From the NCBI GenBank assembly GCA_963665845.2, contig OY762492.1, positions 2,848,001 through 2,912,000 on the forward strand: a DNA stretch of 64,000 nt, read 5' to 3'. The translations under genes and the position numbers were made by a program. Numbering within the stretch: position 1 is the stretch's first letter; the number at the start of each line of letters is the position of its first letter. The notes beneath the pieces were generated by a model. That model searched no databases. It was not told the DNA's origin and worked only from the letters and a program-made list of their open reading frames with translations. This document shows positions 1 to 64,000 of the stretch, in pieces. This DNA is from Candidatus Poribacteria bacterium. GTDB lineage: Bacteria; Poribacteria; WGA-4E; GCA-2687025.

Positions 1-149
1 CCGAGCCGCTGGCACCGCTCGGCGGCGTATTCGGCGATGACCGTCTTGCCGGCACCCGTCGGGGCGGAGACGATGACCGATTCGCCAGCGTCAACGGCGC
101 GGCATGCCTCTTCTTGGAACGGGTCGAGCCGCCAGTTTCCGTAGCGCAT
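1..149 (-). CDS. DEAD/DEAH-box helicase (HelY/Ski2-like), 5' end only; runs off the window
   Basis: Manual translation [42 protein letters not shown] contains the Q-motif (LDPFQ) and Walker A (APTGAGKT); AGGGAGG RBS upstream of ATG at 149. Confidence 0.85.
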
Positions 150-255
150 GGAACCTCCCTGCATTCGCTAGACGATTGTAATGTTGGCAGGGGGGATGGG
201 GAAGGTCAAGGCGAAGCGCCGCCGGCTTGTTCCACTTCAAGCGTCAAGGTTCGTT

Positions 256-738
256 TTATGCGCCCGCGCAAAGATGGGTGTCAAGAATTCGTTGACGCTC
301 TTTTCTCTCCCTTGCTACAGGATAGACGACGCCGTTTTTTATCAGCGCATTGTTCTTGAAATCTTGTTGGAGATCCTTGTCTTTGGAGTATAAAAGGCGC
401 GCCCCGCTCACTTGCGCAAGGGCGATCACATGCGCGTCGTTCGACTTGCAGACATCCTCTTGAATCAGCCGCTTTTCCGCGTCGTCAACTTTGCTTTTGT
501 CAGGTTGAATAAGCCTTCCTGATTGAAGTCCATCACTAATCCAATCTCTGGCGTAGGGGCCGGACCTTTCGATCTCGTTCAGAAGCTTCCCTTCGGCTAC
601 AAGGATTCCCTTCCCTTTATTAAGCCATTTTAAAATCATGCCACCCGCTTCGGAACTTTTCTGCCATGTTTCCATATTACCTTTGAAACGTTTTGGGAAT
701 ATCTCATGGACGATATTCGCGTCAATGATGAAGCACAT
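256..738 (-). CDS. PIN-like domain protein (putative nuclease effector)
   Basis: N-terminal IIDAN and C-terminal SNDAHVIALA...LLYSKDKDL acidic motifs typical of the PIN fold; 3 bp downstream of the ATPase. Confidence 0.65.
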   Translation of the reverse strand: MCFIIDANIVHEIFPKRFKGNMETWQKSSEAGGMILKWLNKGKGILVAEGKLLNEIERSGPYARDWISDGLQSGRLIQPDKSKVDDAEKRLIQEDVCKSNDAHVIALAQVSGARLLYSKDKDLQQDFKNNALIKNGVVYPVARERKERQRILDTHLCAGA

Positions 739-741
739 AAA

Positions 742-2043
742 TTACAGCCCTATAGACCTTGTTGTTTCTTCCATGAAAAACTGGCGGTAGCCTTCAGGCG
801 CGTCCTTTACGTTGCCGAGTTCGTCGAACCGTATCGGATAGATGCGCACATCTAAGCCGTCCCGCTCAAAATAGAGAATCCTGACATCGTCGGACGTCAG
901 ACCGCCGATCTGGTCGCGGACATCCATGCGCACCCTGTTCATCAGATAATCGCTGTGCGTTTCTACAATCAGCTGGTTGCCTTCCGACGCGGTCCGGCAC
1001 AGCTGGCTGCCGAGAGCCGCCTGCGCGGACGGGTGCAGATGCGTTTCCGGTTGCTGCAGCAGATACAAAACCGGCTCGGGTTGAAAAAACAGCTCTGTCG
1101 CTGTTGGAAGGATCTGGCTGACGCCGTAGCCGACATCCTTCAAGTTGCGCCATGGACTTTCTATCCCGCCGTTTGTTTTTCGTACCCGAATTTGGAACGG
1201 CGCGCTGTCAAATTCTTCGAGCGGTCTGATCACCTTAATCTCATCAAACAGCCCCGACTCTTTGCCAAACGCCTCCAGATTCTCTTTAAGGCGATTCCAC
1301 TGATCCGTCTTATGAGCGGACAGATGCGCAAACAGGGACGGAATATAGGAGCCTTCAGGGTCTCGGGCAACAGGCGCGGGGTCGTAGGTTCGCTTTGGAT
1401 TCGAACGAACTGGAGCGGACGATACGACTGGCGGAAAAAGCGTTTCTTCCCCGGCAAGCAATCTTCCATGGGGCCATAACTTTTTGAATCCAGCTTTTTC
1501 TTCCTTGCCAGCTTCAGGGGCGCCTTCATTCGGGATTAAGCCGATCTTGATACCTTCGTCGCCGGTTTGAACTTTCCATTCCCAAACGCCTCTGGAGCTG
1601 CCTAGCCGCCCCGATTTTGGAAGCAGAGATGCGGCGGATTCGGTCAAGGGGTCGTACTCCGCTTCAACCCAAACGCCTTTGCGTTCGGAGCGCGTTTTAG
1701 ATCTAAAGGGCGCGCCTGCATTCTTTTTAAAGGTGTACTCAATGCGATAGGGAATGTTCTCTTTGTCGGCAGGCCGGAGTTCGCATCCGCCGATAAAATA
1801 GTCTGCCTGTCCGCCTCTTCCGCCGCGAGAGTGGGCAATCTCGTCAAAGCTGCCGAGGTCATACGGCTCTTTGAAGTTGGGAATTCCAATCATCTGTGTT
1901 TTCTGATCAATGAGAGCGTTGATCATGGCGAGGAAGGAGGTTTTGCCCGTACTGTTTTCGCCGACAAGCAGCGTCAGCGGCTTGAGCGGCACATCCTGTT
2001 TTTCGCGGAAACAGCGAAAATTTTCAACCCAAATTCTATCCAT
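742..2043 (-). CDS. ABC/SMC-like AAA ATPase (AAA_15/AAA_21, DUF3696-like C-terminus)
   Basis: ENFRCF start, Walker A GENSTGKT, signature DVGYGVSQILP, QQPETHLHP, H-loop VETHSD, C-terminal FDELGN..P.G..FF. Confidence 0.85.
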   Translation of the reverse strand: MDRIWVENFRCFREKQDVPLKPLTLLVGENSTGKTSFLAMINALIDQKTQMIGIPNFKEPYDLGSFDEIAHSRGGRGGQADYFIGGCELRPADKENIPYRIEYTFKKNAGAPFRSKTRSERKGVWVEAEYDPLTESAASLLPKSGRLGSSRGVWEWKVQTGDEGIKIGLIPNEGAPEAGKEEKAGFKKLWPHGRLLAGEETLFPPVVSSAPVRSNPKRTYDPAPVARDPEGSYIPSLFAHLSAHKTDQWNRLKENLEAFGKESGLFDEIKVIRPLEEFDSAPFQIRVRKTNGGIESPWRNLKDVGYGVSQILPTATELFFQPEPVLYLLQQPETHLHPSAQAALGSQLCRTASEGNQLIVETHSDYLMNRVRMDVRDQIGGLTSDDVRILYFERDGLDVRIYPIRFDELGNVKDAPEGYRQFFMEETTRSIGL

Positions 2044-2070
2044 GATCGGCTCTCCTGCGTCTGTCTATTA

Positions 2071-2099
2071 AGCGTACCACGCGGGAAAGTTATTTGCAA
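2071..2099 (-). promoter_or_regulatory. sigma70-like promoter for the ATPase-PIN pair
   Basis: TTGCAA-17 bp-TACGCT with TGn extended -10 on the minus strand; GGAG RBS before ATG 2043. Confidence 0.45.
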
Positions 2100-2111
2100 G
2101 GAGCGGCAGGG

Positions 2112-3404
2112 CTATTCGTTAGGCGGCGGCTGTTTGGAACGGCGGTTGCCGTGAGCGATGATTTCTTGCCGCCGCTTGATCCAGCCCTTGTCGGTCAGCA
2201 GCTTGATCAGCTCCTCATGCGACTTTGTGCCTTTATGCGCGTTGCAGGACGCGCACAGCAGCTGCAGGTTGCTGATATGGTCGTTGCCGCCATTCGCGCG
2301 CGGAATGATATGATCCACCTGAAAATGCCGCGGCTCAAAATGCGTCCCGCAGGCGGAGCAGTAACCGCCCTGCTGCCCGTAAAGATAAAGGCGGTTCTCG
2401 GCGCAATTGTATTTCGGGATTTTGCCCAAGTCGGTTCGTTTGGGAATGTCGGTTCGATGCGCGCCTCGGTACATCAGCCCGACCTCCTCCTGCAAACGCG
2501 ACTTTACAAGATCCGCCGCCTTCTCGGAGATGTCGATGCCAGCCCATCGGCGGCCGAGCTGCTCAGCGGCGACGCATGTCGTCGCGCAGCCGCAGAACGG
2601 ATCCAAAACCATATCGCCCTCGTTCGAGGACGCCTCTATGACGCGATGAAGAAGCGCCAGCGGCTTTTGCGTTGGATAGCCGGTCCGCTCCTTTGACCTC
2701 GACGAAAGCGTGATCTCCCATACGTTGTCCATACGCTTTCCTTCGGGATCGATGTAGTACTTCTTGCCGGCGTTCATTCGGTAAATTCCGCGCTCATCCC
2801 GCTGCCATTTTCGGAGCGTAGATTCTGGCCACGGTTCTCGAAGAACATTGAAAGTAGATTCGCCCGATTTGGCATAAAAAAAGAGCGTGTCGGTATTTCG
2901 AAGAAAATGCTGTTTCGGCTTCCCTGACGATGTTCTATACCGCCAAACGATTTCATTCCGAAAATTCGCCTTGCCGAAAACCGAATCCATCAGCAGTTTC
3001 AGATAGTGGCTCGCGGTCGGATCGCAGTGGAGGTAGATGGAGCCGTCCGGTTTCAGCAGCCTGCGCATCTCCATGACGCGAATCGCCATGTAAATCAGGT
3101 AGCTCATCATGGAGGCGCCGTGTATGTCGCGCGTCGCGGTCAAGAGCGCGTAGAGACCAGGGTATTCATGCTTGATCTCGCCGTGCCAGACCAGATTCAC
3201 ATCGTCCAGCCCCCATGTGTCTTTGAAGGCGGCGCCTGCCGCTTTGCTTCCGATGGGCGCGGCGTAATTCGCCTTGCTGTTGAACGGCGGATCTAGGTAG
3301 ATCAGGTCAACGCTGTTAGAGTTCATGCCGCGCATGATGTCCAGGTTGTCGCCTGTCCATATCGTCTGCGAGGCGAAATTGGCGGCGCGCGTTTCTTGTT
3401 TCAT
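2112..3404 (-). CDS. Beta-class N6A/N4C DNA methyltransferase fused to C-terminal HNH endonuclease
   Basis: Motif IV DPPF precedes motif I DPFCGCATT; YPTQKP; C-terminal CSAC...VDHIIPRANGG...NLQLLCASCNAHK HNH. Confidence 0.9.
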   Translation of the reverse strand: MKQETRAANFASQTIWTGDNLDIMRGMNSNSVDLIYLDPPFNSKANYAAPIGSKAAGAAFKDTWGLDDVNLVWHGEIKHEYPGLYALLTATRDIHGASMMSYLIYMAIRVMEMRRLLKPDGSIYLHCDPTASHYLKLLMDSVFGKANFRNEIVWRYRTSSGKPKQHFLRNTDTLFFYAKSGESTFNVLREPWPESTLRKWQRDERGIYRMNAGKKYYIDPEGKRMDNVWEITLSSRSKERTGYPTQKPLALLHRVIEASSNEGDMVLDPFCGCATTCVAAEQLGRRWAGIDISEKAADLVKSRLQEEVGLMYRGAHRTDIPKRTDLGKIPKYNCAENRLYLYGQQGGYCSACGTHFEPRHFQVDHIIPRANGGNDHISNLQLLCASCNAHKGTKSHEELIKLLTDKGWIKRRQEIIAHGNRRSKQPPPNE

Positions 3405-3419
3405 CAGCCCCCTGCAGAA

Positions 3420-4304
3420 TCAGCCTCTGCGGATCATGTCAAAAAACTCGCGGCGCGCCTCCGGGTCGTCCTTTAGTACGCCCATCGCGCAGCTGGAGGA
3501 AGCGCGCGAATGCTGCTTTTCAACGCCGCGCATCATCATGCATAAGTGGGACGCTTCCGTCGCCACGACAACGCCCAGCGGGTTCAGAGTCTCCTGCAGC
3601 GCCTCGGCGATCTGGCGCGTCATCCGCTCCTGAACCTGATACCGCCGCGCAAACAGATCCACAAGGCGCGGTATCTTGCTGAGACCGATGATCTGACCGT
3701 TCGGAATATAACCGACATGGCACCGCCCGAAAAACGGCAGCATATGATGCTCGCACAGGCTGTAAAATTCGATGTTCGGAACCGTCACAAGCCCGCCCGC
3801 ATCCTCCTTAAAGAGAGCGTCGCCGACCGCCTCTTCAACCGAGGAGCGGTATCCCTGCGTAAAGAAAAGGGCGGCTTCAGCGGCTCTCTGCGGCGTTTTT
3901 CGCATGCCGGATCTATTGACGTTTCCGCCCGTCATTTCAAGTATTTGCGCATACATCGCGGCGGCAACCTTCTGCATACTCTGCTGCGATGCGGCTCCAA
4001 ACGCCCTCGCGTCTTCGCGCGGCGCGCCCTCTCCCAGCCGTTCTTGGAGATGCTCCTGCAGACGCTGAAAGTATTCCACATACTGCCTGCCGACGCCTTT
4101 TAAAGCCAGAATGGACTCTGGATCCACGCCCAGAACGTCGCTTGTCAAGAGCGGGCGCCCCGCGGCGTTTTCAAGGCGCAGCGCCACCTTCCGCAGCATA
4201 GAGTTTTTCGGCTCTCCGTCCAGAAGGGCGCGGACAAGCAATTTCGGGGCGGATTCGTTCGTTTCGTTCTCTTGCGCGGCGTCCGTATCCAACGTCAAGT
4301 CCAT
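3420..4304 (-). CDS. folE: GTP cyclohydrolase I with ~105-aa N-terminal extension
   Basis: TPQR, FYSLCEHHMLPFFG, IGLSKIPR, QVQER, HLCMMMRGV motifs. Confidence 0.92.
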   Translation of the reverse strand: MDLTLDTDAAQENETNESAPKLLVRALLDGEPKNSMLRKVALRLENAAGRPLLTSDVLGVDPESILALKGVGRQYVEYFQRLQEHLQERLGEGAPREDARAFGAASQQSMQKVAAAMYAQILEMTGGNVNRSGMRKTPQRAAEAALFFTQGYRSSVEEAVGDALFKEDAGGLVTVPNIEFYSLCEHHMLPFFGRCHVGYIPNGQIIGLSKIPRLVDLFARRYQVQERMTRQIAEALQETLNPLGVVVATEASHLCMMMRGVEKQHSRASSSCAMGVLKDDPEARREFFDMIRRG

Positions 4305-4325
4305 AAGCGCTCCGTAAAGATTTTT

Positions 4326-4655
4326 CTAATTTATAGGCGAAAAATCGGTCGGTTTCAAGATTTTTACGTCCACTTCAGCCACAATCTGCCCGTCTTTTTC
4401 GGTCTCCTCCCGAACGGCGAGCCATTCAGGGTCGCGCCGAAACGACTCCCAGGCGCGCTGCCGGGCGGCAAGGTCCTCATAGACGCAGAGATAGATCAGC
4501 TCGCGCTGCGTCCCGGATCCGATCTCCGGCGTCCAGAAACCGACCACCTCAATGCCGTGCCGCGGAAAAATGCGCATGGTATGTTCGCGGAAGCGGGACA
4601 GGACCGCCTCGCGGCGGCCGGGCATGGATGTATAAACGCGCATTTCGTAAATCAT
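4326..4655 (-). CDS. NIPSNAP family protein
   Basis: MIYEMRVY..PG...F..HGIEVVGFW...R..AW..F..DPEW...L.PTDFSP. Confidence 0.92.
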   Translation of the reverse strand: MIYEMRVYTSMPGRREAVLSRFREHTMRIFPRHGIEVVGFWTPEIGSGTQRELIYLCVYEDLAARQRAWESFRRDPEWLAVREETEKDGQIVAEVDVKILKPTDFSPIN

Positions 4656-5533
4656 GCGTTCCTTTCCTCGCGCTGCGCGATGGGCGCGTCCCGCCGTTCT
4701 CGGACGCGCCGGTTGTAGAGCTGGCTTATCGTTTGGGCGATCCGCCCAGGCTTTCCGCCGCCGAGGGGCTTGCCGTCAGCGAAGACGACGGGGCATATTC
4801 CAAGCGTCGTTCCGGTTAAAAACGCTTCGTCGGCGCTGCGAAATTCATCCAGCGTATAGGCGCATTCGCGGACGCGCAGACCCGCCTCCTCCGCGCATTC
4901 GATGGCGATCTCGCGCGTGACGCCAGGGAGAATATGCGGTCCGTTTTCGCGCGTGATAACCGTCCCGCGCCGCGCAATAAAAAGGCTTGAACTGGCGCCC
5001 TCGGTCATGACGCCGCGGTCATTGACGAGAACCGCTTCGTCGGCGCCGCATTCCTGCGCCTCTTTTTTCGCCATCATATTCGCCATCAGGTTGAGGCTCT
5101 TGATGTCGACGCGCCCCCAGCGCAGGTCTCGCCTTGTGATGACGCGCGCGCCTCGGCGATGCAGCTCGCGGTCTTCTTGAAGCGCGCGGACGGTCATAAC
5201 AACGGTGGGGCGCGGGTCTTTCGGCAAGGGGTAATCCCTCTCGGCGGGTCCGCGCGTGATCTGAATGTAGAGGCGGGCGTCGGGCAATTCGCTTTGGCGG
5301 TAAAGGTCGGCGGCGGCGCGCCGTATCTGCTGAAGGTCGACATTGTCGATCCAGATGTGCCGCAGGGAACGTTCAAGGCGGCTCATGTGGCGGTCAAACG
5401 CCCATAGGCGCCCGCCGTAGCTGCGCAGAACCTCATAGACGCCGTCGCCGAAGAGAACTCCGCGGTCGGCGATGGAGAGGGTCGCTTCGCCTGGAGGGGC
5501 GACGGTTCCGTTGATGTAATCGAGCTGTTTCAA
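4652..5533 (-). CDS. Aminotransferase class IV (D-amino-acid transaminase-like)
   Basis: DRGVLFGDGVYE, YIQITRG, DIKSLNL (PLP lysine), EGASSS, ILPGVTR. Confidence 0.9.
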   Translation of the reverse strand: MKQLDYINGTVAPPGEATLSIADRGVLFGDGVYEVLRSYGGRLWAFDRHMSRLERSLRHIWIDNVDLQQIRRAAADLYRQSELPDARLYIQITRGPAERDYPLPKDPRPTVVMTVRALQEDRELHRRGARVITRRDLRWGRVDIKSLNLMANMMAKKEAQECGADEAVLVNDRGVMTEGASSSLFIARRGTVITRENGPHILPGVTREIAIECAEEAGLRVRECAYTLDEFRSADEAFLTGTTLGICPVVFADGKPLGGGKPGRIAQTISQLYNRRVRERRDAPIAQREERNA

Positions 5534-5654
5534 AAGCGCGCTCTTTCACATAGCGGCATTGGATTGACGATATGATAGCGCATTTTTGGGAGGAACGCTA
5601 TCTGCTCATTCATACCCTCCGGCGTCCAGCGCATGGCGGCGCCGAGGAATCGCC

Positions 5655-6488
5655 CTATCGGGTTGGGATGTCGTCCCGCTCCGGACGCGGGCAAAAACCC
5701 CAATGCCCATGGGCGTCCCCGCCGCGCGCCAGGATGCTCTGCTTCCCCCAAGAACGCAGCGGGCGAACCTCCGGCGGCGCAAACCGAAGCGTCAAACCGC
5801 AACGCCGACGCGAAGAATGGTTCGGCTCCGATCCATGCAGCAGCAGATCCGAATGCAGCGAAATCTGACCCGCCTTCATCTCCACCGAAACGGGCGCGCG
5901 TCCGTACTGCCCGGCGTCCTGGACAGACTGATTCAGCACATTGTTTTCTTCCGCCTTGCTCCATTCAAAATCGATCTGCCCATGCCGGTGCGAACCCGGT
6001 ATGAACTGCATCGCCCCGTTCTCCACATCAACATCGTCGATTGCAAGCCAGACCGTCACGGTCTTGCTGGGCGTCAACGGCCAGTAGGAAGCGTCTTGGT
6101 GCCAGCTGACCCGCTTGCCGTCCCGCGGCATCTTCGCAAAATAGTGAGTCGCCCAGCAGATAAGGTTTTCTCCGAGCAGGTCCTGGACATAATCGAGAAT
6201 GCGCGGCTCCATCGCAATGTCGTAAATGCCGGGGCAGCGGGTCTGCCAGCCGTTGATGGAGTAGCTGTTCCAGCCCTTCGCTTCCGCTTCCGCCATCAGC
6301 CGCTCAAAGTACGCGCGCCGCTCCGCAATCTCATCGCCGTCGTAAAGGTCCAGCGGAAAAAGGTACCCGTCCGCGTTGAACCGCGCAATCTGCTCCGTTG
6401 TCAGCTTCTGCGGGTTAGGGTTGTTCGCCTCGTAAAAGGTCAAATCCCGCTCCAGATCGGGCATCGCGTTCTCAATGGGCGCCATCAT
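5655..6488 (-). CDS. Phytanoyl-CoA dioxygenase (PhyH) family 2-oxoglutarate/Fe(II) dioxygenase
   Basis: WHQDASYW, TVWLAIDD, ENGAM..PGSH, LLHGSEPN.S..RR; start moved to 6488 (AAAGGAG RBS), because the ORF-track extension overlaps the tRNA. Confidence 0.92.
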   Translation of the reverse strand: MMAPIENAMPDLERDLTFYEANNPNPQKLTTEQIARFNADGYLFPLDLYDGDEIAERRAYFERLMAEAEAKGWNSYSINGWQTRCPGIYDIAMEPRILDYVQDLLGENLICWATHYFAKMPRDGKRVSWHQDASYWPLTPSKTVTVWLAIDDVDVENGAMQFIPGSHRHGQIDFEWSKAEENNVLNQSVQDAGQYGRAPVSVEMKAGQISLHSDLLLHGSEPNHSSRRRCGLTLRFAPPEVRPLRSWGKQSILARGGDAHGHWGFCPRPERDDIPTR

Positions 6489-6533
6489 GTCTCCTTTCTG
6501 CGGCGATTCGGCGTCTAACGGACGAAAATACGC

Positions 6534-6562
6534 TTGCGTTTCCCGCCGCTTTGACGCATAAT
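6534..6562 (+). promoter_or_regulatory. sigma70-like promoter of the tRNA
   Basis: TTGCGT-17 bp-CATAAT ending 9 nt before the tRNA. Confidence 0.5.
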
Positions 6563-6571
6563 ACTGAACAC

Positions 6572-6647
6572 GCGCCCGTAGCTCAGTGGATAGAGCGTCA
6601 GACTCCGGATCTGAAGGCCGTGGGTTCAAGTCCCCCCGGGCGCGCCA
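6572..6647 (+). tRNA. tRNA-Arg(CCG)
   Basis: Acceptor GCGCCCG/CGGGCGC, D-arm GCTC/GAGC, anticodon stem TCAGA/TCTGA with loop CTCCGGA, T-loop TTCAAGT, encoded CCA. Confidence 0.96.
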
Positions 6648-6772
6648 TTGACCTTATCTTACCGCCGTCCGCCGCATTTTGCATCTCGCCGCGCTTCGTT
6701 GACATGCCCGCCCGCCGCGCGTTAGACTACAATGTACTTGCTTGTCTGTCCACATGAAAGGCGCGAAACGCG

Positions 6773-7804
6773 ATGCGATTGCCTTTACGAGCGGCTCTGT
6801 TCAGTCTATCGGCGTTGTTTCTGTTCTCATCCGCCGGATGCGTCCCTTACCTCGGCGGAGTACCCGGCGGCGAGGAAGAGAAGAATCTCATTCTCTACAA
6901 GTACCGCTTTTCGCCGCAGAAGCGGCATCCATACCAACTCGCCGTCAACGGCAACATGCGCATTCAGACCAGCGCTCTCGGAACCGAGATCGACATGCAG
7001 CAGAAAACATATCTGAAGGCGCTCGTGCAGTTCAAAGGGAGCGGGTTCAAAGCGGACAGCGCGGAATACACGTTTTTCGAAACGTCGGTTGATCCGAACG
7101 TCTGGGCGAATTATCCGCTCCCGCCAGACGCGCTCTCGCCTGTCATTGACATTTACAACTTTCTCTCCGGGCAGAGTTTCCAGACCTATCTGGACGGCAG
7201 CGGGCGCGCTTTGGAGCTTCGCGGTCTTCGAGATATGGCGGGGGGTCTGCAGCGGCGCGTTGACCTGCCTGAACGAGCGCGCCCTGTCGCCGCGATGACC
7301 GTCCAACGCGCCCTCGGCGAGGAGCCGCTCATCGAGACGATTGCGCAGCTGTACCCGTATCTGCCGGACGGGTTGATGGAAGCAGGCGCTGAATGGGAGT
7401 CGATCTTTGCCGTTCAAGGATTCGCGGTCAAGGCGCGGTGCGTTCTGACAAAACGGGAAGACGGAAAAGCGCATATTGAGGTGAGCGGCGTTTTCCTGCC
7501 CGCCGAATCGCGCCCGTTCGACATCCCAGGCGTCAGCGGGATGGAGACGGAATACGCAAAATTGGACGGCTCCTACAAGGCGGTTTATGTACTGGTAGAA
7601 TCGACCGGCATCGCGCTCCATTTCACGATGGAGATGACGGCGGACGCGGAGCTTCGGCTGAAGGAGGAGGCGTTCCCTGGACCGCAAGGGGAGTCGAAGC
7701 CGATCATCGTCCGCTTTCGTTCCAAGATGTCCGGCAGCCACACCGAGCCGGAAGAGCCTGAATCGATAGGTCCATCCCGCGTTCCTATCGGCAAGATAAG
7801 ATGA
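6773..7804 (+). CDS. Putative lipoprotein (DUF6263-like beta-rich)
   Basis: Lipobox SAGC after a hydrophobic stretch; LP...MEAGAEW motif resembles DUF6263. Confidence 0.6.
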   Translation: MRLPLRAALFSLSALFLFSSAGCVPYLGGVPGGEEEKNLILYKYRFSPQKRHPYQLAVNGNMRIQTSALGTEIDMQQKTYLKALVQFKGSGFKADSAEYTFFETSVDPNVWANYPLPPDALSPVIDIYNFLSGQSFQTYLDGSGRALELRGLRDMAGGLQRRVDLPERARPVAAMTVQRALGEEPLIETIAQLYPYLPDGLMEAGAEWESIFAVQGFAVKARCVLTKREDGKAHIEVSGVFLPAESRPFDIPGVSGMETEYAKLDGSYKAVYVLVESTGIALHFTMEMTADAELRLKEEAFPGPQGESKPIIVRFRSKMSGSHTEPEEPESIGPSRVPIGKIR

Positions 7805-7920
7805 ATCCGGGCGGTCTCTACAGAGAATGATGTACGAATCAGGCGGGCATGTTGACGTTCGGCGCCGCGTCCGATTGCCCTTGAAAGGGGTTTAAAGGAT
7901 GGGCGCGGCGGCGACGCCTT

Positions 7921-8015
7921 GAGATTCCCGCTTGCGCGGGAATGACTGGGTGGAAGAAAATGGGAATGACTGGGCGGAAGAAAATGGGAATGACTGGGCG
8001 GAAGAAAATGATGAC
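7921..8015. repeat. dRS3/REP-like hairpin followed by three 24-bp tandem repeats
   Basis: ATTCCCGCTTGCGCGGGAAT at 7924-7943, then GGGAATGACTGGG(C/T)GGAAGAAAAT x3. Confidence 0.85.
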
Positions 8016-8028
8016 GGGCGGCGGGCGT

Positions 8029-9903
8029 CTATTCAGGCGGCTCGGCGAGGAGATAGATGCGCCCGCTGTAGTCCGTATCGGCGGCGGCGAGGCTCCTGCC
8101 GTCCGGCGAAAACGCCAGCGACCGTATCGGCGCCCCCTCCGCCGAAAACGTCTGAACAACCTTGCCCGTCTCAACATCCCAAACTCGTATAACCTTCTCT
8201 TCGCCCGCTGACGCGAGCAGCTTGCTGTCAGGAGAAAAGGCGGCGGCGAATATCTTCCCCGCGCCGGCGACGAGCGTTTTCAGCGGCGCCTCTGTTTCAA
8301 CATCCCATAGATGAACTGCCCCGCCGCCCGCCCAGGCGAGCGTCTTGCCGTCCGGAGAATAGGCGGCGTCGTAAACGACCGCTTTTTTCTCTCCAAGCGT
8401 TTTTAAATGTTGACCCGTCTGCGCGTTCCATATTCGTACCGTCTTGTCCTGTCCGCCTGTGGCGAGCGTTTTTCCGTCCGGCGAATACGAAACGGCGTAC
8501 ACAAAACTGACATGCCCGCGCAGGGTGTTGAGCAGACCGCCTGAATTGACGTTCCAGATCCTCGCCGTGTCGTCCATTCCGACGGAGGCGAGACGCTTGC
8601 CGTCCGGCGAGAAGGCGACGTCCGCCACTTCGCCTTGATGCCCCACAAGCGGTCGAAGATACGCCTGCGTCTGCGCGTTCAAAAGCCAAACCCCCATGCT
8701 GCTTGCGACCGCCAGCGTCTTGCCGTCCGGCGAATAAGAGACGGCGCGCGGAGGGCTGGGCAGATCGTCCAGCTTCCAAAGATACGCCCCCGTCTGCGCG
8801 TCCCAAACGCAAACCGCCGGACCGCTTCCGCCCGTGGCGAGCGTTTTGCCGTCCGGCGAATAGGCAGCCGCGCGCAGCTCCTTGGACCGGTGACCATGAA
8901 GCGTTTGCAGATGCGCCCCCGTCTGGACATCCCAGACGCGGATTGTTCTGTCAAAGCAGGCGGACGCGAGGCGCTTGCTGTCCGGCGAATAGGCGATCGA
9001 CACCACATAACTTTCATGCCCCAACAAGGTTCGCAACGCGGCGCCTGTTTGGACGTCCCAGATGCGAACTGTTTGGTCGTCGCTGGCGGACGCGAGCGTT
9101 TTGCCGTCCGGCGCGTATTTGACATCGGTAACATAATGCGCGTGTCCGGTAAACGCGTTCAGATGCGCGCCGGTCTTCGCGTCCCAAAAGCGTATCGCGT
9201 TGTCTTCCGCCCCGCTGGCGAGCGTTGCGCTGTCGGGTGAAAAGTACACGGTTCGCACTTTCGCCGTATGTCCCAGGAGCGTATTGAGCGGGGCGCCTGT
9301 TTTGCCGTTCCAGAGGCGGACCGTGTTGTCGTCGGCGCCGGTGGCAATCATAGAGCCGTCGGGCGAATAGGCGATCGCGTAAATGTCGTCCGTATGCCCC
9401 GTGAGCGTTTGAAGATGAGCGCCGGTTTGAACGTTCCAGAGGCGTATCGTGTCGTCGTTACCTGCGCTCGCGAGCGTCTTGCCGTCAGGAGAAAAAACCA
9501 TGCGCCCGATCCATTCCGTATGCCCTTCAAGCGCCTTGAGAGCCGCGCCGGTCTGAACGTTCCATAGCCGAACCTTCATGTCCCGTCCGCCGCTGGCGAG
9601 CGTCTTGCTGTCCGGGGAAAAGGCGATGCCGTAGATAGAGCCTTCATGCCCCAAGAGCGTGTGAAGGAGGCCGCCCGTCTTAGCGTCCCAGAGGCGTACG
9701 GTGTGGTCCCAGCTGCCGGAGGCGATCGTCTTGCCGTCGGGAGAATAGGCAACCGCGACGATAAAGCGCGTATGCCCCGCGAGCGTTATGAACGGATGTT
9801 CAGGCGCGTTTTCCTGGGCGGGCGCGCTGTCCATCAAAAACAGCGTAACGAGCGGCAGGGCGAAGCGCAGAATGTTGGAACGGATACGGCTCTTTTGGGT
9901 CAT
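8029..9903 (-). CDS. Secreted WD40-repeat protein (~14 repeats, two propellers)
   Basis: Signal peptide then repeated GH....V..VAYSPDGKTLAS...D.TVRLWD. Confidence 0.95.
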   Translation of the reverse strand: MTQKSRIRSNILRFALPLVTLFLMDSAPAQENAPEHPFITLAGHTRFIVAVAYSPDGKTIASGSWDHTVRLWDAKTGGLLHTLLGHEGSIYGIAFSPDSKTLASGGRDMKVRLWNVQTGAALKALEGHTEWIGRMVFSPDGKTLASAGNDDTIRLWNVQTGAHLQTLTGHTDDIYAIAYSPDGSMIATGADDNTVRLWNGKTGAPLNTLLGHTAKVRTVYFSPDSATLASGAEDNAIRFWDAKTGAHLNAFTGHAHYVTDVKYAPDGKTLASASDDQTVRIWDVQTGAALRTLLGHESYVVSIAYSPDSKRLASACFDRTIRVWDVQTGAHLQTLHGHRSKELRAAAYSPDGKTLATGGSGPAVCVWDAQTGAYLWKLDDLPSPPRAVSYSPDGKTLAVASSMGVWLLNAQTQAYLRPLVGHQGEVADVAFSPDGKRLASVGMDDTARIWNVNSGGLLNTLRGHVSFVYAVSYSPDGKTLATGGQDKTVRIWNAQTGQHLKTLGEKKAVVYDAAYSPDGKTLAWAGGGAVHLWDVETEAPLKTLVAGAGKIFAAAFSPDSKLLASAGEEKVIRVWDVETGKVVQTFSAEGAPIRSLAFSPDGRSLAAADTDYSGRIYLLAEPPE

Positions 9904-9942
9904 GTTGACGACGCTTTTCTGGTTGAGGCTCTCTTAACAAAG

Positions 9943-9971
9943 AGTGTAAGCGGAAGGCAAAGCGCTGTCAA
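9943..9971 (-). promoter_or_regulatory. sigma70 promoter for the WD40 gene
   Basis: TTGACA-17 bp-TACACT. Confidence 0.6.
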
Positions 9972-9986
9972 GGATGTTGGGCGGCG

Positions 9987-10105
9987 GGCAGTCTCTATAG
10001 GCGATGATGTACGAAAATTCTGTTTGAGTCGAGCTGCTTGTCCCCCGCTTCTGCAAGGACATGCATTCTGCGATGCCCTAAGATTCCCGCTTGCGCGGGA
10101 ATGAC
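9987..10105. repeat. Orphan IS1-like terminal repeat plus dRS3-like hairpin
   Basis: GGCAGTCTCTATAGGCGATGAT (21/22 match to the IS1 IR at 52231) and ATTCCC-N8-GGGAAT at 10083-10102. Confidence 0.75.
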
Positions 10106-10241
10106 AGCGAGTTGCGCGAACGCTTTAGGTGTCAAAGAATGAATATCTCCGCATGAGCGTACCGCCCATTTACATGCGCTTTTATTTTTCAAGCAAAGGC
10201 GGTATCCTAGCGGGGCGTTATTCTCGTGAAAGGAGAGCCGC

Positions 10242-11030
10242 TTGAAAAAAGGCATTTGTATCGGGACAGTCCCTGGCGGATTGTCCGACGACGGATTCGC
10301 GCTCGCAAAAGAAGCGGGCTTTGACGGCATCGAGCTCGGAACCATGAACGACGGCGACACGCGCGCCCAAGCAGCCGCGCTCGCCAAGAAACATGCGCTC
10401 GCCGTCCCAAGCATCATGAACGCCGCTCACTGGGGACACCCGCTCTCGGACCCCGACCCCGATGTCCGCAAAGCGTCGGTGGAGGGCATGCTCGCCTCCT
10501 TTGCCTCGGCGGAAGCGACCGGCGCCGAGACGGTGCTGCTGGTGCCGGCGGTGGTGACCGATCAGGTGACCTATTCGGACGCTTGGATACGCTCGCAGGC
10601 GGAGATACTGGAGCTGCGCGCCGTCGCTGAAGAGAAACAGGTTGACATCGCCTTAGAAAACGTATGGAACCGCTTCCTGCTCAGCCCCTCCGAGTTTGCC
10701 CAGTATATCGACCAGTTCAACAGCCCGATGGTGACCGCCTATTTTGATGTCGGCAACATCGCGCTGTACGGCGTTCCGCACCACTGGATACGCGCCTTGG
10801 GCAGCCGCATCAGCAAGGTGCATGTGAAGGGGTTCGACACCGGCTCGCGCCAGTTCACCTCCACGCTTCTCGGCGGAAACCTGAACTGGAACGCGGCGAT
10901 GCAGGCGCTGGAGGAGATCGGCTACGACGGATGGGTCACCGCCGAGATGCCGCAGAACCGCGACGATCCGCGCGCCGGCATCTTCCATCTCAGCGAGGAG
11001 ATGGACGCCATTTTTGCTGGAGAGGTCTAA
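10242..11030 (+). CDS. Sugar phosphate isomerase/epimerase (xylose isomerase-like TIM barrel)
   Basis: AGFDGIE, ALENVWNRFLLSP, YFDVGN, VHVK, GYDGWVTAE; AAGGAG RBS, TTG start. Confidence 0.88.
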   Translation: MKKGICIGTVPGGLSDDGFALAKEAGFDGIELGTMNDGDTRAQAAALAKKHALAVPSIMNAAHWGHPLSDPDPDVRKASVEGMLASFASAEATGAETVLLVPAVVTDQVTYSDAWIRSQAEILELRAVAEEKQVDIALENVWNRFLLSPSEFAQYIDQFNSPMVTAYFDVGNIALYGVPHHWIRALGSRISKVHVKGFDTGSRQFTSTLLGGNLNWNAAMQALEEIGYDGWVTAEMPQNRDDPRAGIFHLSEEMDAIFAGEV

Positions 11031-13389
11031 GTTTCAACGCCGCCCGATGATCCCGCTGGCGGCGGCGTTCACAGCGGGAGTTGTCGGCGGCTATTACTCG
11101 CTCCATTCGGCGCTGGCTTTCGGCGGGGTTGCGGTTGCCGCGCTGGCGTCATGGCATGCGCGCGACTGGAAAATTGGCGCCTATGCGCTTCTTGCGTTCG
11201 TCGGCTGGGCGCGCTGGCACGCGCATATCGATACCCCCATTCGCGCGCTTGAAGACCGCCAGCCTGTCCAAGCGGAGGGGTATGTCGTTGAGCGGGCGGA
11301 ACGCGCCTTCGGCGTGGAGCTGACGGTTGTCGGGAAGGTTCTGCCGTCTGGGGAGCGCGGACGGCTGCTGCTGCGCTGTCCGGCGGAATTGCCGGCGGAG
11401 TTTTCCGCCGGCGCGATGGTCTCTGCGGGCGGAGAATTGCGCCAACCGACCCTGATGCGCAACCCGAACGGGTTCAACCAGGAGCTGTTTTTCAACGCGA
11501 AAGGAATCGCCGCCGCCGTTCGGATTCGCAAGCTGTCCGACATTGAGCGAGTCGGCGTCGGCGGTCCGTTCTGGATGCGCTCGGCGTACCGCATTCGACA
11601 GGCGTTGCTCGCGCGTTTTTCCACCGCCCTAAGTCCGCCGAACGACGCCCTCCTGGCAGGCATTCTGATTGGGGAGCGGCGCGCCATTCCCGAAGAGATA
11701 CTGGAAGCGTTCCGCGATGGCGGCGTCATCCATGTACTGGTCGTCTCCGGCGCCAATTTTGCGCTCATCGTCTCCATCGCATATATGCTCTTGCGGGCGT
11801 TGGGCGCGCCGATGCGCGCGGTATACGCCGCCTCGCTGTTTCTATGCTGGGCGTTCGCTTTCTTTGTCGGCTTTCATCCGTCCGTCGCGCGGGCGGGGAC
11901 GCTCATCGCGCTTTTCATGCTGGGGCGGCTGCTGAATCGGGAAGCGGACCTGATGAACCTGCTGGCGGCAAGCGCGCTCGCGCTGCTCATCTACCGCCCC
12001 GCCAATATGTTCGACATCGGCTTTCAGCTCTCCTTCGCCGCCACCTTCGCCATCGTCTTTTTTGTGCCGAAATGGAACGACGGGCTTGAGCAAACGCGCC
12101 TCCGCCTCTTGAAACTGCCCGGCGGAAAGCTGCTGTGGACATGGGGCGTTCAAACGGCGCTCGTTTCATCCGCGGCAAATATCGCGACGATGCCGATCAT
12201 CGGCTTTCATTTTCAAAAGATATATCTGGCGGGCTTCGCGGCAAACCTGGTTGTGATCGCGATGATCGCGCTCATCACCGCGTCCGGCCTCATCACCGCC
12301 GCGGCGTCGTTGATATGGACGCCGCTCGGACGCTTTTACGGCGGCGCGACGGAGCTGGGATTCGATCTGCTGCTGCCGATGGTGCGCGCCTTTTCGGAGC
12401 TGCCTTACGCCGTGATGAACGCGCCTCGAACATGGGCGGGATACTATTTCGTCGGCATGTTTCTTCTTTTGTCGATCACATACGCCCGCTATGTTCAGGC
12501 GCGTCTGCGGGAGTGGACGCTGCTCGCGGGCGCGTGCGTCCTGCTTTGGATGCAAAGCCAAACCGCCGGCGCGCCGAACGGTCTGCTTGAAACGACTTTT
12601 TTAGATGTCGGGCAGGGAGACGCCGCCTTCGTTCAGCTGCCCGACAACACGCGCATTCTGATCGACGCCGGTTCCGCCTCCGAGTTCTGGGACAACGGCG
12701 AGCGGGTCGTCGTTCCGTATCTGTTGAGCCGCGGAATCGACCGCCTCAACACGGCGCTCATCACCCATTCCGACATTGACCATGCGGGCGGCATCCCGTA
12801 TGCGGTACGCAACCTGCGGATCGACACGATTCTGGGCGCGCCGCCGGGGAAAAGCGGACTGATAGAAGAAGCGGCGCGGGAGAGAGGAAGCCGCGTACGC
12901 TACGGCGCAGGAGAAACGATCGCAGAAGGCATAGCGCGCGGAAAGCCGTTTAGCGTCAAGACGCTTTATCCGCGCACGGAGGCGGAGGTGGACCTTGAGG
13001 ACTCAAACCATAACGCAGATTCGTTTGTCGTCATGCTGGAGTACGGCGATTGCCGAATTCTGATGACCGGCGACATTGACGCGCAGACCGAGGAGGAGCT
13101 GACAAGACGCCATCATCGCGGCGAGATCGACCTGTCGGCGGATATACTGAAGACGCCGCACCATGGCAGCAAGTCGTCCAGCGGGGAGCCGTTTTTGCGC
13201 GCCGTGTCGCCGCGCGCCGCGGTCATTTCCGCCGGACGCGGAAATATCTACGGACATCCGCATCCGTCCGTTTTAGAACGGCACGCGGCGTTAGGCATTC
13301 AAACCTACCGAACCGACCTGTCAGGCGCGATCCGAATCCTCTCGGACGGACGGCGCATATGGATCCAGCCGACAATACGCCAACCTTAG
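11014..13389 (+). CDS. comEC: DNA internalization competence protein ComEC/Rec2
   Basis: RNPNGF, GVIHVLVVSGAN, GFQLSF, FLDVGQGD, THSDIDHAGG, HHGS, YGHP; alternative start 11047. Confidence 0.93.
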   Translation: MLERSKFQRRPMIPLAAAFTAGVVGGYYSLHSALAFGGVAVAALASWHARDWKIGAYALLAFVGWARWHAHIDTPIRALEDRQPVQAEGYVVERAERAFGVELTVVGKVLPSGERGRLLLRCPAELPAEFSAGAMVSAGGELRQPTLMRNPNGFNQELFFNAKGIAAAVRIRKLSDIERVGVGGPFWMRSAYRIRQALLARFSTALSPPNDALLAGILIGERRAIPEEILEAFRDGGVIHVLVVSGANFALIVSIAYMLLRALGAPMRAVYAASLFLCWAFAFFVGFHPSVARAGTLIALFMLGRLLNREADLMNLLAASALALLIYRPANMFDIGFQLSFAATFAIVFFVPKWNDGLEQTRLRLLKLPGGKLLWTWGVQTALVSSAANIATMPIIGFHFQKIYLAGFAANLVVIAMIALITASGLITAAASLIWTPLGRFYGGATELGFDLLLPMVRAFSELPYAVMNAPRTWAGYYFVGMFLLLSITYARYVQARLREWTLLAGACVLLWMQSQTAGAPNGLLETTFLDVGQGDAAFVQLPDNTRILIDAGSASEFWDNGERVVVPYLLSRGIDRLNTALITHSDIDHAGGIPYAVRNLRIDTILGAPPGKSGLIEEAARERGSRVRYGAGETIAEGIARGKPFSVKTLYPRTEAEVDLEDSNHNADSFVVMLEYGDCRILMTGDIDAQTEEELTRRHHRGEIDLSADILKTPHHGSKSSSGEPFLRAVSPRAAVISAGRGNIYGHPHPSVLERHAALGIQTYRTDLSGAIRILSDGRRIWIQPTIRQP

Positions 13390-14144
13390 CGGCGTTTCAA
13401 ACGCGCCCAGGTCGAGGCGGCTTTGCCTTTAGGCGAGACGGAAAGCCCGCTGTTTGCCATATTCTCCTCAAGATCGCCCAGCGTCAGCGCGCGGTTGTAG
13501 ATGGCGATCTCGTCCATGCGCCCCATCATGCTGGTCAACCCTGTCTGCCCCTGCCCGATTCGGTAGGGTACCTCAATGCTGTCCAGCGGCGCGGCGACCG
13601 CAACTTCCGCATCCACCCCGTTGTTGATATACTGCCGCGCCTTCGCCCCGTCATAGACCGCCGCGATGTAATGCCATTTATTCAACGGCGGGGAAATATC
13701 CTGCCGGTCCCGTGTGCCGTTCCATCCGCCTTTATGCCACCACGTTTCAATCTGCGGCCTCCCTGTGAACTGGGAGCTCCACTGCATGGCGTGTCCGCCT
13801 TGGTTGCCGGCGTTGCGCCTTCCCATGATGGAGGAATCGCCCTGGTCCTGAGTCGGATAAATCCAGACGGTGATCGTGAGCTCCTCGGTCAGATCCAGTA
13901 TCGGCGTCGGGTCAATGAGTATGTGATCGCCGGGCGCATCGAATATGACGCATCCGCCGTTTTGGCCGTCTTTTGACCAGCCGACGCCGTTCAGAGTACC
14001 GACCAGTTCGCTTTCGCTCAAGTCGTTAGCCGTGTCGCCGGCGCCTTCATCGAACGGAAAATAGAGAACCAGCCCGTCCTCCTGTATCGCCTGCGCTGTC
14101 CACGCGGTCATGACAAGCGCGGCTAAAATCGTGATCCGTTTCAT
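13386..14144 (-). CDS. Secreted LamG/concanavalin A-like domain protein
   Basis: Signal peptide, LVLYFPFDEG.G, WHYIAAVYDG, G.MDEIAIYNRAL, C-terminal SVSPKGKAASTWARLK. Confidence 0.9.
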   Translation of the reverse strand: MKRITILAALVMTAWTAQAIQEDGLVLYFPFDEGAGDTANDLSESELVGTLNGVGWSKDGQNGGCVIFDAPGDHILIDPTPILDLTEELTITVWIYPTQDQGDSSIMGRRNAGNQGGHAMQWSSQFTGRPQIETWWHKGGWNGTRDRQDISPPLNKWHYIAAVYDGAKARQYINNGVDAEVAVAAPLDSIEVPYRIGQGQTGLTSMMGRMDEIAIYNRALTLGDLEENMANSGLSVSPKGKAASTWARLKRR

Positions 14145-14211
14145 GTTGCCTCCTCTTTTAATCGAGCCTCACTTCTTTCCCTGTTTCAGACGACTGTTCC
14201 ACCGCAAGCAG
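14042..14211. repeat. 170-bp direct repeat, left copy (attL-like)
   Basis: Matches 16903-17072 (offset 2861) with 8 substitutions. Confidence 0.95.
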
Positions 14212-14457
14212 CGAACCAAGTCGGCGCAAATGTAAACGGTCAAAACAGACTCCCATGCGCGCCTCTATTTTAACCCGATCGGCGCGTTGATGTAACCCGA
14301 CCTCCTGACCCTTCGCCTGCGCCGGACAGCATGAACAATGATACAGCCTAGACCCCTCCCGTCGCCATTGCGGTTAATGCGCCAGCGGATCACTGTTAAG
14401 ACACGATACAGAAGCGGAGGAATTGGAGGCGGAGTTCGTTGCGCTATGAAAAAGTTG

Positions 14458-14486
14458 TTGCCGCGCCAAAGAATCTCCGCTATAAT
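14458..14486 (+). promoter_or_regulatory. sigma70 promoter driving the island cassettes
   Basis: TTGCCG-17 bp-TATAAT, followed by a leader hairpin GTTCAG-GTCGGGAC-G-GTCTCGAT-TG-CTGAAC. Confidence 0.6.
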
Positions 14487-14552
14487 CAATGGGAGAGTTC
14501 AGGTCGGGACGGTCTCGATTGCTGAACGCCGAACACCGTGAAAGGAGCAAAC

Positions 14553-14657
14553 ATGAAACGATACACAATTGCTGCAGCGGCAGCGCCCTTGATGGCGTTC
14601 ACGCCTATGGCGGACGCGCATCAAATGCTTCTGGAAAGGAGCCCTCATGTCTTTTGA
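14553..14657 (+). CDS. 34-aa signal-peptide-like ORF (cassette remnant)
   Basis: GAAAGGAG RBS; MKRYTIAAAAAPLMAFTPMADAHQ...; header nearly identical to that of the 15515 gene. Confidence 0.4.
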   Translation: MKRYTIAAAAAPLMAFTPMADAHQMLLERSPHVF

Positions 14658-15450
14658 CGCTTTGAATGAAAAGCACGCAGATCAGCCCTACCTGTGGGCG
14701 AAGGAAGTGCTTGGAGTGGAATTATACTCTGTCCAAAAGCGCCTGCTGGAGGAACTTCAATCTCCACAAGATGAACCCGTCAGGATGGCGATCAGAGGTG
14801 GGGTTGCCACAGGCAAAACCTTCTTAGGAGCGGTGGCTGCCCTACACCACTTCTTCACGCGACCTGGGTCGCTGGTCATCTGCTCGTCTCCTGGTCAGTT
14901 ACCAAGTAGCCAACCGCTGTTCGGTGAAATCAGGTCACTTCTTGAAAGGTCTCCCGTGCGGGCGTTTGAACAAGTCCGAGTTCGGCACGATGAAATTCGA
15001 ATGTTGGATGCAGATGGTGAGGAGTATGCAGATGGTGAGGAGTACCCTGAGTGGAAAATTCAGGCGATCCTTGCGGAACGTTTCCATGCCTTTGAAGGCA
15101 TACTCTCTGATGGCGGGACTTTCGTGATCTTGGATAACGCGGCTGAAATCAAAAACCGCACCTTCAAAACCTTACTCTCCCAAGGACATGCGGTCGAGAA
15201 GGTGATGCTTATTTCCGCTCCTTATAGCAGTGATGGCTTTTTCTTCAACGCCGCTCAAGGAGAGAAAGGTTTCCGCCCCCACAAGATCAGCGCGTTTGAC
15301 ACCCCTGCGTTTACGGAGGAGTCCTGGGCGCCTCCAGGTCTTGTCAGTAAGGCATGGGTTTCATCTATGGAAAATGAGCACGGCAAGGAAAGTGCTTTCT
15401 ACACCGGGATGGTGGAAGGGGAATTTCAAGAGGACGACAGGGAGACCTGA
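14647..15450 (+). CDS. Phage terminase large subunit-like ATPase domain only
   Basis: P..WAKEVLGVELY..Q, Walker A GGVATGKT, Walker B-like FVILDNA, ISAP....GFF, ISAFDTP.F, PGLVS..W....G.ES..Y...VEGEF; no RNase H nuclease domain. Confidence 0.75.
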   Translation: MSFDALNEKHADQPYLWAKEVLGVELYSVQKRLLEELQSPQDEPVRMAIRGGVATGKTFLGAVAALHHFFTRPGSLVICSSPGQLPSSQPLFGEIRSLLERSPVRAFEQVRVRHDEIRMLDADGEEYADGEEYPEWKIQAILAERFHAFEGILSDGGTFVILDNAAEIKNRTFKTLLSQGHAVEKVMLISAPYSSDGFFFNAAQGEKGFRPHKISAFDTPAFTEESWAPPGLVSKAWVSSMENEHGKESAFYTGMVEGEFQEDDRET

Positions 15451-15514
15451 AATCTTTTCAGATAGGGCGGGCTACGGCTCGCCCTTCTTCAAACGCTCTA
15501 TGAAAGGAGCGAAC

Positions 15515-16039
15515 ATGAAACGATACGTAATTGCTGCAACTGCAGCGTTCATCCTGGCAGGGATTTGCGGTGTCGTAAACGCTGCGCCCAAAGACGACCT
15601 GGCAGCTAAGAAAATAAAACTGGCGGCTATGTCGGAAGGTATTTTAACGCCCCAGTATAACGAAAAATCGCCGAGAACGGCTTTTCTGCTTTCAGTGGCG
15701 CTGCCTGGCGGCGGTCAGTTTTATAATGGAGAGGCGGGCAAAGGGGCGGCTTTTCTTCTGACCTCTGCCGCTGGTTTTCTTGCATTCGTCTATCCTGAAG
15801 AAGTCCTAGACTTGTTTACAGACGAAGAATATTCCCGCTGGAGCAGTGATGACGATATCAGGTTCATCAAAATTATGGGGGCAATTACCTGGGCAGGATA
15901 CGCGATCTGGTCTGTAATAGATGCTCCAATCCAAGCGAGTAAGATCACCGCGCGGAACAAGCACCGCCATGAAATCAACGCCTTTCTATCGACGCCAAAA
16001 AATCCAAAATTTGGCGTCCTGATTTCAACGCGATTTTGA
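15515..16039 (+). CDS. Exported membrane protein (TM2/DUF5683-like)
   Basis: Signal peptide, KSPRTAFLLSVALPGGGQFYNG motif, WSVIDA; start at 15515 with GAAAGGAG RBS. Confidence 0.7.
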   Translation: MKRYVIAATAAFILAGICGVVNAAPKDDLAAKKIKLAAMSEGILTPQYNEKSPRTAFLLSVALPGGGQFYNGEAGKGAAFLLTSAAGFLAFVYPEEVLDLFTDEEYSRWSSDDDIRFIKIMGAITWAGYAIWSVIDAPIQASKITARNKHRHEINAFLSTPKNPKFGVLISTRF

Positions 16040-16093
16040 GAGATAACCGCGGGAGGAGAAAATCCTCCCGCCGCACTAACGAAAGGAAGAAAA

Positions 16094-16870
16094 ATGAAAA
16101 AAATCATCGTTGCTGCAGCGGCAGCGCTCATCACTTTATCAGGCTGTTCGTCAGCAACGAATATGGTGGAAATGACCATGGAGGACAGGGTTCTGTTTGC
16201 TCCTGAGTTGTACGAGGTATGGCAAGATGCGCTCTTGGCGTTGGAGGAGCGGTACCAAGAGCAGGAAGGCGCGTCCAAGAAACTTCAGGCTGCTTTGTCG
16301 GAAGATACTTGGGATCTTTTATCTCTCGCTTTTGAGACAGTCCAAGACGCGAAAGATCCTTCCTCCCGCCAACTGGCTACTGAAACTCTCGAAATTGCCA
16401 AAAGAGCTGCAGAAGATGAGGCGCCGTTGGAATTGGGTGTATTCTGGGCGGCATACTCTAAAACTGTCGATGCGAACAAAATAGTTGAGAGGGAATTGAT
16501 GACGTTTTATGCTGGCACCGCAGGAGCGGAGAAGGGCGTTACGGCGTTAAAAAGTCTGCAATCTAAAAATCCGGGAGCTTTTGACAAATTCCAAACAGCG
16601 AGGAAGTATCTCTTTGAAATCGCCCGTAAAGAATGGGACGATCTCGAATTGAGCCGCGCCAGATATGTGAATATTCTCAATGGATCTGCGCCCAAGGGAG
16701 CTTCCGTGAGTCAGGCGAAGGAGAAATACAGCGCCGCCAAGGATGCTCTGGCAAAAGTGGCCCCTCAGGAATGGTCCGAATATATTGCAGCAACGATGGA
16801 GATCCGCAGGCTACATCCTGAAGTTTGGCATGACTACGTAGACGCCAAGGCTCGCGTGTACGTGAGGTAA
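16094..16870 (+). CDS. Hypothetical alpha-helical lipoprotein
   Basis: MKKIIVAAAAALITLSGC lipobox; GAAAGGA RBS. Confidence 0.7.
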   Translation: MKKIIVAAAAALITLSGCSSATNMVEMTMEDRVLFAPELYEVWQDALLALEERYQEQEGASKKLQAALSEDTWDLLSLAFETVQDAKDPSSRQLATETLEIAKRAAEDEAPLELGVFWAAYSKTVDANKIVERELMTFYAGTAGAEKGVTALKSLQSKNPGAFDKFQTARKYLFEIARKEWDDLELSRARYVNILNGSAPKGASVSQAKEKYSAAKDALAKVAPQEWSEYIAATMEIRRLHPEVWHDYVDAKARVYVR

Positions 16871-16902
16871 TGCGTCGCGCAATCAGGGGGCGGGATTCTG
16901 AT

Positions 16903-17072
16903 CGCCTTCATCGAATGGGAAGTAGAGAACCAGCCCGTCCTCCTGTATCGCCTGCGCTGTCCACGCGGTCATGACAAGCGCGGCTAAGATCGTGATCCGT
17001 TTCATGTTGCCTCCTCTTTTAATCGAGCCTCACTTCTTTCCCGGTTTCAGACGATTGTTCAACCGCCAGCAG
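16903..17072. repeat. 170-bp direct repeat, right copy (attR-like)
   Basis: Matches 14042-14211; holds the intact 3' end of the oxidoreductase and a truncated LamG 5' end. Confidence 0.95.
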
Positions 17073-18005
17073 TATTTCAACGACATGCGTCGAATGTTCG
17101 TTTGAAATCGGGGGCGGCGCGCCGTTTTCAACCGCTTCCACAAACGCGGCAACTTCAGCGGCAACGCCGCCTCCCTTCGGAACCTCCACAGGCTCATACT
17201 CCTCATCGGTCATGAGCCAGACATTTCCGCGGTACGGCTCGGTTCGTATGCAGCCCTCCGTCCCGACGATCTCGCCGATATATCCCGGCTTTTCCATCAT
17301 CCGTTCGGGTCGGCGATGTCCAGCATGAACGATGACAGCGCATGTTCCATTTTCAAAATGGAGCAGCGCGGCAACCGCGTCGTCCGCTTTCTGCCGCATG
17401 ATTTTATGGGAGATGATGCCCTTCGCCGAAACGACTCGGCTTTCCAAAAGAAAAAGGAGACGGTCCACCATGTGCGACCCGTTCATGAACCACATACCGC
17501 CGCCTTTGGCGCGGTCGTTGAACCATGCGGGCCGCCCCTCCAAGCCGTAGGATTTATGCCAGCATTCGTCCGCCATGACGATGTCCCCGATCCGCCCTTC
17601 GCGCAGCAGCCGCCGCGTGACAAGATTCGCCTGAAAAAACTGCTGCGTATGCCCGACCATCAGCTGAACGCCGTTGGCGTCCGCCGCCGCGGTCATCTCG
17701 CCGCACTCTTCAAGGGAGACCGCCATCGGCTTCTCGACCAGCGTATGAACGCCGGCGTTGAGGCAATCGATGGCGATCGGGGCGTGGAGCCAGTGAGGCA
17801 ACCCCAGCAGCGCCAGATCAATCTCCCCGTCCGAAAGCATCTCGCGGCGGTCGGCGTAGGCGGCGCAGCCGTGCCGTTGAGCGAACGCTTCGCGCCGTTC
17901 CTCATGCGGCTCCGCGACGGCATGCAGCCGCAGCCCTGGAACCGATTTGACAGCGGCGGCATGCCCGCTTGATACGCGGCCTGCGCCGATGACGCCTACG
18001 CGCAT
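17019..18005 (-). CDS. Gfo/Idh/MocA family oxidoreductase
   Basis: VGVIGAG, LPHWLH, VEKPMA, GGGMWFMNGSH. Confidence 0.92.
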   Translation of the reverse strand: MRVGVIGAGRVSSGHAAAVKSVPGLRLHAVAEPHEERREAFAQRHGCAAYADRREMLSDGEIDLALLGLPHWLHAPIAIDCLNAGVHTLVEKPMAVSLEECGEMTAAADANGVQLMVGHTQQFFQANLVTRRLLREGRIGDIVMADECWHKSYGLEGRPAWFNDRAKGGGMWFMNGSHMVDRLLFLLESRVVSAKGIISHKIMRQKADDAVAALLHFENGTCAVIVHAGHRRPERMMEKPGYIGEIVGTEGCIRTEPYRGNVWLMTDEEYEPVEVPKGGGVAAEVAAFVEAVENGAPPPISNEHSTHVVEILLAVEQSSETGKEVRLD

Positions 18006-18016
18006 TTGTTTTCTCC

Positions 18017-19141
18017 TTAGAACATCTTGTGCCAGTATGCCGCTTCAGCAATCAGCTGTTTCACTTCAGCGCGCGAGGAGCCTTCCGCGGCAATCAGATC
18101 GTCCGCGTCCACATGGTTCTTCGCGTCCGGTCCGCGGCCGGCGTCCAGAATGCAATTCGTGAGCCAGCTGGTGCGGATTCCGTTGACCCCGGAGGTGTAA
18201 TTCGTGTCGTAATCGCCTTTGACGAGACCGACCAGCTGGTCAACCTTGCCGCTCGGGTACCCTTCCGGGCGGGAGGTTTGAACCGCTTCGCGCTTGCCGT
18301 CCGGCGTGACGAGCGTCAAGCCGCCGCGTATCTCCAGCGTCGCCTCTTCGCCTTCCAAAATGACCCACTCTTGGAACCCGACATGCGTGTTGCCGCAGAT
18401 GGTGACGGTTCCTTCGGCGCCGTTCTCCATGACCACATCCGAGTAGGAGTTGATCTCGACATATTTATCGATCACTTTTCCGTTCTCTTCAAAGATCTTG
18501 TCGGTCGTTCCGTAGACCGATTTGGGAAGGAAGCCGGTCATCCACATGAAGATGTCTTGGAGGTGGCTGCCGGAGTCGTTCGGCTGTCCGCCGCCTGAGA
18601 ATCGCGGGTCGCCGCGCCAGCCGCCGGCTCCCCATCGCTGCGCCATGTACACTTCGAACCGCTTCAATTCGCCCAGCTTGCCGGACTGGACGACGCTTCT
18701 GCCGGTCACATAGTTCGGTTCGTAATGGCGCTGGTATCCGCCGACCAGATGAAGCCCGCCGCCGACCGCCATTTTCTGCATGTGTACGGCGTCGCCGACT
18801 CGGTTCGCCATCGGTTTTTCAACGATGACGGAGCATCCCGCGCGGAAGGCGGCGCGAACCTGGATGTCATGCAGCGAGTGGGGCGAGAAGATGCCGACCA
18901 TGTCCAGGTCTTCTTTGTCGAGCATTTCCAGGTATTCGTAGTCGCCGATGTAGCGGGCGACGCCGCCTTTTTTGAACCCTTCGACCCGCTGCTCCATCGC
19001 GTTTTCAAGCGCGTCAATGCTGCCGGGGCTGACATCGGCGGCTGCCACCACTTCGCAATCGTCTCGAGTCGCAAATCCGAGCGTGTTGCCCCGCCCGGCT
19101 CCGCCTGGTCCGATGACGCCGACTTTCAATTTATCTGCCAT
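18017..19141 (-). CDS. Gfo/Idh/MocA family oxidoreductase
   Basis: VGVIGPGG, SPHSLH, VEKPMA, WR.DP..SGGG...DSGSH. Confidence 0.92.
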   Translation of the reverse strand: MADKLKVGVIGPGGAGRGNTLGFATRDDCEVVAAADVSPGSIDALENAMEQRVEGFKKGGVARYIGDYEYLEMLDKEDLDMVGIFSPHSLHDIQVRAAFRAGCSVIVEKPMANRVGDAVHMQKMAVGGGLHLVGGYQRHYEPNYVTGRSVVQSGKLGELKRFEVYMAQRWGAGGWRGDPRFSGGGQPNDSGSHLQDIFMWMTGFLPKSVYGTTDKIFEENGKVIDKYVEINSYSDVVMENGAEGTVTICGNTHVGFQEWVILEGEEATLEIRGGLTLVTPDGKREAVQTSRPEGYPSGKVDQLVGLVKGDYDTNYTSGVNGIRTSWLTNCILDAGRGPDAKNHVDADDLIAAEGSSRAEVKQLIAEAAYWHKMF

Positions 19142-19186
19142 GGTTCTCCGTTTTCTGCTGATAGCCGTATTGAGCGTTCAGGATGG

Positions 19187-19215
19187 AGTCTATACGAAGG
19201 CGGGCGGCATGTCAA
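19187..19215 (-). promoter_or_regulatory. sigma70 promoter for the oxidoreductase operon
   Basis: TTGACA-17 bp-TAGACT. Confidence 0.6.
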
Positions 19216-19295
19216 CGGGCGGCAATTTGCGGTAGTACGCTCATACGATAATGTTGATAGGAGACGCGATATGGACGGCGTCTGCGACGCCTAAG

Positions 19296-19315
19296 ATTCC
19301 CGTTTTCACGGGAAT
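19296..19315. repeat. dRS3/REP-like hairpin
   Basis: ATTCCCGTTTTCACGGGAAT(GAC). Confidence 0.8.
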
Positions 19316-19432
19316 GACGACCGGCGGCGCCGACGCATTAGGATTAAAAACAACGACTATCATCGCATGGGCGTACTGCCCAATTTGCGAATCCGCCCCC
19401 GGCATGTTATGATGTCGAAGGAGGGCTGATGG

Positions 19433-19678
19433 ATGAGGCGGCAAAAAAGTATCCGTGAAAGCGATTTTAGAGCGGTCAGGGGCAATTACCGTTACCTTGC
19501 GCTCAAAGTGCTAGACCATGCGCTGCGCGACGCGGCGGGAACGCGCCAAACCTCGCATGAAACGCAGCGGGAAGCGCGCGAATTTATCCATTCCAAAGAG
19601 GCGGAATTCTGGGCGGACGCATCCGGCGTCAACATTCGAAAGCTGCGCCAAGCATACAAGCGGCGCCTGCGTCAGTAG
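19433..19678 (+). CDS. Small basic hypothetical protein
   Basis: AAGGAGG RBS; LA..VL..A.RD....A.EF..S....FW....G pattern reminiscent of small phage-associated helical proteins. Confidence 0.55.
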   Translation: MRRQKSIRESDFRAVRGNYRYLALKVLDHALRDAAGTRQTSHETQREAREFIHSKEAEFWADASGVNIRKLRQAYKRRLRQ

Positions 19679-19722
19679 CCGGCGGCTCCAACGCCTTGCT
19701 CTGACAGCGCGGGCGGTTTATG

Positions 19723-22700
19723 TTAGAAGCGGGAGCGGCCGAGGCTTCCGCCTGTGAAGGTCGGCGGGACGCCTAACGGCAGGCTGCCGAAGCCCCATTC
19801 GTTCGTCACGGCGTCATGCCCAACGCCCAGCGTCAGGGTCGGATCGGCAATCAGGTTGATCTGATAGGTGAACTCTTTGCGGACATTGCCGAGGCTTCCG
19901 AATCGGCGCCATGTGATGCGCATATCCCAGTCGCGCAGATTTCGGCGCAGACGTATCTCCTGCGAATACGGATGAATATGCGCGATTCCAATCGCCTTCG
20001 CAATCGAATTGGAGCGCCAGGCGGGAGGATTTTCAAGTCGGTCGCGGTCATATTCCCACCGCGCGCTCACATCAATGTTGAACAACTTGCTGGGGCGCCA
20101 CGAAAAACTGGTGAACGCGCTGCGGGGAGAACGGGAAGAGAGCCGCTGATACTGCGTGCCTACATTGACGCTCCATCCTTTCGTGTAGTCGCCGGAGCGG
20201 TAACGGACGCTTGATGAAAACGAAACCATCGTGAACGGATCGCGCTGAATGGCGGAACCGGGGCTGTACGTGTTCGGATCCCAGTTGCCGGTGACGGTCG
20301 TCGTCAGCCGTCCGCTGGACAGAGGCTGCGAGCTCATCTCCATGCGCAGAAAATCCCATTTCCGATTGCCGAGATAAGGGCGGTTCGTGAAATCGCGCTT
20401 CACGCCCGCATCAAAACGCAGCGCCTGAAACTCCTTATTCAGCTTCGTCTTCACCCGAATGGTGGAGCCGAAACGCAGCCCGACCTCCTTCCGCTCATAC
20501 ACATAGACGCTGGAGCCGAACGGGTACAGCAAAATATCGTTCGGGTCGGGATGGTCAGGGTCTTCCGCTTCGTCGTTGACCGACGGAGACCAGTCAAAAT
20601 CGGCGGAGGTTGCGATTTCATGGCGGAGACGGCTTGCGCCGGGGATAAAGCTGATGTCGTACACGCGCGCCAGCGTGTTGTTCGCATTCACATTTCCGCT
20701 CACTACGCCGCGCAAAATATGCCGATTTCCCTTCTGATCCTCTTCATTATACACGAGCCGCCCGGCGCCGTACATTCTGAAAGTGATTGCGCGGGAACTT
20801 GTAACTGTGACGGTTGTGTCTTTGTCGATATTGAGGCTTGCGTCCGTTGTCCAGAGCGACACATCCTGCGTTTGCTCGCCCTTCAGACCGCGCGCTTGAC
20901 GAACGGCGTACACCGCGTCCGAAAAACGGTATAGATCGCGTTTCAGGTTCGTCGCGCCGCCGTTTAACGAAAATTCCATATCGTCCAGCGTCGGAACCTT
21001 CAGGATCGGAACGTTCAGCTTGTCCCATTTGATCGACAGATCGCGCAGCGTCCGATTGAGCCGCCTGAGGCCGTAAATGCGCGACAGCTGCCCGCCCCAA
21101 GACATGTCCAGCTCCGGCTGCTTATGCGTCGAACCGAGACCCTCGGCAAAATCGAAGCTCTTGTCGACTGTTAGACGCGACCGAAACGTCGGACTGGGAT
21201 TGTTGTAACTGGTCGGATTGGAATCGAAGACGATCGTCCCGAAGGCGCGCATCTCCGAGCTCTCTTGAATATAGGCGTTGCCTTCCGAATCGGTGCGCGG
21301 AATGCGGTTGTTGTAATCCAGCCGCGACCAGAACGCCAGCCGTTTGCCGTCGCGTTCCCATCCGAGCGGAATATCCTGCTGATGCCGCAGATACGCCGCA
21401 TACTGATCGCCCGTTTTGAAAGCGTTGTTTCGGCTGTAGGAGCGCAGGTCTTGGCGGGAGACCGTCGCTTCGCCGGTGATGTTGCGCCGCCCCTCCGACT
21501 TCGTCATCACAAACGCCTCCTCCGTCTCGATGACGCCGGCGCTCACCTCGCCCTGTTCAAGAGCGCGCGACGCGCTATAGACGTTGCGCGGCAGATCCCC
21601 CGGGCCGACCCATCCCAGGTAGCCTCCGTTATTGCGCGTCTCTTCGTCGTCCGACAGCTGCTCGGCGAGAGCGTTGAAATCGGGCGTCTCCGACCTTCCG
21701 AGCATCTTCAAGATGAGCAGCCCCTCCCGAAACTGAATCGGGGTTGACACGTTGTCGAGCTGCATTTTGCGCAGCTCCTGCTGCTGCCCCCACTCATACT
21801 GGTTCAGCGGCAGGTTCGCCTCCGTTGACGCGCCGCCGTCCGCCGTCGGCTCTTCCGTCTCGCCGAGAACCGATTCGGGCGGGTCCGCCCCGTATTCGTC
21901 GATCAGCTCGCGAAAATAGACGCCCGAATTGGCGCGGTCCATGAGCGACTCGGCGAGGTTGCGCGTCGTCTCTCGAGACTCCTCGCTCGCCTCAACGGCG
22001 ATATGGATCATCTGCGTCTGTTTTTCGACGCGCCCATGCGTTTCCAGAATGTCGTTCACTCGGAAAAAGTAGTACCCGTCTTCCGTTTCGATCTTTTCGC
22101 TCGTTTCGCCGTATTCAAGAGAGAGCGCCGCCGCTTCCAGATTGGGGGGAAGGATGCCGTCTCCCGCCGCCATATACCCCAAGAAACCTTTGTTCTGGGC
22201 GGAGGTTGATTCGGAGGAGTAACGCCCCGCCAGAGCGCCGAAATCCTCGCCCTGCGCCAGCGCGTCTTGTACCTCCTGCGCTCTAGATCGGGCGCGGTCG
22301 ATGTCCTCCGCCCCTACTGTGTACGGCAGGAAAAGCCGAAGGATGCGCCGATTGTCAAAATCGCCTCGGAGACGGGCATGCACCTGCACAGCTTTTTTGC
22401 GCAGATCGGACAGCTCGGCGGCGGTCGCGTCCAGCGGTTTTTTAAAAACGATCCAGCGCAGATTCACATCGCGCACATTGTAGGTCGTCTCAAAGCCCTG
22501 CCCCGTTCCTCTAGACGCTGACCAGTCGAACTGAAGAACGCTGCGAATCCGCTGAGTGCGCCGCAGCGGCAAAATAAAGGTCGCCCAATGCCCCATATAG
22601 CTGTCGTGGCCGACCTTTACAATCAACGGCGCCGGCTTTTTTTCGCGCAAGCTGCGCCGGTAAACAGGTATCCAGAGCAGCGGGACGCCGCCAATGATGA

Positions 22701-23346
22701 ACACCACGTTTTTGGCGATGATTTCCTGCTCTAAATGGACGAAGATCTGCGACGCCTTGAAGTAGGTATGCGGATATTTGAGCGAACTGGTCGACAAGAT
22801 GCCGTTGTTGATGAGCGACTCCCGCTCCGAGACGCGGACAATCTTGACCCCCTGATAGTACCAAGGCTCGCCGTATGCCGCGCCGCCGTATGCGACTCCC
22901 TGTTTGGTTTCAAAGTTGAAGATCAGCTCGTCAGCGTAGGTGATTTCGTTTTCGACCGTCAGGCGGACGTTGCCTTTGGCGCGCAGAGCCTTCTTTTCCA
23001 TGTGCATCCACACATCGTCCGCCTGCAGCGTCATATCGGAAAATCGGATATAAGCGTCGCCGCGCACATGGGCGCCTTCTTCGGTCCAAATGACCGTGTC
23101 GCCCGCGTCAATATACACCTCGTCCGATTTGAGACGCATGTCCCGGTCTAGGATGGACACCTCGGACGCAGCGCCGATATCCTCCTCTTGGTCCGCCTCT
23201 CCGTTTTGCCCGTTCTCCTGCGTTGGCTCCGCCGTTGAATCGTTTGCCTCGGCGTTGGCAGGGGGGGCGGTCGGCGTCTCCTCCGTCCAGGCGATACGCG
23301 CCGAGAAGAGAATCGGGAGACAGATGATGAGCGCGGCGAGTCGCAT
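19723..23346 (-). CDS. lptD: LPS-assembly protein LptD-like beta-barrel with inserted parvulin PPIase domains
   Basis: OstA-like N-terminus (LQAD...A.GNV.L...F NFETKQG), GGVPLLWIP, amphipathic beta-strand C-terminus; internal EDFGALA..YS and NGGYLGW parvulin motifs. Confidence 0.75.
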   Translation of the reverse strand: MRLAALIICLPILFSARIAWTEETPTAPPANAEANDSTAEPTQENGQNGEADQEEDIGAASEVSILDRDMRLKSDEVYIDAGDTVIWTEEGAHVRGDAYIRFSDMTLQADDVWMHMEKKALRAKGNVRLTVENEITYADELIFNFETKQGVAYGGAAYGEPWYYQGVKIVRVSERESLINNGILSTSSLKYPHTYFKASQIFVHLEQEIIAKNVVFIIGGVPLLWIPVYRRSLREKKPAPLIVKVGHDSYMGHWATFILPLRRTQRIRSVLQFDWSASRGTGQGFETTYNVRDVNLRWIVFKKPLDATAAELSDLRKKAVQVHARLRGDFDNRRILRLFLPYTVGAEDIDRARSRAQEVQDALAQGEDFGALAGRYSSESTSAQNKGFLGYMAAGDGILPPNLEAAALSLEYGETSEKIETEDGYYFFRVNDILETHGRVEKQTQMIHIAVEASEESRETTRNLAESLMDRANSGVYFRELIDEYGADPPESVLGETEEPTADGGASTEANLPLNQYEWGQQQELRKMQLDNVSTPIQFREGLLILKMLGRSETPDFNALAEQLSDDEETRNNGGYLGWVGPGDLPRNVYSASRALEQGEVSAGVIETEEAFVMTKSEGRRNITGEATVSRQDLRSYSRNNAFKTGDQYAAYLRHQQDIPLGWERDGKRLAFWSRLDYNNRIPRTDSEGNAYIQESSEMRAFGTIVFDSNPTSYNNPSPTFRSRLTVDKSFDFAEGLGSTHKQPELDMSWGGQLSRIYGLRRLNRTLRDLSIKWDKLNVPILKVPTLDDMEFSLNGGATNLKRDLYRFSDAVYAVRQARGLKGEQTQDVSLWTTDASLNIDKDTTVTVTSSRAITFRMYGAGRLVYNEEDQKGNRHILRGVVSGNVNANNTLARVYDISFIPGASRLRHEIATSADFDWSPSVNDEAEDPDHPDPNDILLYPFGSSVYVYERKEVGLRFGSTIRVKTKLNKEFQALRFDAGVKRDFTNRPYLGNRKWDFLRMEMSSQPLSSGRLTTTVTGNWDPNTYSPGSAIQRDPFTMVSFSSSVRYRSGDYTKGWSVNVGTQYQRLSSRSPRSAFTSFSWRPSKLFNIDVSARWEYDRDRLENPPAWRSNSIAKAIGIAHIHPYSQEIRLRRNLRDWDMRITWRRFGSLGNVRKEFTYQINLIADPTLTLGVGHDAVTNEWGFGSLPLGVPPTFTGGSLGRSRF

Positions 23347-24023
23347 CAGAACTTGATCAGCGCCTTCACAAACGCTTTTTGACGCAAACGGGCGATGTAG
23401 GCTTCCCTTTCCTCTAGAAAACGCTGTTCGCGCAGGGCGCGGCGCGCTTCGTCTTTGGAGGCAAACGCCTCTTTGTTCGCCTCATAATACGCCTCCGCGT
23501 CGTTGTCGGTCACGTTCAAGCGCGGTATCAGCTCGCGCGTCAACAGCTCCCGTATCCGCAGCGTGCGCAGCATCTCTTCGCGAAACGCCTCCTGGGTCTG
23601 ATTTCGCTGACGCAGCGCTATGGCAAATTCCGCGTCGTCGGTCAACTGCCGCTCCATTCGAAAGGCGCGGATGAAATCGTCCAGAGTCGTTTGCGCGATC
23701 TGATACTGCGGATTTTCCAGCTCCTGACGGCGCGCCTCCTGAACGAGCAGGCTGGTCGCAATCAGCTCCTGTAGATGCGCCTCCGACTGCGCTTCAGCGG
23801 CGCGCTGCGCTTCCGCCGGACTGAGACGTTGAAACGCCTGCAGCAGCTGCGCATGGTCTCGAATCAATTTCTGAAGATCGCCCATGGTCAACGCCTCCGC
23901 GTTCACAAACGCGACGATGCGGTCCACGATCTTTGCGTTCGAAGGCGTCGGAAACGCCATGAACGCGCACAGCAGTAACGCCGCGATCCAACCAATCCGC
24001 TTTTGACATTCCGCTTTCATCAA
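23346..24023 (-). CDS. SurA N-terminal/core domain chaperone lacking PPIase domains
   Basis: IVDRIVAFVN.E.LT..D, LI...LL.QEA, VTD..A.AYYEANK..F joined directly to C-terminal YIARLRQKAFV. Confidence 0.8.
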   Translation of the reverse strand: MMKAECQKRIGWIAALLLCAFMAFPTPSNAKIVDRIVAFVNAEALTMGDLQKLIRDHAQLLQAFQRLSPAEAQRAAEAQSEAHLQELIATSLLVQEARRQELENPQYQIAQTTLDDFIRAFRMERQLTDDAEFAIALRQRNQTQEAFREEMLRTLRIRELLTRELIPRLNVTDNDAEAYYEANKEAFASKDEARRALREQRFLEEREAYIARLRQKAFVKALIKF

Positions 24024-26387
24024 TTACTCCGATGATTCTTCGTCATTCGTTTCCGCCTCTTCTCCATCGATCTCTGCCGCGTCCCCTTCGACATTGATTT
24101 CGATGATCTCGTTCTCGACCGAGTTGTCGTCTCCCTCAACGTTCTCGATGTTTGAGGGATCGGTCTCGGCGTCGGTCGATTCGTCGCCGCTTTCGGTTGC
24201 GCCTTCGGGCGCCTCTTCGACGTTTTCTTCAGGCGGCGGATCTTCGGGCAGACGCTCTGGATAGACCATCAGATTCGTCCGCTCCTTCAACGCTGCCAGC
24301 CATTCGTTCAGCCGTTCCTCGCGAGCGATCTTTCCGACCGCCTTCTCTATAGTGGAACGAACCTCTTCAAAGGTTTGTTGACGCTCCGGCTTTTTTTCTT
24401 CGACTCTGAAGATCATGTAGTAGGTGACGTCTTCGCCCAGCGGTTGAACGACCACCTCGGAAACGATCTGCCCCGCCTCTGTGGAGAAAACGGCTTCGGT
24501 GAACGCCTCCGCCTGCGCGAAGGTGTTTCGGGTGATGAAGCCTGTATCGCCGTTGTTGCGTCCGCCCGGTCCCTGATTCTTCTCCGCTTCCGAGAGGGTT
24601 TGCGCCGCTTCAGCGATGTCCCGTCCGTCGGCGAGTTCGGCGAACAGCTTGTCTGCCGCCTCTTTGTCGTCCAGCAAGGTGATGCAGGTCAAGCGCGCCT
24701 TTTCAGGCTCTATATACTCGGACGCATGCTCCTCATAGTACGCTATGAGACGCTCCTCGGAGGTGTCCGCCATCCCTGAAATCTCTTTTTCATACAGCTG
24801 CTCAATCATCAGCTGGCGCCGGTATTCCGCCAGTTGGGCGATGTCCTTTTCGGTCTTTCCGAGGTTCAACGCTTCCGCTTCCAGAATCTTCAGCTCCTCT
24901 AAGGCGCGCTCTTTGACCAGCTTTGTCCATCCCTCCACGCCGGCGTATCGGCTCTTGCGGTAGGGGGGCAGCCCGTCAAAATGCTCCTGCAGTTGCCCCC
25001 ACGTGTAGGTGTGCTGAATCCCGTCCCATGTCCATTCCGCCAGCACGGTCGCAGCGTCCATCTCCAGATCGCCTAACACGACTTCGTCGGCGGGAACCAG
25101 CTCTTTCTCTTTTTCGGCGGTCGGCGGGGTGTTTACAATGTCGCCGTTGACGCTGATATTGATACCGTTTCCATCTCCCTGATTATTGTTTCCGGTATCG
25201 ACATCTACGATGTTTATTTGTAGATTTTTCGACGTTTTCTTCTTGGAAGAAGACTCAGAATCGGTCGATTCTTCGTCGCTTTCGGGCGTCTCTTCAACCG
25301 CATCTCTCATGGGCGGCTCCGGCAGCCTGTCCGGGTACAGCGTCAGCTGCCCAATCTGCTCCAGCTCCTCCGCCCAGGCGGCTTCGCGCGCTTCGGTGAT
25401 CTCTCTTTCAGCGGAGCTGTGGACGCGGTCCTTCACCTCTTCCAGCGTCTGCTGGTACGGCTCCGCCCGTTCTTCAAGCCGAAACAGCATGTAGTACGTC
25501 TCGTCGTTATACTCCAACGAAAACACCTCTTGGGTCATCTTTCCGACCTCAAGCGCGAAAGCGGCTTCGGCGAACGGCTCCGCCCCAACAAACGAATCGC
25601 GCGCAAAGAGACCCGTGTCGCCGTTGTTGCGTCCGCCCGGACCTTCGTTTAGCCCGTCTTCAGACAGCTGCTTCACAATCTCATCGAACGTGCGCGTCCC
25701 GTCCTGGACCTCTTTCAGGTAGCCGTTCGCCTGCTCCTCGTCCTTCACCGCCAAACTAAGCAGCCGGACGCGCTCTTTCAGATGGTATTTTTCAAGGTTG
25801 CGGTTGTAGTAATCTTCCGCCGCCTCGTCCGTGACGACCGCCTTGTCCTCCACCTCCAGTTTTTCAACCGCGTCCAGCATGATCTTGCGGCGCAGCTCTT
25901 CCGTCTTCGCTTCTACGACAGGGTCGTCTTCCAGCCCCAGCTCCATGGCGCGCTCAAGGGCGATGCGGCTCTCCGCCATCAAGACGAGGTAGGTTTCCCG
26001 CCCCTTTCGCCCTTCATACCGCCGCTTGTGGTAGGAGGGCAGCTCCTCTATCTCCTGCAGCAGCTCCGCCAAGTTGATCGTATGCTCATCGCCTTTCCAG
26101 GCGAAGGTTGCCAGCAGGACATCTTCCGCGTTTGCGTCCGCTTCCGACGCTTCTTCCGCTGTCGTTGTTTCTTCCGTTTCAGATTGCTCTGCTGTCGTCT
26201 CTTCCGTTTCCGATTGCGGACGCCGCCGCAAGTCTTCTGAAACGAGCGGCTCCTCCGCCGTCTCTTCTGAAACGATCGGCTCCTCCACCGCCGATTCATG
26301 CGACGCGCCGCATGCAATCAGCATGGATGAGAGAGCTGCCGCAGCAATGAATTGAACCCAATGAAACCGTTTCCATAATCTGTTCAT
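24024..26387 (-). CDS. Lipoprotein peptidyl-prolyl isomerase (PrsA/PpiC-type), internally duplicated
   Basis: LIAC lipobox; two copies of YY.....Y..E...L...GPGGRNNGDTG...F.EA.F....G...Y.M.FR.EE...QT.EEV. Confidence 0.85.
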   Translation of the reverse strand: MNRLWKRFHWVQFIAAAALSSMLIACGASHESAVEEPIVSEETAEEPLVSEDLRRRPQSETEETTAEQSETEETTTAEEASEADANAEDVLLATFAWKGDEHTINLAELLQEIEELPSYHKRRYEGRKGRETYLVLMAESRIALERAMELGLEDDPVVEAKTEELRRKIMLDAVEKLEVEDKAVVTDEAAEDYYNRNLEKYHLKERVRLLSLAVKDEEQANGYLKEVQDGTRTFDEIVKQLSEDGLNEGPGGRNNGDTGLFARDSFVGAEPFAEAAFALEVGKMTQEVFSLEYNDETYYMLFRLEERAEPYQQTLEEVKDRVHSSAEREITEAREAAWAEELEQIGQLTLYPDRLPEPPMRDAVEETPESDEESTDSESSSKKKTSKNLQINIVDVDTGNNNQGDGNGINISVNGDIVNTPPTAEKEKELVPADEVVLGDLEMDAATVLAEWTWDGIQHTYTWGQLQEHFDGLPPYRKSRYAGVEGWTKLVKERALEELKILEAEALNLGKTEKDIAQLAEYRRQLMIEQLYEKEISGMADTSEERLIAYYEEHASEYIEPEKARLTCITLLDDKEAADKLFAELADGRDIAEAAQTLSEAEKNQGPGGRNNGDTGFITRNTFAQAEAFTEAVFSTEAGQIVSEVVVQPLGEDVTYYMIFRVEEKKPERQQTFEEVRSTIEKAVGKIAREERLNEWLAALKERTNLMVYPERLPEDPPPEENVEEAPEGATESGDESTDAETDPSNIENVEGDDNSVENEIIEINVEGDAAEIDGEEAETNDEESSE

Positions 26388-29300
26388 GAACGGTACGCCT
26401 CCTCTTTAGGTACTTCCAGCATGTCAAAAATAGTATGCAACTGTGAAAAGATGTCGTCTGCTCGGTTTGAAGGCAAGGGCGCCGACAGCTGCGAGGGCGG
26501 TATCAGCCGCGCCTTTGCGTCCGAGTTGACCAGCGCCAACACGCGCTCCACCTCCACCTTCGCCAGTTTTTCGTCGAACGAGATTCGCGCCTCGCCGCCG
26601 ACCGCCGACAGCGACGACGCGCCGAGAGCCGACGCCCTCCCCTTTAAGCATGCAATCTCCAGCAGACAGCGCGCCTCGTCAGGCAAGGGACCGTATCGGT
26701 CGCGCATTTCATCGATGATCATGTCCCGATCCTCCATCGTACGGACGCGCGCAACGCGCCTGTAAAGCGCGAACTTGGCGCCGTTGTCCGCGATGTACTC
26801 GTCCGGCAGATACGCCGCCATCGGAAAGCGCATCTTTGTTTCCAGCTCCTGTTCAATCTCCTCGCCTTTCAGCTCGGCTACAGCGTTTTTCAACAGGCGG
26901 CAATACAGATCATACCCGACCGACGCCATATGTCCATGCTGCTCCGGTCCGAGCAGGTTGCCGGCGCCGCGTATTTCCATATCGCGCAGAGCTATTTTAA
27001 ACCCTGCGCCCAGTTCTGTAAACTCTTCAATGACGCGGAGCCGTTTTAGGGAGGTTTCGCCAAGCGTTCGGTCGTTCGGATACATCAAAAAGCCGTACGC
27101 CCGCCGGTCGGAGCGCCCGACGCGGCCGCGGAGCTGATACAGCTGCGCCAAGCCGAGGGCGTCCGCGCGGTTCACAAGGATCGTGTTGACATTTGGGATG
27201 TCCAAACCGGACTCGATGATCGTCGTGCATACGAGAACGTCGCTTTCATGCTGAATAAAGCGGAGCATGGCGTCCTCCAAAACGCGCGCCCGCATCTGTC
27301 CATGCGCGACCGAGAAGCGCGCCTCCGGAACCAGCTGGCGCAGATTTTCGGCGACCGCCTCAATGCCTTTAACGCGGTTATGCACAAAGAACGCTTGACC
27401 CTCCCGACCCAGCTCGCGCAGGATGGCGGCGCGCACCAGATCCGGCCGGTATTCGGTCACATACGTTTCAATCGGCAGGCGGTTTTCAGGCGCCGTCGCG
27501 ATGACGCTCATATCCCGCGCGCCCGACACCGCCATATGGAGCGTCCGCGGAATCGGCGTCGCGGTGAGCGTCAACGTGTCAACCCCCTTCTTGAGCTGCT
27601 TCAACCGCTCCTTCTGCTTCACTCCGAACCGATGCTCCTCGTCGATCACCAGCAAGCCGAGCTGCCGAAACTGCACATCCGCCGACAGCAGGCGGTGCGT
27701 CCCGACGACCAGATCGACCGTTCCGTTGGCGAGATGGGCGATCGTCAGCTTGTTCTCTTTAGGAGGAGTCAAGCGGCTTAGCAGGCGCGCCTGTATCGGA
27801 AATTCTTTAAAACGCTCCTGGATCGTGTGGTAATGCTGCTGCGCCAGAACGGTTGTCGGGGCTAAAAAGGCGGCTTGGGCGCCGTCCATGACCGCTTTGA
27901 ACGCGGCGCGCATGGCGACCTCCGTTTTGCCGTATCCGACATCGCCGCAGATGAGCCTGTCCATGGGGCGCGCCCGCTCCATATCCTCTTTCACATCCTC
28001 AATCGCGGTTGCCTGGTCGGGCGTTTCTTCATACGGAAATGCCGCTTCAAACTCTTTTTGCCAGAGCGTGTCGGACGAATAAGCGCGCCCCGGCATCGCC
28101 TCCCGCTGCGCATAAAGAGACAGCAGCTCCTTCGCCAACAACTCGGCGGAACGCTTCGCCCGCGCGGACGCCCGTTTCCATGCGGTCCCGCCGATGCGGT
28201 CTAGCGCGGGTCCTTTTTCTCTCTGCGGACCGACATACCTTTGTACCAGCTCAATGTTATGGACCGGCACATAAAGCATGTCGCCGCCGGCATATTCTAA
28301 CAGGAGAAAATCTTGCGCCTGCCCGTCGGAACTCATGCGCCGTATTCCCCTGTATCGACCGATGCCATGCGCGATATGGGCGACATAATCCCCCTCGCCC
28401 AGCTCCATAAGGCTCAACAGGGGAACGCCTTCTCGGCGCCGCGACCGGGTCGGCAGGCTGCGCGCCCGTCCAAAAGCGGCTTCATGCGACACCACGGCGG
28501 ACTGCATCTCTTCGCTCACGAAAGAGGCGGAGAGCGGCATCGATTCGACCGCGACTGTTTCTTTGAGCAGACCGCGCTCTTTTAACAGATCGCGCAGCTG
28601 CATGCTGGACGCCTCGTCCGCGCAGCCGACCAGCGTTTGCCAGCCGTCCGCCAGCCATGCGTTCAGCGCCTCAAAGAAGGGCTGAAGCCCGCCCTTGCCT
28701 AAAACGACCGGCTGCGTTTGAAAATCGATGCGGGTCGATTCGCCGCTCCCGTCCACCGGCGTCAAAGAGGAGCGAATCGTTTTGAAACGGGACATTGCCT
28801 CCCGCAGACGCTTTTCGTTGAGGTACGTTTCCTCCGCTGTCGTCCAGAGCCTGTCTTCGCCGCGCGCCTGCTCGGCTAGCGCGTCCACTTTTTCATGAAA
28901 GCGGTTCAGCTCGCGGAACATCCAGCGCGGCTCCGACATGATCAGAATGGAGTTGTCGGGCGCCATGTCTAAAAGCGTTTTTCCGTTTGGGAACAGCAGC
29001 GGATAATAACGCTCCATTCCGATTGGCGCGTCCGATTCATAGATCTGCTCGGTGAGCTCGTCGATTTCGGCGCGCAGACGGGCGGAGGGGTTTTCGGCGG
29101 CTCTGGCGTTGGCGCGCGTCGTCCATTCTTGCCGCGCGTCGTCGGTCAACAGCGTCTCGCCCGCCGGCGTCAAACGCAGCGACTCCAGCGCATGCATCGA
29201 CCGCTGCGTTCCCTCGTCAAATGCCCGTATCGATTCGATGTCGTCGCCCCAGAATTCGATGCGGGCGGGGCGGTCGAAGGTTGGGGGGTAGATGTCCACG

Positions 29301-29845
29301 ATGCCGCCGCGCACGGCAAACTCGCCCCGCGCCTCCACCGTATCGCGCCGGCGGTAACCGAGGCGGGTCAGCGAATCCGCGAGCTTCTGAAAGTCGAAAG
29401 TTTTACCGACCTCAAGAACGGGCGGCGCCTTGAGCGGTTCGTCTATCGGCGGAAGCCGCTGCGCAAGCGCATACGCCGACGCCGCGACGACGCCCCCGCT
29501 GATCAGCGTTTCCGCCGCCTCGATACGGTCGGCGCGCAAAGCCCAGAGCGAGTCGGAGCCGAGCTCGCCGTAGATGTCCGGCACAAGAGGGAAGCATGCC
29601 GCGTTGGAGACGCCGAACGTTTTGAGGTCGTTCTGCCATTTTCGAGCGTCCGCCTGCGTCGGCAGCGCGCAGAGAATGGAGGCGCCGGGCGGAAGCGTTT
29701 GACGCAGGGCGGCGGTGAGCATCGCGCCCGCCGATCCATGAAGCCCTGTTATATCCACAACGAGCGGGGCGTCCGAAGCGTCTAAGTGGCGCAGCAGCGC
29801 ACGGAACGGCTCAAACTTGAGAAGACGGTCTATGAAGGCGCGCAT
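26384..29845 (-). CDS. mfd: Transcription-repair coupling factor
   Basis: RGGIVDIYP, HGIGRY, MDRLICGDVGYGKTEVA, DEEHRFGV, TATPIPRT, QLRGRVGR, RDMEIRGAGN. Confidence 0.98.
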   Translation of the reverse strand: MRAFIDRLLKFEPFRALLRHLDASDAPLVVDITGLHGSAGAMLTAALRQTLPPGASILCALPTQADARKWQNDLKTFGVSNAACFPLVPDIYGELGSDSLWALRADRIEAAETLISGGVVAASAYALAQRLPPIDEPLKAPPVLEVGKTFDFQKLADSLTRLGYRRRDTVEARGEFAVRGGIVDIYPPTFDRPARIEFWGDDIESIRAFDEGTQRSMHALESLRLTPAGETLLTDDARQEWTTRANARAAENPSARLRAEIDELTEQIYESDAPIGMERYYPLLFPNGKTLLDMAPDNSILIMSEPRWMFRELNRFHEKVDALAEQARGEDRLWTTAEETYLNEKRLREAMSRFKTIRSSLTPVDGSGESTRIDFQTQPVVLGKGGLQPFFEALNAWLADGWQTLVGCADEASSMQLRDLLKERGLLKETVAVESMPLSASFVSEEMQSAVVSHEAAFGRARSLPTRSRRREGVPLLSLMELGEGDYVAHIAHGIGRYRGIRRMSSDGQAQDFLLLEYAGGDMLYVPVHNIELVQRYVGPQREKGPALDRIGGTAWKRASARAKRSAELLAKELLSLYAQREAMPGRAYSSDTLWQKEFEAAFPYEETPDQATAIEDVKEDMERARPMDRLICGDVGYGKTEVAMRAAFKAVMDGAQAAFLAPTTVLAQQHYHTIQERFKEFPIQARLLSRLTPPKENKLTIAHLANGTVDLVVGTHRLLSADVQFRQLGLLVIDEEHRFGVKQKERLKQLKKGVDTLTLTATPIPRTLHMAVSGARDMSVIATAPENRLPIETYVTEYRPDLVRAAILRELGREGQAFFVHNRVKGIEAVAENLRQLVPEARFSVAHGQMRARVLEDAMLRFIQHESDVLVCTTIIESGLDIPNVNTILVNRADALGLAQLYQLRGRVGRSDRRAYGFLMYPNDRTLGETSLKRLRVIEEFTELGAGFKIALRDMEIRGAGNLLGPEQHGHMASVGYDLYCRLLKNAVAELKGEEIEQELETKMRFPMAAYLPDEYIADNGAKFALYRRVARVRTMEDRDMIIDEMRDRYGPLPDEARCLLEIACLKGRASALGASSLSAVGGEARISFDEKLAKVEVERVLALVNSDAKARLIPPSQLSAPLPSNRADDIFSQLHTIFDMLEVPKEEAYRS

Positions 29846-29853
29846 ACGGGTTT

Positions 29854-29882
29854 ATGTTAACCGAGAGAACGCCGTATGTAAA
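29854..29882 (-). promoter_or_regulatory. sigma70-like promoter directly upstream of the mfd ATG
   Basis: TTTACA-17 bp-TAACAT, 8 nt from ATG, no SD. Confidence 0.45.
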
Positions 29883-29907
29883 GTTCAACCTCTGACCTTA
29901 GCGCTTT

Positions 29908-30315
29908 AGTTGGGACATTCCGCCTGGCGAACGCGGACGTCTTCTGCGGCGGGTAGGGCGCGGGGTTTCTGGACTCCCCCCTTGAAAAGGGGGGCTGGGG
30001 GGTTTTAGCTGCGCGCAGAATTTCGTACATCATCGCCTATAGGGGCTGCCGCCTTACGTCTTAAGTTGGGACATGTCGGCATGGGAACGCGGACGTCTTC
30101 CGCGGCGCCTCTAGATTCCCGCTTACGCGGGAATGACCGTCTGATTGGCGGAGCCTTTTCCCATAAATAAAGGCTTTGTTCGTTCAAATGTCCCAACTTT
30201 AGGCATGAGGTCGGCAACCCTACTAAAGAATCGCAACAGCCTCTGAAAAGGTTTGCCAATCAGATCGTCACTCCTGCCCCTGCGGTAAATGTGCGGGAAT
30301 CTTAGGCGCCGCGTC
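29908..30315. repeat. Composite intergenic repeat cluster
   Basis: AGTTGGGACAT x2, CCCCCCTTGAAAAGGGGGG palindrome (~29975), inverted IS1-end copy (~30029-30050), dRS3-like hairpin 30115-30134. Confidence 0.8.
30063..30199. mobile_element. 137-bp MITE-like element
   Basis: TIR AAGTTGGGACAT...ATGTCCCAACTT, internal dRS3-like hairpin; same-length homologous copy at 43719-43855. Confidence 0.7.
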
Positions 30316-30316
30316 A

Positions 30317-30889
30317 TTATGGAACGCCGTCTGCCCAGTCGGATGCTGTCAGCGGCTCTGCGGGATGCGCGATCAGGTTGAGACGCTGCCCAGGGTCCTC
30401 ATCCCGTTCAAACGACAGCTCCCCCGCCGACGCCAGCGCCGCGCGGATGTCCGCCTCTAGAGCCGCCGCCGTCTCCGCGTCGTTCGGAAAGCCGAGGCGG
30501 TCGTTCATGACAAACTCCAGCCGATCCGTCTGTACCTTGACGCCGATGTCCGCCTCTTCCAGCAGGCATGCATACCGCGCCGTCTCCGCGACCAGCTGTT
30601 GAAGCCGCTCAACGTTCGTTCCGCTGAACGGCTCGCGCCGGCTGTACAACAACCCCAGCTCCCCGCGCCGGTCATCGATGCTCACATGCTTTTCCGTACC
30701 GATGATGAGAACGCCCGGCCCCTGCGGCATATGCGTGTAGTCGGCGATGTCCAGCCACTCTTCGTTGTCGGGATCCGCCTTCAGCCAATGTGTGAAGACC
30801 TGAACGCACTTTTCCCAGTCCACCTCGACCGAATCGTCCAAAAACAGCTTCAGGTCGATTCGGTCGAGGTTCAGCGTGTCGTTGTTCAT
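30317..30889 (-). CDS. Conserved hypothetical protein coupled to the sulfite reductase
   Basis: 4-bp overlap with the reductase stop; VFTHW...DIADY.H...GPGVLI and NDRL..PN motifs look conserved. Confidence 0.7.
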   Translation of the reverse strand: MNNDTLNLDRIDLKLFLDDSVEVDWEKCVQVFTHWLKADPDNEEWLDIADYTHMPQGPGVLIIGTEKHVSIDDRRGELGLLYSRREPFSGTNVERLQQLVAETARYACLLEEADIGVKVQTDRLEFVMNDRLGFPNDAETAAALEADIRAALASAGELSFERDEDPGQRLNLIAHPAEPLTASDWADGVP

Positions 30890-33318
30890 TCCGCTTTCCG
30901 TATGATGAGCCGGTAATGGTCGCCGATCTTCTTCGTGTCGACGATCTCTTGCCCGTCGTTTTTGAGGCTGGCGGGAACGTTCCGAATCGGCTCGCCGTCA
31001 TCGATCGTGATCTCCAGCAGCTCGCCGACGTTCATCTGCTCCATGCGCAGCTTCGTGCGGACGTAGTTGTAGGGGCAGGCGACGCCTTTCAGGTCAAGGC
31101 TGTCGACGATCTCTTCAACCTTCTCCGCCGGTTTGGCGGGAGCCTTCGGAGCCGTTTTGACAGCTTTCTTCGGTTTCTTCTCCGTCTGAACCTGCATGCG
31201 CCCGTACACCTCATGCGCCTGCTCGACAAACAGGGTCGCTTCTTCGATGGCGATGTGGGCGCGCTCTTCGTCCAGCGCCGACTTGTCCATCTCGATGTAC
31301 TTGTCGAAGAACTCGGCGAACGGCGCCCAGAACTGCGCCGTCTCCACAAACTCGCGCTTGAAGTCCGCGGCGGTCGTCTGCAGGTCTTTCTGCTGAATGC
31401 CTTTCGTCGTCAGCAGGGCGTCCGCGGCGCGCTGCATCCCTTGCAGCGTGTGCAGCGCGGTCGCTTCGTACTGATCTTTTTCAAAGCGCAGCGCCGCCTC
31501 GTAGAGCCAGCGGTCCGCTTCCGTCAGCATGAACTCAACCAGATCAACCAGTTCGCCGGCGCATTCGCCCGTCCCCGACTGGAGCGAGAACTCGCGCGCA
31601 TGCCCCCAGTCGAAGTAGAAGCTGTCGTCGTCGTCAAAGTCCGGCAGGTCGTTGAATTCGGTCAGGTTCTCCTTGACCGTTTGAACGCCGATGCGCTCAA
31701 CGAAGTTGGCGAACGCTTCGCCCTCCTCCGCCTGCGCCCGGTAAAGTTCCAGGAGCCTGTCCGCAAACGCCGGCGCCTGTTTGGACGGCACCTTGCCGAT
31801 TGCAAGCCCGAACGACTGCGCATTCCCCTGCTGCTGCCCGCCGAGAACGACCTGGAAATGCGGCGACACATGCCCGCTTTTCCGCATGACCGACCCAAAG
31901 AAGCCGATGTCGGCGATGTGATGCTGACCGCATGAGTTCGGGCAGCCGCTGATCTTGACGCTCAAATGGCGGACATCGTCGTACGACTCGTCCAAAAACT
32001 TCTCCCGAAGAACCGCCGCCAGACCGCGCGAGGAGGCGATGCCCAGCTTGCAGGAGTCGGTGCCGGGGCAGGCGAGAACGTCCGAGATGCCCTCGTTGCC
32101 GAAGTCGTCCAGATGAATCGCCTTCAGGTCGTTGTAAAAGTCGAGCAGGTCGCCTTCGCTGATCCAGCGCACCAGGATGTTCTGCGGCACCGTCAGCCGA
32201 ATCGTGTCCTTCACATACTTTCGGCAGACCGCCGCAAGAGCGCGGAACTGATCGGCGGTGATGTCGCCCAGCGGAAGCGTGACCTGCGCCGAAACATACC
32301 CTTCCTCCCGCTGCGGCTTCACATTGCGATCCTTCCAGCGCAAGAAATCCGCCGGCAGGTCCGTCTCGTCCAGCGTTGAGGGCGGTTTCAACGGCGACTC
32401 TTCCGTATCTTTCAGATGGTCAAGATACTCGGTCCAGCGCGGGTCGAAGTCCAGCTTTTCCCGCTCCTCTTCGACGAGGCGGCGGAATTCGTCGATGCCG
32501 ATCTTGGCAATCAAAAACTTCATGCGCGCTTTCATGCGCCGTTTGCGTTCGCCGTGCTGGGTGAAGACGCGCGCGATCGCCTGCGACACCGGCAGCAGCT
32601 CCTCTTCAGGCAGAAACTCGTACAGCTCCTTCGCCTGATGCGGCACCGCGCCGAGACCGCCGCCGACAAGGAAGCGGAAGCCGCGTTTCATTTCGCCGTC
32701 CACCTCTTTGAGCGCGGCGATTGGTCCGATGTCATGCATGTTCGCCAGCCCGCATGCTTTGTCTTCGCAGCCGGAGAAGGCGATTTTGAACTTGCGCCCG
32801 AAGTTTTGCGCTTCAGGGTGGCGCAGCAGGAAGTTTGCCAGCGCCTTCGCATACGGCGTGACGTCAAAGGCGTCGTCGGCGCAAACGCCCGCTTCGGGGC
32901 AGGCGGTCACGTTGCGGACAACGTTGCCGCACGCTTCGCGCGTTGTGATGCCGACCGAGGCGAGCCGCCGCATGAGCGCGGGCGAGTCCTCGATCTTGAC
33001 GAAGTGGTACTGGATGTCCTGGCGCGTGGTGATGTGGGAGACGCCGTCGGCGTACTCTTCGGAGACGTCGGCGAGAACCTCCATCTGCTCCGTCGTCACG
33101 CCGCCGAACGGGATTTTGATGCGTATCATCTGGACGCCGTCCTGGCGCTGTCCGTAGACGCCGTGGCGGAGTCGGAATTCGGTGAAGATGTTTTCAGGAA
33201 TGTCGTCTTTTTGAAAGCGGTTCAGTTCGATTTCGAAGACGTTCAGTTCGCGCTCAATTTCTGGGGGTATGCTCGCAATCTTGGAGGCGATGTCAGCGTT
33301 GCGTACGGTGAGAGACAT
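30886..33318 (-). CDS. Ferredoxin nitrite/sulfite reductase (siroheme/4Fe-4S) with C-terminal TusA-like sulfur-carrier domain
   Basis: RL.HGVYGQRQ, ITTRQDIQ, ACGNVVRN, RKFKIAFSGC, ACPGTDSC, KISGCPNSCGQH; C-terminal LDLKGVACPYN...LEITID; start at 33318 (GAAAGG RBS). Confidence 0.92.
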   Translation of the reverse strand: MSLTVRNADIASKIASIPPEIERELNVFEIELNRFQKDDIPENIFTEFRLRHGVYGQRQDGVQMIRIKIPFGGVTTEQMEVLADVSEEYADGVSHITTRQDIQYHFVKIEDSPALMRRLASVGITTREACGNVVRNVTACPEAGVCADDAFDVTPYAKALANFLLRHPEAQNFGRKFKIAFSGCEDKACGLANMHDIGPIAALKEVDGEMKRGFRFLVGGGLGAVPHQAKELYEFLPEEELLPVSQAIARVFTQHGERKRRMKARMKFLIAKIGIDEFRRLVEEEREKLDFDPRWTEYLDHLKDTEESPLKPPSTLDETDLPADFLRWKDRNVKPQREEGYVSAQVTLPLGDITADQFRALAAVCRKYVKDTIRLTVPQNILVRWISEGDLLDFYNDLKAIHLDDFGNEGISDVLACPGTDSCKLGIASSRGLAAVLREKFLDESYDDVRHLSVKISGCPNSCGQHHIADIGFFGSVMRKSGHVSPHFQVVLGGQQQGNAQSFGLAIGKVPSKQAPAFADRLLELYRAQAEEGEAFANFVERIGVQTVKENLTEFNDLPDFDDDDSFYFDWGHAREFSLQSGTGECAGELVDLVEFMLTEADRWLYEAALRFEKDQYEATALHTLQGMQRAADALLTTKGIQQKDLQTTAADFKREFVETAQFWAPFAEFFDKYIEMDKSALDEERAHIAIEEATLFVEQAHEVYGRMQVQTEKKPKKAVKTAPKAPAKPAEKVEEIVDSLDLKGVACPYNYVRTKLRMEQMNVGELLEITIDDGEPIRNVPASLKNDGQEIVDTKKIGDHYRLIIRKAE

Positions 33319-33355
33319 ATCGCGCCTTTCTGTTTGGAACACGATGCTTTCATAT

Positions 33356-33384
33356 AGCCTACCTAGAGGTCAGGCGTTTGTCAA
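33356..33384 (-). promoter_or_regulatory. sigma70 promoter for the reductase
   Basis: TTGACA-17 bp-TAGGCT. Confidence 0.5.
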
Positions 33385-33457
33385 GCATGTTTTTACACCA
33401 GACGCGCGGGCGAGTCAACCAGAACCAATTCCGCGGCGTCAAATCAACCAGTTCGTC

Positions 33458-33477
33458 ATTCCCGCGCAACCGGGAAT
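33458..33477. repeat. dRS3/REP-like hairpin
   Basis: (GTC)ATTCCCGCGCAACCGGGAAT(C). Confidence 0.8.
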
Positions 33478-33610
33478 CCAGAGGCGCCTCAGAAACCGTC
33501 CGCTCTCGTCAGGCGGAATGTCCCAACGAAAGCGGTAAGATCGGCGTCAACATTTTGCGGGCTTCGCCGTTATAATAGACGCCGCGCAAACTCAACAGGA
33601 GGAACAGCAG

Positions 33611-33991
33611 ATGAAACGAATCGCCGCGTTCTTGATCATAGCCGCCCTTGCCGGCTGCGAAAAAACAGACCTGTACGCGCCGCATCAGCCCGCTCCATTC
33701 AAGGCGGATATACGGGGAGAGATCGCATCTCTTGAGGACGGCGCTGGACCGAAGACGCTCGGCGTCATGCTGGTGGAGGGGGAGATTGAGGCGGACACAT
33801 CTTATGACCGCGCCTATGTCTCGGCAACCGCCTCAACCGCGGTAAGAGAAGCGGACGGGACGCGCCTGTCATGGAGCGACCTGAACGAGGGAGATCGGGT
33901 GGAGGCGCGGTTCATCGGTCCGGTGGCGGAGTCGTATCCTGTTCAGGCGACCGCGCAAACGATCATCCGCCTTGAAGCGGGCGCGCGCTGA
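33611..33991 (+). CDS. DUF3221/YobA-like OB-fold lipoprotein
   Basis: LAGC lipobox; DL..GD.V...F.GPVAESYPVQA.A; AGGAGG RBS. Confidence 0.8.
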   Translation: MKRIAAFLIIAALAGCEKTDLYAPHQPAPFKADIRGEIASLEDGAGPKTLGVMLVEGEIEADTSYDRAYVSATASTAVREADGTRLSWSDLNEGDRVEARFIGPVAESYPVQATAQTIIRLEAGAR

Positions 33992-34017
33992 ACGCTCGGA
34001 CAGCGCTTGCGCCGCCT

Positions 34018-34089
34018 AAGATTCCCGCTTGCGCGGGAATGACGGGGAGAAGGCGCGGGAATGACGGGGAGAAGGCGCGGGAATGACGG
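34018..34089. repeat. dRS3-like hairpin followed by 22-bp tandem repeats
   Basis: ATTCCC-N8-GGGAAT at 34021-34040, then GCGCGGGAATGACGGGGAGAAG x2.5. Confidence 0.85.
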
Positions 34090-34192
34090 CCTGGGAGGCT
34101 GTCAGAAGGGAAGGGTTGACAGGGGGGAGAGAATGTCCCATGATTGCATCGTTGAGCGGCAAATGCGGGCGGCATTCTTGAAAGGAGAGCGG

Positions 34193-34885
34193 ATGAACGT
34201 TGAAGCGCAGGAGTTGAAATTCCATGCCACCGAGCAGCATGGCGAATGTTCGGCGCTGTTGACGCGCCCTGAAGGGGCGTCGGCGCTGCTGGTTCTGGGG
34301 CATGGAGCGAGTACGAACATGCGCCATGGGACGATTGAGACGATTGCGGAACGGTGCGCGGCGGCGGGCGTCGCGTCTCTGCGTTACAACTTTCCCTACA
34401 GCGAACATGGACGCGGGCGCAACTCCAACGCGCACTGCATGGAGACGATCCGCTCCATCGTCCGAACCGCGGCGGAGGTTGCGGACGGGCTGCCTGTGTT
34501 TGCGGGCGGGCATTCGTTCAGCGGGCGCATGACCTCCATGGCGGCGTCTGAAGAGCCGCTGGAGGGGGCGTCGGGGCTGATTTTCTTTGCGTTTCCGCTG
34601 CATCCGTCCGGCAAGCCCTCAACCGAACGGGCGGAACATCTGAGCGATGTGGCGATACCCATGCTGTTTCTGTCAGGGACGCGCGACAAGTTAGCGGAAG
34701 AAGACCTGTTGAAAACGTCGGTCGCGCAGCTGGGCGGCGCTGCCGTTCTTCACTGGCTCCACACCGCCGATCATGGCTTTAAGACGTTGAAACGAACGCG
34801 GAATACGGACGAAGACGTGTTTGACGAAATGGCGCGCGTCATACGCGGATGGGTGAATAGCGTCGCGGAAAGGAATGAAAGTTGA
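34193..34885 (+). CDS. Alpha/beta hydrolase family protein (KANL3/Tex30-like)
   Basis: GHGA, RYNFPY, GGHSFSGR nucleophile elbow, FPLHP.GK, SGTRD, ADHGF; start 34193 with AAAGGAG RBS. Confidence 0.88.
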   Translation: MNVEAQELKFHATEQHGECSALLTRPEGASALLVLGHGASTNMRHGTIETIAERCAAAGVASLRYNFPYSEHGRGRNSNAHCMETIRSIVRTAAEVADGLPVFAGGHSFSGRMTSMAASEEPLEGASGLIFFAFPLHPSGKPSTERAEHLSDVAIPMLFLSGTRDKLAEEDLLKTSVAQLGGAAVLHWLHTADHGFKTLKRTRNTDEDVFDEMARVIRGWVNSVAERNES

Positions 34886-35772
34886 GTTGGCAATTTGAAA
34901 GGGTCGCAGGACCTTACGCCTTCACCGAGGGTCCCGCTTGGGACGGCACAGGCGTTCTTTTTACAGACATACCGAACAGCCGCATCATGCGTTACGACCC
35001 GTCGACCGGCGAGACGTGGGAGGCGCGAACCGAAACGCAGCAGGCAAACGGGCTGATGTTTGACCGGTCGGGGCGCCTGTTTGCGTGCGAAGGCGGCGGG
35101 CGGCGCATCGCGATGTATGACGGGGAAAACGCGGTCTCGGTCATCGACCAGTATGAAGGCAAGCGGTTCAACAGCCCCAACGACCTCGCGTTCGACGCGC
35201 ATGGGCGGCTCTGGTTCACCGATCCGCGCTACGGCGCCGAAGACGACCTGGAGCTGACGCATCAGTCGGTCTACCGTTGCGATCCGGCGGAGGGCGGCGC
35301 CTGGAGCTTGACGCGCGCCGTCTTCGACACGACGAAGCCGAACGGGCTGCTCGTCTCGCCCGACTGCAAGACGCTGTATGTGGCGCAGAGCGAATACGGC
35401 GACGGGCGGCCCCGCGAGCTGCGCGCCTATCCGATCTTGGAGGACGGCTCCGTCGGCGAATATGAAACGCTGCACAACTTTTACCCGCACCGCGGCATTG
35501 ACGGAATGTGCTTGGACGCGGAGGGGCGCATCGTGGCGACGGCGGGCTGGGAGGAATCGGGTCCTGGACCGATGATCTATGTGTTTGAGCCGTCCGGGCG
35601 CGTCCTTGAAACGCATCCGATAGAGGCGAAGCCGACCAACTGCACATGGGGCGGGGACAACCTCCAGACGCTGTATGTTACGGCGGGCGGGTGCCTCTAC
35701 CGCGCGGAGACGGACCTGCGCGGCTTTCTGATCTACCCGACAGACGGGGCGGCGCAAGGGTATCTGCTTTGA
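34882..35772 (+). CDS. SMP-30/gluconolactonase/LRE family protein
   Basis: FTEGPAW, FNSPND, WFTDPRYG, PNGL..SPD, DGMCLD, PTNCTWGG. Confidence 0.93.
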   Translation: MSWQFERVAGPYAFTEGPAWDGTGVLFTDIPNSRIMRYDPSTGETWEARTETQQANGLMFDRSGRLFACEGGGRRIAMYDGENAVSVIDQYEGKRFNSPNDLAFDAHGRLWFTDPRYGAEDDLELTHQSVYRCDPAEGGAWSLTRAVFDTTKPNGLLVSPDCKTLYVAQSEYGDGRPRELRAYPILEDGSVGEYETLHNFYPHRGIDGMCLDAEGRIVATAGWEESGPGPMIYVFEPSGRVLETHPIEAKPTNCTWGGDNLQTLYVTAGGCLYRAETDLRGFLIYPTDGAAQGYLL

Positions 35773-35787
35773 GAGCGGGAGGCGGTT

Positions 35788-36558
35788 TTGGCAAAAAAGC
35801 GCCTTAGCCAGCATTTTTTGCGCGACCCCGGCGTTTTGAACCGCATCGCGGATTCGGCGGGGTTGTCGCCGGGAGCGGAGGCGGTTGAGATCGGGGCGGG
35901 TTCCGGCGGCTTGACGCGCGTCTTGGCGGAGCGCGTCCGCCCCGGCGGCAGAATCGCGGCGGTCGAGATTGACGAGTCTTTCATCGAGTCGTTGAAAGAG
36001 ATGGAGAATGTTGAGGCAGTCCACGCGGACATCTTAAAAACGCCCTTGCCGACGCTGCTGAAAGCGCCGGGCGCCGTCATCGGAAATCTGCCGTACCATA
36101 TCACGACGCCTGTTTTGGAGTGGCTTGTTCAATACCGTTCCATGTGTACGTCGGCGACGCTCATGGCGCAGCGGGAGTTTGCGCGTCGGGCGGCTCTGGC
36201 GCCGGGCGAGAAGGGGTGCGGCTCCATCTCCGTTTTTGTGCATTACTATTTTGAGGTGAAGACGCTGTTCGATGTCGGACCGGGAGCGTTCACGCCGCGC
36301 CCCAAGGTTTGGTCAACCGTGTTTCAGTTGGAACCTTTAAAGGAGACGCGCGTCCAGCCTCAAGACGAAGAGGTGTTTTTTGCGGCGGCGCGCGCCGCGT
36401 TTGGTCAACGGCGCAAGACGCTGCGCAACGCTTTGAAAAGCCGCTTTCCGCATCGGATCGAAGCGCTGCGCGAAGCGGGCATTGACGACAGCCGCCGCGG
36501 CGAGACGTTGAGTATGGAGGAGCTGCGCGCGCTCGCGGACGCTTTATGCAAACGCTGA
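35788..36558 (+). CDS. rsmA: 16S rRNA m6,6A dimethyltransferase
   Basis: KKRLSQHFL, EIGAGSGGLT, GNLPYHITTP, F.PRPKV.S, FGQRRKTLRN, RGETLS. Confidence 0.96.
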   Translation: MAKKRLSQHFLRDPGVLNRIADSAGLSPGAEAVEIGAGSGGLTRVLAERVRPGGRIAAVEIDESFIESLKEMENVEAVHADILKTPLPTLLKAPGAVIGNLPYHITTPVLEWLVQYRSMCTSATLMAQREFARRAALAPGEKGCGSISVFVHYYFEVKTLFDVGPGAFTPRPKVWSTVFQLEPLKETRVQPQDEEVFFAAARAAFGQRRKTLRNALKSRFPHRIEALREAGIDDSRRGETLSMEELRALADALCKR

Positions 36559-36687
36559 AACATCCGCCGTTCCGATTCGTTTGAATTGACGCTCCAACAA
36601 AGCGGCGTCTCTAGACGGCGGGGGTCATTGCGCGCCGTTCCAAATGTCGTCTGCAGCCGCCTTTCACAAAGTTTCTTGAGTAGGTTT

Positions 36688-37761
36688 ATGAAGCCGCATC
36701 TTTTTTGGCGTTGTTTGCTGCTGGCCGTTTGTTTGGGCTGCGCGTCCGATTCGGGTCTGCGTCCGTTGATCGACGCGCAGCAGCGTTATGCAGTACAGGG
36801 AGCGTCGCCGGCGGAGTGGGTGTCGCTGGGCGAGGCGTTTGAGGCGCAGGAGCCGAAGGCGGGCTGCGAAGCGCTGTTCGGCGCGGCAATCAGTTACTAC
36901 GACGCCGAGGCGATGGCGCGGGCGGCGGCGGCGTTTGAACGTCTCCTGTCCGAGTATCCGACATCGCCGCGTCTGCCGGAGACGCTGTACTATCTTGCGG
37001 TTACATACGATGGGCTGGAACGGTCGGCGGAGTCATACCCCCTGCTGAATCGGTTGGTCAGCGAGTTTCCGGGCAATCGATACGCAAAGGAGGCGGCGCG
37101 TTATCTGTCCGGCGTTGAGGGGGGCGTCTTGATACGCGGAGCGGGTCGGGTCGGCGGGCGTTCTCGCTGGATCGTCGTGGACGCGGGACACGGAGGAGCC
37201 GACTCTGGGGCGGTCGCGCGCGGCGGGCGTCAAGAGAAGGAGATTGTTCTCGATATAGCGCGCCGCCTAACGGAAATACTGACCAGAAGCGGATACGATG
37301 TGCTGTTGACGCGCAACGAGGATCGTTTCGTTCCGCTGCCGCTCCGAAACCGCATGGGTCGGCAGAATCAGGCGGGCGTCTTTGTGAGCCTGCATGTGAA
37401 CTGGGCGCGGCATTCTTCGGCGAGCGGCATTGAGACCTGGGTGGCTCCGTTGTCGCATCCTGAATTTGCGGCGCTGCCTGCGGGGACGGCGTCCCGCCTT
37501 TATGAAGAGAACCGCGCCTTTGCGGCGATTGCGCAGCGGACGCTCACGCGCGAAACGGGGGCGAGAGACCGCGGCGTCAAGGAGGGCGCTTTCAGGGCTT
37601 TGAGGGGACTGCGCGTCCCGGCGATACTGGTCGAAATGGGTTTTTTATCGAACCGCGCGGAGGCGGCGCGTTTAGAACGTTCATCGTATCGGCAGCTCTT
37701 GGCGGAGGGGCTGGCGCGCGCGATCCTGTCCTATACTGAAAGCTCCGGCGCGAGTTCATGA
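36688..37761 (+). CDS. N-acetylmuramoyl-L-alanine amidase (Amidase_3) with N-terminal TPR/BamD-like lipoprotein domain
   Basis: LGC lipobox, F..L...YP.S TPR repeats, VDAGHGG.DSGA, SLHVN, PAILVEMGFLSN. Confidence 0.88.
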   Translation: MKPHLFWRCLLLAVCLGCASDSGLRPLIDAQQRYAVQGASPAEWVSLGEAFEAQEPKAGCEALFGAAISYYDAEAMARAAAAFERLLSEYPTSPRLPETLYYLAVTYDGLERSAESYPLLNRLVSEFPGNRYAKEAARYLSGVEGGVLIRGAGRVGGRSRWIVVDAGHGGADSGAVARGGRQEKEIVLDIARRLTEILTRSGYDVLLTRNEDRFVPLPLRNRMGRQNQAGVFVSLHVNWARHSSASGIETWVAPLSHPEFAALPAGTASRLYEENRAFAAIAQRTLTRETGARDRGVKEGAFRALRGLRVPAILVEMGFLSNRAEAARLERSSYRQLLAEGLARAILSYTESSGASS

Positions 37762-37955
37762 GGGCGCGCCGTTTTATTTTTTTTAACCGCGCCAACCGGA
37801 TCGTCATTCCCGCGCAAGCGGGAATCTTAGGCGCCGCCAACCGGATCGTCATTCCCGCGCAAGCGGGAATCTTAGGCGCTGTCCGCGTTCACCATCCGAA
37901 TTGTCCCAACTCTAAGAGTAAGTTCTGCATGAGGGCGCGGCGTTTCATTTTTTCC
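37757..37955. repeat. Tandem 45-bp units with dRS3-like hairpins, flanked by ~27-bp imperfect direct repeats
   Basis: Hairpins at 37806-37825 and 37851-37870; CATGAGGGCGCG(C/G)CGTTT(T/C)ATTTTTT at ~37757 and ~37928. Confidence 0.8.
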
Positions 37956-37966
37956 AGCCTCAAAAA

Positions 37967-39493
37967 ATGAAATTCTCCGACCGCGCCGTTCCTGTTGCGC
38001 TGTTGGCGGTCTGGCTCGCGCTGCGGTTTTGGACGCTCGCGGAGATGCCGTCGGCGCCCGACCCGCGCGAATCGCTCATTGTTCAAGACGCCCTGGCGAT
38101 TCTAAACGGCGGGGCGCCGCAGATGTTCAACTGGCCAGGGACGCCGTGGACGCATCTCGCCGCGCTGTTTTCTTGGCTGTTTCAGACGGCGGACGCCGCA
38201 CGTTTGGCGGGGTTGATGCGCGGGGCGTCGCTGCTGTTTGGGGCGGTTTGCCTGTTGTTGATGTACAGGCTGGGGCGGCGTTTCGGCGGGCAAAGCGTTT
38301 TGGCGCCGCTGCTGTTGGCGTTGACTCCCTCGTTTTCGGCGGGGGAGGCGAACGCCGCGCTGGTTGACGTTCCGGCGCTGGCTCTCGGTCTGGCGGCGAT
38401 CACATGCGCCTTTTCAAACCGCCCGCTCTCTTCAAAACGCGCGTTCTGGGTCGGGTCGCTCATCGGGTTCGGCATGGCGTTCAAATGGACGGCGGGCGTT
38501 TATGCGGTTCCCGCCGCCGTTTTTCTTCTGTTGGACGATTCCTCTCGACGCTCCAAGGCGGGCGCGGCGCTGTCGGCGGCGGGCGGGGGGGTTGTCGGCA
38601 TTCTTGTCGGCTGCCCGTATCTTCTGATCGATTTTCCGCTGGTTTGGGAGGGGCTGCGTTATGAGTTGTCGCATTACAAGGCGGGGCATTTCGCCCTGTT
38701 TCCAACCGCCGAAGACAACATTTTTTCATCGGCGCTGCGGCATGCGGAGGCGTTTGTCTGGTCGGCGGGACCGGGGCTGGCATTGACGTTTGCAGCCGTT
38801 TTTTGCGCCTCGCTCATTCCGTTTTTTAAAAAAGAAAAAGGGCGGGAGCGGATTGCGTTGACCGCGTGGACGCTGACGGCGGCGCTTTCGGTGGCGCTTC
38901 ATCATTTCAGTTTTTCGCGCCATTGGCTGTTGACGCTGCCGCCGCTGGCGTTGACGGCGTCGGCGGTTATGGGCGAATCAAAACGGCGGGCGGCATGGGC
39001 TGCGGTATGTTTGGCGGCGGCGCATTCGCTTCTGTTGACCGCCGCGCTTGACATGCAGACGCGGCAACCCTCAACGATTCAGCGGTGCGAATCCTGGATC
39101 AGCGAGAGCGGGCTGGAGGTTTCCCACGGACCTTCGGAGCCGACGCTCGCATGGATTTATCCGTCGGGGCTGTCGTCTGCGTTGGAGGCGGAGGCGTTTG
39201 CCGCTGCGTCGGCGGAGGCGAAGCTGCAGCGCGCTGTCTGGGAGAGGGCGGAACAGTACCGCGAGACCGATTTTTTTCCGTTGACGCGCGCCGATTTTAC
39301 AACAGGCAGGTTTCACGCGCGGCTGACGGAATCGGGCGAGTACCGCATGGCGGCGCGTTTTTCGGCGGAGCATTCCGCTTGGGTTCGCGCGTTTCTGTTT
39401 TTAGGTCGAGAGCCGCCGTTTCCGCACAACGCGCTGTTTCATCCAGAGCTGCGCGTTTATGTCCGCGGCGCGCCGAGCGAAACGGCGCCGTAA
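37967..39493 (+). CDS. GT-C (ArnT/PMT family 39-like) membrane glycosyltransferase
   Basis: Many TM segments; FNWP, R..S..FG, VD, G....KW.A, P(Y/F)...D motifs. Confidence 0.75.
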   Translation: MKFSDRAVPVALLAVWLALRFWTLAEMPSAPDPRESLIVQDALAILNGGAPQMFNWPGTPWTHLAALFSWLFQTADAARLAGLMRGASLLFGAVCLLLMYRLGRRFGGQSVLAPLLLALTPSFSAGEANAALVDVPALALGLAAITCAFSNRPLSSKRAFWVGSLIGFGMAFKWTAGVYAVPAAVFLLLDDSSRRSKAGAALSAAGGGVVGILVGCPYLLIDFPLVWEGLRYELSHYKAGHFALFPTAEDNIFSSALRHAEAFVWSAGPGLALTFAAVFCASLIPFFKKEKGRERIALTAWTLTAALSVALHHFSFSRHWLLTLPPLALTASAVMGESKRRAAWAAVCLAAAHSLLLTAALDMQTRQPSTIQRCESWISESGLEVSHGPSEPTLAWIYPSGLSSALEAEAFAAASAEAKLQRAVWERAEQYRETDFFPLTRADFTTGRFHARLTESGEYRMAARFSAEHSAWVRAFLFLGREPPFPHNALFHPELRVYVRGAPSETAP

Positions 39494-39559
39494 AGAAAAA
39501 CGGCGGAACGTTGAGGCTCCGCCGTTTATCTTGAATTGCGGCTCATCGGTTGGAGGGCG

Positions 39560-40975
39560 TTATTCGCCGGGATTATCCGGCTGCGTATCGTCATCCCCGG
39601 CGCCGTTGCCGGGGTCAGGATTGGCGGTATTCCCGCCTCCGTTGCCTGGGTTGTCTCCGCCTCCGTTGCCAGTGTTCGGGTTGTCGATGGGTCCGCCGGG
39701 ATCGGCTCCCTTGAGCGGATTTTCCCACAGCGCATGGAACATGGACGCGCCGTCCTGAATCTTCATGATGACAAGGTCTTTGACCGCGAGCCTGTTTTCA
39801 TCGAAATGAGAGATGACGGTGGCGCCGCGGTAGTCGCCGATCTTGACCAGCGCCTCAAGAATGGCGTCCCCGTCTAGCGGGTTGCTTGCGCCGACAGTGT
39901 CATCGTCGCCGCCCCCGTTTTCTGGGAGCGGGGTTGCGTTCACGCCCGCATTTTCAATTGCCTCCGCAAGGATCATCATGGCGTCAAACCCGTTTCCGGC
40001 GAAGCTGTCGGCGGGCATGCCGTAGGCGGCTTCATAAGCGGCGGCGAACTGCTGCGCTTCAGGAGTCGCGCTTGGCAGAAAGTCGATGGTGAAATAGGAG
40101 CCGTCCAGAACCGAGTTGTCGTCCAAGACGGAGAAAAGCTCGGCGGGATTGTCCCATCCGTTCGGTCCGATGAAGACGCCCTCGTAGCCGGCGGCGCGCG
40201 CTTGGTCAATAATGAGCGAAACCTCCGGCGGAAAACAGATCAAAAAACAAACGTCGGAGCCGCCGGCGGCCAGCGCCGCCGCATGCGCCGAAAAATCGAC
40301 CGTTTCGACAACATAGGTTTCTGCCGAGACGACGGAGCCGCCTGCCGCTTCAAACAGCTGCGTAAAGGACGCTGTCAACTGCTCCGAGTAAGCGTCTCCC
40401 TCCAGCGCGAGGATAGACGCCGTTTCCGCCTTCAGCTCCTTGCGCGCAAAGTCGGAGAGAATCGTCGACTGCAGCGGCAGGTTGGCGCTGATCAGCGCGG
40501 CATGGGAGTAGCTTTGCGTCACAACAGGCGATGTGGCTGCCGGGATGAACGGGGTCGTCGCGCCCGCTTGGTTCAACGCTTGACCGAGAGCGATGGAGCT
40601 GGTTGAAAAGAAGGGTCCGACAATCGCCGCGACGCCTTCGTTCTGAATCAGGTCTTGCGCCGCGCCGATGGTGGAGGCGGCGGTCGGGTACGGGTCGCCC
40701 CCTTGGTTGTCGCGCTTGACGAACTCCGCCTGGACGCCATGAATGCCGCCGTTGGCGTTGACATGCGCGAGGGCAAGCTCGGCGCCGAGGGAGAAGCTCG
40801 GGAAGTAGCCGGAAGGCTGAATCAGCCCGATTTTGACCGCATCGCCGCCAACAGGACCGGACGGGTCGGTGTCAAGCGCGTCCATCAATGAATCGCACCC
40901 GGCGATCATGAACACGCCGAGAGCCGCCGCAAGCGCAGCGATGACGCCCATTTTTGAGGTTGTTTTGAGGTTCAC
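39560..40975 (-). CDS. LivJ/LivK-like ABC substrate-binding lipoprotein (paralog 1, Gly/Asn/Asp-rich tail)
   Basis: AGC lipobox, KIGLI.P, G.ELA...N..GGI.G, AIVGP..S, G..GWD, G.DA; GTG start 40975 by homology to paralog 2. Confidence 0.9.
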   Translation of the reverse strand: MNLKTTSKMGVIAALAAALGVFMIAGCDSLMDALDTDPSGPVGGDAVKIGLIQPSGYFPSFSLGAELALAHVNANGGIHGVQAEFVKRDNQGGDPYPTAASTIGAAQDLIQNEGVAAIVGPFFSTSSIALGQALNQAGATTPFIPAATSPVVTQSYSHAALISANLPLQSTILSDFARKELKAETASILALEGDAYSEQLTASFTQLFEAAGGSVVSAETYVVETVDFSAHAAALAAGGSDVCFLICFPPEVSLIIDQARAAGYEGVFIGPNGWDNPAELFSVLDDNSVLDGSYFTIDFLPSATPEAQQFAAAYEAAYGMPADSFAGNGFDAMMILAEAIENAGVNATPLPENGGGDDDTVGASNPLDGDAILEALVKIGDYRGATVISHFDENRLAVKDLVIMKIQDGASMFHALWENPLKGADPGGPIDNPNTGNGGGDNPGNGGGNTANPDPGNGAGDDDTQPDNPGE

Positions 40976-41093
40976 TGAAATCCTTTCTAACATAGATGTA
41001 TGGATTCAACGGCTTTCACTAAACCGATAACGAGATGGGTTGTCAATTCGTTGACTCGGCTTTTAACGATCTCTACTTTATGTATGAGGTCAG

Positions 41094-42350
41094 TTAACCG
41101 CCCTCCGCTTTCTCGCGCTGAAGCGGATACGCATCGATCGGCTCGCCTGTCTCCGGACGCGGATCCAACGGCGGCATGCGCCGCTCCGCCGCCTCGATGG
41201 CGGACGCCAGCCGCTCCCGTTTCCGCGCTTCAATATCGGCGCGCCGCTCCTGAAACGCCGGCATCGTCTCCTCGGCGAAGAGTTGAAGCGACTCGCAGAT
41301 ATGCTCATGCCGATTATTGCCCGCCTGCTGCAAAAACACGACCTGGTCAACGCCCGCCTCCTCCATCTTGAAAAGCCGCTCCCCGACCTGCTCAGGCGTT
41401 CCGATGCCGACTCCTCCGCTCTTGAAAGCGGTCCCCCCTAGCTGTTCAGGCATTTCTTTGCCGTCTCCGCCGCTTCCAGGCTTGTTGTTCCGCTCCTTAA
41501 ACCGCTTCCAGATGTCGGAGCGCCCAGGCTGATGCGACCCGTTCACATAATAATGCGCGAGCGCAAACTGAAAGAAACGAAACCCCTCCCAGCCGCGTTC
41601 GAACGCCGTCCGCTCATCCGTATGGCACGAAAAGCTGGCGACCATCGCCACATTCGGATTCACCGCCCGTCCGATCGGCCGGCATTCCGTTTCAAAGACG
41701 CGGTAGTACTCGTCCACCCACATCTTCGCGTCTTCCGGGCTGACAAACGCAAACGCCAACGCGCCCATCCCTAGACGCGCCGCCCGCCGTATCGTCTCCC
41801 GACTCGAACAAGCGACCCACAACGGCGGATGCGGTTTCTGAACAGGCTTCGGAATCACATTGCGCGCGGGCATTGAAAAATGCTCGCCTTCATAACCAGC
41901 GTACGGCGTCTGCGCCATCATCTTTGCCGTTTCGCGCACCGACTCTTCCCACATGCTGCGCTTCGCTTCCGGCGCGATGCCAAATCCCTCCAGCTCCATG
42001 CGGGACGCCGACTCGCCCGTTCCCCATTCCACGCGCCCGTTCGACACAAGGTCCAGCGTCGCGATGCGCTCCGCAATGCGGGCGGGATGGTTATACGCCG
42101 GCGGATGCTGCACAATGCCATGCCCCAAGCGTATTCGGCTCGTCCGCTGGCTGCATGCCGCCAAAAACACCTCCGGCGCGGACGAATGCGAATACTCGTC
42201 TAAAAAATGATGTTCCACCTCCCAGACGCAATCGTAACCGAGGCGGTCTGCCAGCTCCGCTTGGTCCAGCGCCTCATGGTAGAGGCGCAGCTCAGAGCCT
42301 TCGTCCCAAGGGCGCGGCAGCTGATGCTCATAAAACAGGCCAAACTTCAA
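41094..42350 (-). CDS. LLM-class flavin-dependent oxidoreductase
   Basis: KFGLFYEHQ.P, WEVEHHFL.EYSHSSAPE, HPARIAERIATLD, PKP.QKPHPP. Confidence 0.93.
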   Translation of the reverse strand: MKFGLFYEHQLPRPWDEGSELRLYHEALDQAELADRLGYDCVWEVEHHFLDEYSHSSAPEVFLAACSQRTSRIRLGHGIVQHPPAYNHPARIAERIATLDLVSNGRVEWGTGESASRMELEGFGIAPEAKRSMWEESVRETAKMMAQTPYAGYEGEHFSMPARNVIPKPVQKPHPPLWVACSSRETIRRAARLGMGALAFAFVSPEDAKMWVDEYYRVFETECRPIGRAVNPNVAMVASFSCHTDERTAFERGWEGFRFFQFALAHYYVNGSHQPGRSDIWKRFKERNNKPGSGGDGKEMPEQLGGTAFKSGGVGIGTPEQVGERLFKMEEAGVDQVVFLQQAGNNRHEHICESLQLFAEETMPAFQERRADIEARKRERLASAIEAAERRMPPLDPRPETGEPIDAYPLQREKAEGG

Positions 42351-42385
42351 TCCAACGATCCTTCCGGTATTTTACAAGAGCAGGG

Positions 42386-43609
42386 TTATTCGGACGCCTT
42401 GAGCGGATTGTCCCATAGAGCGTGGAACGCGGACGCGCCGCCCTGAATCTTCATGACAACAAGGTCTTTCACCGCGAGCCTGTTCTCGTCAAAATGCGAA
42501 ATGTAGGTGGCGCCTTGGTAACCGCGTATCGCTATCAGGGCGTCCATGATCGCGCCGCCGGTCAGTTCCGCCCCGTCCGCTCCCGCCGTTTCCATCGCCT
42601 GCGCGAGAATCGACATCGCGTCGAACCCGTTGCCCGCCAGGCTGTCGACAGGCTCGTCGTAAAACGCTTCGTACGCGTCGGCGAACTGCTGCGCTTCAGG
42701 AGTCGCGCTTGGCAGAAAGTCGATGGTGAAATAGGAGCCGTCCAGAGCCGAGTTGTCGTCTAAGACGGTGTAGAACGCGCCGGGGACATCCCACCCGTTC
42801 GGGCCGATGAAGATCCCCTCATAGCCGGCGGCGCGCGCCTGTCCGATGATGAGCGGAACCTCCGGCGGAAAGCTGGTCAAGAAACAAACGTCGGAGCCGC
42901 CGGCGAGCAGCGTTTCCACATTCGCCGAGAAGTCGACCGAGGCGACAACGTAGGTTTCAGACGAGGCGACCGTCCCGCCGTCCGCTTCAAACGCCTGCGT
43001 AAAGACGGCGGTCAACGCCTGGGAGACGGCGTCCGCTTCCTGCGCGATGATGGCCGCCGTTTCCGCCTTCAGCTCCTTGCGCGCAAAGTCGGAGAGGATC
43101 GTCGCATGGAGCTGGGCGTTCGCGCTAATCAGGGCGACATTGGAGTAATACTGCGTCACGATGGGCGATGTGGACGCCGGGATGAACGGGGTTGTTCCGC
43201 CCGACTGCGTCAACGCCTGCCCAAGAGCGATGGAGTTTGTGGAAAAAACAGGTCCGATGATCGCCGTCACGCCTTCGTTTATGATCAGATCGCGCGCCGC
43301 GTCGATGGTGGAGGCGGCGGTCGGGTACGGGTCGGTTCCGATGTTGTCGCGTTCGATAAATTCCGCCTGCCTGCCGAGAATGCCGCCGCTGGCGTTGATC
43401 TGGGCGAGGGCGAGTTCGGCGCCCATAGCGAAGCTTGGGTAGGCTGCTCTAGGCTGAATCAGCCCCAGCTTGATCGTTTCATCCGAAGGCTCGGACGGAT
43501 CGGAATCGAGCGCGTCAATGAGAGTGTCGCATCCTGCAAGGATGACAATGCCGAGAGCCGCCGCAAGAGCCGCGATGATGATCATTTTTGAGGTTGATTT
43601 TATGTTCAC
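42386..43609 (-). CDS. LivJ/LivK-like substrate-binding lipoprotein (paralog 2)
   Basis: Highly similar to paralogs 1 and 3; LAGC lipobox. Confidence 0.9.
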   Translation of the reverse strand: MNIKSTSKMIIIAALAAALGIVILAGCDTLIDALDSDPSEPSDETIKLGLIQPRAAYPSFAMGAELALAQINASGGILGRQAEFIERDNIGTDPYPTAASTIDAARDLIINEGVTAIIGPVFSTNSIALGQALTQSGGTTPFIPASTSPIVTQYYSNVALISANAQLHATILSDFARKELKAETAAIIAQEADAVSQALTAVFTQAFEADGGTVASSETYVVASVDFSANVETLLAGGSDVCFLTSFPPEVPLIIGQARAAGYEGIFIGPNGWDVPGAFYTVLDDNSALDGSYFTIDFLPSATPEAQQFADAYEAFYDEPVDSLAGNGFDAMSILAQAMETAGADGAELTGGAIMDALIAIRGYQGATYISHFDENRLAVKDLVVMKIQGGASAFHALWDNPLKASE

Positions 43610-43718
43610 TAAAACCCTTTCTAACTTAGAGATATGGATTCAATGGCTTTCACGATGCCCAATAACGAGATGGGGCGTAAATTCGTTGATCCGACCTTTA
43701 ACTCCGAACTTATCCTTA

Positions 43719-43855
43719 AAGTTGGGACATGTCGGCATACGAACGCAGACGCCGTCCGCGACGCCTCTAGATTCCCGCTTACGCGGGAATGACGATCCGG
43801 TTGGCGACGCTTTTTCCCATGAATAAAGGCTTTGGTCATTCAGATGTCTCAACTT
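43719..43855. mobile_element. 137-bp MITE-like element, second copy
   Basis: AAGTTGGGACAT...ATGTCTCAACTT, internal hairpin 43771-43790; colinear with 30063-30199. Confidence 0.7.
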
Positions 43856-43872
43856 TACACATGAGATTGGGG

Positions 43873-45099
43873 TTATTCGGATTCCTTGAGCGGATTGTCC
43901 CATAGAGCGTGGAACATGGACGCGCCGCCCTGAATCTTCATGACGACAAGGTCTTTCACCGCGAGCCTGTTTTCGTCAAAATGCGAGATGTAGGTGGCGC
44001 CTTGATAACCGCGTATCGCTGTCAGGGCATCCATGATCGCGCCGCCCGTGAGTTCCGCCCCGTCCGCCCCCGCCGTTTCCATCGCCTGCGCGAGAACCGA
44101 CATCGCGTCAAACCCGTTGCCCGCTAGGCTGTCGACAGGCTGTCCGTAAAACGCTTCATACGCGGCGGCGAACTGCTGCGCTTCAGGAGTCGCGCCGGGA
44201 AGAAAGTCGACGGTGAAATAGGAGCCGTCCAGAACCGAGTTGTCGTCCAAGACGGAGTAAAAATCGGCGGGGACATCCCATCCGTTCGCGCCGATGAAGA
44301 CGCCCTCATAGCCGGCGGCGCGCGCCTGGTCAATGATGAGCGGAACCTCCGGCGGAAAGCTGGTCAAGAAACAGACGTCGGAGCCGCCGGCGAGCAGCGT
44401 TTCTACATTTGCCGAAAAGTCGACCGTTTCGACAATATAGGTTTCGGTCGAGGCGGCCGTCCCGCCGTCCGCTTCAAACAGCTGCGTAAAGGCGGCGGTC
44501 AACAGCTGGGAGTAGGCGTCCTCCTTCAGCGCGAGAATGGATGCCGTTTCCGCCTTCAGCTCCTTGCGCGCAAAGTCGGAGAGGATCGCCGCATGGAGCG
44601 GTACGTTCGCGCTGACCAGGGCGACATGGGCGTAATTTTGCGTCACGATAGGCGATGTGGACGCGGGGACGAACGGGGTCGTTTCACCCGCCTGCGTCAA
44701 CGCCTGCCCAAGAGCGATGGAGCTTGTGGAAAGGACAGGTCCGACGATCGCCGTCACGCCTTCGTTCTGAATCAGGTCGCGCGCCGCATCGATGGTGGAG
44801 GCGGCGGTTGGATACGGATCGCTGCCTTGGTTGTCGCGTTCGATAAATTCCGCCTGCCTGCCAAGAATGCCGCCGCCGGCGTTGATCTGGGCAAGGGCGA
44901 GCTTGGCGCCCATAGAGAAGCTTGGGCTTGTAGGATAAATCAGCCCAATCTTGATCGTTTCACCCGCGCCAGGCTCGGACGGATCGGAATCCAGCGCGTC
45001 TATGAGGGTGTTGCATCCGCCAAAGATGACGTAGAGAGCTGCCGCAATCGCAGCGATTATAGCGGCGGGAGATCGTTTTGAGGTCGCTTTTGTGTTCAT
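43873..45099 (-). CDS. LivJ/LivK-like substrate-binding lipoprotein (paralog 3)
   Basis: Highly similar to paralog 2; FGGC lipobox. Confidence 0.9.
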   Translation of the reverse strand: MNTKATSKRSPAAIIAAIAAALYVIFGGCNTLIDALDSDPSEPGAGETIKIGLIYPTSPSFSMGAKLALAQINAGGGILGRQAEFIERDNQGSDPYPTAASTIDAARDLIQNEGVTAIVGPVLSTSSIALGQALTQAGETTPFVPASTSPIVTQNYAHVALVSANVPLHAAILSDFARKELKAETASILALKEDAYSQLLTAAFTQLFEADGGTAASTETYIVETVDFSANVETLLAGGSDVCFLTSFPPEVPLIIDQARAAGYEGVFIGANGWDVPADFYSVLDDNSVLDGSYFTVDFLPGATPEAQQFAAAYEAFYGQPVDSLAGNGFDAMSVLAQAMETAGADGAELTGGAIMDALTAIRGYQGATYISHFDENRLAVKDLVVMKIQGGASMFHALWDNPLKESE

Positions 45100-45124
45100 G
45101 GCGCGCCTTTCTAGTCGGTTCGGT

Positions 45125-46315
45125 TTACGGCGTCAGCAGCTGATAAAAACGCATCTCGCCGTCCTGTATTGTCTGGAGAACGATCGCTTTGATCGGCTGG
45201 CGGTCTTCGTTGAAACGGACCATGGAGGTGGCGCCTTCATAGTCGGTCGTCGCGGCGAGCGCGTCCCGCACGGCGGGGGAGTCCAGGCTGCCCGTCTGCT
45301 CAATCGCCTGCGCGAGCAGCGTCATCGCGTCGTACCCCTTCGGCGATTTGCCGGACGGCGGCTCGCCGTGCACCGCTTCGTAAAGGTTGACGAAATGCTG
45401 AACGCCCGATGACGGCGCCCCGCCGGAGTAGTTGGACGTAAAGAAGGAGCCGTTCAACGGGGCGTTGTCGTCCAATGCGTTCAAGAACGTGTCGGGAGTG
45501 TACCAGCCGGAGCCGCCGATGATGTTGCCTTCATACCCCGCCGCGCGCGCCTGCTCTATGGCGAGCGGAACCTCCGGGGCGAAGCTGGCCGCCAAGATCA
45601 CGTCCGGGTTCGCGGCTAAGAGGGTCTCGATCTGCTCGGAGAAGTCGACGCTTCCAACCGCATAGCTGGCGCGCGCCGCGACCGTTCCGCCCAGCGCTTC
45701 AAAGTTGGCGGTGAACGAATCGGCGAGAATGTTCGAGTACAGGTCGTTCGCTTGGAGAAGGATGGCGGCTGTCTGCGCGCCTAAGTTCTCCGCGGAGGCG
45801 GCGAATTTGGCGAGTTCAACCCCCTGGGAGCTGGTCGTCGGAGCGACCAGGAACACATACTCGCTGGAAGCCGATACGGGCGCGGAGGTGGCGTTCGTGA
45901 TGAGTATCGTTTCGGTCTGCGCGGTGATTTCAGCCAGCTCAACGGCGTTGACCGAGAAGATGACGCCGAGGAGCGCAAAGACCCCCTCGTCCACAATCAG
46001 CTCCTGCGCCGCCTGGACGGTCGCTTCGCCGGTGGGGAAGATGTCGTCGCCTTGGTTGTCGCGGTAGATGAATTCAACCTGTCGTCCGAGGACGCCGCCT
46101 TGCGCGTTCAACTCCTGTCGGGCAAGTTCGGCTCCGGTAGAAAAGCCGTTGAAGTAGCCGCTGGGTTGTATGACGCCGATTTTGAGAGCGCCGCTTGGCT
46201 GAGGTTCTGGGTCCAGCGTTTTGACGAGCTGGTCGCATCCGAGCAGCCCCAAGGTCAACCCGACCGCCAAGAGAATCGCCGCCGGCGCGCGCCATCGTAT
46301 CGTTCGCATTTGCAT
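45125..46315 (-). CDS. LivJ/LivK-like substrate-binding lipoprotein (paralog 4, more divergent)
   Basis: LLGC lipobox, KIGVIQP, GGVLGRQVE, GYDA. Confidence 0.9.
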   Translation of the reverse strand: MQMRTIRWRAPAAILLAVGLTLGLLGCDQLVKTLDPEPQPSGALKIGVIQPSGYFNGFSTGAELARQELNAQGGVLGRQVEFIYRDNQGDDIFPTGEATVQAAQELIVDEGVFALLGVIFSVNAVELAEITAQTETILITNATSAPVSASSEYVFLVAPTTSSQGVELAKFAASAENLGAQTAAILLQANDLYSNILADSFTANFEALGGTVAARASYAVGSVDFSEQIETLLAANPDVILAASFAPEVPLAIEQARAAGYEGNIIGGSGWYTPDTFLNALDDNAPLNGSFFTSNYSGGAPSSGVQHFVNLYEAVHGEPPSGKSPKGYDAMTLLAQAIEQTGSLDSPAVRDALAATTDYEGATSMVRFNEDRQPIKAIVLQTIQDGEMRFYQLLTP

Positions 46316-46341
46316 ATCTCCGCATGATTCAATACATGGTT

Positions 46342-46370
46342 ATTATATCGACAGCGGGGCGAATCGTCAA
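46342..46370 (-). promoter_or_regulatory. sigma70 promoter for paralog 4
   Basis: TTGACG-17 bp-TATAAT. Confidence 0.65.
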
Positions 46371-46395
46371 GAGCGATCTGCTGATCTTGCGTCTT

Positions 46396-46790
46396 TAGTT
46401 GGGACATGCCGGCTGACGTTCTACCGCAAGGGCGGACGGCTTCGGCGCCTCTAGATTCCCGCTTGCGCGGGAATGGCGATTAGCCCAATGACAGCGGGCA
46501 GGCGCGGGTTACTATACTCCCCCTTGAAACGGGGGGGTTTTTAAAGGCGCGGCGGATGCGATGCCTTAAGATTCCCGCTTGCGCGGGAATGGCGATTAGC
46601 CCAATGACAGCGGGCAGGCGCGGGTTACTATACTCCCCCCTTGAAAAGGGGGCCGGGGGGTTTTTTAAAGGCGCGGCGGATGCGATGCCTTAAGATTCCC
46701 GCTTGCGCGGGAATGACGGTATGAAGGGGGCGGGAATGACGGTATTATGAGGAGGCGGGAATGACGGTATGAGGGGGGTGGGAATGACAG
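46396..46790. repeat. Composite repeat array: two ~120-bp units, three dRS3-like hairpins, GGGAATGAC tandem tail
   Basis: Hairpins at 46455, 46571 and 46695; CCCCCTTGAAA(A)GGGGG in each unit; GGGAATGAC x4 at 46709-46788. Confidence 0.88.
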
Positions 46791-46810
46791 ACAAAGAGGG
46801 CGAATTATCT

Positions 46811-47350
46811 TTAACGCTTGCCGCCCAGGCGCATCTGTATCGCCGCCTTGACGGCGTTTTTTGCCTCGTCCCGCCGACCGAGCGCCGACAGCGCCAGCCC
46901 CAGACGCCCATACAGTTCGGCGGAGGGTTTTTCTGCCAACGCGCTCTGGTACGCCTTCGCCGCCTCTTCGTACTGCTCCAACGGCATGAGCGCATCCCCT
47001 AGGCTCTGCGCCGCATCCGGACCCGTATGCCCGTTTTCGATAGCGGTTCGGAACGAGTCGGCCGCCGACTCGTAATCGTTCATCATAAAACGCGCGAGGC
47101 CGAGGTAGTAATGCGAATCGCCGCGTTCGGGGTCTGTCTTAACCGCCTTGTTGAAAAGCAGCAGCGCTTGGTTGAACTTCTTGTCGCGCAGGGCGAAGAG
47201 TCCGTCGCGCAGATCGCGGGAGATGCGCTGATGCCGCTCTAGGTGCCGGCGTCCGCGCTGGGCGAGGCGGCGCGACCGTTCGGTCCCGCTTTCAGAGACG
47301 AGCGCAGGCTGGTCTTTTGTTTTGCTGTCGTCGGATGAGTCGTCGTTCAT
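46811..47350 (-). CDS. Tetratricopeptide repeat protein
   Basis: A...F.KA...DP.....YYLG, LG......QYEEA..AY..AL TPR consensus. Confidence 0.85.
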   Translation of the reverse strand: MNDDSSDDSKTKDQPALVSESGTERSRRLAQRGRRHLERHQRISRDLRDGLFALRDKKFNQALLLFNKAVKTDPERGDSHYYLGLARFMMNDYESAADSFRTAIENGHTGPDAAQSLGDALMPLEQYEEAAKAYQSALAEKPSAELYGRLGLALSALGRRDEAKNAVKAAIQMRLGGKR

Positions 47351-47363
47351 GCGTTTTCTCTTT

Positions 47364-47834
47364 CTATTCTTCTGGCAGAACTTTCATGAGCGTCGCCATC
47401 TCCATCGCGGCGAGCGCGGCGTCAAATCCGCGGTTGCCCGCTTTCGTTCCCGCCCGCTCTATTGCCTGCTCAATTGTGTCGACGGTCAAAATGGCGTAGA
47501 TGACCGGCAGATCCGCCTCTAAGCTGGCGCGGGCGACCCCCTTTGCCGACTCGCCCGCCACATAATCAAAATGAGGCGTCGCGCCGCGGATCACGCAGCC
47601 GAGGCAGATGACAGCGTCGTACCTGCCCGACCGCGCCAGACGCGACGCCGCCAGCGGAATTTCAAACGCGCCCGGAACCCAGCAGATGTCGATGCTGTCC
47701 GCGTCGACTCCATGCCGCGTCAAGCCGTCCACCGCGGCGGCGACCAGCTTGGAGGTGATGAACTCATTAAAACGCGACGCGGCGACCGCGATGCGCAGCC
47801 CCTCGCCCGTCAGCCGTCCCTCAAAAACCGCCAT
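47364..47834 (-). CDS. ribH: 6,7-dimethyl-8-ribityllumazine synthase
   Basis: [41 protein letters not shown]; start corrected to 47834. Confidence 0.97.
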
Positions 47835-49080
47835 GCTCATTCTCCCCGCTCTCGTCCTCGTCCGAATAGGATAGATCGTCCATGAGAAGATGCCCCAACT
47901 TCGTGCGTTTCGTCTGAAGATAACGCAGATTTTCCTTATGCGGCGGAACCTGTATCGGCTTCCGCTCCACCACCTCCAGCCCATGCCCTTCGATGCCGGC
48001 GATCTTGCGCGGGTTGTTTGTCATGAGCCGTATCTTGCGAATGCCGAGATCGTACAGTATCTGCGCCCCGATGCCGTAGTCGCGCAGATCCGCCTGAAAT
48101 CCAAGTTTTTCGTTTGCTTCTACCGTGTCGTAGCCGGTGTCTTGGAGCTGATACGCCTTCATTTTATTGACAAGTCCGATGCCGCGCCCCTCTTGGCGCA
48201 TGTAAAGTATCGCGCCCTTGCCTTCTTCTTGGATGACGCGCATTGCTTCGTCCAGCTGGTTGCCGCAGTCGCAGCGCAGCGAGCCGAACGTGTCGCCCGT
48301 GAGGCATTCGGAATGGACGCGGACAAGCGTCGGCTCTCCGCCGCTGACATCCCCGATTGTCAAGGCGAGATGCTCGCGCCGGTCGATGACGCTGCTGTAT
48401 GCATGGAGCAGAAATTCGCCGCGCTTCGTCGGCAGGCGCGCCGAGGCGGCTTTGGAGATTAACTTTTCGGTGCGCCGCCGGTACGCAATCAGATCGGCGA
48501 TGGTGATGATCTTGAGTCCATGGTTTTGGGCGAAGGTCATCAGCTGCGGCGCGCGCGCCATCGACCCGTCCTCGTTCATGATTTCGCACACGACGCCGGC
48601 GGGAAACAGCCCCGCCAGCCGCGCCAGGTCGACCGCCGCCTCCGTATGCCCGGCGCGCCTGAGAACGCCCCCCTCCCGCGCCTGAAGCGGAAACACATGC
48701 CCTGGACGTTGAAAGTCGCCCGCCTCGGCGTCCGGATCCGCCGCCCGGCGAATCGTCAACGCCCGTTCCGCCGCGGAGATGCCGGTCGTCAACCCCTCTT
48801 TGGCGTCAATGGAGACGCCGTATGCGGTTCCGAACGAATCCTGCTCCGAGACGGTCATCGGCGGAATGTCCAGCTCCTGAAACCGCCGCTTCGTCATTGG
48901 CAGGCAGATCAGCCCTCTTCCGTAGGTCGCCATGAAGTTGACCGCTTCGGGGGTCGCCTTCTCGGCCGCCATGGTCAGATCGCCTTCGTTTTCGCGGTCG
49001 CTGTCGTCGGTGACGATCACCATTTCGCCCCGGCGAATCGCCTCGACCGCTTCTTCGATACGCGCAAATTGAATGTTCAT
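47821..49080 (-). CDS. ribBA: Bifunctional DHBP synthase / GTP cyclohydrolase II
   Basis: [52 protein letters not shown]. Confidence 0.97.
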
Positions 49081-49718
49081 CGCATATACCCCTGCGCCTT
49101 CAACAGCTCCGCGCCGACGCCCCCGCCCGGTCTGTAGGTCAAGGCGCGCTCCGCGTATTTTGCCAATATATCGAACTCCAGGTTGACGCGGCTGCCGGCG
49201 GAGCGGCGCGCGAATGTCGTCATCTCCAGCGTATGCGGAACAAGCGCAACCTGAAAACCGTCCGGCAAAAGCGACGCGACCGTCAGGCTCACGCCGTCCA
49301 CCGCGACCGAACCTTTTTCAACAAGATAACGCATGCCGTCTGACGAAACGCGCACATCCAGCAGCATTCCGGCGCCTTCTGGAGAGAGCCGCGCGGCGAT
49401 TCCCGTCTCGTCCACATGCCCCTGCACAAAATGCCCGCCGAGGCGCCCGTCCGCTTTCAACGCCCGCTCCAGATGTACGAGCGCGCCTGGGCGCAGATCG
49501 CCGAGGGCGGTTCGGCGCATCGTTTCAAGGGAAACGTCCGCCTCCCAGACGCCGGCGCTTGGAACCGCCGCCGCGGTGAGGCAGACCCCGTTCAGCGCGA
49601 CGCTTTCACCCAGACGCAGCGGTTCGTCCGCTTCCATTTCGACGGCGAGGCGCATACCGCCGCCGGCGCGTTCGATCCGTTGGACGCTTCCGAGCGTTTC
49701 AATGATGCCGGTGAACAT
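49077..49718 (-). CDS. ribE: Riboflavin synthase (alpha chain)
   Basis: MFTGII N-terminus at 49718, [34 protein letters not shown]. Confidence 0.96.
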
Positions 49719-49764
49719 ACCGCTCTCCCATGCGGTAGGATAAGTTAAGACGGGGTAGGATGCG

Positions 49765-50742
49765 TTAGTCGGGCGGCTCCCCGCCTTCTTGAAAGACGCC
49801 GATCTGTCTAAATCGGCGCCGGCGCTGCTCAATCAGCTGGTCGGGCGTCAAGGCGGACAGCTCCTGCAGCCGCGCCTTGACAGCGTTTTGAACGCGCCGG
49901 TAGGTTTCCTGCGGGTCGCGGTGCGCTCCGCCCGGCGGTTCTGGGATGATCTCATCGATCACCTTCCATTTTTTAAGGTCTTTGGCGGTCAGTTTCAATC
50001 CGTCGGCGGCTTCCGGGGCGTGTTCGCCGGAGTCTTTCCATAAAATGCCGCTGCATGCCTCCGGCGGCGCGACGCAGTAGACGGCGTGTTCCAGCATCAG
50101 CGCCGCGTTTCCCATCGCCACGCCGAGAGCGCCGCCGCTGCCGCCTTCGCCGACAACGACCGCGATGAACGGCGTCGGCAGCCGCGACATTTCAAACAGG
50201 TTTTCCGCAATCGCGTTCGCCTGCCCGCGCTTTTCAGCATACGCGCACGGATGCGCCGCCGGCGTGTCGACAAAGCTGAGTATCGGGCGGTTGAATTTCG
50301 CCGCGAAGCGCATGAGGCGGCGCGCCTTGCGGTAACCCTGCGGATGCATCATGCCAAAACTGGTGCGGATATTCTCTTTGGTGTTGCGCCCTTTTTGCTG
50401 GGCGAAGTAGACAACCGGCGTTCCGTCGAACCATCCGACGCCTGTTAAGAGCGCCGGGTCGTCCCCGTCGATTCGGTCGGCGCTGATCGGAACAGGGTCT
50501 TCAATGAGAGCCTGTACATAGTCGGAGCCTCTTGGGCGCTCGGATCGGCGCGCCAGCCACACTTTTTGCCAGGGGGTCAGCTGTTCGTAATAGCCGTCCC
50601 GCTCCCGTTCATACGCTTCAAAAAGCCGCTGGGCGTCTTTTTGGAGGTTGATCGGCGCGTCCTCAATGGCGGCGCGCAGTTCGTTCAGCCGCTCCTCGAC
50701 AGCGAACATGCTCTCTTCAAAATGAATGTCGTTCGATTTCAT
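49765..50742 (-). CDS. accA: Acetyl-CoA carboxylase carboxyltransferase alpha subunit
   Basis: LTPWQ.V..AR...RP, FGM..P.GYRKA, DTP.A, GEGGSGGAL, PE.CS.ILW, EP.GGAH. Confidence 0.95.
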   Translation of the reverse strand: MKSNDIHFEESMFAVEERLNELRAAIEDAPINLQKDAQRLFEAYERERDGYYEQLTPWQKVWLARRSERPRGSDYVQALIEDPVPISADRIDGDDPALLTGVGWFDGTPVVYFAQQKGRNTKENIRTSFGMMHPQGYRKARRLMRFAAKFNRPILSFVDTPAAHPCAYAEKRGQANAIAENLFEMSRLPTPFIAVVVGEGGSGGALGVAMGNAALMLEHAVYCVAPPEACSGILWKDSGEHAPEAADGLKLTAKDLKKWKVIDEIIPEPPGGAHRDPQETYRRVQNAVKARLQELSALTPDQLIEQRRRRFRQIGVFQEGGEPPD

Positions 50743-50839
50743 GAGGCTCTCCGCCCGCCGTTTCCTTAATAGTATAACGCGCTTTCCGAATGCGCAACAT
50801 TTCCGCCCTTGCGGTTAAAGCGCGCGGAAATTTTAGGCT

Positions 50840-51303
50840 CCGCGTCCGATTCCCCCCTTGAAAAGGGAACTACACGTTTGACTATGTAAGCGGATTGCGC
50901 TACTCTAAAGGAAGATTGAAAAAGGAAATTCCAATGCGGTCTACCAATATCTACGAGATTTTTGAAAATATCCCGATGAAAAAGCGCCGCCCGATTCTTT
51001 GAAGAAAGCCGATGGCCGAAGCACATCTGCTGCCCCTGATGCGATTCCAAAAACATCGCCCGAGTGAAAAACGCCCAACCAATGCCGCTCAGATGCCGAA
51101 CATGCCGCAAGTATTTCAGCGTCCGCACAGGAACCGTCATGGAGAAAAGCAAAATTCCCCTGCATCTATGGCTTCTGGCGCTCTACTTGCTCCTGACGTT
51201 TAAAAAAAGCGTATCGAGCGTTACGATGGGAAAAATACTGGGCATAAGGCAAGACTCCGCATGGTCCCTAGGCCACCGCTTTCAAGGGGGGAATCGGACG
51301 CGG
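50840..51303. repeat. Perfect 24-bp inverted repeats bracketing the IS1595 remnant
   Basis: CCGCGTCCGATTCCCCCCTTGAAA at 50840-50863 and its reverse complement at 51280-51303. Confidence 0.85.
50865..51279 (+). pseudogene. IS1595-family transposase N-terminal remnant
   Basis: FEESRWP...CP*C...RCRTCRKYFSVRTGTVMEKSKIPL..W Zn-ribbon with in-frame TGA at 51037, upstream frameshift, no DDE domain. Confidence 0.85.
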
Positions 51304-51359
51304 CGTTCTTTTCCGACGATGGCGCGGCAAATCTTTATCGCGCGTTGATTTCAACCGCG

Positions 51360-51662
51360 CTATCCTTCATCGCCGTTCTCCTCCAAAACGACATCCATCT
51401 GATGGGTCAGTTTGTCGAGACGGCTTTGCATGCCGCGCTCGGTCATCAGGGCGTTGAACGCTATGGCGACGGCGGCTTGGACGGCGATGCGCTCATTGGA
51501 TCGTCCAGGTCCGCTCAATCGGTTTGTTTGGTCTTGCACCTCGCGCATTGCCTGCTCTAGAGCTTTCAGCTGTGTTTTGGGCGCCCTCGCTCTGTATTGT
51601 CCGCCCAGAATTTCCACCATGACCGTTCCGGTGGATTCCACCATGTCGTCCATAATTTCCAT
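51360..51662 (-). CDS. zapA: Cell division protein ZapA-like
   Basis: V.VEILG.QY, L......V, RIAV.AA..IA, coiled-coil tail; start at 51662. Confidence 0.6.
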   Translation of the reverse strand: MEIMDDMVESTGTVMVEILGGQYRARAPKTQLKALEQAMREVQDQTNRLSGPGRSNERIAVQAAVAIAFNALMTERGMQSRLDKLTHQMDVVLEENGDEG

Positions 51663-52253
51663 GATCGCTCTTTCTTTTTTAGAATGCCGATGATGCGCAA
51701 CCGACCGCCGCTTCATTCTATAAGGAGAGCGCGCTTTTCTCAAGGGCAGGGACGTCCATTTTTGCTAATATCTTGTTCGCCAGCTCCCGAAAATCTTTGC
51801 CGGCGTCCTGAGCCGCAGCGTTATGCCATCTTACTTGACCGCTCGGATCGTCGCGAACACAAACGAGCTGTCAACTTTGAACTCAATATCAGGATGCCCC
51901 GCTGCTTGCAGCGAACGCCTTGCGGCAGGAATGCCGTATCCGGACCGCTGGGCGAAACCGAGCGCCTTCATTGTTTCCGCTAGATTCGGGTTGCGGTACG
52001 ATATATTGCCAGGCTTGCCGAAATTGTCGACCGTAACTTCGCCAAAGACTCCTCCAGGGCTGCTGATCTCAATCCGGTCGTTGTACCAGTAAACGCGGAC
52101 TGGCGCGTTGTTGCCTTCATAGGAGCGATGCATGATCGCGTTCCACACAATCTGAATCACAGCCCCATCGGATATGTATAGGTTCGAATCTCTCTCGGTC
52201 CCGATAGAATGTCAATAGAGACGCGGTTGTGGCAGTCTCTACAGGCGATGATT

Positions 52254-52661
52254 TCAAATCCATCGCTTTTTCAGAGCCACAAGCGCAATGGAGGCTTTTA
52301 ACGCCCAGAGCCGCTTTGTGTAGCCTTTGGTCTTCCGACGAAGGCGGTATAAACAGTCCCGCAAAACCGAATGTTTTGTTTCATTACGGTTCACCTCCGC
52401 GCCCTTGCCAGCCACATGCGGAAGAGGCGAAAGATAGCCGTAAACGGGATACTTGTCAGAGTAGTAACACCGTGCCGGAGGCAGACGAAACAGAAGCTTC
52501 AGAAACGTCTCTAAATCTCGATCTCCAACCTGAAAATCGAAGCTGAAAGAGCCATCATCCTGCTCTATGACAGCCGTCCAAATCCAACGAATCTTCCGAC
52601 TCGGACCCCTGCAGGCAGTCTGGTACGTGCACATCTCATCGAACGAAATCGCCCTGACCAT
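52254..52661 (-). CDS. insB: IS1 InsB DDE transposase domain
   Basis: DEM.T, WIWTA, G.R, YSD...VY, NRNE..HS.LR....L.RKTK.Y.K. Confidence 0.9.
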   Translation of the reverse strand: MVRAISFDEMCTYQTACRGPSRKIRWIWTAVIEQDDGSFSFDFQVGDRDLETFLKLLFRLPPARCYYSDKYPVYGYLSPLPHVAGKGAEVNRNETKHSVLRDCLYRLRRKTKGYTKRLWALKASIALVALKKRWI

Positions 52662-52689
52662 GCGCGATGAACGCGCTTTCCTCCGTCTT

Positions 52690-52983
52690 TCAAGCGCCCT
52701 CTTTGCCCAGAGAAGTTTTTTTGATCCAGGAATAGATCGTCCCGGTTTTCACATTCAAAATTCGACCGATGGCGGAAACGCTGATGCCTTCGGCATACAT
52801 CAAAACCGCTTGTTGGCGCGTCTTTTCTGGATAGAAATGACGCTCGGCTGACGGCGTGTGCCGGTGATTGCACTGCCGACAAATAAAGGTTTGCTTTCCA
52901 CGGTCTTTGCCGTTCTTGACCATCCAGTCCGAGTTGCAATGGGGACACCGAATATTGTGGTCGACAATCCGCTTGACTGGCAT
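52690..52983 (-). CDS. insA: IS1 InsA (Zn finger + HTH)
   Basis: CPHC.S...KNG....Q...C..C, MY.EG.S..AI.R.L.V...T...W. Confidence 0.9.
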   Translation of the reverse strand: MPVKRIVDHNIRCPHCNSDWMVKNGKDRGKQTFICRQCNHRHTPSAERHFYPEKTRQQAVLMYAEGISVSAIGRILNVKTGTIYSWIKKTSLGKEGA

Positions 52984-53474
52984 ATGCGACGACTCCTGTT
53001 GGACTCACGAATTCGGATAAATTATAGCGCATCATCGCCTGTAGAGACTGCCGCGGTTGTGGGAGTTCAACTTATCTTTTATGCGCCGCAGCGTTTCAGA
53101 AACCGTCCCGTCGATTTCCATTGCATCCACAATTTCATCGGGTATATTGAAACCGTCGATTCTTAAAAATTGGATGTAAGCGCACGGCAGGAAATATCGT
53201 GTACGCTTACCCAGCACAAGCAATCCCAAAAGCGTGGGCGTTGGGTCGTCAACGGAAGCGATCATCTTCGCCGCCGCTAGCTGCTCAGTCAAGCTTCGGT
53301 CGTCCGCCTCCAGTATTTCAGGCGCACACGCTTTAGGCAGATACTCATGCGCGAATCGAACCATGTCTAGATCGGACTGCTTAGCCATATAAATCGGGCG
53401 CAGATCGTACGGATTATACGGCTCCCGTTGTTCAGTCGTCTCGCTCATCGTCAGCATCCTCCCCCCCACAACGT

Positions 53475-54329
53475 CTACAAAGCCGCCAACAAAGCCCGCC
53501 GCATCGTCTCCACCGGCGCTTTCAGCCCCGTCCACCGCTCCAGCGCGATCGCCCCTTGGTGCGTTAGCATGCCGAGTCCGTTCAGGGTCTTGCATCCGTT
53601 TTGCGCCGCCGTTTTCAGCAGCCCTGTCTGCGGCGGCGAATAGACGATGTCGTACACCGCCAGCGGCGGACGGAGCGCGTCGGCGTCGATCGGAAGCCCA
53701 GCCGAGCCGTCCATTCCCGCGGATGTCGCGTTCACCAGAAGAGCGGTACCGTCCAGAGCCGACGCGATGCCCGCTTCCGTCAGCGGTTCCGCCCGCGCCG
53801 ACACTCCGATCGCCGCGTCTGCCTCCGCCGCAAGCGCCTCCGCCTTCTCGAAGGTGCGGTTCACGATCACAATCTCCCGCGCCTCCGCCTTCGCCAGCGC
53901 CGCCGCAACCGCGCGCGCCGCGCCGCCCGCGCCAATCACCGCCGCTTTTTTGCCGGCGGGAGGCGCGATGCCGCTCTCATCCATCGCCCGCAAAAAACCT
54001 TCCGCGTCCGTGTTGTAGCCGATGGAGCGCCCATCCTCGTGAAATAGAACCGTGTTGACCGCGCCGATAAACGCCGCCTCGCCGCTCACCTCGTCCAGCA
54101 GCGGCAGCAGGCTCTCCTTGTGCGGTATCGTCGCGTTGAAGCCGCGCGCCCCGACCGCTTGAAGACCGCGCACCGCCTCCGGCAAGCGGTCGGGAGCGAC
54201 CGGAAACGGCGCGTAAACCCAGTCCAGCCCCAGCTCCGCAATCGCCGCGTTATGCATCGCCGGCGACAGCGTATGCGACACAGGGTATCCGATCACCCCG
54301 ACAAGCCGCGTCTTTCCGGTGATTCTCAT
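53475..54329 (-). CDS. aroE: Shikimate dehydrogenase
   Basis: G.PV.H.LSP.MHN, NATIPHK, GAVNT, NTD..G, GAGGAA, NATS.G, D.VY.P..T, GL.ML..Q. Confidence 0.96.
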   Translation of the reverse strand: MRITGKTRLVGVIGYPVSHTLSPAMHNAAIAELGLDWVYAPFPVAPDRLPEAVRGLQAVGARGFNATIPHKESLLPLLDEVSGEAAFIGAVNTVLFHEDGRSIGYNTDAEGFLRAMDESGIAPPAGKKAAVIGAGGAARAVAAALAKAEAREIVIVNRTFEKAEALAAEADAAIGVSARAEPLTEAGIASALDGTALLVNATSAGMDGSAGLPIDADALRPPLAVYDIVYSPPQTGLLKTAAQNGCKTLNGLGMLTHQGAIALERWTGLKAPVETMRRALLAAL

Positions 54330-57300
54330 TCCGCGTCCAGCAGCCTTTCAACGCGCCGGCGAGCCTCCTCCATCTTCGGATAGCGCACCTCTCGATACCC
54401 GCGCGCCTCCTCCGGACACTCCAGCACTTCCGTCATGCGCCTGTAGCCCGCCTCGTCCTCGTAGGCGAACCGCTCCACCAGACCGATATACCAGTCCCGA
54501 AACTCTTTCTCTCTGCGGTGCCAAGACGGCATCCAGCGGCGCAAAAATTTCATCCGCCGCATCATGCGCAATTGCCAGTTGCGCGTGTTCATATTGAACG
54601 CGATGTCCTTGCCGAGTATCGTGAACACGGGGCGGTTCAGATGCAGATACCGCAGCCGATCGCCGTTGGCGCGGTTGATGTTGTAACGCGCCTCGTCGCG
54701 CCGCCGCTTCTCCTCGCTGGTCAACAGATGCGACACATAAATCTCATCCTTGATGCACATGACCTTGTGCAGATAACGGATCGCCGCTTTCGTCGCCGCC
54801 AACCCGTATTCAAGCGCGTCTTTCTGGTACATGTCCAGAACCAGATCGGCATACCGACGCGCGTAGTCAACATTTTCAAACTGAACGAGATCGTATGCGC
54901 GGATCGCAAAGTGGCGCCGCTCCTCGTCGTCCAGCGCCTCCATTTTCGCCGCCGATTCTTCAACCAGCTGGCGGTAGCGTTGCGCGGTTCGCGCGTTTTG
55001 GTCTTGGGTTAAAATCGCGGTTTTGTCGGCAAGCGCCTCGGCGTAATCGGGCGCCTCCTCCTCCGCAAAACGTTCAGGCTCCAGAACAATCAGCCGCCCG
55101 ATGTTGAAAGCGTTCATATTCGTCTCAAGGTCGTACCGCGGGACGCTGTTCTGAACCGCCCAGATCAGATTGTCCAGATCGAATGGAAGAAGCCCGCGCT
55201 GATACGCCGCGCCCAGCATCATCAGGTTGCCGTAGATCTTGTTGCCGAGATGCGTTTCGGAGATGTCAAAAAAGTCGGCGGCGAGAAACCCGTCCGGACG
55301 CGCCCTGCTCTCCAGCAGATGAACCGCCCCCTCCGCGTCCGATTCCTCCCGCCCGATGAGCATCGGAATCGTTTCCGTTTCCGACCTGTTTAAAATGACC
55401 GCCGTTCTGTCCGGCGACGCGATCCGAACGGCGCCGCGCGTGTCGGCGGCGCGCGCCGCTTCCAGCGGATCCATCCCCAAGATCACATCCGCCTTGCCCG
55501 CCGGTATCAGGGTTGAGACGACCGTCTCCTTCGACTTTGTGAAAAGCATGTGCGCATAGACGCCGCCGTTGCGTATCGCCAGCCCTTTCTTGTCGCAAAA
55601 GTGAACCTGATACCCCTCTTTATAGCCCGCCAGCGCCAGAGCCGCCGAAATGACGCCGATCCCCATGCCGCCGACTCCCGCTGAATAGACGCAGTAGGAA
55701 TCGTCAAAATCGAGGCGGGGCGGGTCCGCCTCCACCGCCGTCGGAAGGCTCGGCAGCGCCGGCGGCCCCTTCCGATGCACAACAACCCGCTCAAACGACG
55801 GGCAATGCTTGCCTTTGACGCACGCCTCGTCCGCGACGCACTTCGACAGGTCGGTCTCCACCTTCTTTCCGTAATCGGTGTCGGTGAATTTCAGGGCGGG
55901 GCAGCCGGTCGCCATGGTGCATTCCAAGCAGAATTCGCACACTTCTGGGGTGACGTTGATATGCGTTTCCTTCGGCAGATACCCTTTTTTCTTCACAATC
56001 TGCCGCTTTTCGCGCCGCAGCTTGCGGTGATGGGTGATGCCGCATTCTTTGTCGGCGATGATGAATTTGACGCCGTCCTGCAGGATCGCCCGCTCCAGCA
56101 GCGCCCTGTACGCCTCATGGTCGCCTGGATGCGCGCCGATGATGAGTATATCGTCGGCGCCGGCCAAACCGCGCAGCGCCGCCTCAATGTCCTGCGTCCG
56201 CGTCGGCTCGCCCATCAGATCGTATTCCAGCCCTGGCGTTGTCTGATGCCCCGTCATCCCGGTCGTTTTGTTGTCTAGGAGAATGTACGTGATGTCCTGG
56301 TTGTGCTTGATCGAGTCGGAGATGCCGGCAAGCCCGCTGTGAAAAAAGGTAGAATCGCCCATGAACACAATCTGCTTGTTCGTGATGAACGGATCCGCCC
56401 CGGCGCCCGCCCCTCCGCCGCCAAGACCCATGCCGGACAGGTTATGCATCAGGTTGTCGAACGGCTCATACAGAAACATGCTGTAACAGCCGATGTCCCC
56501 ATGAAAGACAAGGTTGATCGGATCGACGCCGTGCGTCTTGCGCATATACTCTGGGTCTTTGAAATCCTGAACGATGCGCTCCAGCAGCGTACCCGAATCG
56601 CGGTGCGGACATCCTGGACAAAAGCCGGGCGTCCGAGACGGCAGCACCGGCAGCTGCATCGCCTCAAAATCGGCGCCCTTCGGTTTCAGTTCCGGCGGGG
56701 GCGCCTTCAGCAGCGACTCCTCATAATTGAGACGCGCGGGATCCATTCCGATCTCCGGGAACGCCCGAAACAGCGGTATCAACCGTTCCAGAACGTTCGT
56801 CGGGTCCAAACCCAGCACGGACGGAAAACCTTCTACGCCGCGCGGCAGCTGCTTTCCCCATACCGGCGGAAGGCGCATGCTTTCATCCCGCTGCTTCAGA
56901 TCGGCGAAGAGCGTTTTGATCTGCCCCTCCAAGAGAGGACGCCGCTCCTCCACCACAACGATATTCTCCGTCAGCTCGGCAAACTCTAGAACGGTCGCCT
57001 CGTCCAACGGGTAGGTGATCCCCATCTTCAACAGCGGAAACGACCCTTGCGCGCCCAGCTCATGCAGCGCATGCTGAAGATACAGATAGGCGCCGCCCGC
57101 CGCGACGAAACCGATCGGCGCCCCCCGGCGCGGATTCTCGATGCGGTTCAGGCGCAGCTCCCGCGCCCGGCGCAGCAGTTCGGGGAAACGCCGCTCCGTG
57201 ACATCGATCTCCATCTTCGCCGTCCCCGGCGGCAAGATAATCCGCTCCTCTTTGACAATCTCGGTCGGGTCCAACGTCGCCTGCTGTTCTGGGGTAACCT

Positions 57301-57877
57301 CCAGCGGCGGATGCGGGAACAGCTCCACAATGCTTCCGCCGTCCGCCTGATGCGTCGTGATGATATAGGCGATATACAGGTTCGTTTCCGCCGACAGCTC
57401 AAACGCCGTGTCGATCCAGTCCTTCAGCTCCTGAAACGTCGCCGGCTCCATGACCGGCATGAACAGATGCTGCGCCAGATAACGCGAATCGGTCGGCACC
57501 TGCGTCGAGTTGGAATGCGGGTCTTCGCCCATGACGGCGATGGCGCCGCCGATGGCTCCCGCCATGTTGCTGATGGCGAGCGCGTCGCTGGCGACATGGA
57601 CGCCGACGCTTTTCATGACGGTCATGGCGCGCAGGTTCGCCATCTGCGCCCCGTTCAGCCGGGCGGCTCCGAGCGCCTCGTTGTTCGCCAGTTGAGCGAG
57701 AACGCCGCGCTCCTTCAGCTGCTGTCCGTGCCGTTCGATGATGTCAAAAAACTCGGATACGGGCGAACCTGGGTAGCCTGTTAAAAGATTTGCTTTACCT
57801 TCCAAAGCCCCTTTCACCAGCAGTTCGCATCCGGTGTAGATGTTGCGTCCGTCTTCTTGGAACAGTCGACTCGGCAT
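54326..57877 (-). CDS. Indolepyruvate:ferredoxin oxidoreductase family, fused alpha/beta protein
   Basis: GYPGSP, NEA, K.VG, FCPGCPH, GDIGC, GDSTFFHSG, N.TT.MTGHQ, ferredoxin Cys motifs, GVGGMG, KDE..V. Confidence 0.9.
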   Translation of the reverse strand: MPSRLFQEDGRNIYTGCELLVKGALEGKANLLTGYPGSPVSEFFDIIERHGQQLKERGVLAQLANNEALGAARLNGAQMANLRAMTVMKSVGVHVASDALAISNMAGAIGGAIAVMGEDPHSNSTQVPTDSRYLAQHLFMPVMEPATFQELKDWIDTAFELSAETNLYIAYIITTHQADGGSIVELFPHPPLEVTPEQQATLDPTEIVKEERIILPPGTAKMEIDVTERRFPELLRRARELRLNRIENPRRGAPIGFVAAGGAYLYLQHALHELGAQGSFPLLKMGITYPLDEATVLEFAELTENIVVVEERRPLLEGQIKTLFADLKQRDESMRLPPVWGKQLPRGVEGFPSVLGLDPTNVLERLIPLFRAFPEIGMDPARLNYEESLLKAPPPELKPKGADFEAMQLPVLPSRTPGFCPGCPHRDSGTLLERIVQDFKDPEYMRKTHGVDPINLVFHGDIGCYSMFLYEPFDNLMHNLSGMGLGGGGAGAGADPFITNKQIVFMGDSTFFHSGLAGISDSIKHNQDITYILLDNKTTGMTGHQTTPGLEYDLMGEPTRTQDIEAALRGLAGADDILIIGAHPGDHEAYRALLERAILQDGVKFIIADKECGITHHRKLRREKRQIVKKKGYLPKETHINVTPEVCEFCLECTMATGCPALKFTDTDYGKKVETDLSKCVADEACVKGKHCPSFERVVVHRKGPPALPSLPTAVEADPPRLDFDDSYCVYSAGVGGMGIGVISAALALAGYKEGYQVHFCDKKGLAIRNGGVYAHMLFTKSKETVVSTLIPAGKADVILGMDPLEAARAADTRGAVRIASPDRTAVILNRSETETIPMLIGREESDAEGAVHLLESRARPDGFLAADFFDISETHLGNKIYGNLMMLGAAYQRGLLPFDLDNLIWAVQNSVPRYDLETNMNAFNIGRLIVLEPERFAEEEAPDYAEALADKTAILTQDQNARTAQRYRQLVEESAAKMEALDDEERRHFAIRAYDLVQFENVDYARRYADLVLDMYQKDALEYGLAATKAAIRYLHKVMCIKDEIYVSHLLTSEEKRRRDEARYNINRANGDRLRYLHLNRPVFTILGKDIAFNMNTRNWQLRMMRRMKFLRRWMPSWHRREKEFRDWYIGLVERFAYEDEAGYRRMTEVLECPEEARGYREVRYPKMEEARRRVERLLDAE

Positions 57878-59607
57878 TATTCCTCTTTTCCAGCCCGAAG
57901 GCTCGATACGGCGCGTTTCAATAAGTTGACGGCATGGGCATGGCTCGTGTCGGCGTCGCCTCCCAGCATATGCGCCAGTTCGGAGACGCGGCTGCCGTCG
58001 TCTAAGAGAAAAGCGGCGGCGGTCGTCCGCTCTCCTGTTTCGTTCTTTTCGACATGGAAATGCCGGTCGGCCATGGCGGCGATCTGGGGCGAATGGGTGA
58101 CGCAGATTGTTTGCCGCTGGTTGGAGAGCTGGCGCAGTTTCTCGCCGACCATCGCCGCCGCGGCGCCGCCGATGCCGGCGTCCACCTCGTCAAACACCAA
58201 TGTCGAGACGGTGTCCACCTCCGCCAAGACGGTCTTCAGCGCCAACGTGACGCGGGAGAGTTCGCCCCCGGAGGCGATCTGCGCAAGACCTTTCGGCTCA
58301 ATGCCGACATTCGGAGCGATCAAAAACTGCACTTTATCCATTCCGCTGCGCGTCAATTGATACCGAACGCCGCCGATTCGAACCAACCCTGAACTGGACT
58401 CTTCATGAACAGCCTCCACTGCAAAACGCGCTTTCGGCATGCCGAGGTCGCGCAGTATCGGCTGCGTCTGCTTTTCAAGATCGACCGCCGCCTCTCTCCG
58501 CCGCTCCGACAGCTGACGCGCCGCTTCGGTCGCTTCCGCCAACGCCGCGCGCAGCGCCTCTTTCACTTTAACCGTCCGGTCGGCGGCCGTCTCGATATTG
58601 TTGAGACGCTCCTCCGCCTTCCGCTGGTACTGAAGTATAGCGGGTATTGCGCCTCCGTACTTGCGCTTTAGTAAAAAGATTTGGCTCAAACGCGCTTCGA
58701 TCTCCTCAAGCCGCCCTGTTCCGCTCTCCAACGGCGACGCATGTTTGCGAAGCTGCAGCCCCGCGTCTTCCAGCTCATGCAGAAGCGATTCGATGCGCGC
58801 CTCGATCGGTTGAACGGACGGATCCAGCTCGCGCAGCTCCTGCAGCTCCGACAACGATTGCCGAATCTGATCCGACGCGGACGATTCGCTCTCCATCAGC
58901 CGACCCGACACCGAATGCGCAAGCTCCTCGATTCTTTCGGCGTTCATTAAGCGCCGGCGCTCCGTTTCAAGCCGCTCATCCTCGCCAGGCTGGAGAGCGG
59001 CGCCGCGCAGCTCGGCGATCTCATGCTCCGTCCGCTCCCGTTCGCGCTCCGCCGCCGCCGCCGCTTCGTTCAACGCCGACAGCTCCGCCCGCAGCGCGCT
59101 GAACCGGTCATACGCTTCTCTCACCCGCTGACGCAAAGCGCCGGCGCCGGCGAAAGCGTCCAGCAGCTCCATATGCGTACTCAACTGAAACAGCGACTGC
59201 CGCTCATGCTGACCGTGTATATCAACCCATTCGTCTCCCAGCGTTTTCAAAAGGCTGTTCGTTACCATGCGCCCGTTGAGCAGCGCGCGGCTTCGTCCGC
59301 TCGCATAGACGCGCCTTGAGGCGATGAACGGCTCTCCGTCGCTCCATTCGATGCCGGCGTCTTGCAGCGCCTGGCATGTTTCGCTTCCCAGGTCGGGCGC
59401 CTCAAAAGACGCCTCAACATGGGCAAAATCGGCGCCCGCGCGCGCCATATCGGAGTTCGCTTTCTCACCTGTAATCAGACCCAGCGCGCCCAGGATGATC
59501 GACTTCCCCGCCCCTGTTTCTCCTGTCAACACGTTCATGCCGTCGGTAAATTCCAGCTCGGCGTTTTCAATGAGAACCAGGTTTTGAATGCGCAGTTCCA
59601 GCAGCAT
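57877..59607 (-). CDS. recN: DNA repair protein RecN
   Basis: TGETGAGKS, IHGQH, ASGGELSR, FDEVDAGIGG, VTHSPQIA. Confidence 0.97.
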   Translation of the reverse strand: MLLELRIQNLVLIENAELEFTDGMNVLTGETGAGKSIILGALGLITGEKANSDMARAGADFAHVEASFEAPDLGSETCQALQDAGIEWSDGEPFIASRRVYASGRSRALLNGRMVTNSLLKTLGDEWVDIHGQHERQSLFQLSTHMELLDAFAGAGALRQRVREAYDRFSALRAELSALNEAAAAAERERERTEHEIAELRGAALQPGEDERLETERRRLMNAERIEELAHSVSGRLMESESSASDQIRQSLSELQELRELDPSVQPIEARIESLLHELEDAGLQLRKHASPLESGTGRLEEIEARLSQIFLLKRKYGGAIPAILQYQRKAEERLNNIETAADRTVKVKEALRAALAEATEAARQLSERRREAAVDLEKQTQPILRDLGMPKARFAVEAVHEESSSGLVRIGGVRYQLTRSGMDKVQFLIAPNVGIEPKGLAQIASGGELSRVTLALKTVLAEVDTVSTLVFDEVDAGIGGAAAAMVGEKLRQLSNQRQTICVTHSPQIAAMADRHFHVEKNETGERTTAAAFLLDDGSRVSELAHMLGGDADTSHAHAVNLLKRAVSSLRAGKEE

Positions 59608-59610
59608 CGT

Positions 59611-60468
59611 TCATCCCCGCAGCAGTTTGGCGCGCAGCACGGCGTAAAAATCGCGTTTGCGCGAACGCACCAGAGCGATTGTTTTGGAAGCGCGCCGCAC
59701 CCGCACAACGCTGCCTTCTTTGAGAGGCAGCTGCTCCTGCCCGTCCGCGCGAAGCGCGCCGCTCGGCGCCTTCGACATAACAGCGATCTCCACGCGCGCG
59801 CCGCCGGGAACCGCCATGGGACGCATGCCCAGCGTGAACGGCGAAATCGGCGTCAAAATGATCGCGTCGCAATTTGGATGCATGATCGGACCGCCCGCCG
59901 CGACCGAATAGGCGGTGGAGCCTGTCGGCGTCGCGACAATCATGCCGTCCGCCCGTATCGTGAAAGGACTCTCGTCGTTCACCTGTATCTGAAGCGCGAT
60001 GAGATGCGCGTTGTCCCTGATGACAAGGTCGTTCAGCGCGGAGCCGCGGATCATTTCGCGGTCGTCGCTTACCATCTCGTAATGGAGCATCCACCGTTCG
60101 TCCGTTTCATAATCGCCTTCCAGAACGCGCAGGAGGGCGGGATTCATCTCGGCGCGGGTTACGGAGGTCAAAAAGCCAAGGTTGCCGAGGTTGACCGCCA
60201 AAATGGGGATGTTGCCGGAACCGGCGGCGCGCGCGACGCCGAGCAGCGTTCCGTCCCCGCCTAGAGTCGCGAGCAGATCCGCCGCCGCAATGACCGATTC
60301 CAGCGGCTCCGCGCCGTTTATTCGATGGTCCGCGCCGGGCGCGTTCACGGCTCCAACAGAGGAGCTTAGCCCCTTTGAAGCGAGCCAGACCTGCGTTTCC
60401 TGCGCGGCGGCGGCCGCTTCAGGTATTGCAGGATTCACGATGATGCCGACATGTCGAAAACCGCTCAA
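59611..60468 (-). CDS. nadK: NAD kinase
   Basis: LGGDGTLL, N.G.LGFL, ALND, ADG.IVATPTGSTAYS.AAGGP, DGQ. Confidence 0.96.
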   Translation of the reverse strand: MSGFRHVGIIVNPAIPEAAAAAQETQVWLASKGLSSSVGAVNAPGADHRINGAEPLESVIAAADLLATLGGDGTLLGVARAAGSGNIPILAVNLGNLGFLTSVTRAEMNPALLRVLEGDYETDERWMLHYEMVSDDREMIRGSALNDLVIRDNAHLIALQIQVNDESPFTIRADGMIVATPTGSTAYSVAAGGPIMHPNCDAIILTPISPFTLGMRPMAVPGGARVEIAVMSKAPSGALRADGQEQLPLKEGSVVRVRRASKTIALVRSRKRDFYAVLRAKLLRG

Positions 60469-61142
60469 AACAACGCCTTCACCGCTATAAAACCGAGTAT
60501 CAGCAGCGCCGCAAACGCCACCGCCAGTATGTCAAAATATCGGTCGACCCAGGGCATCACCCTCGGACCGACGATGCGGACGACGCCGGCGACCAAGAAG
60601 AAACGCCCGCCCCGCCCGATGACCGACGCGCCGAGAAGGATCGGCAGCCCGACGGTCGCGTTCAACCCCGCCGCAATCGTGAACACTTTATAGGGGATTG
60701 GCGTAAAACCTGCAACCATGATCCATCCGGCGGCGCTTTCTTGATAGTATGCTAGAACCGTCTCCACCTTGCCGCCGATGTGGAGCGTCTCCAGAATCGC
60801 TTTTCCAATTGTATCGTAAAAAAGATACCCGATGTACCAGCCGAGAACCGCGCCGAGAACGGAGCCGATCGTACAGATGAGCGCGAACCAAAGCGCCCGG
60901 CGGGGCGCCGACGCCGCCAACGGAAGCAGAAGGACGTCCGGCGGTATAGGAAAAAAGGACGACTCCACAAACGCGACGCCAAACAGCCACCAAGACGCAT
61001 ACGGCGATTCGGCTAAAAGCTCCACGCGCCGCTTCATACGGCGCAGCCAGCCGAAAAAACCGCGGCGCTGGACAGGGTCGGGGGATGTTGGCGGTTGAGT
61101 CATGTTTCCGCCCTTTTGCTGCGAGTTGTCCCGTTCATGCAT
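60465..61142 (-). CDS. YqaA/DedA family membrane protein
   Basis: AF.ESSFFPIPPD.LL, SVLG...G..IG, GFTPIPYKVFTI.AG, R..RFF; alternative start 61103. Confidence 0.92.
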   Translation of the reverse strand: MHERDNSQQKGGNMTQPPTSPDPVQRRGFFGWLRRMKRRVELLAESPYASWWLFGVAFVESSFFPIPPDVLLLPLAASAPRRALWFALICTIGSVLGAVLGWYIGYLFYDTIGKAILETLHIGGKVETVLAYYQESAAGWIMVAGFTPIPYKVFTIAAGLNATVGLPILLGASVIGRGGRFFLVAGVVRIVGPRVMPWVDRYFDILAVAFAALLILGFIAVKALF

Positions 61143-61148
61143 TTCTTT

Positions 61149-62597
61149 CTAAAACAGGTTCAAGGTTTGATCGAGAACTTTGCCGGTGTACGGGTTTGTC
61201 ATGACGGGCATATCCGGACGCTTTTTGTTGAAATAGTCGCGTATCGACCAGAGCTGCAGGCGTCCGTATTCTACGCCGAGAACAGACGCCTTCCCGCACT
61301 TTGCCGCTTCCGCCCGCGCCTCTCTTGAGGCGACAGGGTCAAGCGTAATGAAGCAGCCGACCGCCGCCTTGTCGCGATTCAGAACGCCGATAAAGTCGCG
61401 CAGCGCGCTAAGGCTGAACCGCCCGCCCTTCACCTGCGCAAGCGCCAAGCGCGAGTCGATGTTGTCAGGTTTATGCGCCAATGTCGCCCTGCCGTCAATG
61501 CCCTTGTCGCCGACCTTCTTCGTGTTCGGCGCGAAACCTGGCAGCCGTGTGATCGCCCACGACTCAAAATCGAACGGTTTCTCCCGAGCCAGCATGCGCG
61601 CGGAAGCCATGTCGAACGGCATGCCCCTCGCCGGTATGCTCGGATCTTTCAAACGCACATTGCGGATGAGGTCGATAGCGAGGGAGGAGATGTCGATGCC
61701 CGCCCAGCGCCTGTTGAGACGCATTGCCGCTTCGATGGCCGTTCCGCAGCCGCAGAACGGGTCTAATACGACATCCTCCTCATTGCTGCTCGCCTTCACG
61801 ATCCGCTCCAACAGAGCGAGCGGCTTCTGCGTCGGATAATTCAAAAACTCCTTCGATGAGGAATGCTGCTGAAACGACATAATATCTGACCAGACAGAGG
61901 TCAACGCCACCCCAGGCGTCTCGTCAAGATACTGGCGGCGGCCGCCGGGGCGGTCGGAGCGGTAACGCCGTCCGTCTTCGTCTGCCTTGTTGAATCGCGC
62001 GATGTACTCTGGCTTATGCGGCGTATAATGTTTATTGAAAACAAAGCGCGACCGATCGTTCACATAATAAAAGATGGTGTCATGCCCGCGAATGTATCCA
62101 TGAACCGCCGATTTGTAACCCGACGCTGTTTGGAGATTCCAGATAATTTCCCGTCGGAAGTTGCGTTTGCCGAAGACCGCGTCCATGACGACTTTAAGAT
62201 AATGGCTCGCTGTCGGGTCGCAATGCAGGTAGATGGAGCCGGTCGGCTTCAAGAGGCGGCGCATATGTTCAAGGCGTTCCGCCATGTAGGTTATATACGC
62301 CAGCATGCCGCTCTCGCCCAGAACATGGTAAAGCCCAACAACTGCCTCATGCGCCGGCCGGGCGGCCGCGTCTCTAAACGCCGCATACCGTTCCACAGAG
62401 GCCGCGTCCCAATGCCAGGTGTCGTTGAACGCGCGGTACTGCGCCTTTTCCCCGTTGTCGACGGCGTTGGAGAAAAGGATGTTGTAGTTTGCGTTGGAGT
62501 TGAACGGCGGATCCAGATAGATCAGGTCGACGCATTCGTCCGCCCACTGCTCCATCCATTCGAGGCAGTCGCCGTAATATAAGGTGTTCAGCTCCAT
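61149..62597 (-). CDS. Beta-class DNA methyltransferase fused to Mrr-like PD-(D/E)XK nuclease domain (copy A)
   Basis: DPPFNS, YPTQKP, DPFCGCGT; C-terminal FE.W...D.GIDG...QVK.G; true start MELNTLYYGD at 62597. Confidence 0.9.
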   Translation of the reverse strand: MELNTLYYGDCLEWMEQWADECVDLIYLDPPFNSNANYNILFSNAVDNGEKAQYRAFNDTWHWDAASVERYAAFRDAAARPAHEAVVGLYHVLGESGMLAYITYMAERLEHMRRLLKPTGSIYLHCDPTASHYLKVVMDAVFGKRNFRREIIWNLQTASGYKSAVHGYIRGHDTIFYYVNDRSRFVFNKHYTPHKPEYIARFNKADEDGRRYRSDRPGGRRQYLDETPGVALTSVWSDIMSFQQHSSSKEFLNYPTQKPLALLERIVKASSNEEDVVLDPFCGCGTAIEAAMRLNRRWAGIDISSLAIDLIRNVRLKDPSIPARGMPFDMASARMLAREKPFDFESWAITRLPGFAPNTKKVGDKGIDGRATLAHKPDNIDSRLALAQVKGGRFSLSALRDFIGVLNRDKAAVGCFITLDPVASREARAEAAKCGKASVLGVEYGRLQLWSIRDYFNKKRPDMPVMTNPYTGKVLDQTLNLF

Positions 62598-62611
62598 GCC
62601 GCCGCTCCGCT

Positions 62612-64000
62612 TTAAAACAGGCTCAAGGTTTGATCGAGAACTTTGCCGGTGTACGGGTTTGTCATGACGGGCATATCCGGACGCTTCTTGTTGAAATAGT
62701 CGCGTATTGACCAGAGCTGCAGGCGTCCGTATTCCACGCCGAGAACGGACGCTTTGCCGCATTTTGCCGCTTCCGCCCGCGCCTCTCTTGACGCGACAGG
62801 GTCTAACGTGATGAAGCAGCCGACCGCCGCCTTATCGCGGTTCATAACGCCGATAAAGTCGCGCAGCGCGCTGAGGCTGAACCGTCCGCCTTTAACCTGC
62901 GCCAACGCCAAGCGCGAGTCGATGTTGTCCGGTGTATGCGCCAATGTGGCTCGACCGTCAATGCCCTTGTCGCCGACCTTCTTCGTGTTCGGCGCGAAAC
63001 CTGGAAGCCGCGTGATCGCCCATGATTCAAAATCGAACGGTTTCTCCCGGGCCAGCATACGCGCGGACGCCATGTCGAACGGCATGCCCCTCGCCGGTAT
63101 GTTCGGATCATTCAGACGCACATTGCGGATGAGGTCGATGGCGAAGGAGGAGATGTCAATGCCCGCCCATCGCCTGTTGAGCCGCATCGCCGCTTCGATG
63201 GCCGTTCCGCAACCGCAGAACGGGTCTAAGACCGCATCGCCCTCATTGCTGCTTGCCTTTACAATCCGCTCTAGCAGCGCGAGCGGTTTTTGCGTCGGAT
63301 ACCCAAGATACTCGCGGGAATTGCCCTTCAGCGGCGGGATGTATATCCAACTTTCTGGAAATTTCCCTCGCTCATCCAGTTCAACCTTTCCCGCCGCGAC
63401 CTTAGACGCTGTCGCCGCATAACCCTCTCGCGCACGGCTGCCGGGCGCGTAAGGCTGACGTATCTCGTCGGGGTTGAACGTCCACGCATCCCCGCGGGAA
63501 TACCAAAAGATAGTGTCATGCACTCTCGACAATTGACGCTGTCCCGGCGCAGAAGGTCGGCTGTAGCACCACACGATCTCATTGCGGAAGTTGCTTTTGC
63601 CGAAGACCGCGTCCATGACGATTTTAAGATAATGGCTCGCTGTCGGGTCGCAATGCAGGTAGATGGAGCCGGTCGGCTTCAACAGGCGGCGCATATGCTC
63701 TAAACGCTCCGCCATGTAAGTGATGTACGCCAGCATGCCGCTCTCGCCCAAAACGCGGCGAAGCCCAACAACCGCATCATGCGCCGGCCGGCCGGTCGCG
63801 TCTCTAAACGCCGCATACCGTTCCACAGAGGCCGCGTCCCAATGCCATGTGTCGTTGAACGCCCGGTACTGCGCCTTTTCCCCGTTGTCGACGGCGTTGG
63901 AGAAAAGAATGTTGTAATTCGCGTTTGAGTTGAACGGCGGATCCAGATAAATCAGGTCGACGCATTCGTCCGCCCACTGCTCCATCCATTCGAGGCAGTC
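62612..64000 (-). CDS. Beta-class DNA methyltransferase-Mrr fusion (copy B); 5' end just outside the window
   Basis: Nearly identical to copy A outside the central variable region; frame open to the window edge (DCLEWMEQW...). Confidence 0.9.
   Translation of the reverse strand, partial: DCLEWMEQWADECVDLIYLDPPFNSNANYNILFSNAVDNGEKAQYRAFNDTWHWDAASVERYAAFRDATGRPAHDAVVGLRRVLGESGMLAYITYMAERLEHMRRLLKPTGSIYLHCDPTASHYLKIVMDAVFGKSNFRNEIVWCYSRPSAPGQRQLSRVHDTIFWYSRGDAWTFNPDEIRQPYAPGSRAREGYAATASKVAAGKVELDERGKFPESWIYIPPLKGNSREYLGYPTQKPLALLERIVKASSNEGDAVLDPFCGCGTAIEAAMRLNRRWAGIDISSFAIDLIRNVRLNDPNIPARGMPFDMASARMLAREKPFDFESWAITRLPGFAPNTKKVGDKGIDGRATLAHTPDNIDSRLALAQVKGGRFSLSALRDFIGVMNRDKAAVGCFITLDPVASREARAEAAKCGKASVLGVEYGRLQLWSIRDYFNKKRPDMPVMTNPYTGKVLDQTLSLF

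Follow-up and report, generated by a model that had tools for sequence, protein, structure and literature searches.

A 2.7-kb integrase-free insertion bounded by a duplicated 170-bp gene junction in a Candidatus Poribacteria genome

Insertion with long target duplication was introduced by Nobusato et al. 2000 (Gene 259:99), as cited in Furuta, Abe & Kobayashi 2010 (PMC2853133). As far as the available parts of the latter paper describe it, the class comprises inserts of less than 20 kb that carry no mobility gene, are bounded by a duplication of more than 30 bp that is unique in the genome, and have an empty counterpart site in a relative. The repeat lies across a start or a stop, which keeps the target intact, its two copies are often non-identical, and the hosts are mostly naturally competent. 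The mechanism offered there, DNA breakage by restriction enzymes of the cargo, is a hypothesis, and the cases were chosen for restriction-modification cargo. Partial likenesses are found in other systems. In E. coli K-12, e14 at icd (icdC) produces a coding duplication of about 165 bp with mostly silent differences that leaves the gene functional; however, e14 is described in the accessible text as a prophage with its own integrase, and it replaces the 3' end of a single gene (PMC11148124, citing Hill, Gray & Brody 1989). Unconventional circularizable structures (Palmieri et al. 2013; PMC8401462, PMC3742598) have extensive direct repeats and no recombinase, but in the sections at hand they are defined by excision circles that have been shown, carry resistance genes, and often reside inside ICEs. 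Minimal mobile elements of Neisseria (Saunders & Snyder 2002; PMC3787668) are strain-specific genes that lie between conserved genes and move by integrase-free homologous recombination; however, they are exchanged via the conserved flanking genes, and the accessible part of that source mentions no target duplication.

The locus described here lies in the Candidatus Poribacteria genome GCA_963665845.2 (hereafter G000; 90% complete), in a window of 64,000 nucleotides (contig OY762492.1, positions 2,848,001 to 2,912,000); coordinates are those of the window unless prefixed with C1, the main contig of G000. A 170-bp stretch is present as a left copy (14042..14211) and a right copy (16903..17072), which align without gaps at an offset of 2,861 bp, are identical at 162 of 170 positions, and enclose an insert of 2,691 bp. 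Each copy spans codons 1 to 34 of a LamG-domain gene, a 13-bp spacer with its ribosome-binding site, and the final 17 codons and stop of a Gfo/Idh/MocA oxidoreductase gene. A genome-wide blastn search of G000 found the junction nowhere else, apart from one 38-bp match at 84% identity. Both host genes, encoded on the reverse strand, are intact: the LamG gene (13386..14144, 252 aa, PF13385 at 1e-21) takes its first 34 codons from the left copy, and the oxidoreductase gene (17019..18005, 328 aa, assigned from its open reading frame and Pfam) takes its last 17 codons and stop from the right copy. The LamG part of the right copy is a dead 5' stub of 40 aa (16883..17005, reverse strand), made of 34 host codons, six more, and a stop. 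The eight mismatches (14055, 14058, 14061, 14127, 14182, 14194, 14200, and 14206), which leave perfectly matching stretches of 65 and 54 bp, are all synonymous, and a crossover computed at each of the 171 possible points left both the LamG and the oxidoreductase proteins unchanged. A preliminary description of this DNA had reported ungapped repeats with eight silent codon pairs, intact host genes with no integrase between the repeats, and protein preservation wherever the crossover falls; alignment, open reading frames, and the computed crossovers bear out all of this.

The same description had proposed a search for an empty site in related genomes, and such sites were seen. In a comparison genome of the same genus (G001), the site is empty and single-copy with both flanks aligned, and the LamG orthologue, 83% identical, adjoins the oxidoreductase; a contig of run X5, from another study, also has an empty, single-copy site. 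With a unique duplication of 170 bp, an insert of 2,691 bp that has no integrase or transposase, and empty sites in G001 and X5, the insertion belongs to a known integrase-free scar class, insertion with long target duplication, and is not new in kind. The assignment is to the scar type and not to the restriction-modification subset: the R and M genes used for screening by Furuta et al. 2010 are missing, and no restriction or methylase gene was found in the insert with Pfam, PHROGs, or PADLOC. Unlike the described class, as far as its source portrays it, a stop as well as a start lies within the repeat, and the insertion comes with a promoter. Unlike e14, the unit has no integrase and sits at a two-gene junction. 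It shares long direct repeats and the lack of a recombinase with the unconventional circularizable structures, but is known from contigs, in which a circle and an integrated form look alike.

The cargo is three strain-specific accessory genes, all on the forward strand. ORF1 (14647..15450, 267 aa) matches only the ATPase domain of a terminase large subunit (phrog_5902, 1e-10). In the motifs that we take to be Walker A, Walker B, and GNP, GKT is kept, DE is changed to DN, and GNP to SAP; the protein stops at the linker, without the nuclease domain (267 aa versus 448-477 aa), and so lacks both the Walker B DE and the C-terminal nuclease domain of a functional large subunit. ORF2 (15515..16039, 174 aa) has a signal-peptide-like start, weak DUF5683/TM2 matches below the cut-off, and paralogues at 33-37% identity in G000 and G001. 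ORF3 (16094..16870, 258 aa) is an orphan with a lipoprotein-like N terminus (LPAM_1, E 0.03): it matched only itself among 7,674 candidates and nothing in 120 other genomes, and its Atlas matches were all under 0.9. None of the three matched a recombinase family in Pfam or PHROGs, PADLOC matched none of them, and the ORF1 terminase domain was the only phage gene found in the block. A nested 47-bp repeat (14539..14585 and 15501..15547, forward strand, 89% identical) holds the ribosome-binding site and first codons of ORF2; its first copy begins a 34-aa remnant reading frame (14553-14657) that overlaps the start of ORF1. Elsewhere, G000 carries a conserved GTA-like head-tail cluster; among the papers listed by a literature search, no title dealt with a GTA of this phylum.

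The insert has a GC content of 0.514, which ranks at the 0.3rd percentile among 3,000 randomly drawn windows of equal length, and the non-coding parts of the block are promoters of the host lineage. Next to the left copy lies a captured ABC-permease promoter with its ribosome-binding site and about 10 first codons (14212..14296, reverse strand), about 80% identical to the upstream region at C1:1240790 and to its G001 counterpart, with a 1-nt deletion. The permease stub runs into the oxidoreductase stub at Leu-Leu codons that both have in common; read from the sequence, this gives a 32-aa mini-ORF (14158..14256, reverse strand) that begins at an ATG of the permease leader, continues in the reading frame of the oxidoreductase 3' stub, and stops 13 nt before the LamG start. 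A promoter predicted at 14296-14267 is directed toward LamG, and the captured permease promoter is predicted to re-feed that gene. A second promoter module (14426..14539, forward strand, TTGCCG-17-TATAAT at 14458-14486) recurs at 79-85% identity in further accessory loci of both G000 and G001.

The mismatches between the two copies are informative in kind and in position. If change were random, all eight would be silent with a probability of 6e-6 to 2e-5; with a live and a dead copy at every site, the value is 2e-4 to 5e-4, in line with the preliminary view that random decay would not give this result. Alleles of the dead left tail are found in empty-site relatives: run X7 has C, C, and A at 17055, 17061, and 17067, run X5 has A at 16988 and C at 17055, and G001 has A at 17067; over the eight sites, G001 is like the right copy at six and like the left copy at two. 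Since random decay would yield such a pattern with a probability of no more than 5e-4, and since empty-site relatives carry left-copy alleles, two working alleles of two strains are the best reading of the silent differences. This supports a junction copy from a related strain, which had been put forward earlier as an alternative. The reading put first, taken as a specially evolved protein-preserving att site, is not supported: silent-only differences are the norm between any two working alleles, and relatives share several of the alleles. The available main text of Furuta et al. 2010 does not use the word "synonymous", whereas the silent pattern in G000 points to two strain alleles. As for position, all but one of the eight mismatches fall within the outer 50 bp, beside the host flanks, and the probability of a 120-bp stretch holding at most one of the eight is 0.0025. 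The ratio of core to outer mismatches is 1:7 between the copies, versus 18:4 for G001 (Fisher P 0.0011) and 15:2 for X5 (P 0.0005), with core bounds that were picked after seeing the data. Alleles private to G000 showed no significant excess in the core (6 in 120 bp versus 24 in 767 bp, P 0.18).

On balance, we think it somewhat probable that the 2.7-kb block entered by a RecA-type crossover within the junction, using DNA of a related strain. Illegitimate joins in a donor lineage would first have set a junction copy beside the cargo, and one join, the Leu-Leu fusion of the permease promoter and 5' stub to the oxidoreductase stub, is visible. The unit could then have arrived either in circular form or as a fragment with the order repeat-cargo-repeat, via transformation or a GTA-like particle; since it would have recombined within the 170 bp, the copies would be reciprocal hybrids of two working alleles. 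Strand exchange may have rendered the central 120 bp nearly identical. Such an insertion would persist because repeats across a stop and a start keep both genes whole and the captured promoter would re-feed LamG, and the block could loop out scarlessly through RecA. G000 carries RecA, two DprA-family genes, and ComEC, the last 0.7 kb from the left repeat. Its only two PF00589 proteins are read as XerC/XerD, and in this 90% complete genome we found no phage integrase and no PF00239 or PF07508 match that would signal a serine recombinase. RecA, already named as a candidate agent, is supported as the likely one, and the crossover would fall inside the repeat.

G000 has four further islets of the same kind with local empty sites. 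At C1:977732, a 182-bp repeat at the end of a GT9 gene has seven of eight changes silent, and G001 equals the left copy at 3/3 informative left sites and the right copy at 2/3 right sites; its mismatches are evenly spread, so a homogenised core is not general. Short repeats at C1:123035 and C1:1238652 have one of three changes silent each, and another islet, at C1:2207618, has a weak Eco57I-methylase match. Other islets are bounded by repeats that are exact or nearly so (38/38, 52/52, 128/129, and 70/71), and the exact 38- and 52-bp repeats fit an exact duplication equally well. These near-exact repeats, together with the crowding of mismatches beside the host flanks, suit a different history, which we regard as rather unlikely for the 170-bp junction: exact duplication by break repair or template switching, followed by ordinary recombination that brought alleles of empty-site strains in from each flank, into the outer ends of the working halves. 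Double-strand breakage is also the mechanism suggested for the class in the available text of PMC2853133. However, this history would require two separate imports, each stopping within tens of bases inside the repeat, and the cargo has no nuclease domain to cut DNA.

Also doubtful, and more so, is a prophage or satellite remnant of the e14 type, in which a long attP replaced the LamG 5' end and whose integrase was lost by deletion or is supplied in trans. The 165 bp of icd duplicated by e14 carry 12 changes, including two conservative amino-acid substitutions (PMC11148124, in the part available), the cargo here includes a terminase domain, and G001, which is 13% divergent over the repeat, fits a crossover at the left end, between 14055 and 14058, at seven of eight sites versus five of eight for a core crossover. 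Yet no cognate tyrosine or serine integrase was found in cis or in trans in the 90% complete G000, no phage gene accompanies the terminase domain, and the non-coding parts derive from the host lineage. The targets of the similar islets are unrelated, their repeats measure 38-182 bp, and no common junction motif was visible by eye. Larger elements at the LamG/oxidoreductase site, which the preliminary description had suggested looking for, were seen in none of 30 other genomes. The suggested attP search gave no match to the core motif in metagenome or viral contigs; nor did viral contigs match the leader motif or the ORF1 and ORF3 proteins, or metagenome contigs LamG, and neither donor nor circle emerged from these viral DNA-pattern, viral protein, and metagenome contig scans, in which records very near G000 may be missing.

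More improbable still is a mini-element that moves between circle and chromosome by RecA only and rides host GTA-like particles; its ATPase-dead, nuclease-less terminase would be a decoy that poisons or biases packaging by the GTA system or phages, and the nested 47-bp repeat would reflect gene-by-gene growth via the same insertion-duplication. There is only a slim chance that the chromosome is empty and accompanied by a free 2,861-bp circle, or that the duplication arose when two haplotypes were joined in assembly. Short-word contig graphs cannot separate an integrated unit from a circle plus an empty site, no listed piece spans both repeats, and insert depth, a rough measure when taken from contigs, is 0.81, 0.88, and 0.85 of flank depth in three of four runs and 1.04 in the fourth. 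The site is nevertheless interior to a single 3.95-Mb contig, and no replication gene was recognised in the unit. Short-read contigs contain the 2.7-kb insert with both allele sets; the cargo and both sets are real because one 2,801-base contig with left-tail and right-head alleles matches with zero differences in runs X1, X2, and X3; the four runs form one study that is possibly the source of the assembly. A host recombinase of the IS110/Piv type that works in trans at a short core inside the repeat is scarcely credible: G000 has 10 PF01548 matches, nine over the cut-off, but enzymes of the IS110 family act at very short cores and are not known to leave a long duplication, and no NTS hairpin lies in 13000-18000, versus 866 on the main contig.

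Word scans of G000 located 16 isolated repeat pairs at least 600 bp apart. Five are single-copy in G001, three of them with both flanks (the 170-bp junction, 360738, and 1238652); at the other two, 977732 and 810890, the left context is limited to 30-40 bp. One of the remainder is the nested repeat, and ten have one flank only, no fetched match, or a shared insert. Compared with 2.39 Mb of G001 (about two thirds), 6 of 56 G000-side insertions have terminal repeats of at least 50 bp, and only the 170-bp case is both at least 95% identical and not near-tandem. None of the 15 G001-side insertions has terminal repeats of at least 30 bp, and none of 10 isolated repeat pairs in the same 2.39 Mb has a clean empty site in G000. 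Long-repeat insertion is a minority route of gene gain in G000.

In the two longest repeats, of 170 and 182 bp, 15 of 16 mismatches are silent, which indicates that another strain carried the second copy as a working allele and therefore favours homologous recombination with incoming DNA. The cases of Furuta et al. 2010, in the text available, were restriction-modification units, whereas the cargo in G000 has no nuclease or methylase. The repeats are built-in markers for mapping crossovers in populations, and long-repeat insertion accounts for a small share of the strain-specific genes of this symbiont.

The two copies of the host-gene junction, at 14042-14211 (left) and 16903-17072 (right), align without gaps with 162 of 170 bases identical, are spaced 2,861 bp apart, and are the only two copies in the whole genome (G000; three contigs, 90% complete), in which the window corresponds to C1:2848001-2912000. 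Each contains LamG codons 1-34, a 13-bp spacer, and the final 17 codons and stop of the Gfo/Idh/MocA oxidoreductase gene; the host genes lie at 13386..14144 and 17019..18005, both on the minus strand. The preliminary description had claimed that these long repeats differ only silently and that a crossover anywhere within them keeps both proteins, and both claims are borne out: all eight mismatches are synonymous, and every one of the 171 crossover points restores both proteins. The probability of eight silent changes out of eight is 2e-4 to 5e-4, assuming one live and one dead copy at every site. The empty site that it proposed looking for in relatives was also found. In the same-genus genome G001, LamG is joined to the oxidoreductase gene via a single junction copy, and a contig from sequencing run X5, a sponge metagenome from a different study, joins 14096 to 16968. 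The 2.7-kb cargo was present in G000 only among the 31 genomes searched.

At the eight variable sites, G001 matches the right copy at six and the left copy at two. Alleles of the dead oxidoreductase tail of the left copy are found in run X7 (C, C, and A at 17055, 17061, and 17067) and in X5 (A at 16988 and C at 17055). Because empty-site relatives carry these alleles, both copies look like working alleles, apparently from two lineages, which agrees with the alternative raised earlier, namely that the junction copy was captured from a related strain. Only one mismatch between the copies falls in the central 120 bp and seven fall in the outer 50, whereas differences from the right copy are distributed between core and outer parts as 18/4 in G001 and 15/2 in X5 (Fisher P = 0.0011 and 0.0005, respectively; scan P = 0.0025; core bounds set post hoc). 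From this pattern we infer that a strand-exchange tract probably spanned the repeat core; a test of which lineage the core's allele belongs to gave no significant result (P = 0.18). The most likely account, which we favor with moderate confidence, is that illegitimate joins in a donor lineage would have set a junction copy beside the cargo, the unit would then have entered as a circle or a repeat-cargo-repeat fragment, and a RecA crossover would have taken place within the 170 bp. The proposed donor-side join resembles homology-facilitated illegitimate recombination, as outlined in the available text of PMC5361080. An exact duplication whose differences were imported later from the flanks is an unlikely reading.

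The insert has a GC content of 0.514 vs 0.597 for the contig. Its left end is the start of an ABC-permease gene, with promoter, RBS, and initial codons (approximately 80% identical to positions 1240737-1240818 of the main contig, C1), fused to the oxidoreductase stub at a shared Leu-Leu. A predicted promoter in this fragment is oriented toward LamG, which predicted minus-strand terminators would otherwise cut from its operon. Beyond the fragment lies a promoter module that also occurs at further accessory loci in both G000 and G001. ORF1 (14647..15450, plus strand) is a terminase ATPase domain with 26-30% identity to three full-length terminases, DN instead of DE in Walker B, and no nuclease domain; Atlas has clusters of similar length, so the short form is not unique. 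A short tandem duplication in ORF1 (ADGEEY twice, at about 15007-15045) is an insertion relative to other terminases. ORF2 (15515..16039, plus strand) has paralogues in G000 and G001, and ORF3 (16094..16870, plus strand) is an orphan. A 47-bp repeat of the ORF2 RBS and first codons on both sides of ORF1 is the same type of scar, nested within the insert. Related RBS-plus-leader starts are seen on all three cargo units (14539-14585, 15501-15547, and 16081-16127; 89% and 79%), and these leaders suggest stepwise gene accretion. The e14/icdC case, as presented in the available text of PMC11148124, is a precedent with a 165-bp, mostly silent duplication, but e14 has an integrase; a decayed e14-like element is rather improbable here.

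Runs X1-X4, all from one study that is possibly the source of the G000 assembly, yielded a 2,801-base contig that carries the left-tail and right-head alleles; its depth is 0.81 to 1.04 times that of the flanks. The run contigs fit an integrated unit and a circle plus empty site alike, and the long assembly contig favors the integrated state. The suggested search for the element's source was unsuccessful: scans of viral and metagenome contigs found neither a donor nor an excised circle. A free circle or an assembly join is very improbable.

G000 encodes RecA and two DprA-family genes, and ComEC adjoins the insertion site. Its two tyrosine recombinases read as XerC/XerD, and PF00239 and PF07508 had no match in this 90%-complete genome. 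No phage integrase was found in G000, but IS110-family matches (DEDD recombinases, seven of them near-full matches) occur in 10 places. These recombinases are possibly linked to ATTCCC-N8-GGGAAT hairpin repeats, which are dense at 7883-46748 and genome-wide (866 on C1); none lies within 13000-18000, and IS110 acting in trans is the least credible explanation of all. Tandem paralogue arrays at 39702-44360 and 61150-63884 have repeat spacings close to 1.45 and 2.6 kb, and their members are 78-93% identical at the DNA level.

Elsewhere in G000, an integrase-free cluster of host GC at C1:2266919-2272781 (L201:2920-8782) encodes portal, protease, scaffold/cement, major head, adaptor, unknown, and major tail proteins and a last product that we take to be holin-like. 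G001 preserves all eight genes and their order (83-97% identity), and seven of eight were found in genome G002 (41-71%). A separate full terminase (locus L176, C1:2250925-2252358) is present in four of eight family genomes, differs from that of G001 at 73 codons synonymously and at 22 non-synonymously, and adjoins the portal gene in G002 and G004. Cluster and terminase look like a candidate domesticated gene transfer agent (GTA), and such a system could deliver DNA.

A word scan of C1 gave 24 isolated repeat pairs, 16 of them spaced at least 600 bp apart. For five pairs G001 has a single-copy site, three with both flanks and two with short left context, and GC is below the 4th percentile in seven of eight inserts hand-picked from the pairs. 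At C1:977732-978630 (L027), a GT9 glycosyltransferase gene has its 3' end duplicated, as a 182-bp repeat, around a 134-aa coiled-coil gene; seven of eight changes are silent, mismatches are evenly spread, and the insert provides the GT9 gene with a new final few codons and stop. Two short pairs have one of three changes silent each, and two further pairs are exact. Seven inserts (C1:360738, 810890, 1238652, 2207618, 2538799, 3452187, and 123035) are bounded by repeats of 38-129 bp that copy a gene start, a gene end, or a promoter. A PD40 propeller and a TPR protein are among their cargo, as is an Eco57I-like methylase whose unannotated partner starts inside the duplicated gene start. In a comparison against 2.39 Mb of G001, with blocks of <300 bp filtered (thereby excluding C1:1238652), 6 of 56 G000-side insertions have terminal repeats of at least 50 bp, and none of 15 G001-side insertions has repeats of at least 30 bp. 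Repeat-bounded insertion is thus not a one-off, yet it is a minority route in G000.

Insertion with long target duplication (Furuta, Abe and Kobayashi 2010) is defined, in the available portion of PMC2853133, by an insert of <20 kb, a duplication of >30 bp, and no other mobile element; the repeats frequently cover a start or stop, and hosts are mostly competent. The G000 insert has these features, although the restriction-modification cargo of the cases in that portion is absent here. Unconventional circularizable structures and minimal mobile elements, as far as their sources describe them in part, are looser analogues. That the insertion is real and belongs to an already known class is well supported; its value lies in the evidence that the second copy once served another strain as a working allele, and that insertion needs no cargo nuclease.
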